This document shows positions 1-17,004 of a stretch of DNA of 17,004 nucleotides, piece by piece. Within the stretch, counting starts at the first letter, position 1. Every line of letters starts with the position of its first letter. The notes beneath the pieces were generated by a model. That model had not been told where the DNA came from. It saw only the letters and a list, made by a program, of their open reading frames with translations, and searched no databases. The stretch spans positions 1-17,004 of the forward strand of contig CAYYWT010000024.1 in assembly GCA_964475435.1 (NCBI GenBank), given 5' to 3'. This stretch comes from an uncultured Eubacteriales bacterium. Its GTDB lineage: Bacteria > Bacillota > Clostridia > TANB77 > RGIG9151. A program made the translations under genes and the position numbers.

Positions 1-220
1 ATACTGAAAGAACTATGTGCGTAATAAAACGGTAATTTAATATTGCAATTTATAAAAAGAAATAGAATTCAAGAAGTTACTTTGTAGTGCAATTAATTTT
101 GGAATAAATGACTTTTATAAGCCTATATATGACCCGTCGTTTGATGAAAATGGCAATGGAATTTGTTATATTAAGGGAAATAATCCTGCAGTAGGAAAGC
201 CTTGCGAATGGTGGGATAGA

Positions 221-619
221 ATGGCTAAAGAACTTAATCCTACCAGAAAAAGTCGCCTTGGTACTGCTTTGGAATATACCGCGTTCCTTGGAGTTATCAT
301 AAAGAAATTAGTAGCAGACGGAGTAAAAGTTGAAACAGCTTGGAAATGGGTATGTTGCGACTCTAAGGAGTTAGGAAATTATAGCAATTCAGCTAAGTCA
401 GAGATAAAGTTAGAACCAACAGGTCGCAGAGAAGTTTTGGGGGTTTATGATTTAGGTAATACGTATAAGATTGTGACATATGGTGACGGCGACTTTATAG
501 CGGCCGGTGCTTGTTTCAAGTCCTTAAGCTCCATTGAGCCACTTGCTTCTTTTGGGTATTATGATTTTTTGTATAATCATAATAATGGTTGTGTTGGGTG
601 GATTGTTTTTGAAGAGTAG
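221..619 (+). CDS. hypothetical protein, possibly the 3' remnant of a longer gene
   Basis: 132-aa ORF. ATG at 221 is preceded by GGTGGGA (210-216). The same frame stays open back to nt 56 with protein-like sequence but has no ATG/GTG/TTG there. No family recognised. A hairpin terminator follows. Confidence 0.45.
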   Translation: MAKELNPTRKSRLGTALEYTAFLGVIIKKLVADGVKVETAWKWVCCDSKELGNYSNSAKSEIKLEPTGRREVLGVYDLGNTYKIVTYGDGDFIAAGACFKSLSSIEPLASFGYYDFLYNHNNGCVGWIVFEE

Positions 620-661
620 TACTGATTACTGAAAAATTATTGAGACACTCACAAAATTATT

Positions 662-699
662 AGAAGGATTTTTGATTTTTTCAAAGTCCTTCTTTTTTT
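662..699 (+). terminator. intrinsic terminator after the 221-619 ORF
   Basis: AGAAGGA (662-668) pairs with TCCTTCT (687-693), with further imperfect pairing inside. A T-run at 693-699 follows. Confidence 0.6.
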
Positions 700-952
700 G
701 TCTAGGGATTTCAATTACTTTTTTTAACTTTAGGAATGAAAGGTGGAAGGTATTTTAAAGGAGAAAAATTACCTATACTCAAAAAATAATTTACATAATT
801 TAAAAATGTTAACTAAAAACTCTTCCATTTTTATGAAATATATGTTAAAATATATCTATACTTTTTGAAAAAACAATAAAGTTACAATCGCATAACTGAT
901 ATATGTTGCATATAATGTTACATATTGAGTTACTTGAGAGGAGAGATTTAAG

Positions 953-1594
953 TTGACTAATTTACTAATGGAGAATAACAAGGTGTTATTATTAGGGAAA
1001 GTGGTAGAAGAACCTAAGCTTAGTCACGAAGTGTACGGAGAAAAATTTTATGAGTTTAGCTTGGAAGTAAAAAGATTGAGTGGGAGCGTGGATGTTATCC
1101 CGGTAATTTTTTCAGAAAGGCTTTTGATGCTAGATAGTCTGATTTCCGGTACTATTGTAAAATTAAATGGTCAATTTAGATCATATAATAATCCGGAAGG
1201 TGGAAAAAGTAAGCTTGTACTTATGGTTTTTGCGAGAGAAATCTTGATTACAGATGTTGCCGAAGAAGAAGATAAAAATGATATATATTTAGAGGGATTT
1301 GTTTGTAAGAAACCGAATTATCGTCAAACTCCTTTTGGAAGGGAAATAAGTGATTTATTGGTTGCGGTTAACCGTGCGTATAATAAGTCTGATTATATTC
1401 CTTGTATCGCTTGGGGAAGAAATGCTAAATACTGCGAAAGCTTTAATGTTGGAGAAAAGATTAGAGTTTATGGTAGAGTACAAAGCAGAGAATACGAAAA
1501 GAAAGACGAAAACGGAAATGCTGTTAAAAAAGTAGCGTATGAAATTTCTGTTGCGAAACTTGAAAAGGTTGAAGAAGAAAAAAGTGAAGAATAG
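953..1594 (+). CDS. SSB-family protein with two tandem OB-folds
   Basis: TTG start 9 nt after GAGGAG (938-943). The second half (LAVNR..D.IPCIAWGRNA....NVGEKIRVYGRVQSREYEKKDENG) matches the SSB OB-fold pattern, and the first half is a more divergent OB-like repeat. The tail is acidic but lacks the canonical D-D-D-I/L-P-F tip. Confidence 0.6.
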   Translation: MTNLLMENNKVLLLGKVVEEPKLSHEVYGEKFYEFSLEVKRLSGSVDVIPVIFSERLLMLDSLISGTIVKLNGQFRSYNNPEGGKSKLVLMVFAREILITDVAEEEDKNDIYLEGFVCKKPNYRQTPFGREISDLLVAVNRAYNKSDYIPCIAWGRNAKYCESFNVGEKIRVYGRVQSREYEKKDENGNAVKKVAYEISVAKLEKVEEEKSEE

Positions 1595-1736
1595 TAATAG
1601 ATAAAAAGTGGCTATAAAGGACTCAAGAGTTAATAAAGCTGTGTGCTTTATACTAATGATAAACGAGTTTTTTACGTCCCTTTTGTGTTAATATTTTAGA
1701 AAAAATGCCGATTTATTAAAAGAGGTGGGAAGGATT

Positions 1737-3035
1737 ATGAAACTAAAAATTAAAATTTTAATTGGAATTTTGGTAGCGTCAATTACAATTTGCGGGATTT
1801 TTATGTTGGTTTTTGAAAATGCTGAGTTTACCAAAATAGTTATTGCGAGAAATGAAGAACAGAAGAAACTTGATGAAGAAGCTCAGAAGAAGGCGGAGGA
1901 AGAAAAAAGGAAACAAGATGAGTATATTGATTCACAAGCTCCGTATGTAGAATATGACGTAAAAAACCAATATTATCAAGGACTAGCTTTAGTAAAGAAA
2001 GACGGGAAATGGGGATATATAGATAAAAACGGACACGTAAAAATTCCTCTTATTTACGATTCAGCGAATAATTTTATGGGAGAGAAAATCGCGAAGGTTA
2101 AAAAGGACGGATTATGGGGATACATAAATACTGAAGGAAAAGAAGTGATACCGGTTGATTACTATTTTTGCGGAGAAATATCTAATGGTATAATCGCAGT
2201 AGGAAAAGGCGGTAAGTATGGATTTATAGATAGAAACGGAAATAAAGTATGTGATCTTTTATATGATAGAGTTGAACCATTTTCAAGCGAAGGAACAGCG
2301 AAGGTTATATTGGATAGGAAATTTGGATATATAAATGCTTCAGGAGTTGTAATAGTGCCGATAGAAAATCCGTCTAATGAAGAAAATAAAGACTTTACCG
2401 GAACTTGGAATAGAACAAAGACGCATTCATCACTCGGAGCTACGCTCGAGATAAATCATCAAATGGCGACATCGTTTGACTTTAAGTTAACATCTAATTA
2501 TTATTCAATAAGTGATACATTTGAAGGAACAGCAGAAATAACGTCTACCAATACAGCAACGTATGTTTACGGATATGGAACTAATCAAGATAAAATTACG
2601 TTTACAATAGTTGATGACTGGATGGAAATTACGTCAGTACTTGGAGGAAATCTTGATATGAGCTCTGAAAATACAATAATAGGAAAATTCGTGAAAGATT
2701 CGCCTGTATATGATAATGAAGGGTTAGTTGAACAATTATTTGCAAAACAAGATGTTTTAACCAGAATAAGACAAACAATAGGCGAAGAATTATACGAAGA
2801 CGACTTCTTATATGGATTAAGGAACGGATTATATGAAGTTAGTAAATTAAAAGATTCGTCAGTAATAAAAGGAACAGTGTACCATGTTTGGGTTCCGACG
2901 ACTGAAAAAAATTATAAGCTTTTAGTAAATGATATGTATGTATACTTCTATTCAAAGAGTCAAGATATTTACAAAACGGACGATCCGGATAGACAGTCGA
3001 GAGTTCCTAGTGATATTACTTATGACGAAATTTAG
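1737..3035 (+). CDS. membrane-anchored WG (KWG)-repeat protein with an unassigned C-terminal domain
   Basis: ATG at 1737 lies behind AGAGGTGGGAAGG, so the track's GTG at 1725 sits inside the RBS. N-terminal TM helix and Lys/Glu-rich linker. At least four repeats of the D/GxWGYI(D/N)xxGxxVIP type (WG-containing repeat family). The last ~220 aa are beta-rich and unrecognised. Confidence 0.75.
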   Translation: MKLKIKILIGILVASITICGIFMLVFENAEFTKIVIARNEEQKKLDEEAQKKAEEEKRKQDEYIDSQAPYVEYDVKNQYYQGLALVKKDGKWGYIDKNGHVKIPLIYDSANNFMGEKIAKVKKDGLWGYINTEGKEVIPVDYYFCGEISNGIIAVGKGGKYGFIDRNGNKVCDLLYDRVEPFSSEGTAKVILDRKFGYINASGVVIVPIENPSNEENKDFTGTWNRTKTHSSLGATLEINHQMATSFDFKLTSNYYSISDTFEGTAEITSTNTATYVYGYGTNQDKITFTIVDDWMEITSVLGGNLDMSSENTIIGKFVKDSPVYDNEGLVEQLFAKQDVLTRIRQTIGEELYEDDFLYGLRNGLYEVSKLKDSSVIKGTVYHVWVPTTEKNYKLLVNDMYVYFYSKSQDIYKTDDPDRQSRVPSDITYDEI

Positions 3036-3066
3036 GGACTGTAAAAATGTTTCATAATGTATTGTA

Positions 3067-3074
3067 CCTAAATT
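3067..3074. repeat. left 8-bp direct repeat (CCTAAATT) flanking element copy A
   Basis: Identical to 3246-3253 and directly abuts the element terminus. Confidence 0.7.
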
Positions 3075-3245
3075 GTTACTAGTCAGACTTAATTACTTAT
3101 CAAAAGATAATATCATTAGTTTTCCCGCTCAAACACGTCCTCGGAGAAAATTTTAACTGAAATTAATTATGAAATTTTCTCCGGTACGACTCGCTCTTTA
3201 AACTAATGATATTATCTTTTTAAAACAAATAGACTGAATAGTAAC
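3075..3245 (+). mobile_element. MITE-like palindromic element, copy A (171 bp)
   Basis: Terminal inverted repeats GTTACTAGTCAGAC / reverse complement GTTACTATTCAGTC. Perfect 21-bp internal inverted repeat (3102-3122 with 3199-3219). Central 11-bp hairpin (3143-3153 with 3172-3182). No ORF. A second copy lies at 15869-16042 in reverse orientation. Flanked by an 8-bp direct repeat. Confidence 0.7.
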
Positions 3246-3253
3246 CCTAAATT
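3246..3253. repeat. right 8-bp direct repeat (CCTAAATT) flanking element copy A
   Basis: Identical to 3067-3074. Confidence 0.7.
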
Positions 3254-3274
3254 TAACAAAATTGACTTTTTAGG

Positions 3275-3303
3275 TTGACTTTTGACGAAGATAGATTTAG
3301 AAT
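3275..3303 (+). promoter_or_regulatory. sigma-A type promoter of the aspS leader
   Basis: TTGACT (3275-3280), 17-nt spacer, TAGAAT (3298-3303). Confidence 0.6.
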
Positions 3304-3309
3304 AAGACG

Positions 3310-3534
3310 AAGGCGTTGATAAAGAGGAGTAAAATTAAACTGAGTTTAAGAGAGGAAACAGAGTTGGTGTGATGTTTCTAACTAAAGTAATTTGAAGACA
3401 CTTTTGAGCAGTTTCGTGATGAAGCGAGATCGTATGGTTACGTTATAGACTAAGAGTTAAAATGTGGGTGGTACCACGGAAGAGATACTTTCGTCCCTAG
3501 AGTAGTTTTTACTACTTTAGGGGCTTTTATTTTT
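3310..3534 (+). promoter_or_regulatory. T-box riboswitch leader, Asp specifier (GAC)
   Basis: Specifier-loop context GAA-GAC-A-CTTTTGAGCA (GAC at 3397-3399) parallels the classic GAA-NNN-A...GAGCA layout. AGAGA element in stem I. T-box sequence AAATGTGGGTGGTACCACGG at about 3460-3479. Terminator/antiterminator alternative lies just before aspS. Confidence 0.85.
3495..3534 (+). terminator. T-box leader terminator
   Basis: CCCTAGAGTAG (3495-3505) pairs with CTACTTTAGGG (3512-3522, one G-U), followed by CTTTTATTTTT. Its 5' arm can pair instead with the T-box GGG. Confidence 0.8.
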
Positions 3535-3552
3535 AAGAGAGGAGAGAATTTT

Positions 3553-5304
3553 ATGAATGAGTACAGAACGCATTATTGCAATGAACTTAGAATGGCTGAT
3601 GTTGGTAAAGAAGTAAGAATAGCCGGGTGGGTACAGACTATAAGAGATTTAGGATCTGTTATTTTCTTGGATATAAGAGATCATTTTGGTATTACTCAGG
3701 CTGTTATAACTGAAGATGAGGAAAATATGAAGATTATTAGAGGGATAAATACGGAAAGTACGGTTTCTATTACCGGTACTGTTCGTGAGCGTTCTAATAA
3801 AAATCCTAATCTTCCGACAGGAGATATTGAAATTGTTCCGTCTAAGATTACTGTATGCGGTAAGTCTAAAAACGTTTTGCCGTTTGAGATTAATATTGAT
3901 CAAGACGTAAGAGAAGATTTAAGACTTGAATATAGATTCCTTGATTTGAGAAATGAGAAAATTCATAATAATATTGTGTTTAGAGCGAAGATTATGAAAA
4001 CTGTTCGTGAAATAATGGACGATATGGGATTTATTGAGGTACAAACGCCTATTTTAACAAGTTCTTCTCCGGAAGGAGCAAGAGACTTTTTAGTTCCAAG
4101 TCGTCTTCATCCGGGAGAGTTTTATGCTTTGCCTCAAGCTCCTCAACAGTTTAAACAACTTTTGATGATGTCAGGCTTTGATAAGTATTATCAAATTGCG
4201 CCATGTTTTAGAGATGAAGATCCTAGAGCTGACAGATCGCCGGGAGAATTTTATCAAGTGGATTTGGAAATGTCATTTGCGACTCAAGAAGATGTGCTTA
4301 AGGCTGTTGAAAATGTTGTACTAAATACGTTTAGAAAGCATACAAATTGGTCAGTTAGCGAAGATGGATTAATTAAAATTCCGTTTAAGGAAGCTATGAA
4401 GAAATATGGTTCAGATAAACCTGATTTAAGGAATCCGCTTATTATCGAGGATGCTACTGAACTATTTAAAGATACTGAATTTGCTGCGTTTAAGGACAAG
4501 ACTGTTAGAATGATTATTGTTCCGAATTGTGCTACTCAAACTAGAAAGTTCTTTGACCAAATGACTGAGTTTGCAGTTAATGAGTGTGGCGCAAAGGGAC
4601 TTGGTTATATTAAAGTTAATGAAGATATGACGTTTAATGGTGGAATAACTAAGTTTGTTACTGAAGAAATGAGAAAAGTATTGTTAGATAAAGTTCATGC
4701 AAATGATGCTGTTTTCTTTATGGCTGATACTGAAGAAGCGATTAATAAAATTGCCGGTGGAGTTAGAATTGAGCTTGGAAAGAGACTTGATTTATTAGAA
4801 AAGAATACTTATAAGTTCTGTTGGATAGTTGATTTCCCTATGTATGAAAAAGATGATGAAGGAAAGATAGAATTTAATCATAATCCTTTCTCGATGCCTC
4901 AAGGCGGACTAGAAGCGTTAAATACGAAAGATCCTTTGGATATTTACGCTTGGCAATATGACTTGGTATGTAATGGCTATGAGCTTGCGTCCGGTGCTGT
5001 TAGAAATCACGATGTAGAAATTATGGAGAGAGCGTTTGAAATTGCGGGTTATACTAAAGAACACGTTGAAGCTAAGTTTGGTGCTTTATATAATGCGTTC
5101 CAATATGGTGCTCCACCTCATGCCGGAGCTGCTCCCGGACTTGACAGAATGGTTATGTTACTTGCTCAAGAGGATAGCATAAGAGAAGTAATTGCTTTCC
5201 CGAAAAATAGTAAAGCTAGAGATTTACTTATGGGTGCACCGTCTAGAGTGTATAAAAATCAGTTGGATGATGTACATATTATGCTAAAACCTATAGAAAA
5301 ATAA
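3553..5304 (+). CDS. aspS: aspartate--tRNA ligase (bacterial type, with insertion domain)
   Basis: 583 aa. N-terminal OB anticodon-binding domain. Class II motifs FRDEDPRADRSPEFYQVD-like (FRDEDPRADRSPGEFYQVDLEMSF) and GLDRMVMLL. RBS GAGAGGAGAG. Asp T-box upstream. Confidence 0.97.
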   Translation: MNEYRTHYCNELRMADVGKEVRIAGWVQTIRDLGSVIFLDIRDHFGITQAVITEDEENMKIIRGINTESTVSITGTVRERSNKNPNLPTGDIEIVPSKITVCGKSKNVLPFEINIDQDVREDLRLEYRFLDLRNEKIHNNIVFRAKIMKTVREIMDDMGFIEVQTPILTSSSPEGARDFLVPSRLHPGEFYALPQAPQQFKQLLMMSGFDKYYQIAPCFRDEDPRADRSPGEFYQVDLEMSFATQEDVLKAVENVVLNTFRKHTNWSVSEDGLIKIPFKEAMKKYGSDKPDLRNPLIIEDATELFKDTEFAAFKDKTVRMIIVPNCATQTRKFFDQMTEFAVNECGAKGLGYIKVNEDMTFNGGITKFVTEEMRKVLLDKVHANDAVFFMADTEEAINKIAGGVRIELGKRLDLLEKNTYKFCWIVDFPMYEKDDEGKIEFNHNPFSMPQGGLEALNTKDPLDIYAWQYDLVCNGYELASGAVRNHDVEIMERAFEIAGYTKEHVEAKFGALYNAFQYGAPPHAGAAPGLDRMVMLLAQEDSIREVIAFPKNSKARDLLMGAPSRVYKNQLDDVHIMLKPIEK

Positions 5305-5332
5305 AAAAGGTGGACTTCAGTCCGCCTTTTTT
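5303..5332. terminator. bidirectional intrinsic terminator between convergent aspS and the minus-strand orphan gene
   Basis: A6, GGTGGAC (5309-5315), loop TTCA, GTCCGCC (5320-5326), T6. Confidence 0.8.
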
Positions 5333-5341
5333 ATTTAAAAA

Positions 5342-6301
5342 TTAATGTAAATATTTATACACTTTTGCTAAGCAATTATTTGCTTGATAAATTCCTGAAA
5401 TTTTGATGATCCTATTTTCATTTTTTACGTCTTTGCCGTTTAATATACTCATTGGAAAATATGAGAAATCTTTACTAAACTTGAGTGTAATAAAATTGTT
5501 TTGCCAACTCATTTCTATTTCACCGTCTTGAGTATGAACAGTGAAATGAGGGGTTCCTTCAGTATCTGAGAAATAATCGTAATTACAATCTTTCCAACCG
5601 GTGTTGTGCATAACAGATAAAATAAATGCCTCGTTTTTTAAAGAATTGCTATACTGAAGACATCCTCTATGCGAAATGTTTGGTGTGTTGTTCCAATCAA
5701 TGTTATCAAAAAGTATATCTTTTAATGTAAGTTCCTGCAAACAATAAGGGCATAACTGGCAGAAATTTGTAAGACAATCAACAGGAAATGGAGAAACTGA
5801 AAAGTTTTTATGAGTAGCACTAAAATCGTTAAGACTAAAAATTATAGGTAACTCATATGACTTTTCTAAAACCCATATAGAACCATCCTTTTTGATAAGG
5901 AATTTACCATAAAGTATGTATTCCCCAAAATTGTTGTAATCCGGATAAGCTTTTCGATACTGCTGTATGTCTGTTAAGTAGTCGATAAATCCACGCATAG
6001 AGTGTAGTTTTAATTCGATATAGCCGACATTACTAAAGAGTGTGCTTGAATAAGAAGGTAGAAATTCATTGTATTTTACCTGGATAAAGTGGTCTTTTCC
6101 AAGACTTTCAGCAATTAGCAATTCGTTTCGGAATAAATCTATTGTCGTGTCTGGAAGTATAGGAGCTCCGTAGATGTCGTACTTTTCAGTTGATACCCAG
6201 CAGCCGTTGACAAGTATTTTCGCACTTTTATAAGTTGCTAGATAAGAAAGAATAAGAGCATTATTAGCTGTGAGTTTAAACTTTACATTCTCAATGATCA
6301 T
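5342..6301 (-). CDS. hypothetical protein (319 aa), no recognisable family, Cys cluster CX5CX2CX2C
   Basis: Long ORF. ATG at 6301-6299 lies 8 nt after GGAGG (6314-6310). The track's upstream ATG (6355) falls at the predicted transcription start and is rejected. No TM segment or signal peptide. Rich in aromatic residues. Confidence 0.6.
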   Translation of the reverse strand: MIIENVKFKLTANNALILSYLATYKSAKILVNGCWVSTEKYDIYGAPILPDTTIDLFRNELLIAESLGKDHFIQVKYNEFLPSYSSTLFSNVGYIELKLHSMRGFIDYLTDIQQYRKAYPDYNNFGEYILYGKFLIKKDGSIWVLEKSYELPIIFSLNDFSATHKNFSVSPFPVDCLTNFCQLCPYCLQELTLKDILFDNIDWNNTPNISHRGCLQYSNSLKNEAFILSVMHNTGWKDCNYDYFSDTEGTPHFTVHTQDGEIEMSWQNNFITLKFSKDFSYFPMSILNGKDVKNENRIIKISGIYQANNCLAKVYKYLH

Positions 6302-6359
6302 TTTAAAATCCTCCACAAAAATAAAATAGTAGATTAAGAAATATAAACTTAACATAACG

Positions 6360-6388
6360 ATTATACAACACTAAATGGCAGTTGTCAA
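6360..6388 (-). promoter_or_regulatory. consensus sigma-A promoter of the orphan gene
   Basis: On the minus strand: TTGACA (6388-6383), exactly 17 nt, TATAAT (6365-6360). Confidence 0.6.
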
Positions 6389-6435
6389 TAAGTTTTGAAT
6401 GTGATATTTTACATAAAGGCTCTTTTTTTAGTGAC

Positions 6436-6464
6436 TTGCTTAAACTAATCAATTGTGATAAACT
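6436..6464 (+). promoter_or_regulatory. candidate miaA-hfq promoter
   Basis: TTGCTT (6436-6441), 17 nt, TAAACT (6459-6464) with an upstream TG (extended -10). Confidence 0.4.
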
Positions 6465-6494
6465 AAAACGTAGTAAAATTAAAGGGGTTTTTTT

Positions 6495-7424
6495 ATGAAG
6501 TCTAAAGTTTTGGTTGTAGCCGGACCTACTGCGTCCGGGAAAACGAAAATAGGAGTAGAATTGGCAAAAAGATTAGATGGAGAGATAATATCTGCTGATT
6601 CTATGCAGATTTATAAATATATGAATATAGGAACTGCAAAGCCCAATATAGAGGAAATGCAAGGAATTCCTCATCATTTAATTGATTTTCTTGAATTAGG
6701 AGAGAATTTTAGTGTTGTTCAATATAAAGAAATGGCGACAGCATGTATAGAAGATATACTGTCGAGAGGGAAAGTACCTATTTTTGTTGGTGGAACCGGC
6801 TTGTATATAAATAGTGTAACTGAAGAAATAAAATATGATGAAACTGCTGAAAATAAAGAAATAAGAGAAAAACTTGAAAAAATAGCTGAACTTGAAGGAA
6901 ATGAAGGGTTATATGCGAAACTTAAAGAGGTAGATATTGATACATATAATAGACTTCATTTAAATGATACAAAACGTATCATAAGAGCGTTAGAAGTGTT
7001 TGAGGCTACTGGAATTACTATTTCTGAACATCAAAAATTGTCTAAAGAAATAGAAAAAAAATACGATTATAAAATTGTAGGTTTATGGATTGAACGTGAG
7101 AGACTATATGATAGAATAAACCGTAGAGTAGATTTGATGGTCGAAAATGGTTTGGAAGATGAGGCAAGAAATATAATCGGTAAGCTTAAAAATGAAGGAA
7201 AAGTTACTTCTTTTCAAGCTATTGGATATAAAGAATTTTTAAAGTATTTTGAAGGAGAAATCAGTTTTGATGATGCGATTGCTTCTATAAAGCAAGAATC
7301 GCGTAGATATGCTAAACGCCAAGTTACATGGTTTAAGCGGACTAATGGGTTAAAATGGATAGATGTTGAGCGTGATATAAATGAAGTTTTAGAAGATATT
7401 ATTAATTATTACGAGGAGGAATAA
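6495..7424 (+). CDS. miaA: tRNA dimethylallyltransferase
   Basis: P-loop [24 protein letters not shown] and the rest match the MiaA pattern. Classic miaA-hfq synteny. Confidence 0.95.
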
Positions 7425-7426
7425 AT

Positions 7427-7690
7427 ATGGCGAATTTACAGGATTTATTTTTAAATCAGGCTAGAAAGGATAAAGTTATAGTAAGTATATACTTAACTAG
7501 TGGTTTTCAATATAGAGGAATAGTAAAAGGGTTTGATAATTTTGTTATAATGCTTGAAAATGATGGAAAGCAATCTCTTATTTATAAACATGCTATTGCG
7601 ACTATTATTCCAACTAAAAATGTAAAAACGATGTTAGGAACTGAAGATCAGCCATTTGACTTTGTAGAGAGTTCAAATCAAATATTATAG
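7427..7690 (+). CDS. hfq: RNA chaperone Hfq
   Basis: Sm1/Sm2 motifs ([28 protein letters not shown]...L....[10 protein letters not shown]). RBS GAGGAGGA lies in the miaA 3' end, with a 2-nt gap. Confidence 0.93.
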
Positions 7691-7730
7691 AGGTTTATTG
7701 AAAATTTACTAAAGATAAAGTGGAGGAAGT

Positions 7731-8963
7731 ATGGATACCGCAAATAAGGTTTATCGAAGGAAAAAAAGAGGAATAAGATGGGGTAGAGTTGTAATAATTG
7801 CATTAATATGTGCATATATTATAATGTTTGTCTACACCTTTTTTGCGCAGTCCATAGAAACTACGAATATTGTATATGGAAATTTAGAAATGGCTGAAAC
7901 AGTATATGGCTATATAACTAGAAACGAACAAATTGTTACAAGTAACTTAGATGGTGAATTATATCCGGTTATGGACGAGGGAGAAAGAGTTTCTAAAGGT
8001 CAGGCGGTTGCAGTAGTAAAAAATGATAATAGTGAGGTTATTTCTAGTAAAATAAAGGAAATTACGAAAAAAATGAGTGCTTTTTCGACACCTAGTATTT
8101 TTAACAAAGATATAATGCTATTAGATAATGAATCGAATGAAATATTGGAAAAATTGGCGGTAAGTAATTATAATGAAAGTTTTTCGGCGCTTAAAGAGAC
8201 GAAAAATAAAATAGAAACAAAACTTAATAAAAAGTCTTCAATTATAGGTGAGAACAGTGCAAAGGGATCGGCAGAGCGTACATATTATGAAGAATTAAAG
8301 AAATATGAAGCGCAACTTACGTATTCTCAGCAAGAATTAACTGCTCCGATTGCGGGAACAGTTGCATATAAGTTAGACGGATATGAAAATGTTTTTGCCA
8401 AAAAAGCAGTTTCCGATTACGATGTATCGACTTTAGAGGAGTTAAATATACCGGTTGGAGAACTTGTAGGTTCTATAAAACCTAATTCATTTAAAATAGT
8501 AGATAATATAGAAGGGTATATAACTGTTGTGTCCGGTTCGGAAGAAGCACTAAATACTGCTGTTGATAAGAAGGTAAAATTGAGATTTTCGGAGATAAGT
8601 CAGGATGAAATTACCGGAAAAGTTGAATTTTTAAGTTTCGAAGATGACAAAGCCGTTATTACATTTAGAATTAATCGTGGGATTGAAAGTTTAATTAATT
8701 ATCGAAAAGTAAAAGTGGATATAATTTGGGATAATGAAAGTGGGATGAAAGTACCATCTAAATCTATAAAGTTTTCTGAAGATGGAAATAAGATTTTTAC
8801 GGTAAATGGTAATCGCGTTATAGAAAAAGATATAGAAGTGGTTGCAAACTGGAACGGAGAAGCAATTATCGAAGGAAAAGACAGCAGTTTATTTTTGTAT
8901 GATGAAATTGCGTTAGATGCGTCTAAGGTTAATTCTAAAAAAATAATTATTTCTGAAAAATAA
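7731..8963 (+). CDS. HlyD-family (membrane-fusion-like) protein with N-terminal TM anchor
   Basis: TM helix near the N-terminus. Barrel-sandwich motifs (EGERVSKGQAVAVV ... LTAPIAGTVAY) flank a coiled-coil stretch. RBS GGAGG. No terminator between hfq and this gene. Confidence 0.6.
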   Translation: MDTANKVYRRKKRGIRWGRVVIIALICAYIIMFVYTFFAQSIETTNIVYGNLEMAETVYGYITRNEQIVTSNLDGELYPVMDEGERVSKGQAVAVVKNDNSEVISSKIKEITKKMSAFSTPSIFNKDIMLLDNESNEILEKLAVSNYNESFSALKETKNKIETKLNKKSSIIGENSAKGSAERTYYEELKKYEAQLTYSQQELTAPIAGTVAYKLDGYENVFAKKAVSDYDVSTLEELNIPVGELVGSIKPNSFKIVDNIEGYITVVSGSEEALNTAVDKKVKLRFSEISQDEITGKVEFLSFEDDKAVITFRINRGIESLINYRKVKVDIIWDNESGMKVPSKSIKFSEDGNKIFTVNGNRVIEKDIEVVANWNGEAIIEGKDSSLFLYDEIALDASKVNSKKIIISEK

Positions 8964-9064
8964 CTAAAGTTTTTTATTACGATGACGATATATGGGTTGG
9001 AATGAATACTAAAGAGATATATTGAGTGAAAATCAATATAAAAAATACGCAGGGAGGTTTGAAT

Positions 9065-9517
9065 ATGTCAGCTTTAATCAACAAGATGTTGAATTTAGTC
9101 GGCTTCGATAATGAAGAAGAACTCATGGAAGAGGAAGGTTACAGTTCAAATACATCAAATAGTAATCAAGAAAATGTAAAGGGAAATGCTAATCCATTTA
9201 AGAAAAATTCTAAAGTGGTTAATCTTTCTGATGCGAATCAACTTAAACTAGTTGTTATGCAACCGAATTCATTTGATGATGCTCAAGATGTATGTGATCA
9301 CTTAAAGGAGAAAAAACCGGTAGTAATAAATCTGGAATATGCGGACAAGGATACTGCTAGAAGGCTTATTGACTTTTTAAGCGGTGCAGTTTATGGCATA
9401 GACGGTCATATTGAAAAAGTTTCTACGTCTATATTTTTGTTAGTACCTTATAATGTTGATATTTTAAACACAGCAAAAGAAGATAAAAACAAGGGAACGT
9501 TTTCCTGGATAAAGTAA
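9065..9517 (+). CDS. sepF: cell division protein SepF
   Basis: ATG at 9065 lies after CAGGGAGG, so the track's GTG at 9026 is an over-extension. The conserved SepF core is VVMQPNSFDDAQDVCDHLKEKKPVVINL...ARRLIDFLSGAVYGIDG. Confidence 0.9.
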   Translation: MSALINKMLNLVGFDNEEELMEEEGYSSNTSNSNQENVKGNANPFKKNSKVVNLSDANQLKLVVMQPNSFDDAQDVCDHLKEKKPVVINLEYADKDTARRLIDFLSGAVYGIDGHIEKVSTSIFLLVPYNVDILNTAKEDKNKGTFSWIK

Positions 9518-9530
9518 TATTGGGAGTTAG

Positions 9531-9561
9531 TAAGGTCCGCACATTATGTGTATGGACCTTA
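9531..9561 (+). terminator. hairpin between sepF and divIVA (possible weak terminator or attenuator)
   Basis: TAAGGTCC (9531-9538) pairs with GGACCTTA (9554-9561), with a further short inner stem. The downstream T-tract is poor (TTGTGTTATTG). Confidence 0.3.
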
Positions 9562-9602
9562 TTGTGTTATTGCACATTTATTAGGAAAGGGAGTGGATTG
9601 AT

Positions 9603-10037
9603 ATGCTTACACCACTTGAATTAGAAAAAAACGAGTTTAAAGGCGGAATAGGATATTCTAAGCGTTCGGTGAACGAATTTTATGATAAACTTAGAGCGGA
9701 TTATGAGACTATATATAAAGAAAATATTGAATTAAAGGATAAGATTTCGTTAATGAATGATGCGATTAGCCAGTATAAAGCTATGGAAGAAGTATTGAAA
9801 ACTGCTATGATAAATGCTCAAACTTCTGCTGAAGAAATTAAAAAGAATGCTCAGGAAAAGGCTGAAAATATAATCCAAGAGGCTGAATTTTTGGCTCAAA
9901 AGAATCGTGAATTTTCTAACCAAGAAGTTATTGACGCAAAAGCTGAAGTTGAGAATTTACGAAAAGAGATGCAAGTGTATAAAGCAAAGGTTGAGGCGAT
10001 TTTAAAGTCTCAAATGGAGATGCTAAGTGAGATATAA
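9603..10037 (+). CDS. divIVA: DivIVA-domain protein
   Basis: N-terminal MLTPLELEKNEFKGGIGYSKRSVNEF matches the DivIVA lipid-binding domain signature, followed by a coiled coil. Lies next to sepF. Confidence 0.85.
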   Translation: MLTPLELEKNEFKGGIGYSKRSVNEFYDKLRADYETIYKENIELKDKISLMNDAISQYKAMEEVLKTAMINAQTSAEEIKKNAQEKAENIIQEAEFLAQKNREFSNQEVIDAKAEVENLRKEMQVYKAKVEAILKSQMEMLSEI

Positions 10038-10065
10038 AAAAGGTGGACTAAAGTCCACCTTTTTT
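10036..10065. terminator. bidirectional intrinsic terminator between convergent divIVA and the BI-1 family gene
   Basis: A6, GGTGGAC (10042-10048), loop TAAA, GTCCACC (10053-10059), T6. The T-run overlaps the stop codon of the minus-strand gene. Confidence 0.8.
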
Positions 10066-10771
10066 AGTCTCTGCTTTTTCCGAAAATTCTAAGTAACTCT
10101 AAAAATAAATTGATAAAATCTAAATATAGAGTTAAAGCTCCGATTATTGCGAATTTTGTAGTAAATTCGTTGTCGTTTCCGATTTGATAAGCCATTGATT
10201 TTATTCTTTGGACATCATATGCCGTTAATCCTACGAAGATGACAATGGCAAGTATAGCTATTATAAATGAAAAAGTATTATTTAGTATAAATAGATTTAC
10301 TAAGCTTGCAAGTATTATTCCTACTAATCCCATAAGTAAAATCGAACCGATTTTAGATAAATCCTTCTTTGTAGTATAACCGTATAACGCCATTATTCCA
10401 AACATTCCGGCAGCTATAAAAAATACGCTGGCAATTGATTCGAAGGTATAGGCTAAAAATATGGTTGAAAGGGTTAGACCGTTTACTACTGAATATAGTA
10501 AAAATGAAGTTATTGCAGCACCCTTACTCATTTTATGGACTCTTGCGGTAAGTACGATTACCAGTACAAGTTCAGCAATTAAAAGCCCTATCCAATAAAT
10601 ATTATTGGTAAAAATTTTTTCTAGAAGCCAAGGCGTAGTAGCAGTATAAAACGCAGTGGCTCCGGTTACTAAAAGTCCGCCGAACATCCAACCGAAAATT
10701 TTTGAAAATACGTCTGAAATGCTTTGTTCTTTACTTCCGTACATATCTACAATTACATCAGAATTATTCAT
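10064..10771 (-). CDS. BAX inhibitor-1/YccA family (TMBIM) membrane protein
   Basis: 235 aa with about 7 TM helices. Family-typical C-terminal region (GLTAYDVQRIK ... GALTLYLDFINLFLELLRIFG). Strong RBS AAGGAGGGG. Confidence 0.85.
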   Translation of the reverse strand: MNNSDVIVDMYGSKEQSISDVFSKIFGWMFGGLLVTGATAFYTATTPWLLEKIFTNNIYWIGLLIAELVLVIVLTARVHKMSKGAAITSFLLYSVVNGLTLSTIFLAYTFESIASVFFIAAGMFGIMALYGYTTKKDLSKIGSILLMGLVGIILASLVNLFILNNTFSFIIAILAIVIFVGLTAYDVQRIKSMAYQIGNDNEFTTKFAIIGALTLYLDFINLFLELLRIFGKSRD

Positions 10772-10798
10772 AAAATCCCCTCCTTAAATATTAGTATT

Positions 10799-10827
10799 AT
10801 ATTATCATAAAAAAATAAAAATATCCA
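10799..10827 (-). promoter_or_regulatory. candidate promoter of the BI-1 family gene
   Basis: On the minus strand: TGGATA (10827-10822), 17 nt, TGaTAATAT extended -10 (hexamer 10804-10799). Confidence 0.35.
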
Positions 10828-10875
10828 TACGTAAAATACACATTTGGCCCAGAAATGTATCAAGCTTCTATGTTC

Positions 10876-10910
10876 TATACATTTTTTCTATGTAATCGAA
10901 AAAATGTATA
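10876..10910. promoter_or_regulatory. perfect 12-bp inverted repeat (operator-like) in a divergent promoter region
   Basis: TATACATTTTTT (10876-10887), 11-nt spacer, AAAAAATGTATA (10899-10910). Further AATGTAT-like copies lie at 10853-10860, 10921-10928 and 10981-10990. Confidence 0.4.
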
Positions 10911-11011
10911 TTTTTTTAGCATTGTATGAAAGTACTAAAGCAAATTCCGTAGTTCAAATGCAATAAATTTTACTCCAATACAATGTATATGAAAAAAATA
11001 ATGAACATAGA

Positions 11012-11041
11012 TTGAAATTAGTCGACAAAAAAGTATATAAT
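11012..11041 (+). promoter_or_regulatory. candidate sigma-A promoter of the SPFH/Zn-ribbon/TPM unit
   Basis: TTGAAA (11012-11017), then TATATA at 16 nt or TATAAT (11036-11041) at 18 nt. Confidence 0.5.
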
Positions 11042-11075
11042 ATCTTTGGATATTAAAAAAACGGGAGGTAATATT

Positions 11076-12308
11076 ATGGGATTAATTAAAGCAGCTTTTG
11101 GAGCGGTAAGTAGTACATTATCTGATCAATGGAAAGAGGCTTTGCGTTGTGAAGAAATGGGAAATGATGTATTAATGATAAAGAAAACTACGCCAAATGG
11201 CGTTATTTCGAATAAAAGTACGATTATTGTAGGACCGGGTCAGGTGGCTATTATTTACGATAATGGTAGGATTGTTGATGCGACGGCTGAGGAAGGTGTT
11301 TATACGTTTGACAGTTCTTCTACTCCTTCTTTGTTTGCAGGACAATGGGGTGGAATGTTTAAAGAAATGTGGCAAAGATTTACATATAATGGTGCTACTG
11401 CTAAAGAGCAAGCTGTTTATTTCTTTAATACAAAAGAGATAATCGGTAACAAGTTCGGTACTCCGAATCCTGTTCCTTATAAAGACTGGGGACATCCAAT
11501 AATGAATGCTAGAACGAATAGCTATATTGCTATGAGTGTAAAGGTAAAATGTTTCGGAACATATACAATTCAGATTGATGATCCGTTTTTGTTTATGTCT
11601 AAAATTGCAGGCCTTTCTGAAGTTTATACAAAAGATCAGCTAGTTGAACAAATAAGGTCTGAGGTTGTTGGTGCTTTTTCTAATGTTATGAATGGACTTG
11701 GTAGCGATAAATATAAAATTGAAGTATTGGAACTTCCTAATAAAACTGACGAAATTAAGCAAATAATGGATCAAGAAGTTTTTGATAAACCTATTCGTGA
11801 ACGTGGAATAAAGATAGTATCGTTTATTGTTGAAAGTTTAACGTTAGATGATGAGTCGAGTGAAAAAATTGACAATTATGAAATTGGCGGAGATGCTTAC
11901 CAACAACAAGGTGTGCTTACAGGTGCATATGCTAACGCTATACAAGGGGCTGCCAATAATGCGAATGGTGCTGCTAATGGTTTTATGGGAATTGGTATGA
12001 TGAATATGGCGACAAACGGAATGAATATGGGAGCAGCGTTTAATAATGCTCAGCCTATGCAACCTAATCCTTCGGTACTAAACCAAAATCCAATTAGTAA
12101 TGCTACTCCAAGTCAACCGGAAAATACGGTTACACCGAACGAAACAATTAAATCTAACGGAGCTGTGTGTACAAAATGCGGAAATCCTGTAAGCGGAAAG
12201 TTTTGCAGTAATTGTGGTGCGCCTGTTATTCAAAAGAAATTTTGCAGTAATTGCGGAACAGAAGTGACAGGAAATTTTTGCACAAATTGCGGAACGAAGG
12301 CTGAATAA
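11076..12308 (+). CDS. SPFH-domain protein (YdjI-like, virion-core-protein-like family) fused to a C-terminal double zinc ribbon
   Basis: ATG at 11076 lies after ACGGGAGG, so the track's TTG at 11046 is rejected. N-terminus MGLIKAAFG...VGPGQVAIIYDNGRIVD is typical of the YdjI/COG4260-type SPFH family. A G/A/N/M/Q-rich linker follows, then two CxxC-x9-CxxC ribbons. Confidence 0.75.
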   Translation: MGLIKAAFGAVSSTLSDQWKEALRCEEMGNDVLMIKKTTPNGVISNKSTIIVGPGQVAIIYDNGRIVDATAEEGVYTFDSSSTPSLFAGQWGGMFKEMWQRFTYNGATAKEQAVYFFNTKEIIGNKFGTPNPVPYKDWGHPIMNARTNSYIAMSVKVKCFGTYTIQIDDPFLFMSKIAGLSEVYTKDQLVEQIRSEVVGAFSNVMNGLGSDKYKIEVLELPNKTDEIKQIMDQEVFDKPIRERGIKIVSFIVESLTLDDESSEKIDNYEIGGDAYQQQGVLTGAYANAIQGAANNANGAANGFMGIGMMNMATNGMNMGAAFNNAQPMQPNPSVLNQNPISNATPSQPENTVTPNETIKSNGAVCTKCGNPVSGKFCSNCGAPVIQKKFCSNCGTEVTGNFCTNCGTKAE

Positions 12309-12324
12309 CTGAGGAGGAAGTTTA

Positions 12325-13371
12325 ATGAACGCAACTGATCATAAATGTCCTGCGTGTTCGGCGTCTTTGCCGTTTAACCCTGAAACGGGTAATTGGAAAT
12401 GCGAATATTGCGGAACGGAATATACTCTAGAAGAACTTGAAAAGTTTGAGGCTAAGAATAGAGAACGTGAGGAACGAAGAAGTAGATATTCTGCTAAGAA
12501 AATGGACGTAGATGAGTATAGTTGTCCTAATTGTGGGGCTAAAATTATTACTGACGAAAATACGGCGGCTACTTTTTGCGTGTATTGTGGTAGTACTTCT
12601 ATTATAAAAAATCGCATTTCTGATATGTTAGAGCCTAAATTTATTATTCCGTTTAAAACTACAAAGACACAGGCAATAGACGCTTTTAAGAAATGTACAA
12701 AAGGTAAATTGTTTGCTCCTAAAGATTTTGCTAAGAAAGAGCAAATAGAAAAAATATCCGGAATTTATATACCTTTTTGGCTGTATGATTGTGATGTTGA
12801 TGGTAAAATCGAATGCTTAGGAACGAAAACGAGAACATGGCGTTCGGGGGATTATCGTTATACAAAAACGGATACGTATAGGGTAGCAAGAGGCGGAAAT
12901 GCGAAATTCGAAAAGGTACCGGTTGATGGTTCTAAGAAATTTGATGATGATACTATGGATTCGATAGAACCGTTTAATTATGGGGAGTTGACGAATTTTT
13001 CGGTGTCGTATTTATCTGGATTTTTGGCTGAAAAATATGATGTTGATGATGATGAAGCGTACGAAAGAGCTAAACTTCGAATGACAGGGACAATAAAAAA
13101 TGAATTGAAAAATCAAATTGTCGGGTACGATACTATTGTAACTAATTCTGAACAAGTTGATATAGACAATTTGAACACGGATTACGTAATGTTTCCGGTT
13201 TGGTTACTTAATATTAAATATAAAGATAAAATGCACACTTTCGCAATGAACGGTCAAACGGGTAAAATGATAGGAAATATTCCTGTTTGTGTTCCTAAAG
13301 CTTTACTTTGGGCACTAGGAGTATTTTTAGGCAGTTTTGGAATTATATCTTTACTTATGAATTTAATGTAG
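12325..13371 (+). CDS. zinc-ribbon membrane protein (YdjG-like)
   Basis: Two CxxC-x14-CxxC ribbons near the N-terminus, a soluble middle domain and one C-terminal TM helix. RBS GAGGAGGA. 16-nt gap after the SPFH gene. Confidence 0.65.
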   Translation: MNATDHKCPACSASLPFNPETGNWKCEYCGTEYTLEELEKFEAKNREREERRSRYSAKKMDVDEYSCPNCGAKIITDENTAATFCVYCGSTSIIKNRISDMLEPKFIIPFKTTKTQAIDAFKKCTKGKLFAPKDFAKKEQIEKISGIYIPFWLYDCDVDGKIECLGTKTRTWRSGDYRYTKTDTYRVARGGNAKFEKVPVDGSKKFDDDTMDSIEPFNYGELTNFSVSYLSGFLAEKYDVDDDEAYERAKLRMTGTIKNELKNQIVGYDTIVTNSEQVDIDNLNTDYVMFPVWLLNIKYKDKMHTFAMNGQTGKMIGNIPVCVPKALLWALGVFLGSFGIISLLMNLM

Positions 13372-13384
13372 GAGGTGGCGAAAG

Positions 13385-14215
13385 TTGAAAAAAATAATTG
13401 TTTTTATGATTATGGTTATATCACTGCTTAATGTTGCTTTTGCTACTTCAAAGTTAAATATTCCGACGGTAGATACGAGCAAGAAAGTTTATGACTTTGC
13501 GGATTTATTGACGACTGCCGAAGAGGATAATTTGTATAATTCCATTACTGAATTTATTGCAAATTATGATTTAGATATGGCTATTGTTACGACTCTTAAA
13601 AATTCTACTTCTGCGATGAGATATGCTGAGGATTTTTATGATTATAACGGATTTGGGACTGATTCTACAAATGACGGAATAATTTTTTTGATTGATATGG
13701 ATAACAGAGAGATGTATATTGCGACTACCGGTATGGCTCAACTTATTTATGACGATTACCGTATAAATAAGATTTTAGATGCTACGTACGATGAAATTAC
13801 GACCGAAGACTATTACGGATGTGCCGGTGAGTTTGTAAGGTTATCCGGAGAGTACGCAAGTATTGGAATTCCGAATAGTAATAAATATGCAGATATTGAC
13901 TTAAATGGTGATTATTATGTTTCCAATACGCATAGAAATGGCGGTATAAGTTTTGAGATTGCATTTGTTATTGCAGGGATAATAACTTTAATATTTATGA
14001 TTATTACATTGTCTAAACATAGAATGATCAAAAAAGCATCTGAAGCTAAACATTATTTGAAAGATATAAGAATAACAAATAGAGTAGACAGCTTTTTACA
14101 TACTCATACGTCGAAGGTTTATATACCGCCGGCAAATACTTCATCAGGTGGAGGTTCGTCAACTCACCACGGCAGTAGTGGAGTAAGTCACGGCGGAGGT
14201 GGAAGAAGATTTTAA
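13385..14215 (+). CDS. TPM-domain protein (YdjH-like) with signal peptide, C-terminal TM helix and Gly/Ser-rich tail
   Basis: TTG start 6 nt after GGAGGTGG. The TPM signature region is VYDFADLLTTAEEDNLYNSITEF....DMAIVTT ... GIIFLIDMDNREMYIATTG. The tail is GGGSSTHHGSSGVSHGGGGRRF. Confidence 0.8.
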   Translation: MKKIIVFMIMVISLLNVAFATSKLNIPTVDTSKKVYDFADLLTTAEEDNLYNSITEFIANYDLDMAIVTTLKNSTSAMRYAEDFYDYNGFGTDSTNDGIIFLIDMDNREMYIATTGMAQLIYDDYRINKILDATYDEITTEDYYGCAGEFVRLSGEYASIGIPNSNKYADIDLNGDYYVSNTHRNGGISFEIAFVIAGIITLIFMIITLSKHRMIKKASEAKHYLKDIRITNRVDSFLHTHTSKVYIPPANTSSGGGSSTHHGSSGVSHGGGGRRF

Positions 14216-14230
14216 GGGAAAGAGGAAAAT

Positions 14231-15034
14231 ATGATAATAAATGATTTTGATATTAATCAAATTGCGGAATCCGGAGAGTGCTTTAGATGGAATAAGATTA
14301 ATGAAAACCATTACTCCGGAATAATAGGAGAAAATTATTGTGAAGTTTTGCAAGATGGAAAAAATGTAGAGTTTTTAGGAATATCTGAGGAAGAAGCTAA
14401 ATATTATTTTGATTTAGATAGAGATTATTCAAAGATAAAAGAATTTTATAGGACTGATGAAGTGTTAAATAAGGCTATTGGTTTTGGTGAGGGGATTAGA
14501 ATACTTAATCAAGACAAATTTGAAACTTTGATTTCTTTTATAATTTCTGCAAATAATAATATACCTCGAATAAAGAAATCTGTTGAAAAAATTGCTCAAA
14601 AATACGGGAAAGAGATTACAGATGGAAAGTTTGCTTTCCCGACTCCTAAAGAGCTGGAAATTGCGACTGAGGAAGAATTAAAAGAAACCGGAGTTGGCTT
14701 TAGGGCTAAGTACATAGTAAATACTTGTCAGGCTATAAATAACGGTTTTGATTTGGAGAAAGTTGCTAAATTGCCTACTAAAGAATGCAAGAGGGAACTT
14801 ATGAAATTAATGGGAGTGGGCCCTAAAGTTGCTGATTGTGTGATGCTTTTTTCTATGGGGAAAACGGATGCTTTCCCGGTTGATGTTTGGATTAAGAGAA
14901 TAATGGAAGAATTGTACATAAAAGAAGAAGTACCGCTTAATCAAATTCAAAAGTACTCGGAAGAAAAGTTTGGAGCGTATGCCGGAATTGCACAACAGTA
15001 CTTATTCTTTTATGCAAGAGATAATTTGAAATAA
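14231..15034 (+). CDS. ogg: 8-oxoguanine DNA glycosylase/AP lyase (OGG1-type HhH-GPD)
   Basis: N-terminal GECFRW motif. HhH-GPD element LMGVGPKVADCVMLF with the catalytic Lys, and the downstream FPVDVW Asp, as in OGG1/clostridial Ogg. Confidence 0.85.
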   Translation: MIINDFDINQIAESGECFRWNKINENHYSGIIGENYCEVLQDGKNVEFLGISEEEAKYYFDLDRDYSKIKEFYRTDEVLNKAIGFGEGIRILNQDKFETLISFIISANNNIPRIKKSVEKIAQKYGKEITDGKFAFPTPKELEIATEEELKETGVGFRAKYIVNTCQAINNGFDLEKVAKLPTKECKRELMKLMGVGPKVADCVMLFSMGKTDAFPVDVWIKRIMEELYIKEEVPLNQIQKYSEEKFGAYAGIAQQYLFFYARDNLK

Positions 15035-15055
15035 AATTTTTAGGAGGGTAACAAA

Positions 15056-15868
15056 TTGATAGACATAATTAATGCGATTATTTTTGGCGTAATTGAAGGG
15101 ATAACTGAATGGTTACCGATAAGTAGTACGGGGCATATGATTTTAGCTGAGGAATTTATTAAGCTAAATGTTACTCCGGAGTTTTGGAAGATGTTTTTAG
15201 TTGTAATACAACTTGGAGCGATACTAGCAGTGGTTTTATTGTATTTTAGGAAATTAAATCCTTTTGCGCTTAGTAAAACTGCTGAAGAAAAGAAACAAAC
15301 GTGGACTTTATGGTTTAAGGTTATCGTTGCATGTTTACCTGCTGCGGTAATCGGAATATTGTTTGAAGATACCATAGACATGTTTTTGGATAATTCGTGG
15401 GTAGTTGCAATTATGCTTATTTTATATGGTATATTCTTTATTTTAATTGAAAATAGAAATAAAAAGCCGGAAGTTACAGAGTTAAAGACCTTAACATATA
15501 AAACTGCCTTTGGAATAGGTTTGTTTCAAGTTTTAGCTTTAATTCCCGGAACTTCCAGGTCCGGCGCTACAATACTTGGAGCTATGTTAATTGGCACATC
15601 AAGAGAAATTGCTGCTGAATTTACATTCTTTTTAGCAATTCCGGTTATGTTCGGAGCTAGTTTTTTAAAACTGCTCAAATTTGGCTTTGCTTTTTCTGGA
15701 GCAGAACTTATGATATTGCTAGTAGGAATGGTAACTGCGTTTATTGTTTCGATAGTTGCAATTAAATTTTTAATGAACTATATAAAGAAAAATGACTTTA
15801 AAGTGTTTGGTTATTATAGGATTGTTTTAGGTATTTTGGTGTTGTTGTATTTTACATTTTGCATATAA
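15056..15868 (+). CDS. uppP: undecaprenyl-diphosphate phosphatase
   Basis: TTG start 7 nt after AGGAGGG. BacA/UppP motifs [20 protein letters not shown] and [10 protein letters not shown]. Polytopic membrane protein. Confidence 0.95.
15861..15868. repeat. left 8-bp direct repeat (GCATATAA) flanking element copy B; contains the uppP stop codon
   Basis: Identical to 16043-16050. TAA at 15866-15868 is the uppP stop. Confidence 0.7.
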
Positions 15869-16042
15869 TTACTAGTCAGACTGATTGTTTCAAAAAAAGA
15901 TAATATCATTAGTTTAAAGAGCGAGTTCCACAGTTGAAAAATTCAAAATAAAAATTTAATCGAATTTTTCAACGAGGACGTGTTTGAGCGGGAAAACTAA
16001 TGATATTATCTTTTTTATAAGTAATTAAATCTGACCAGTAAC
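15869..16042 (-). mobile_element. MITE-like palindromic element, copy B (174 bp, inverted relative to copy A)
   Basis: The reverse complement aligns end to end with 3075-3245 and includes identical 42-nt and 33-nt blocks. Perfect 21-bp internal inverted repeat. Central 12-bp hairpin (15933-15944 with 15962-15973). Flanked by an 8-bp direct repeat. One terminal base is ambiguous (TTACT versus GTTACT). Confidence 0.7.
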
Positions 16043-16050
16043 GCATATAA
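16043..16050. repeat. right 8-bp direct repeat (GCATATAA) flanking element copy B
   Basis: Identical to 15861-15868. Confidence 0.7.
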
Positions 16051-16070
16051 AGAAATATTTTCTAAAATGG

Positions 16071-16100
16071 TTGACAATTTCCATAAAACAATGGTAAAAT
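16071..16100 (+). promoter_or_regulatory. rpsL (str operon) promoter
   Basis: TTGACA (16071-16076), 18 nt, TGgTAAAAT extended -10 (hexamer 16095-16100). Confidence 0.6.
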
Positions 16101-16138
16101 ATGTACTGTATGTTAAAAGTCAAGGAGGTGAAAAAGAC

Positions 16139-16552
16139 GTGCCAACCTTTAATCAATTAGTAAAAAAAGGAAGAACCACAGCTGAAAAGAAATCTACAGC
16201 TCCTGCTCTTCAAAAAGGCTTAAATTCAAAGAGAAAAATTGAGACAGACATTAGTTGTCCTCAAAAGAGAGGTGTTTGTACTGTTGTTAAAACTGTTACA
16301 CCTAAAAAACCAAACTCAGCTCTAAGAAAAATTGCCAGAGTTAGACTTACTAATGGAATGGAAGTTTCTTCATATATTCCTGGTATTGGTCATAACTTAC
16401 AAGAACACAGTGTAGTTTTAATCAGAGGTGGAAAGGTAAAGGACCTTCCAGGTGTTAGATATCACATTATCCGTGGAGTATTAGATACTGCCGGTGTTAA
16501 CGATAGAAAACAAGGAAGATCTAAGTATGGCGCAAAGAGACCTAAGAAATAA
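16139..16552 (+). CDS. rpsL: 30S ribosomal protein S12
   Basis: GTG start 7 nt after AAGGAGGTG gives (M)[11 protein letters not shown]..., the canonical S12 N-terminus. The [10 protein letters not shown] and GHNLQEHS motifs are present. The track's ATG at 16067 overlaps the promoter and is an over-extension. Confidence 0.95.
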
Positions 16553-16556
16553 AAAT

Positions 16557-16592
16557 TCGTACAGTCTTAATGCAACAAGCTTGTACGATTTT
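16557..16592 (+). terminator. hairpin plus T-tract after rpsL (possible attenuator)
   Basis: TCGTACAG (16557-16564) pairs with TTGTACGA (16581-16588), and an inner CTT/AAG also pairs. TTTTAT follows. Confidence 0.35.
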
Positions 16593-16683
16593 ATATAGAT
16601 AGTACGAGCGCTGACGGTCGTGCGACCGAGTACCTTAGACAGTTTATCGCTGTTTATAATTTATTAAATAGTAAAAAACGTAG

Positions 16684-17004
<321 letters not shown>

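Follow-up and report, generated by a model that had tools for sequence, protein, structure and literature searches.

Two copies of a palindromic, non-coding element of 171 and 174 bp, located in a 17,004-nucleotide stretch of DNA (hereafter the window) from an uncultured Eubacteriales bacterium, are very probably a real MITE, that is, a small non-coding transposon for which mobilization by a trans-acting transposase is proposed. This reading follows from the termini shared by elements with different interiors, the unrelated 8-bp target-site duplications (TSDs), the occurrence of both orientations, the empty sites found in relatives, and the presence of decayed copies. Set against Rfam, plasmids, phages, IMG/VR and the literature, the elements are well supported as a new family in an uncultured lineage of Clostridia. 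A preliminary description of the first copy had proposed a candidate MITE that was previously undescribed; the candidacy is now supported by the second copy, by the empty sites and by the TSDs proper to each copy, and negative searches of the same five resources are consistent with the claim of novelty.

Copy A, 171 bp long (3075-3245, plus strand), lies between the stop codon of a WG-repeat protein gene (1725-3035) and the promoter of the aspS T-box leader. The sequence CCTAAATT directly abuts it on both sides, at 3067-3074 and 3246-3253; the chance rate of such an 8-mer direct repeat, exact and at fixed spacing, is 7.4e-5 per position of the window. The terminal inverted repeats (TIRs) are 14 nt long and agree at 12 positions, the left one being GTTACTAGTCAGAC (3075-3088) and the right one, read on the minus strand, GTTACTATTCAGTC (3232-3245). 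Further inside, on the plus strand, the left subterminal arm AAAAGATAATATCATTAGTTT (3102-3122) and its complement, the right subterminal arm AAACTAATGATATTATCTTTT (3200-3220), form a perfect 21-nt inverted repeat, and these arms enclose a central hairpin (3142-3183, with arms at 3142-3154 and 3171-3183) in whose 11-bp core GGAGAAAATTT (3143-3153) pairs with AAATTTTCTCC (3172-3182). An asymmetric, GC-rich inner segment, CCCGCTCAAACACGTCCTCG (3124-3143), marks the left-type half of the element. The abutting duplication, the imperfectly inverse termini, the perfect inverted repeat and the central hairpin had all been noted in the preliminary description, and each is confirmed here.

The absence of an ORF from copy A, also claimed earlier, was borne out, as the longest ORF overlapping the element has 27 aa and begins in the flank; for copies A and B together, the longest overlapping ORFs (27-43 aa) reach into the flanks, and none of 30 aa or more is contained within the element. 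The same is true of the statement that the termini were not recognized as those of an Rfam RNA, no family reaching its gathering score within copy A and the sole passing match being the neighbouring T-box. At permissive E-values, copy A gave only generic, long-hairpin models of plant miRNA precursors, with 14-24 bits compared with thresholds of 74-211. As a single-stranded RNA, copy A folds into one long imperfect hairpin of -51.3 kcal/mol, compared with -20.0 +/- 3.4 kcal/mol for shuffled sequences (z = -9.2), and copy B yields z = -9.3. The 19-nt core of the arms, AAGATAATATCATTAGTTT, occurs four times in the window against 0.05 expected, and the features of copy A are beyond chance. Neither a canonical terminator nor a promoter above the shuffle background was detected inside copies A or B.

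Copy B (15869-16042, minus strand, 174 bp), recovered by repeat finding and alignment, is inverted relative to copy A and matches it at 145 of 175 aligned positions (83%). It is inserted between uppP (15056-15868) and rpsL. Its TSD, GCATATAA, stands at 15861-15868 and 16043-16050, and the stop codon TAA of uppP (15866-15868) is supplied by the left one. On the plus strand, its subterminal arms are AAAAAAAGATAATATCATTAGTTT (15892-15915) and AAACTAATGATATTATCTTTTTT (15994-16016), and its central hairpin (15933-15973) consists of GTTGAAAAATTC paired with GAATTTTTCAAC; the TIR adjoining rpsL (16029-16042) reads GTTACTGGTCAGAT on the minus strand. If the TSD is 8 bp long, the left end of copy B lacks the terminal G; alternatively, A15868 is a mutated terminal G, in which case the element has 175 bp and the TSD 7 bp.

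Between these copies, the two full members of the A/B subfamily in hand, conservation is uneven. All four 21-nt arms are identical, each of them containing the 9-bp palindrome GATAATATC, and the remaining element is 64-89% identical, with 76-89% in the outer termini and 64% in the central hairpin region, the GC-rich inner segment matching at 20 of 20 positions. In the central hairpin, three base pairs have been changed by compensatory double changes that keep the pairing. The arms are most simply read as putative transposase binding sites, retained by copies competent for transposition. Both copies are intergenic and have opposite orientations relative to the flanking genes. Their common internal architecture and length indicate that A and B spread as a miniature element and not through the separate decay of insertion sequences (IS); the inner segments, being asymmetric, are consistent with derivation from the dissimilar ends of a parent IS.

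Downstream of copy A lie the aspS leader promoter, TTGACT-17-TAGAAT (3275-3303, plus strand), the T-box leader itself (3307-3501, an Rfam match) and aspS (3553-5304), and downstream of copy B is the promoter of rpsL (16071-16100, plus strand), TTGACA-18-TAAAAT, which has an extended -10 TG. The G+C content of the window is 33%. The best match of AspS, 94% identical, comes from a gut metagenome, the named sources of close AspS matches are all "MAG: Clostridia bacterium", and the nearest named genus for UppP is Caproiciproducens, at approximately 72%. The host lineage of the elements is uncultured, gut-associated Clostridia.

Other features of the window were recorded as well. Near-identical bidirectional terminator hairpins, AAAAAAGGTGGACT-nnn-AGTCCACCTTTTTT, which are 94% complementary, occur at 5302-5334, after aspS, and at 10034-10066, between DivIVA-like and Bax1-I genes; they may serve as convergent terminators or represent a tiny family of repeats. 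The ORFs at 221-619 (132 aa) and 5342-6355 (minus strand, 337 aa) had no Pfam match. Three tandem 23-nt repeats spaced 36-39 nt apart (12198-12295) encode repeated zinc-ribbon CxxC motifs at the C-terminus of a Band_7_1/DZR protein (11046-12308).

The exact RpsL protein of the window was found on many related contigs, which provided the comparison for the uppP-rpsL locus. Positions 15861-16048 of the window correspond to about 6 bp in contigs L038, L039 and L041-L046, in which the flanking genes have 75-78% nucleotide identity, and a clean empty site is present at this locus in seven related metagenomic contigs. Without the element and one copy of the TSD, the window gives a collinear alignment with L038, L039 and L043-L046; the site in L043, for example, reads ...TTTAACATAAGAAATATTTTC, compared with ...TTTTGCATATAAAGAAATATTTTC in the reconstructed window. 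L041 carries at this locus a different insert, of 75 bp, with a terminator hairpin. At the WG-aspS locus, L016, L052 and L053 (WG proteins approximately 85-88% identical) have no element after the WG-repeat gene; there, the WG stop codon is followed by 25 nt and then by the TTGACT promoter. The preliminary description had predicted empty sites with a single CCTAAATT between the WG-repeat gene and the aspS leader. This prediction stood in part: element-free relatives were found, together with the clean site at uppP-rpsL, but no allele carrying exactly one CCTAAATT and no element was recovered at WG-aspS, the spacer in L016, L052 and L053 being shorter and diverged. The description had also held that presence of the element at the locus in all relatives would speak for a fixed structure; seven relatives are empty at uppP-rpsL and three are without the element at WG-aspS.

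Additional differences were observed around the WG-aspS junction. The spacer that separates the WG stop codon from the TSD of copy A includes, in the window, 34 additional nucleotides (3036-3069) with no counterpart in L016, L052 and L053, and AAATTTAGG at 3028-3036 is the inverted complement of CCTAAATTT, the TSD plus T, at 3246-3254. A single T-box leader directly follows the WG gene in the window, L052 and L053. In L016, the aspS T-box leader is present twice, along with the final approximately 20 nt of the WG gene (4500-4819 and 9296-9608; compare window 3254-3552), and the two copies enclose five genes, including those for a radical SAM protein, a NUDIX protein and a PPDK_N-domain protein. 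The two arrangements differ by a segmental duplication or deletion mediated by the leader repeat.

A related element was identified in L059 (UppP 91% identical), a contig that has a 4.4-kb island between uppP and rpsL. This element, of 141 bp (10423-10563), stands immediately before the rpsL promoter; its TIR is perfect over 15 nt (GTTACTATTCAGACT) and matches at 19 of 20 positions over 20 nt. The termini are the same as those of copies A and B, and the interior is unrelated, consisting of two GC-rich hairpins with no AAAGATAATATCATTAGTTT arms. It is flanked by the TSD GTTATAGA at 10415-10422 and 10565-10572, with one extra C at the right junction. Judged by sequence, the elements form two subfamilies, the A/B type and the L059 type, that share their termini only. 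The second full copy in the window and the TIR-sharing element of L059 thus supply the further copies for which the preliminary description had recommended a search, and the repeats that bound them (GCATATAA and GTTATAGA, respectively) agree with its view that copies of a mobile element should be flanked by direct repeats. In all, three independent insertions have 8-bp TSDs of differing sequence (CCTAAATT, GCATATAA and GTTATAGA).

Decayed copies were found in other relatives. L047, which is 86-95% identical to the window, retains at the uppP-rpsL site the terminal approximately 85 nt of an A/B-subfamily element, in the orientation opposite to copy B and joined to an unrelated terminator hairpin. 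In L055-L057, a 34-bp remnant occurs right after the uppP stop codon, one terminus matching at 9 of 9 positions and the other at 22 of 26; 7 of 500 shuffles were as good, and synteny is broken past the remnant. The region downstream of uppP in L054 was indistinguishable from shuffles. When an nhmmer profile of A and B was run against all fetched loci, it recovered only A, B, L049 (same strain) and the half copy of L047. The assemblies L060 and L061 end exactly 30 nt into an L059-type element, and L049 ends exactly at the end of the 30-mer common to A and B; contig ends 30 nt (k-1) into a repeat are expected of k = 31 unitigs.

The uppP-rpsL junction is a rearrangement hot spot of the clade. 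Between the 3' end of uppP and the rpsL promoter, L041 has the 75-bp terminator insert (9853-9915), L047 the half element with its terminator (7084-7250), and L059 the island, with genes for a DUF7788 protein, a transglutaminase-core protein and others, plus the MITE (6276-10572). Entirely different genes follow uppP in L054 (from 10829), L055 (from 10826), L056 and L057. Within L059, positions 10464-10497 hold a GC-rich hairpin, GCGCAGCTGAcctTCAGCTGCG followed by AATTTATTTTT, that resembles an intrinsic terminator facing rpsL.

MITEs are defined as non-coding elements of less than 500 bp, with TIRs of approximately 4-30 bp, flanking direct repeats, and an autonomous IS acting in trans (PMC10969869, section 2.1). 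With lengths of 171 and 174 bp and no coding capacity, copies A and B fall within these bounds, and so do the TIRs (14 nt, with 12 matches, in A, and a perfect 15 nt in L059) and the direct repeats found at A, B and the L059 element. Mobility is indicated by the two copies in opposite orientations, the empty relatives and the contig breaks at the repeat. The AT-rich intergenic sites and the stable stem-loops described above are also those of MITEs.

Other explanations were weighed against the MITE reading. One alternative is that the elements are a fixed, immobile hairpin that belongs to the host, serves a structural or regulatory purpose (for example as a 3' stabiliser, as a terminator or as an insulator between operons) and was duplicated by ordinary recombination, as suggested by the very stable fold (z about -9), the three compensatory pair changes that keep the central stem between the copies, and the position of both copies between a gene end and a promoter. 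This proposal is given only the slightest credence, since a perfect 8-bp duplication of its own borders each copy, the sites are empty and collinear in relatives, the two copies point in opposite directions with respect to their neighbouring genes, no canonical terminator was detected in the element, and another element combines these termini with an unrelated interior. It is also improbable that each copy is the in-situ wreck of a full-length IS whose transposase gene was lost independently at each locus, so that the miniature form never transposed. No autonomous partner was seen, and the left and right inner segments are asymmetric, as expected of sequence derived from IS ends; however, copies A and B have the same internal junction, the same hairpin position and a near-equal length, which two independent deletions would not yield.

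The long palindromic architecture, with its perfectly conserved 21-nt inverted arms, and the intergenic location recall REP/REPIN-like or other palindromic repeats that spread by a non-DDE route, either through a RAYT/HUH enzyme or by template switching. REP/REPIN elements are associated with a RAYT gene, and no RAYT-like gene is among the Pfam annotations listed for the window; these elements are not known to have terminal inverted repeats bounded by target duplications. An origin of this kind is very improbable given that the three insertions have 8-bp TSDs exactly at the TIR ends and that the second subfamily shares only the termini, which points to end recognition by a transposase. Palindromes can also arise artefactually in some long-read assemblies, but the probability that the elements are a chimeric join or a hairpin artefact is negligible. 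Logan short-read contigs of SRR10277277 cover 4201-9088 and 11982-15923 of the window at 100% identity, so the sequence is independently reproduced; the second match takes in the first 55 nt of copy B and the uppP junction, and related elements occur in other samples.

The insertions that support the MITE reading have similar positions with respect to promoters. At the rpsL site, the TSDs of copy B (GCATATAA) and of the L059 element (GTTATAGA) end at the identical nucleotide before AGAAATATTTTCTAAAATGG-TTGACA, both insertions lying 20 bp upstream of the -35 box of rpsL; since they differ in TSD and in subfamily, these two insertions were independent events. The truncated copy of L047 ends within 1 bp of the same position; it has no matching flanking duplication, and its independence from the other insertions is only possible. 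In copy A, the distance from the end of the TSD to the aspS -35 box is 21 nt, compared with 20 nt at rpsL, and for this copy alone the coincidence of position amounts to approximately 2 in 53 possible positions. The spacers are very tight: the uppP stop codon lies inside the TSD of copy B, and the TSD of the L059 element takes up all of the space from a terminator T-tract to the conserved block upstream of the promoter. With spacers so tight, selection against other positions is a sufficient explanation. It is unlikely, if still worth consideration, that the family is target-selective and that the transposase or a host factor places insertions approximately 20 bp upstream of the -35 box in strong sigma-A promoters, where the UP element has its outer edge. 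The conserved hairpin, kept by the three compensatory changes, could be functional as a promoter insulator or as a 3'-end structure.

In the mechanism proposed for the MITE, a transposase supplied in trans would recognize the approximately 15-20 bp TIR, with the consensus GTTACTAKTCAGACTTAA, and in the A/B subfamily it probably would also recognize the invariant 21-nt subterminal arms. The element, excised or copied by this enzyme, would be inserted into a target whose two strands are cut 8 bp apart, and repair of the staggered cut would generate the 8-bp direct repeats. The 8-bp TSDs suggest a staggered-cut insertion of the DDE type, and we infer that the enzyme is a DDE transposase; as no transposase or full-length IS with such termini was found, the assignment stays at this level. 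Candidate IS families with 8-bp duplications may include ISL3, IS256, IS1595 and the long Clostridial IS6-like group. The insertions that survive lie in the few dispensable base pairs between the end of the upstream gene and the UP element and -35 region of a strong downstream promoter. A read-through transcript is predicted to form a hairpin of -51 to -58 kcal/mol, which could affect 3'-end stability or termination.

In approximately 330 kb of related contigs, no autonomous element with the A/B termini and no transposase gene were found. The exact 19-mer of the arm core, AAGATAATATCATTAGTTT, gave 15 matches in GTDB representatives, 19 in JGI metagenome contigs and 2 in IMG/VR, all of them single; since the matches are single, short (19-29 nt) and from unrelated taxa, they are attributed to chance. 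These genome and metagenome scans used an interior 19-mer, by which relatives sharing only the TIR, as the L059 type does, would be missed. TIR-based patterns in IMG/VR gave nothing, or one chance match inside a phage ORF, and in PLSDB and INPHARED, blastn searches with the TIR and with each subfamily gave no match, or chance 18-24-mers starting away from the terminus. A literature search for the terminal and arm sequences yielded no matching papers.

The elements provide a clean MITE family from a lineage represented by metagenomes only, for which TIRs, TSDs and an empty site are documented along with two subfamilies and decayed copies. They explain the fragmentation of short-read assemblies at the uppP-rpsL and WG-aspS junctions, and the TIR signature GTTACTAKTCAGACTTAA can be used to find the transposase. 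If the insertions at the same nucleotide reflect targeting, this would be an unusual case of promoter-proximal site selection by a bacterial transposon.

The elements described here resemble known prokaryotic MITEs, such as the Correia element of Neisseria, in being small (<500 bp) and non-coding, with TIRs and flanking direct repeats, in their AT-rich intergenic sites, often just upstream of genes, in their stable stem-loop transcript, and in having subfamilies and a genus- or species-restricted distribution (PMC10969869; PMC11602168). A census of 1.4 million MITEs recognized about 111,000 clusters, mostly genus- or species-specific, and a new family in an uncultured lineage is thus expected and not surprising (PMC11602168). 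They differ from known MITEs in the lack of sequence similarity to any in the collections searched, in the lack of a strong outward promoter in copies A and B, and in their host, an uncultured member of the Clostridia. The Correia element duplicates TA, and the pneumococcal RUP is mobilised by an IS630-type enzyme, also with a TA duplication. A Correia-like or IS630-mobilised (RUP) MITE was rejected on this ground, the TSDs of A, B and the L059 element being 8 bp of differing sequence and not TA.

Long-hairpin intergenic repeats are also known in enterobacteria (ERIC/YPAL) and in Enterococcus faecalis (EFAR, approximately 170 bp), with TSDs that are short (TA-type) or unclear. As generally described, they are similar to the present elements in size (approximately 130-170 bp), in the imperfect palindrome that spans the whole length, in their position near gene ends and in possible effects on mRNA 3' ends, and are set apart by their taxa and sequences. 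Among pneumococcal repeats, BOX is modular, and no RUP, BOX or SPRITE element is known to have an 8-bp TSD or the A/B termini. RUP, BOX and SPRITE are similar to copies A and B as small, non-coding, intergenic repeats of Firmicutes, and some of them carry terminator-like hairpins, as does the L059 subfamily (PMC10969869).

The IS6/IS26 group has an 8-bp TSD and TIRs of 12-36 bp, and its MITEs (MITEBth2 and MITEHarch3), together with the long Clostridial IS6-like elements ISCpe7, ISCbo1 and ISTps1, are similar to the present family in the 8-bp TSD and in having hosts among the Firmicutes and Clostridia (PMC6807381). The TSDs of the elements have the length expected of an IS6/IS26-derived MITE. 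The IS26-type TIR consensus, GGTTCTGTTGCAAA, has GG at positions 1-2 and G at position 7 (PMC6807381); an IS26-type TIR was rejected, as GTTACTAKTCAGAC matches this consensus at approximately 6 of 14 positions and has no GG start, in a comparison limited to that consensus. Non-complementary bases at the very ends of the TIRs, as seen in copy B, are frequent in the long Clostridial IS6-like group, which comprises clades VII and VIII (PMC6807381). These long Clostridial IS6-like elements, with their 8-bp duplications, constitute a lead for the parent IS of the family.

Follow-up and report, generated by a model that had tools for sequence, protein, structure and literature searches.

A hairpin that changes in sequence while staying paired probably forms the centre of a small mobile element in uncultured gut Clostridia

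Within the window, the whole stretch of 17,004 nt analysed here, two copies of a short folded repeat carry a central hairpin whose sequence differs between the copies while its stem remains perfectly paired. We conclude, with a probability of about 0.7, that this hairpin is the centre of a non-coding MITE of ~170 nt that inserted twice, and that its pairing is kept by a strand-symmetric process acting at the level of DNA. By comparison with phage, plasmid and Rfam collections, the element would represent a new family of MITEs whose interiors are modular and palindromic, present in an uncultured lineage of gut Clostridia. We call the element a MITE because it shows the features that define such elements operationally: terminal inverted repeats, 8-bp target-site duplications, a small non-coding size, and filled versus empty versions of orthologous sites.

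Organization of the element

From the outside in, the element consists of a terminal inverted repeat, a spacer, a 21-bp middle stem, an asymmetric internal loop and the central hairpin (Table 1). The whole-element fold has a predicted energy of -51.3 kcal/mol for copy A (z = -8.6 versus shuffles) and -61.6 kcal/mol for copy B (z = -11.5). A search of the window with the terminal sequence GTTACTAGTCAGAC returned four matches with 0-2 mismatches, which are precisely the four ends of the two elements; one terminus of copy B lacks the first G. The left asymmetric core contains the motif CGCTC, which is repeated in direct orientation in the right core. Between the hairpin and the right core lies a short variable segment (3183-3188), in which 4/6 positions differ between copies A and B; the next base, A3189, is common to both and begins the right core.

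Neither the two window copies (171 and 174 nt) nor the 141-nt relative described below has any coding capacity, with stops in all six frames and a longest ORF of 27 aa. Since stops fill every frame, a search for further copies by way of spurious ORFs was dropped.

Table 1. Positions of the elements, their parts and their flanking duplications
Feature	Coordinates	Strand	Description
Target-site duplication, copy A left	3067-3074	.	CCTAAATT, 8 bp, abuts the element
Copy A of element	3075-3245	+	171 nt, nested imperfect palindrome
Left terminal inverted repeat, copy A	3075-3088	+	GTTACTAGTCAGAC, 14 nt
Middle stem, 5' arm	3102-3122	+	AAAAGATAATATCATTAGTTT; 21 bp, AT-rich, perfect pairing, same in A and B
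Left asymmetric core	3123-3142	+	TCCCGCTCAAACACGTCCTC; unpaired internal loop, same in A and B
Central hairpin, copy A	3143-3182	+	11-bp perfect stem, 18-nt loop
Variable segment 3' of hairpin	3183-3188	+	GGTACG in A, TGTGGA in B
Right asymmetric core	3189-3199	+	ACTCGCTCTTT; same in A and B
Middle stem, 3' arm	3200-3220	+	followed by T-run
Right terminal inverted repeat, copy A	3232-3245	-	GTTACTATTCAGTC, read on the minus strand
Target-site duplication, copy A right	3246-3253	.	CCTAAATT, 8/8 identical
Target-site duplication, copy B	15861-15868	.	GCATATAA; contains the uppP stop codon
Copy B of element	15869-16042	-	174 nt, inverted relative to copy A
Central hairpin, copy B	15933-15973	-	12-bp perfect stem, 17-nt loop
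Target-site duplication, copy B other side	16043-16050	.	GCATATAA, 8/8 identical, abuts the element
L060 element	L060:10423-10563		141 nt, homologous spot upstream of the rpsL promoter

Alignment of the copies confirmed an initial annotation of this DNA in its statement that the blocks flanking the hairpin, of 42 nt (3102-3143) and 33 nt (3189-3221), are 100% identical between A and B. Conservation is thus unevenly distributed: the interior blocks show 0/75 differences, the termini and spacers (3075-3101 and 3222-3245) show 9/52, and the centre is highly diverged. In a plain MITE, the termini are expected to be the best-conserved part. An interior that is more conserved than the termini is the reverse of a MITE in which only the ends matter, and in these sequences it hints at either a constrained interior or gene conversion. 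It is possible that the interior is constrained in active copies, for example if a protein binds at the asymmetric cores, or that patchy gene conversion has occurred between the copies. The 33-nt block is not intrinsically invariant, since 6/33 positions differ in a decayed copy on contig L026 (see below).

We also considered whether the middle-stem unit had inserted into an older shell. Such a nested origin is unsupported, as no internal duplication flanks the unit.

Separate insertions beside two housekeeping promoters

The 8-bp duplications on either side of a copy match each other and are specific to that copy, indicating that the two copies within this 17-kb window were inserted separately. 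Empty versions of both sites were present in relatives. An exact-match look-up of RpsL yielded ten related contigs, nine of which (L017-L025) were aligned to the window at 76-90% nucleotide identity. Eight of these nine align up to ~15853-15861, the exception being L019, which aligns on the rpsL side alone, and all nine resume at 16049-16050, on the far side of copy B; in L017, ~6 nt lie between the breakpoints. For copy A, the empty site is found in L028, the closest AspRS relative (94% identity), whose alignment to the window runs to 3029 and picks up again at 3258, 14 nt separating the two parts.

The window is a piece of housekeeping chromosome (33% G+C) from uncultured gut-metagenome Clostridia, and its genes include ssb, a WG-repeat gene, T-box/aspS, miaA, hfq, sepF, divIVA, uppP and rpsL. 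Copy A lies between the stop of the WG-repeat gene (3035) and the T-box/aspS promoter (TTGACT-17-TAGAAT, 3275-3303), ending 30 nt upstream of the aspS -35 box, and copy B is placed between the stop codon of uppP and the promoter of rpsL (16071-16100). Both insertions are in AT-rich intergenic DNA, directly 3' of a gene and ~20-30 nt before a strong promoter.

The UppP C-terminus in the window (...YFTFCI*, 15850-15868) is 4-5 residues shorter than those of close relatives (...YFTFSTGLLVA and ...TINVGLMA). Because the uppP stop lies inside the duplicated 8-bp target, this short C-terminus is older than the insertion.

Exact-protein look-ups found the window's species in one fragmented Logan sample only, and the look-up of the aspS product gave no record. 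The Logan contig L016 breaks inside copy B; copies A and B alone explain the break.

Several other features of these loci were observed. A T-box leader (3307-3501; 108 bits, Rfam) precedes aspS in the window. In L028, the aspS promoter and T-box leader are present twice (4527-4819 and 9316-9608), around a 4.5-kb block (radical SAM, NUDIX, PPDK_N), which suggests an insertion that duplicated the leader. The WG-repeat gene (1725-3035) contains internal 48-nt repeats at 1986-2345, matching repeats in its protein. Near-identical bidirectional terminator-like palindromes lie between convergent genes at 5296-5334 and 10029-10066 (AAAAAAGGTGGACTTCAGTCCGCCTTTTTT and AAAAAAGGTGGACTAAAGTCCACCTTTTTT), with a partial third copy at 16812-16832; the pair may represent a small terminator repeat family or convergence.

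Pairing of the central hairpins is maintained as their sequence diverges

In copy A, the stem is formed by GGAGAAAATTT (3143-3153) pairing with AAATTTTCTCC (3172-3182), and in copy B by GTTGAAAAATTC (15933-15944) pairing with GAATTTTTCAAC (15962-15973). A reverse-complement check showed that the arms are exact in both stems. Comparing the copies, each arm carries three substitutions and one single-base indel, and every one of these changes is mirrored on the opposite arm. The initial annotation had described perfect stems of diverged sequence, and this description holds for the full 11 and 12 bp. RNAalifold reported three pairs with a two-sided change and no broken pair in the central stem, a pairwise comparison of two copies, which is too few for a covariation test of the R-scape type. 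The loops had been called unrelated, and indeed, in either orientation, they resemble each other no more than shuffled sequences of the same composition do (p = 0.59 and 0.36). A loop inversion (spacer flip) between the copies is likewise unsupported, the loops being dissimilar both ways.

We simulated arms drifting independently at the observed rate and recovered a perfect stem after at least three changes in 65 of 1,226,036 trials (~5e-5). When folded as DNA, the central hairpins gave z = -3.6 and -4.8 relative to dinucleotide shuffles. Across the four variable stems, ~41/41 pairs are Watson-Crick and none is G-T, unlike the outer stems, which contain G-T pairs and mismatches. Pairing in the variable hairpins is clearly maintained in an active manner while their sequence diverges. 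Thus, the earlier proposal of a selected structure rather than neutral decay stands as far as maintained pairing is concerned, and the same pattern is repeated in the L060 element described below; what changes is the setting, since the hairpin belongs to the core of a mobile element.

Family members and remnants in related genomes

A third insertion was found in contig L060. Its termini are the same as those of the window element, forming a 20-bp perfect inverted repeat GTTACTATTCAGACTTAAAT, and it is flanked by the 8-bp duplication GTTATAGA, with one extra C offsetting the right side. Terminal inverted repeats together with target duplications therefore occur at three independent insertions (A, B and L060). 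The L060 interior is unrelated to the interiors of A and B. It consists of a three-way junction whose two G+C-rich hairpins (GCAGCTG-ACCT-CAGCTGC and, inverted, CGTCGATG-AGGT-CATCGACG) are inverted paralogues of each other. Three positions per arm differ between the two hairpins, and all are compensated, indicating that the pattern of compensated change recurs independently in the family. In each hairpin GTAG adjoins the stem, giving an inverted doublet like that of REP/REPIN sequences. Two more contigs, L061 and L062, break ~30 nt into an element of the L060 type.

Close relatives, retrieved through UppP at 91-95% identity, carry remnants 3' of uppP in at least four different states. In L053, L054, L055 and L064, a 33-nt mini-element with the same termini lies right after the uppP stop (L053:10826-10860, L064:4629-4662). 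L057 (2964-3021) has a remnant of at least 58 nt after the stop, in which one middle-stem arm is kept. In L026 (7160-7247), a half copy follows the stop, retaining the A-type 3' hairpin arm (GGATATTTTCTCC) and apparently lying in the opposite orientation. The interior type of A and B was retrieved as two full copies and this one half copy only.

Internal deletion is the expected route of decay for long palindromes, and the remnants after uppP fit such decay of unstable palindromic mobile DNA. The spot 3' of uppP is either an insertion hot spot or the site of an old insertion that was replaced, or decayed differently, in each lineage.

Signals for transcription and RNA function

The initial annotation had offered a selected RNA hairpin or a DNA cruciform. 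A functional RNA, whether a small RNA, a 3'-UTR stabiliser or a bidirectional terminator insulating the aspS and rpsL promoters, would explain the compensation as selection on RNA structure. The predicted RNA folds of both copies are highly stable, a run of T5-T7 follows the middle stem whichever way the element is read, and both copies lie between a gene end and a promoter, all of which would suit such a role. In addition, many MITEs are transcribed and influence mRNA fate (PMC3184786, PMC3733652). However, a search of Rfam with permissive thresholds included gave no family for the elements, yielding noise-level matches and the T-box as the sole match in the window. Scans of both element regions found no promoter-like site within the element that could drive it, and no site passed as an intrinsic terminator (short G+C-rich stem, small loop, T-run). 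The nearest to a terminator is the AT-rich 21-bp stem, which encloses ~77 nt before T5-T7, and no U-run follows the central hairpin itself. Furthermore, relatives are without the element at both sites, and copies A and B are oppositely oriented relative to their co-directional upstream genes and hence to read-through transcription. The variable stems are also free of G-U pairs.

By itself, the absence of G-T from ~41 pairs is a weak argument against RNA-level selection. Taken together with the occurrence of copies in both orientations, it favours a DNA-level, strand-symmetric cause over RNA-only selection, and the lack of a promoter-like site in the element and of an Rfam match leans the same way. 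Consequently, we regard a functional RNA as unlikely, and the RNA-specific part of the earlier proposal loses ground; the compensation is probably a DNA-level phenomenon rather than the mark of a selected RNA. If a copy were co-transcribed with its upstream gene, the transcript would contain a long hairpin with a U-run after it, whichever the orientation, and a terminator or stabiliser effect of that hairpin is plausible as a by-product.

Mobilization of the element

Neither the window nor 343 kb of related loci yielded an autonomous element or a transposase with these termini. In a genome collection with one genome per species, the exact 19-mer AAGATAATATCATTAGTTT gave 15 single-strand chance matches in unrelated phyla. 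JGI metagenomes gave 0 matches to the core-pair pattern, and two unrelated AT-rich palindromes were the only matches to the middle-stem pair pattern. Scans of IMG/VR viral sequences with four patterns returned chance or coding-region matches only, and BLAST searches against plasmids (copy A and the L060 element) and against phages (copy A) returned no match. A REP family in this clade is unsupported, with no other tagged hairpin in the 343 kb of related loci.

Under the reading that we prefer, a MITE with a paired, variable centre, a DDE-type transposase supplied in trans would recognise the 14-20-bp termini GTTACTAKTCAGAC(TTAA) and cut with an 8-bp stagger; we infer this class of transposase from the 8-bp duplication alone. 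The interior would be a passenger made of palindromic modules, namely the 21-bp middle stem, the asymmetric internal loop and the short central hairpin. Of these, the central hairpin would be the fast-evolving module, with its arms staying Watson-Crick through a strand-symmetric process at the DNA level. Two causes of the maintained pairing are possible. Selection could act on a foldback (single-stranded DNA, cruciform or RNA), and a compact foldback of single-stranded DNA or a cruciform might be needed during mobilisation or replication. Alternatively, in hairpin-templated correction, a change in one arm would be copied onto the partner arm by template switching. The latter corresponds to the scenario that the initial annotation had set against its own reading, in which hairpin-templated repair keeps a variable, filler-like palindrome perfect, and it is one of our two leading mechanisms.

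A different arrangement would make the termini a transposon scaffold that accepts exchangeable, perfectly paired hairpin cassettes, an AT-rich hairpin in the window and a REP-like doublet with GTAG tags in L060. Mobilisation would then depend on the hairpin as a structure in single-stranded DNA, proteins would bind at the invariant asymmetric cores, and the system as a whole would be a hybrid between a cut-and-paste one based on terminal inverted repeats and target duplications and a hairpin-recognising one (HUH-type or structure-specific). We consider such a hybrid quite improbable.

Transposition of single-stranded DNA by a hairpin-recognising HUH/Y1 transposase, in the style of REP/REPIN or IS200/IS605, would make the hairpin a recognition structure. 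The hairpins do conserve structure while varying in sequence, CGTC occurs 3 nt upstream of the window hairpins, and the L060 hairpins are GTAG-tagged at the stem and form an inverted doublet like a REPIN (tag definition in PMC3733652). However, the window hairpins, being AT-rich with stems of 11-12 bp and loops of 17-18 nt, are unlike those described for the CGTC or GTAG families. Other GTAG hairpins numbered 0 in the 343 kb of related loci, and none of the loci showed a gene for a Y1 transposase. HUH/Y1 elements are not known to generate target duplications or to carry terminal inverted repeats, whereas both are present here at the three independent insertions. We therefore give this explanation very little weight.

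The inverted copies might instead be recombination sites, attC-like or served by an invertase, through which a 12.7-kb segment is inverted or exchanged. The copies are inverted and 12.7 kb apart, structure is conserved around a variable centre as in attC, and the gene order of the window differs from that of relatives. Nevertheless, each copy has its own 8-bp duplication on both sides, and an inversion would have swapped these. The duplications at both copies are intact, indicating that the 12.7-kb segment has not been inverted since insertion, and we rejected its inversion. The intervening genes are housekeeping genes, no integrase or invertase is encoded in the window, and the termini do not match the attC core GTTRRRY; such sites are a highly improbable explanation. 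Finally, two unrelated AT-rich hairpins on one scaffold by chance or neutral drift, a reading to which the unalignable loops and the ease with which AT-rich sequence forms weak hairpins might point, can be set aside given the rarity of perfect stems in the drift simulation, the z-scores of the hairpin folds and the repetition of the pattern in L060.

Implications

If the hairpin is the centre of a MITE, an RNA-like covariation signal finds its explanation as part of a mobile element and need not be mis-filed as a riboregulator. The analysis would also place on record a previously undescribed MITE family from an uncultured human-gut Clostridia lineage, one that appears to insert repeatedly by the rpsL and aspS promoters and to decay through internal deletion. 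Should the pairing be due to hairpin-templated correction, the element would be a natural case of apparent compensatory evolution without RNA selection and, if so, a warning for the use of covariation to discover RNAs in genomes rich in repeats.

Comparison with known systems

Template switching can copy one arm of a quasi-palindrome onto the other, generating compensated changes in one step (PMC7202029, PMC8604942). Such quasi-palindrome mutagenesis is a mutational mechanism rather than an element family, and it may have acted in the window element.

Like the attC site of integrons, the element is an imperfect palindrome in which conserved flanks and unpaired asymmetric bases surround a variable central structure, and the function of attC depends on its fold and not on its sequence. 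Unlike attC, it is accompanied by no integron integrase or cassette array and has no R/L core, its terminus reading GTTACTA as opposed to GTTRRRY (R''/R', RYYYAAC / GTTRRRY). Because target duplications are present, transposition rather than site-specific recombination is indicated. The likeness to attC would be one of functional analogy only.

REP/REPIN sequences, which are mobilised by RAYT, are also short hairpins of conserved structure and variable stem, often arranged as inverted doublets, and the L060 interior resembles a GTAG doublet (PMC3733652). REPs differ from the element in that they have no terminal inverted repeats and no target duplications. In CGTC REP families, stems are 8-9 bp and loops 4-5 nt (PMC3733652). 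The window element departs from the REP/REPIN pattern of a GTAG or CGTC tag directly abutting a hairpin of 20-40 nt, with CGTC placed 3 nt from the hairpin, the longer stem and loop given above, and both terminal inverted repeats and target-site duplications; no RAYT gene was seen.

The element most resembles bacterial MITEs that have long stable folds. We found no sequence similarity to known elements in phage, plasmid and Rfam collections, and MITEs were compared by description. Chunjie, a MITE of Geobacter, is 178-235 bp long and AT-rich, with 21-bp terminal inverted repeats and 9-bp duplications (PMC3184786). Like Chunjie, Nezha of cyanobacteria, Correia/NEMIS and RUP, the window element is small, non-coding and intergenic, has terminal inverted repeats and a target duplication, occurs as filled and empty sites, and is predicted to form a very stable hairpin (PMC3184786). 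It differs from those MITEs in its 8-bp duplication, in having an interior more conserved than its termini and no parent insertion sequence found, and in that the same termini carry unrelated interiors.

Among these analogues, the nearest is bcr1, a ~155-nt mobile repeat found in the Bacillus cereus group, in which base-pair compensatory changes have been reported to preserve the fold (PMC3184786). Both are mobile repeats of a Firmicute in which compensatory changes maintain a folded structure. In contrast to the window element, which is known from its sequence alone, bcr1 is transcribed; it also has a different sequence, makes a 5-bp duplication and forms a two-hairpin cruciform. Compensated stem changes are a known trait of such mobile elements and do not show an RNA gene.

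Follow-up and report, generated by a model that had tools for sequence, protein, structure and literature searches.

A probable MITE family inserted beside the rpsL and aspS promoters of an uncultured Eubacteriales bacterium

Introduction

The Correia (NEMIS) elements of Neisseria and the RUP elements of Streptococcus pneumoniae are intergenic elements of 100-160 bp with inverted repeats, which form long hairpins and are present in many dispersed copies. These elements often adjoin promoters or gene ends, and they duplicate a TA dinucleotide upon insertion. RUP is named in a review of MITEs (PMC10969869). A definition of prokaryotic MITEs has been given that includes a length below about 500-800 bp (PMC10969869, PMC11602168), and in "type II" MITEs the similarity is confined to the terminal repeats (PMC10969869). 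Chunjie from Geobacter and QMITE2 from Coxiella are type II MITEs with conserved inverted and direct repeats, variable cores and sizes, and truncated relics, and QMITE2 is mostly found just 3' of ORFs (PMC10969869). In Acinetobacter baumannii, MITEAba12 has been described as an AT-rich, non-coding element of 113 bp with inverted repeats and 9-bp duplications. MITEAba12 is mobilized by ISAba12, an IS with a DDE transposase, with which it has only the termini in common; it inserts in AT-rich targets and has a hot spot at one locus (PMC6382973).

In this study, a stretch of 17,004 nucleotides from an uncultured Eubacteriales bacterium, hereafter the window, was analyzed. Two copies of an inverted-repeat element, A and B, are present in this window (Table 1). 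These copies are very probably a prokaryotic MITE that is non-autonomous and would be moved by a transposase encoded elsewhere in the genome. Like MITEAba12, the element is short, AT-rich and non-coding, with terminal inverted repeats, long duplications and apparent hot-spot behavior. The two sequences are unrelated, with termini GGCTTTGTTGCACAAA in MITEAba12 and GTTACTAKTCAGACT here; the duplications are 9 bp and 8 bp, and the arms 16 nt and approximately 46 nt, respectively. Also, the parent IS of MITEAba12 is known and its transposition has been observed experimentally, whereas the element described here is read from sequence and no parent has been found. The Correia and RUP elements are similar in size, in being intergenic inverted-repeat elements and in folding into long hairpins near promoters or gene ends. 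However, they duplicate TA instead of 8 bp and are not similar in sequence, and in the present element neither a promoter signal directed outward nor a terminator signal was observed. With Chunjie and QMITE2 the present family shares the occurrence of subfamilies, here of 171-174 bp and 141 bp, that have only the termini in common, together with a half-copy relic, but the host phylum is another one and the sequences are unrelated.

The Two Copies and Their Duplications

The anatomy of both copies largely agrees with that of prokaryotic MITEs. The copies are 171 and 174 bp long and the related subfamily is 141 bp long, the inverted repeats reach the ends of the elements, and there is no coding capacity. 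The elements are AT-rich and intergenic and are predicted to form a stable stem-loop (z -9 to -12). Perfect 8/8 duplications that differ between insertions (CCTAAATT and GCATATAA) flank the two copies, and the related element in contig L067 is flanked by GTTATAGA, offset by one C. In addition, there is presence/absence polymorphism at the uppP-rpsL locus, and at the WG-repeat/aspS locus contig L065 is element-free, which is not an exact empty site. Points against the MITE reading are that an autonomous IS with these termini was found in none of the databases searched, that the two full copies found differ by 17%, that the end adjoining the duplication varies by one nucleotide, and that the arms, approximately 46 nt, exceed the 4-30 nt usually quoted for MITEs.

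Table 1. Positions in the window of the two element copies, their duplications and the neighboring genes and promoters.
Feature	Position	Strand	Details
MITE copy A	3075-3245	+	171 bp; 29.2% G+C; termini GTTAC...GTAAC
Left 8-bp duplication of copy A	3067-3074		CCTAAATT
Right 8-bp duplication of copy A	3246-3253		CCTAAATT
Apical stem-loop, copy A	3143-3182		GGAGAAAATTTTA / TGAAATTTTCTCC
WG-repeat protein gene, upstream side of copy A	1725-3035		
Promoter of aspS T-box leader	3275-3303	+	TTGACT, 17-nt spacer, TAGAAT; 21 nt past right duplication of copy A
T-box leader of aspS, downstream side of copy A	3307-3501		Rfam match
uppP (undecaprenyl-diphosphate phosphatase)	15056-15868	+	NCBIfam match 1.4e-125; stop codon abuts copy B
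MITE copy B	15869-16042	- relative to copy A	174 bp; 27.6% G+C; alignment, repeat search, hairpin z -11.7 and -9.3
Left 8-bp target-site duplication of copy B	15861-15868		GCATATAA; holds last codons and TAA stop of uppP
Left terminal inverted-repeat arm, copy B	15869-15915		Repeat finder
Apical stem-loop, copy B	15933-15973		Stem GTTGAAAAATTC / GAATTTTTCAAC; compensatory changes vs copy A
Right terminal inverted-repeat arm, copy B	15994-16042		Repeat finder
Right 8-bp duplication of copy B	16043-16050		GCATATAA; runs on into conserved rpsL upstream block AGAAATATTTTC
rpsL promoter	16071-16100	+	TTGACA, 18-nt spacer, TG-TAAAAT; 11/12 matches
rpsL (ribosomal protein S12)	16139-16552	+	GTG start; downstream of copy B

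In a global alignment, copy A and the reverse complement of copy B are identical in 145/175 columns (83%), versus 69% identity in the same orientation, the latter a consequence of the long, imperfectly palindromic form of each element. Copy B is therefore a full-length copy in the opposite orientation, as was already stated in the preliminary description of this DNA. Since the copies differ by 17%, neither of them is a recent copy of the other, and these two are the full copies found of this subfamily, both within the 17-kb window. A repeat finder delimits arms of 31-32 nt around an exact core, which extend to approximately 46-48 nt at 87-88% complementarity once the outer GTTACTAGTCAGAC motifs, present at all four ends, are included. 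The 20-mer AAAGATAATATCATTAGTTT is found exactly in 4/4 arms of copies A and B, with 0.02 matches expected by chance. The consensus of the termini is GTTACTAKTCAGACT and the elements run GTTACTAKTCAGACT...AGTCTGAMTAGTAAC, of which the end adjoining the duplication varies by one nucleotide among the copies (GTAA, GTAAC and GTAAC+C). The G+C content of the elements is 28-29%, compared with approximately 33% for the window.

Both copies are intergenic, between a stop codon and a promoter: copy A sits between the WG-repeat protein gene and the promoter of the aspS T-box leader, and copy B between uppP and rpsL. With slashes marking the element boundaries, the locus of copy B reads ...TTT TGC ATA TAA / TTACTAGTCAGAC...CTGACCAGTAAC / GCATATAA AGAAATATTTTC and, more widely, ...TAT TTT ACA TTT TGC ATA TAA / TTACTAGTCAGACTG ... 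ATCTGACCAGTAAC / GCATATAA AGAAATATTTTCTAAAATGGTTGACA... The preliminary description had proposed that copy B has its own 8-bp repeat and that the left repeat carries the last codons and the stop of uppP. Both proposals hold: GCATATAA is perfect at 15861-15868 and 16043-16050, and the TAA stop lies inside its left occurrence. The left end is ambiguous by 1 nt, as copy B starts with TTAC, compared with the G...C termini (GTTAC...GTAAC) of copy A, so that there are two readings: the duplication is 8 bp long and copy B has lost the terminal G, or it is 7 bp long and position 15868 has changed from G to A. The end of the uppP reading frame has indeed been kept, as was noted earlier, but this is not a special property, since it follows automatically from any target duplication. 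Beside copy B, the rpsL promoter is intact and begins 20 nt past the right duplication; all relatives have kept it.

Exact 8-mer matches across a spacing of 160-185 nt occur at 7.8e-5 of the window positions, and two such matches lie exactly at the element boundaries, and are therefore not due to chance. This agrees with the earlier argument that two loci with different duplicated 8-mers and the same boundaries make chance very unlikely. Of the AT-rich 8-bp target that had been suggested, the length of 8 bp stands; the AT-richness is plausible but not established from three duplications (CCTAAATT, GCATATAA and GTTATAGA).

The ORFs overlapping copies A and B encode 20-43 aa only, and none of them is credible. 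A short ORF is found in the same frame in both copies (3073-3156 on the plus strand, 27 aa, and 15969-16046 on the minus strand, 25 aa) with a shared ...KDNIISFPAQTRPR; the start codons differ between the copies and lie partly in flanking DNA. This ORF is most likely a by-product of DNA conservation. A domain search of the ORFs of the window revealed no transposase, integrase or recombinase gene.

Three close TTGAC motifs (TTGACTTTTTAGGTTGACTTTTGACG) are present at 3262-3287, just downstream of copy A and before the aspS T-box leader. A well-spaced -10 box is found for the middle one only.

Empty Sites and Assembly Support

Many related assemblies encode an S12 protein identical to that of the window, and the related contigs derive from human-gut metagenomes. 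The nearest named relative of the AspS of the window is annotated as "MAG: Clostridia bacterium" (82% identity). A comparison of the uppP-rpsL junction in related strains had been suggested in the preliminary description, and at least eight related contigs have an element-free junction with a single target-like sequence (L012-L016, L019-L021, L138 and L145; spacer 73-148 bp). The empty junction is ...TTTAACATAAGAAATATTTTC in L012 and its close relatives and ...GGGGCATACAAGAAATATTTTC in L019, L021 and L145. In these contigs, a single GCATA-like target precedes the conserved block AGAAATATTTTCTAAA.. (G/C)GTTGACAATTTCC and the TTGACA rpsL promoter, and the target-like sequence reads ...GTAATTTAACATA/AGAAAT in the L012 group and ...GGGGCATACA/AGAAAT in L019, L021 and L145. 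The element-free form of the window junction would read ...TTTTGCATATAAAGAAATATTTTC...; the relatives fit the pre-insertion sequence that had been predicted (...TTTTGCATATAA/AGAAATATTTTC), and in none of the relatives compared is GCATATAA naturally repeated without the element, which had been named as an observation that would contradict an insertion. In the closest uppP relatives (94%), the C-terminal tail is longer and different genes follow, and the pre-insertion junction is therefore inferred from somewhat more distant relatives.

The insertion of copy B is not an assembly artefact, because the independent Logan assembly SRR10277277 of the same strain has an identical UppP and the same TAA/TTACTAGTCAG junction. 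Its contig ends 55 nt into the element, and short-read contigs typically end at repeats, as this one does inside copy B. For copy A, the closest relative found is L065 (AspS 94%), in which no element separates the WG-repeat gene from the T-box promoter. The exact empty site is not recoverable, because L065 also lacks approximately 38 nt that are present at this position in the window.

Related Elements and the Site Upstream of rpsL

The termini were searched in relatives, using BLAST and a fuzzy search over roughly 250 kb, which resulted in two more members. In L067 (UppP 91%), an element of 141 bp is present at 10423-10563 (GTTACTATTCAGACTTAAAT...ATTTGAGTCTGAATAGTAAC; region 10415-10572), flanked by the 8-bp repeat GTTATAGA. 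The termini of this element, GTTACTATTCAGACT, are as in the window copies (15-20 nt alike), while its core is unrelated, richer in G+C and predicted to form multiple hairpins (z -7.9). One extra C adjoins its right end, before GTTATAGA. The sister contigs L068 and L069 end inside an element of this type. Elements that share only the terminal 15-20 nt and each have an 8-bp duplication thereby fit the description of type II MITEs. In L067, too, the element ends where its flanking repeats begin, apart from the extra C; a mismatch between the two in other copies had been named in the earlier text as refuting. Together with the empty junctions, this supports its proposal of independent transposition events with 8-bp duplications.

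The second member is found in L018 (2828-2903) and L071 (4682-4757), in which UppP is 92-93% identical. It is a relic that consists of the right half of a window-type element (approximately 76% identical), and its left half is replaced by an ordinary terminator, GCCTAGG...CCTAGGC-TTTTTT. Relative to copy B the relic is inverted, and 9 nt separate its end from the conserved AGAAATATTTTC block that precedes rpsL. The junctions read ...AGTAAC GCATATAA AGAAAT in the window, ...AGTAAC C GTTATAGA AGAAAT in L067 and ...AATAAC G GCGGTGAA AGAAAT in L018, and thus three different elements end 8-9 nt before the same AGAAATATTTTC block. These are not one inherited insertion, because the orientation in L018 is opposite, the core in L067 is unrelated and the adjacent 8-mers differ. 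Copy B and the L018 relic were also considered as a single orthologous insertion; this was rejected, as those outer portions of the repeat that are specific to each arm are inverted, and different 8-9-mers adjoin the two.

The presence of a subfamily with the same termini and of an inverted, decayed copy at this position suggests that it is an insertion hot spot. The -35 motif GGTTGAC starts 18 nt past the duplication at copy B (rpsL) and 19 nt past that at copy A (aspS T-box). The transposase might select its targets non-randomly and insert at a constant distance before the -35 box of strong housekeeping promoters, although we regard this as rather unlikely. It could equally be that the spacer offers only 10-20 nt of neutral DNA, in which the surviving insertions pile up. 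If promoter targeting were true, it would be a case of promoter-proximal targeting in bacteria, loosely analogous to the Ty3/Tf1-type targeting in yeasts.

In this clade, the uppP-rpsL spacer is also a hot spot more generally, in which gene cargo is found and rearrangements have occurred. In multiple relatives uppP is followed not by rpsL but by variable genes, namely a 4.4-kb island in L067, located between uppP and the MITE, and map or LRR genes in L008, L009 and L147. An L067 island bounded by two elements was considered and rejected, as no second element or matching repeat is present at its left edge. In L143 and L144, an asnS-like gene instead of uppP precedes rpsL, and the junction is still ...ATTTAACATAAGAAAT, as at the end of uppP in L012. 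In the closest uppP lineage (P0008), neither rpsL nor a further copy was found within 7 kb downstream.

The C-terminal tail of UppP is hypervariable. In the window it ends in ...LLYFTFCI (15840-15868), and in the closest UppP relatives (P0001-P0008, 91-95% identity) in ...FSTGLLVA, ...INVGLMA or ...VSTGAIA.

Hairpin Structure

Copy A is predicted to fold into one long hairpin of -51 kcal/mol (z -9.2), and copy B into a long hairpin on either strand (-60 and -58 kcal/mol; z -11.7 and -9.3). From the outside in, the predicted fold comprises an outer stem, a variable bulge, a perfect inner stem of 21-23 bp, an asymmetric conserved internal loop, which is the source of the polarity of the element in the predicted fold, and an apical stem of 13-14 bp. 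In the two-sequence consensus fold of copies A and B, 51 pairs are kept and none is broken. Three pairs have changed on both sides, all of them in the apical stem (G-C to U-A, A-U to U-A and U-A to A-U), and one-sided compatible changes are found in two further apical pairs and in five pairs across the whole fold. Based on two sequences only, this pattern is suggestive, but not proof, of maintenance of the hairpin itself. The hairpin could be kept because it is needed by the transposition machinery or for replication, or because of an action of the transcript.

At copies A and B, no terminator-like U-tract, no outward promoter signal and no excess of promoter-like sites were observed. For this reason, and because the copies have opposite orientations to the flanking genes, no regulatory role is assigned; any effect on expression would be conjectural. 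In Rfam 15 no corresponding family was found, since a search of the whole window at the gathering score resulted in the aspS T-box only, and at an E-value threshold the best match of copy B (E 0.76) was a plant microRNA, which is a chance match.

Mobilization and Alternative Explanations

In the proposed mechanism, a transposase encoded elsewhere would recognize the GTTACTAKTCAGACT ends and excise or copy the element. The enzyme, presumably of the DDE type, would cut the target with an 8-bp stagger, and repair of the gaps would result in the flanking 8-bp direct repeats. Copy B would have landed in the short spacer between the uppP stop and the rpsL promoter, where the duplication would have regenerated the stop on the left and left the promoter on the right untouched. 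One such transposase would serve several non-autonomous passengers with common termini. We infer the DDE chemistry, as well as mobilization in trans; the DDE class is the only one known to give inverted-repeat ends with fixed-length duplications.

The parent IS and further copies were searched for in multiple databases. A scan of the GTDB representative genomes with the 20-mer gave six single chance matches, without a copy or a parent IS, and a degenerate 21-mer gave 40 single matches in JGI metagenomes and two in IMG/VR, which are also attributed to chance. These matches were rejected as element copies, as BLAST similarity extends at most approximately 36 nt past the pattern (83-88% identity) and the two that were inspected are coding sequence. 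A match in L061 was likewise rejected, as it lies inside a transporter gene and is due to chance. The terminal 15-mer gave 65 singles in IMG/VR without a convincing inverted partner. BLAST of both subfamilies and one arm against PLSDB resulted in insignificant short matches only (E >= 0.8), and BLAST of copy A against phage records gave no match. An autonomous IS with these termini was thus found in none of the GTDB representatives, JGI metagenomes, IMG/VR, PLSDB or phage records. The IS families with 8-bp duplications include IS256, ISL3, IS1595, IS6 and IS66, and the termini of the element could be matched to none of these. As the database searches were empty, the family appears to be undescribed and narrowly distributed. 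On this basis it may be called a new MITE family of a well-known, ordinary kind.

The copies could also be regarded primarily as a functional structured RNA or DNA hairpin, for example a terminator, a processing site or a small RNA, that has been duplicated and whose spread and conservation reflect selection for its function. Such a function would suit the very stable hairpins predicted on either strand, the apical stem with three double compensatory and two one-sided compatible changes and no broken pair, and the location of both copies between a gene end and a strong promoter. However, Rfam has no such family, U-tracts and terminator-like sites are lacking, promoter-like sites are not overrepresented, and the copies are in opposite orientation relative to the flanking transcription. 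Moreover, the 8-bp duplications and the clean empty sites require inserted mobile DNA, and this explanation is therefore very unlikely as a primary one. A MITE could have such a function in addition, and this reading is no replacement for the MITE explanation.

The remaining alternatives concern the way in which the DNA moved. To our knowledge, elements of Y1 transposases give no target duplication and have subterminal hairpins instead of inverted repeats to the very ends. Here, three elements have 8-bp duplications, the inverted repeats begin at the first base, and the window holds no Y1 or RAYT gene. A REPIN or an IS200/IS605-type palindrome, moved as single-stranded DNA by a Y1 (HUH) transposase or RAYT with TTAC as the target or cleavage motif, is thus extremely improbable, although the elements start with (G)TTAC, finish with GTAA(C), are palindromic and have strong single-strand hairpin potential. 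IS608 inserts 3' of TTAC, and the TTAC ends are a superficial resemblance to this type. A recombination site or scar at a hot spot for cargo exchange, integron-attC-like or DNA of an island boundary, that does not transpose independently would agree with the highly variable uppP-rpsL spacer (the L067 island and the other genes after uppP in L008, L009 and L147), with the different gene that precedes the same junction in L143 and L144, and with the position of copy A, where a relative has a 5-kb insert. Against this, each window copy is a plain insertion with a perfect duplication on its flanks and without cargo beside it, and at the left edge of the L067 island there is neither another element nor a repeat that matches. 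An integrase or recombinase gene was found neither in the window nor among the genes called on the contigs of the relatives. In addition, attC sites have the layout RYYYAAC...GTTRRRY, of which the end motifs GTT...AAC found here are the reverse. This origin is highly improbable.

As a MITE family, the elements account for contig breaks and odd intergenic hairpins, which aids annotation, and they can be used as a strain marker. Only two features go beyond the routine: the rpsL-promoter-proximal site has been used more than once, and the changes in the apical stem are compensated. If these features were due to targeting and selection, and not to a lack of neutral space, they would bear on the choice of safe sites beside essential, highly expressed genes.

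Other Repeats in the Window and Its Relatives

Multiple other repeats were observed in the window and in its relatives. In L065, approximately 150 bp occur twice (4440-4640 and 9250-9400), comprising the end region of the WG-repeat gene, the aspS T-box promoter and the start of the leader. The two repeats flank a 5-kb gene block (radical SAM, NUDIX and PPDK_N-like) that the window lacks, and the arrangement looks like an insertion with a long flanking duplication. In L143 and L144 (both 140-385), a different long palindrome of approximately 240 bp (GGGGCTGTAAAAAACTCA...TGAGTTTTTTACAGCCCC) is present in a 560-bp spacer upstream of rpsL. One base past the uppP stop, the 33-bp sequence GTTACTATTTAAACAATTAGTCTGTTCAGTAAT is found at L009:3827-3859 (= L147:10827-10859, L148:3900-3932). 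With 2-4 mismatches per end, it looks weakly like two degenerate element ends head to head, possibly a mini relic or footprint. In the window itself, near-identical (87-94%) bidirectional terminator-like hairpins are present at 5296-5334 and 10029-10066, AAAAAAGGTGGACT(TC/AA)AGTCC(G/A)CCTTTTTT. These hairpins close aspS and the DivIVA gene and are a repeated terminator module unrelated to the MITE.
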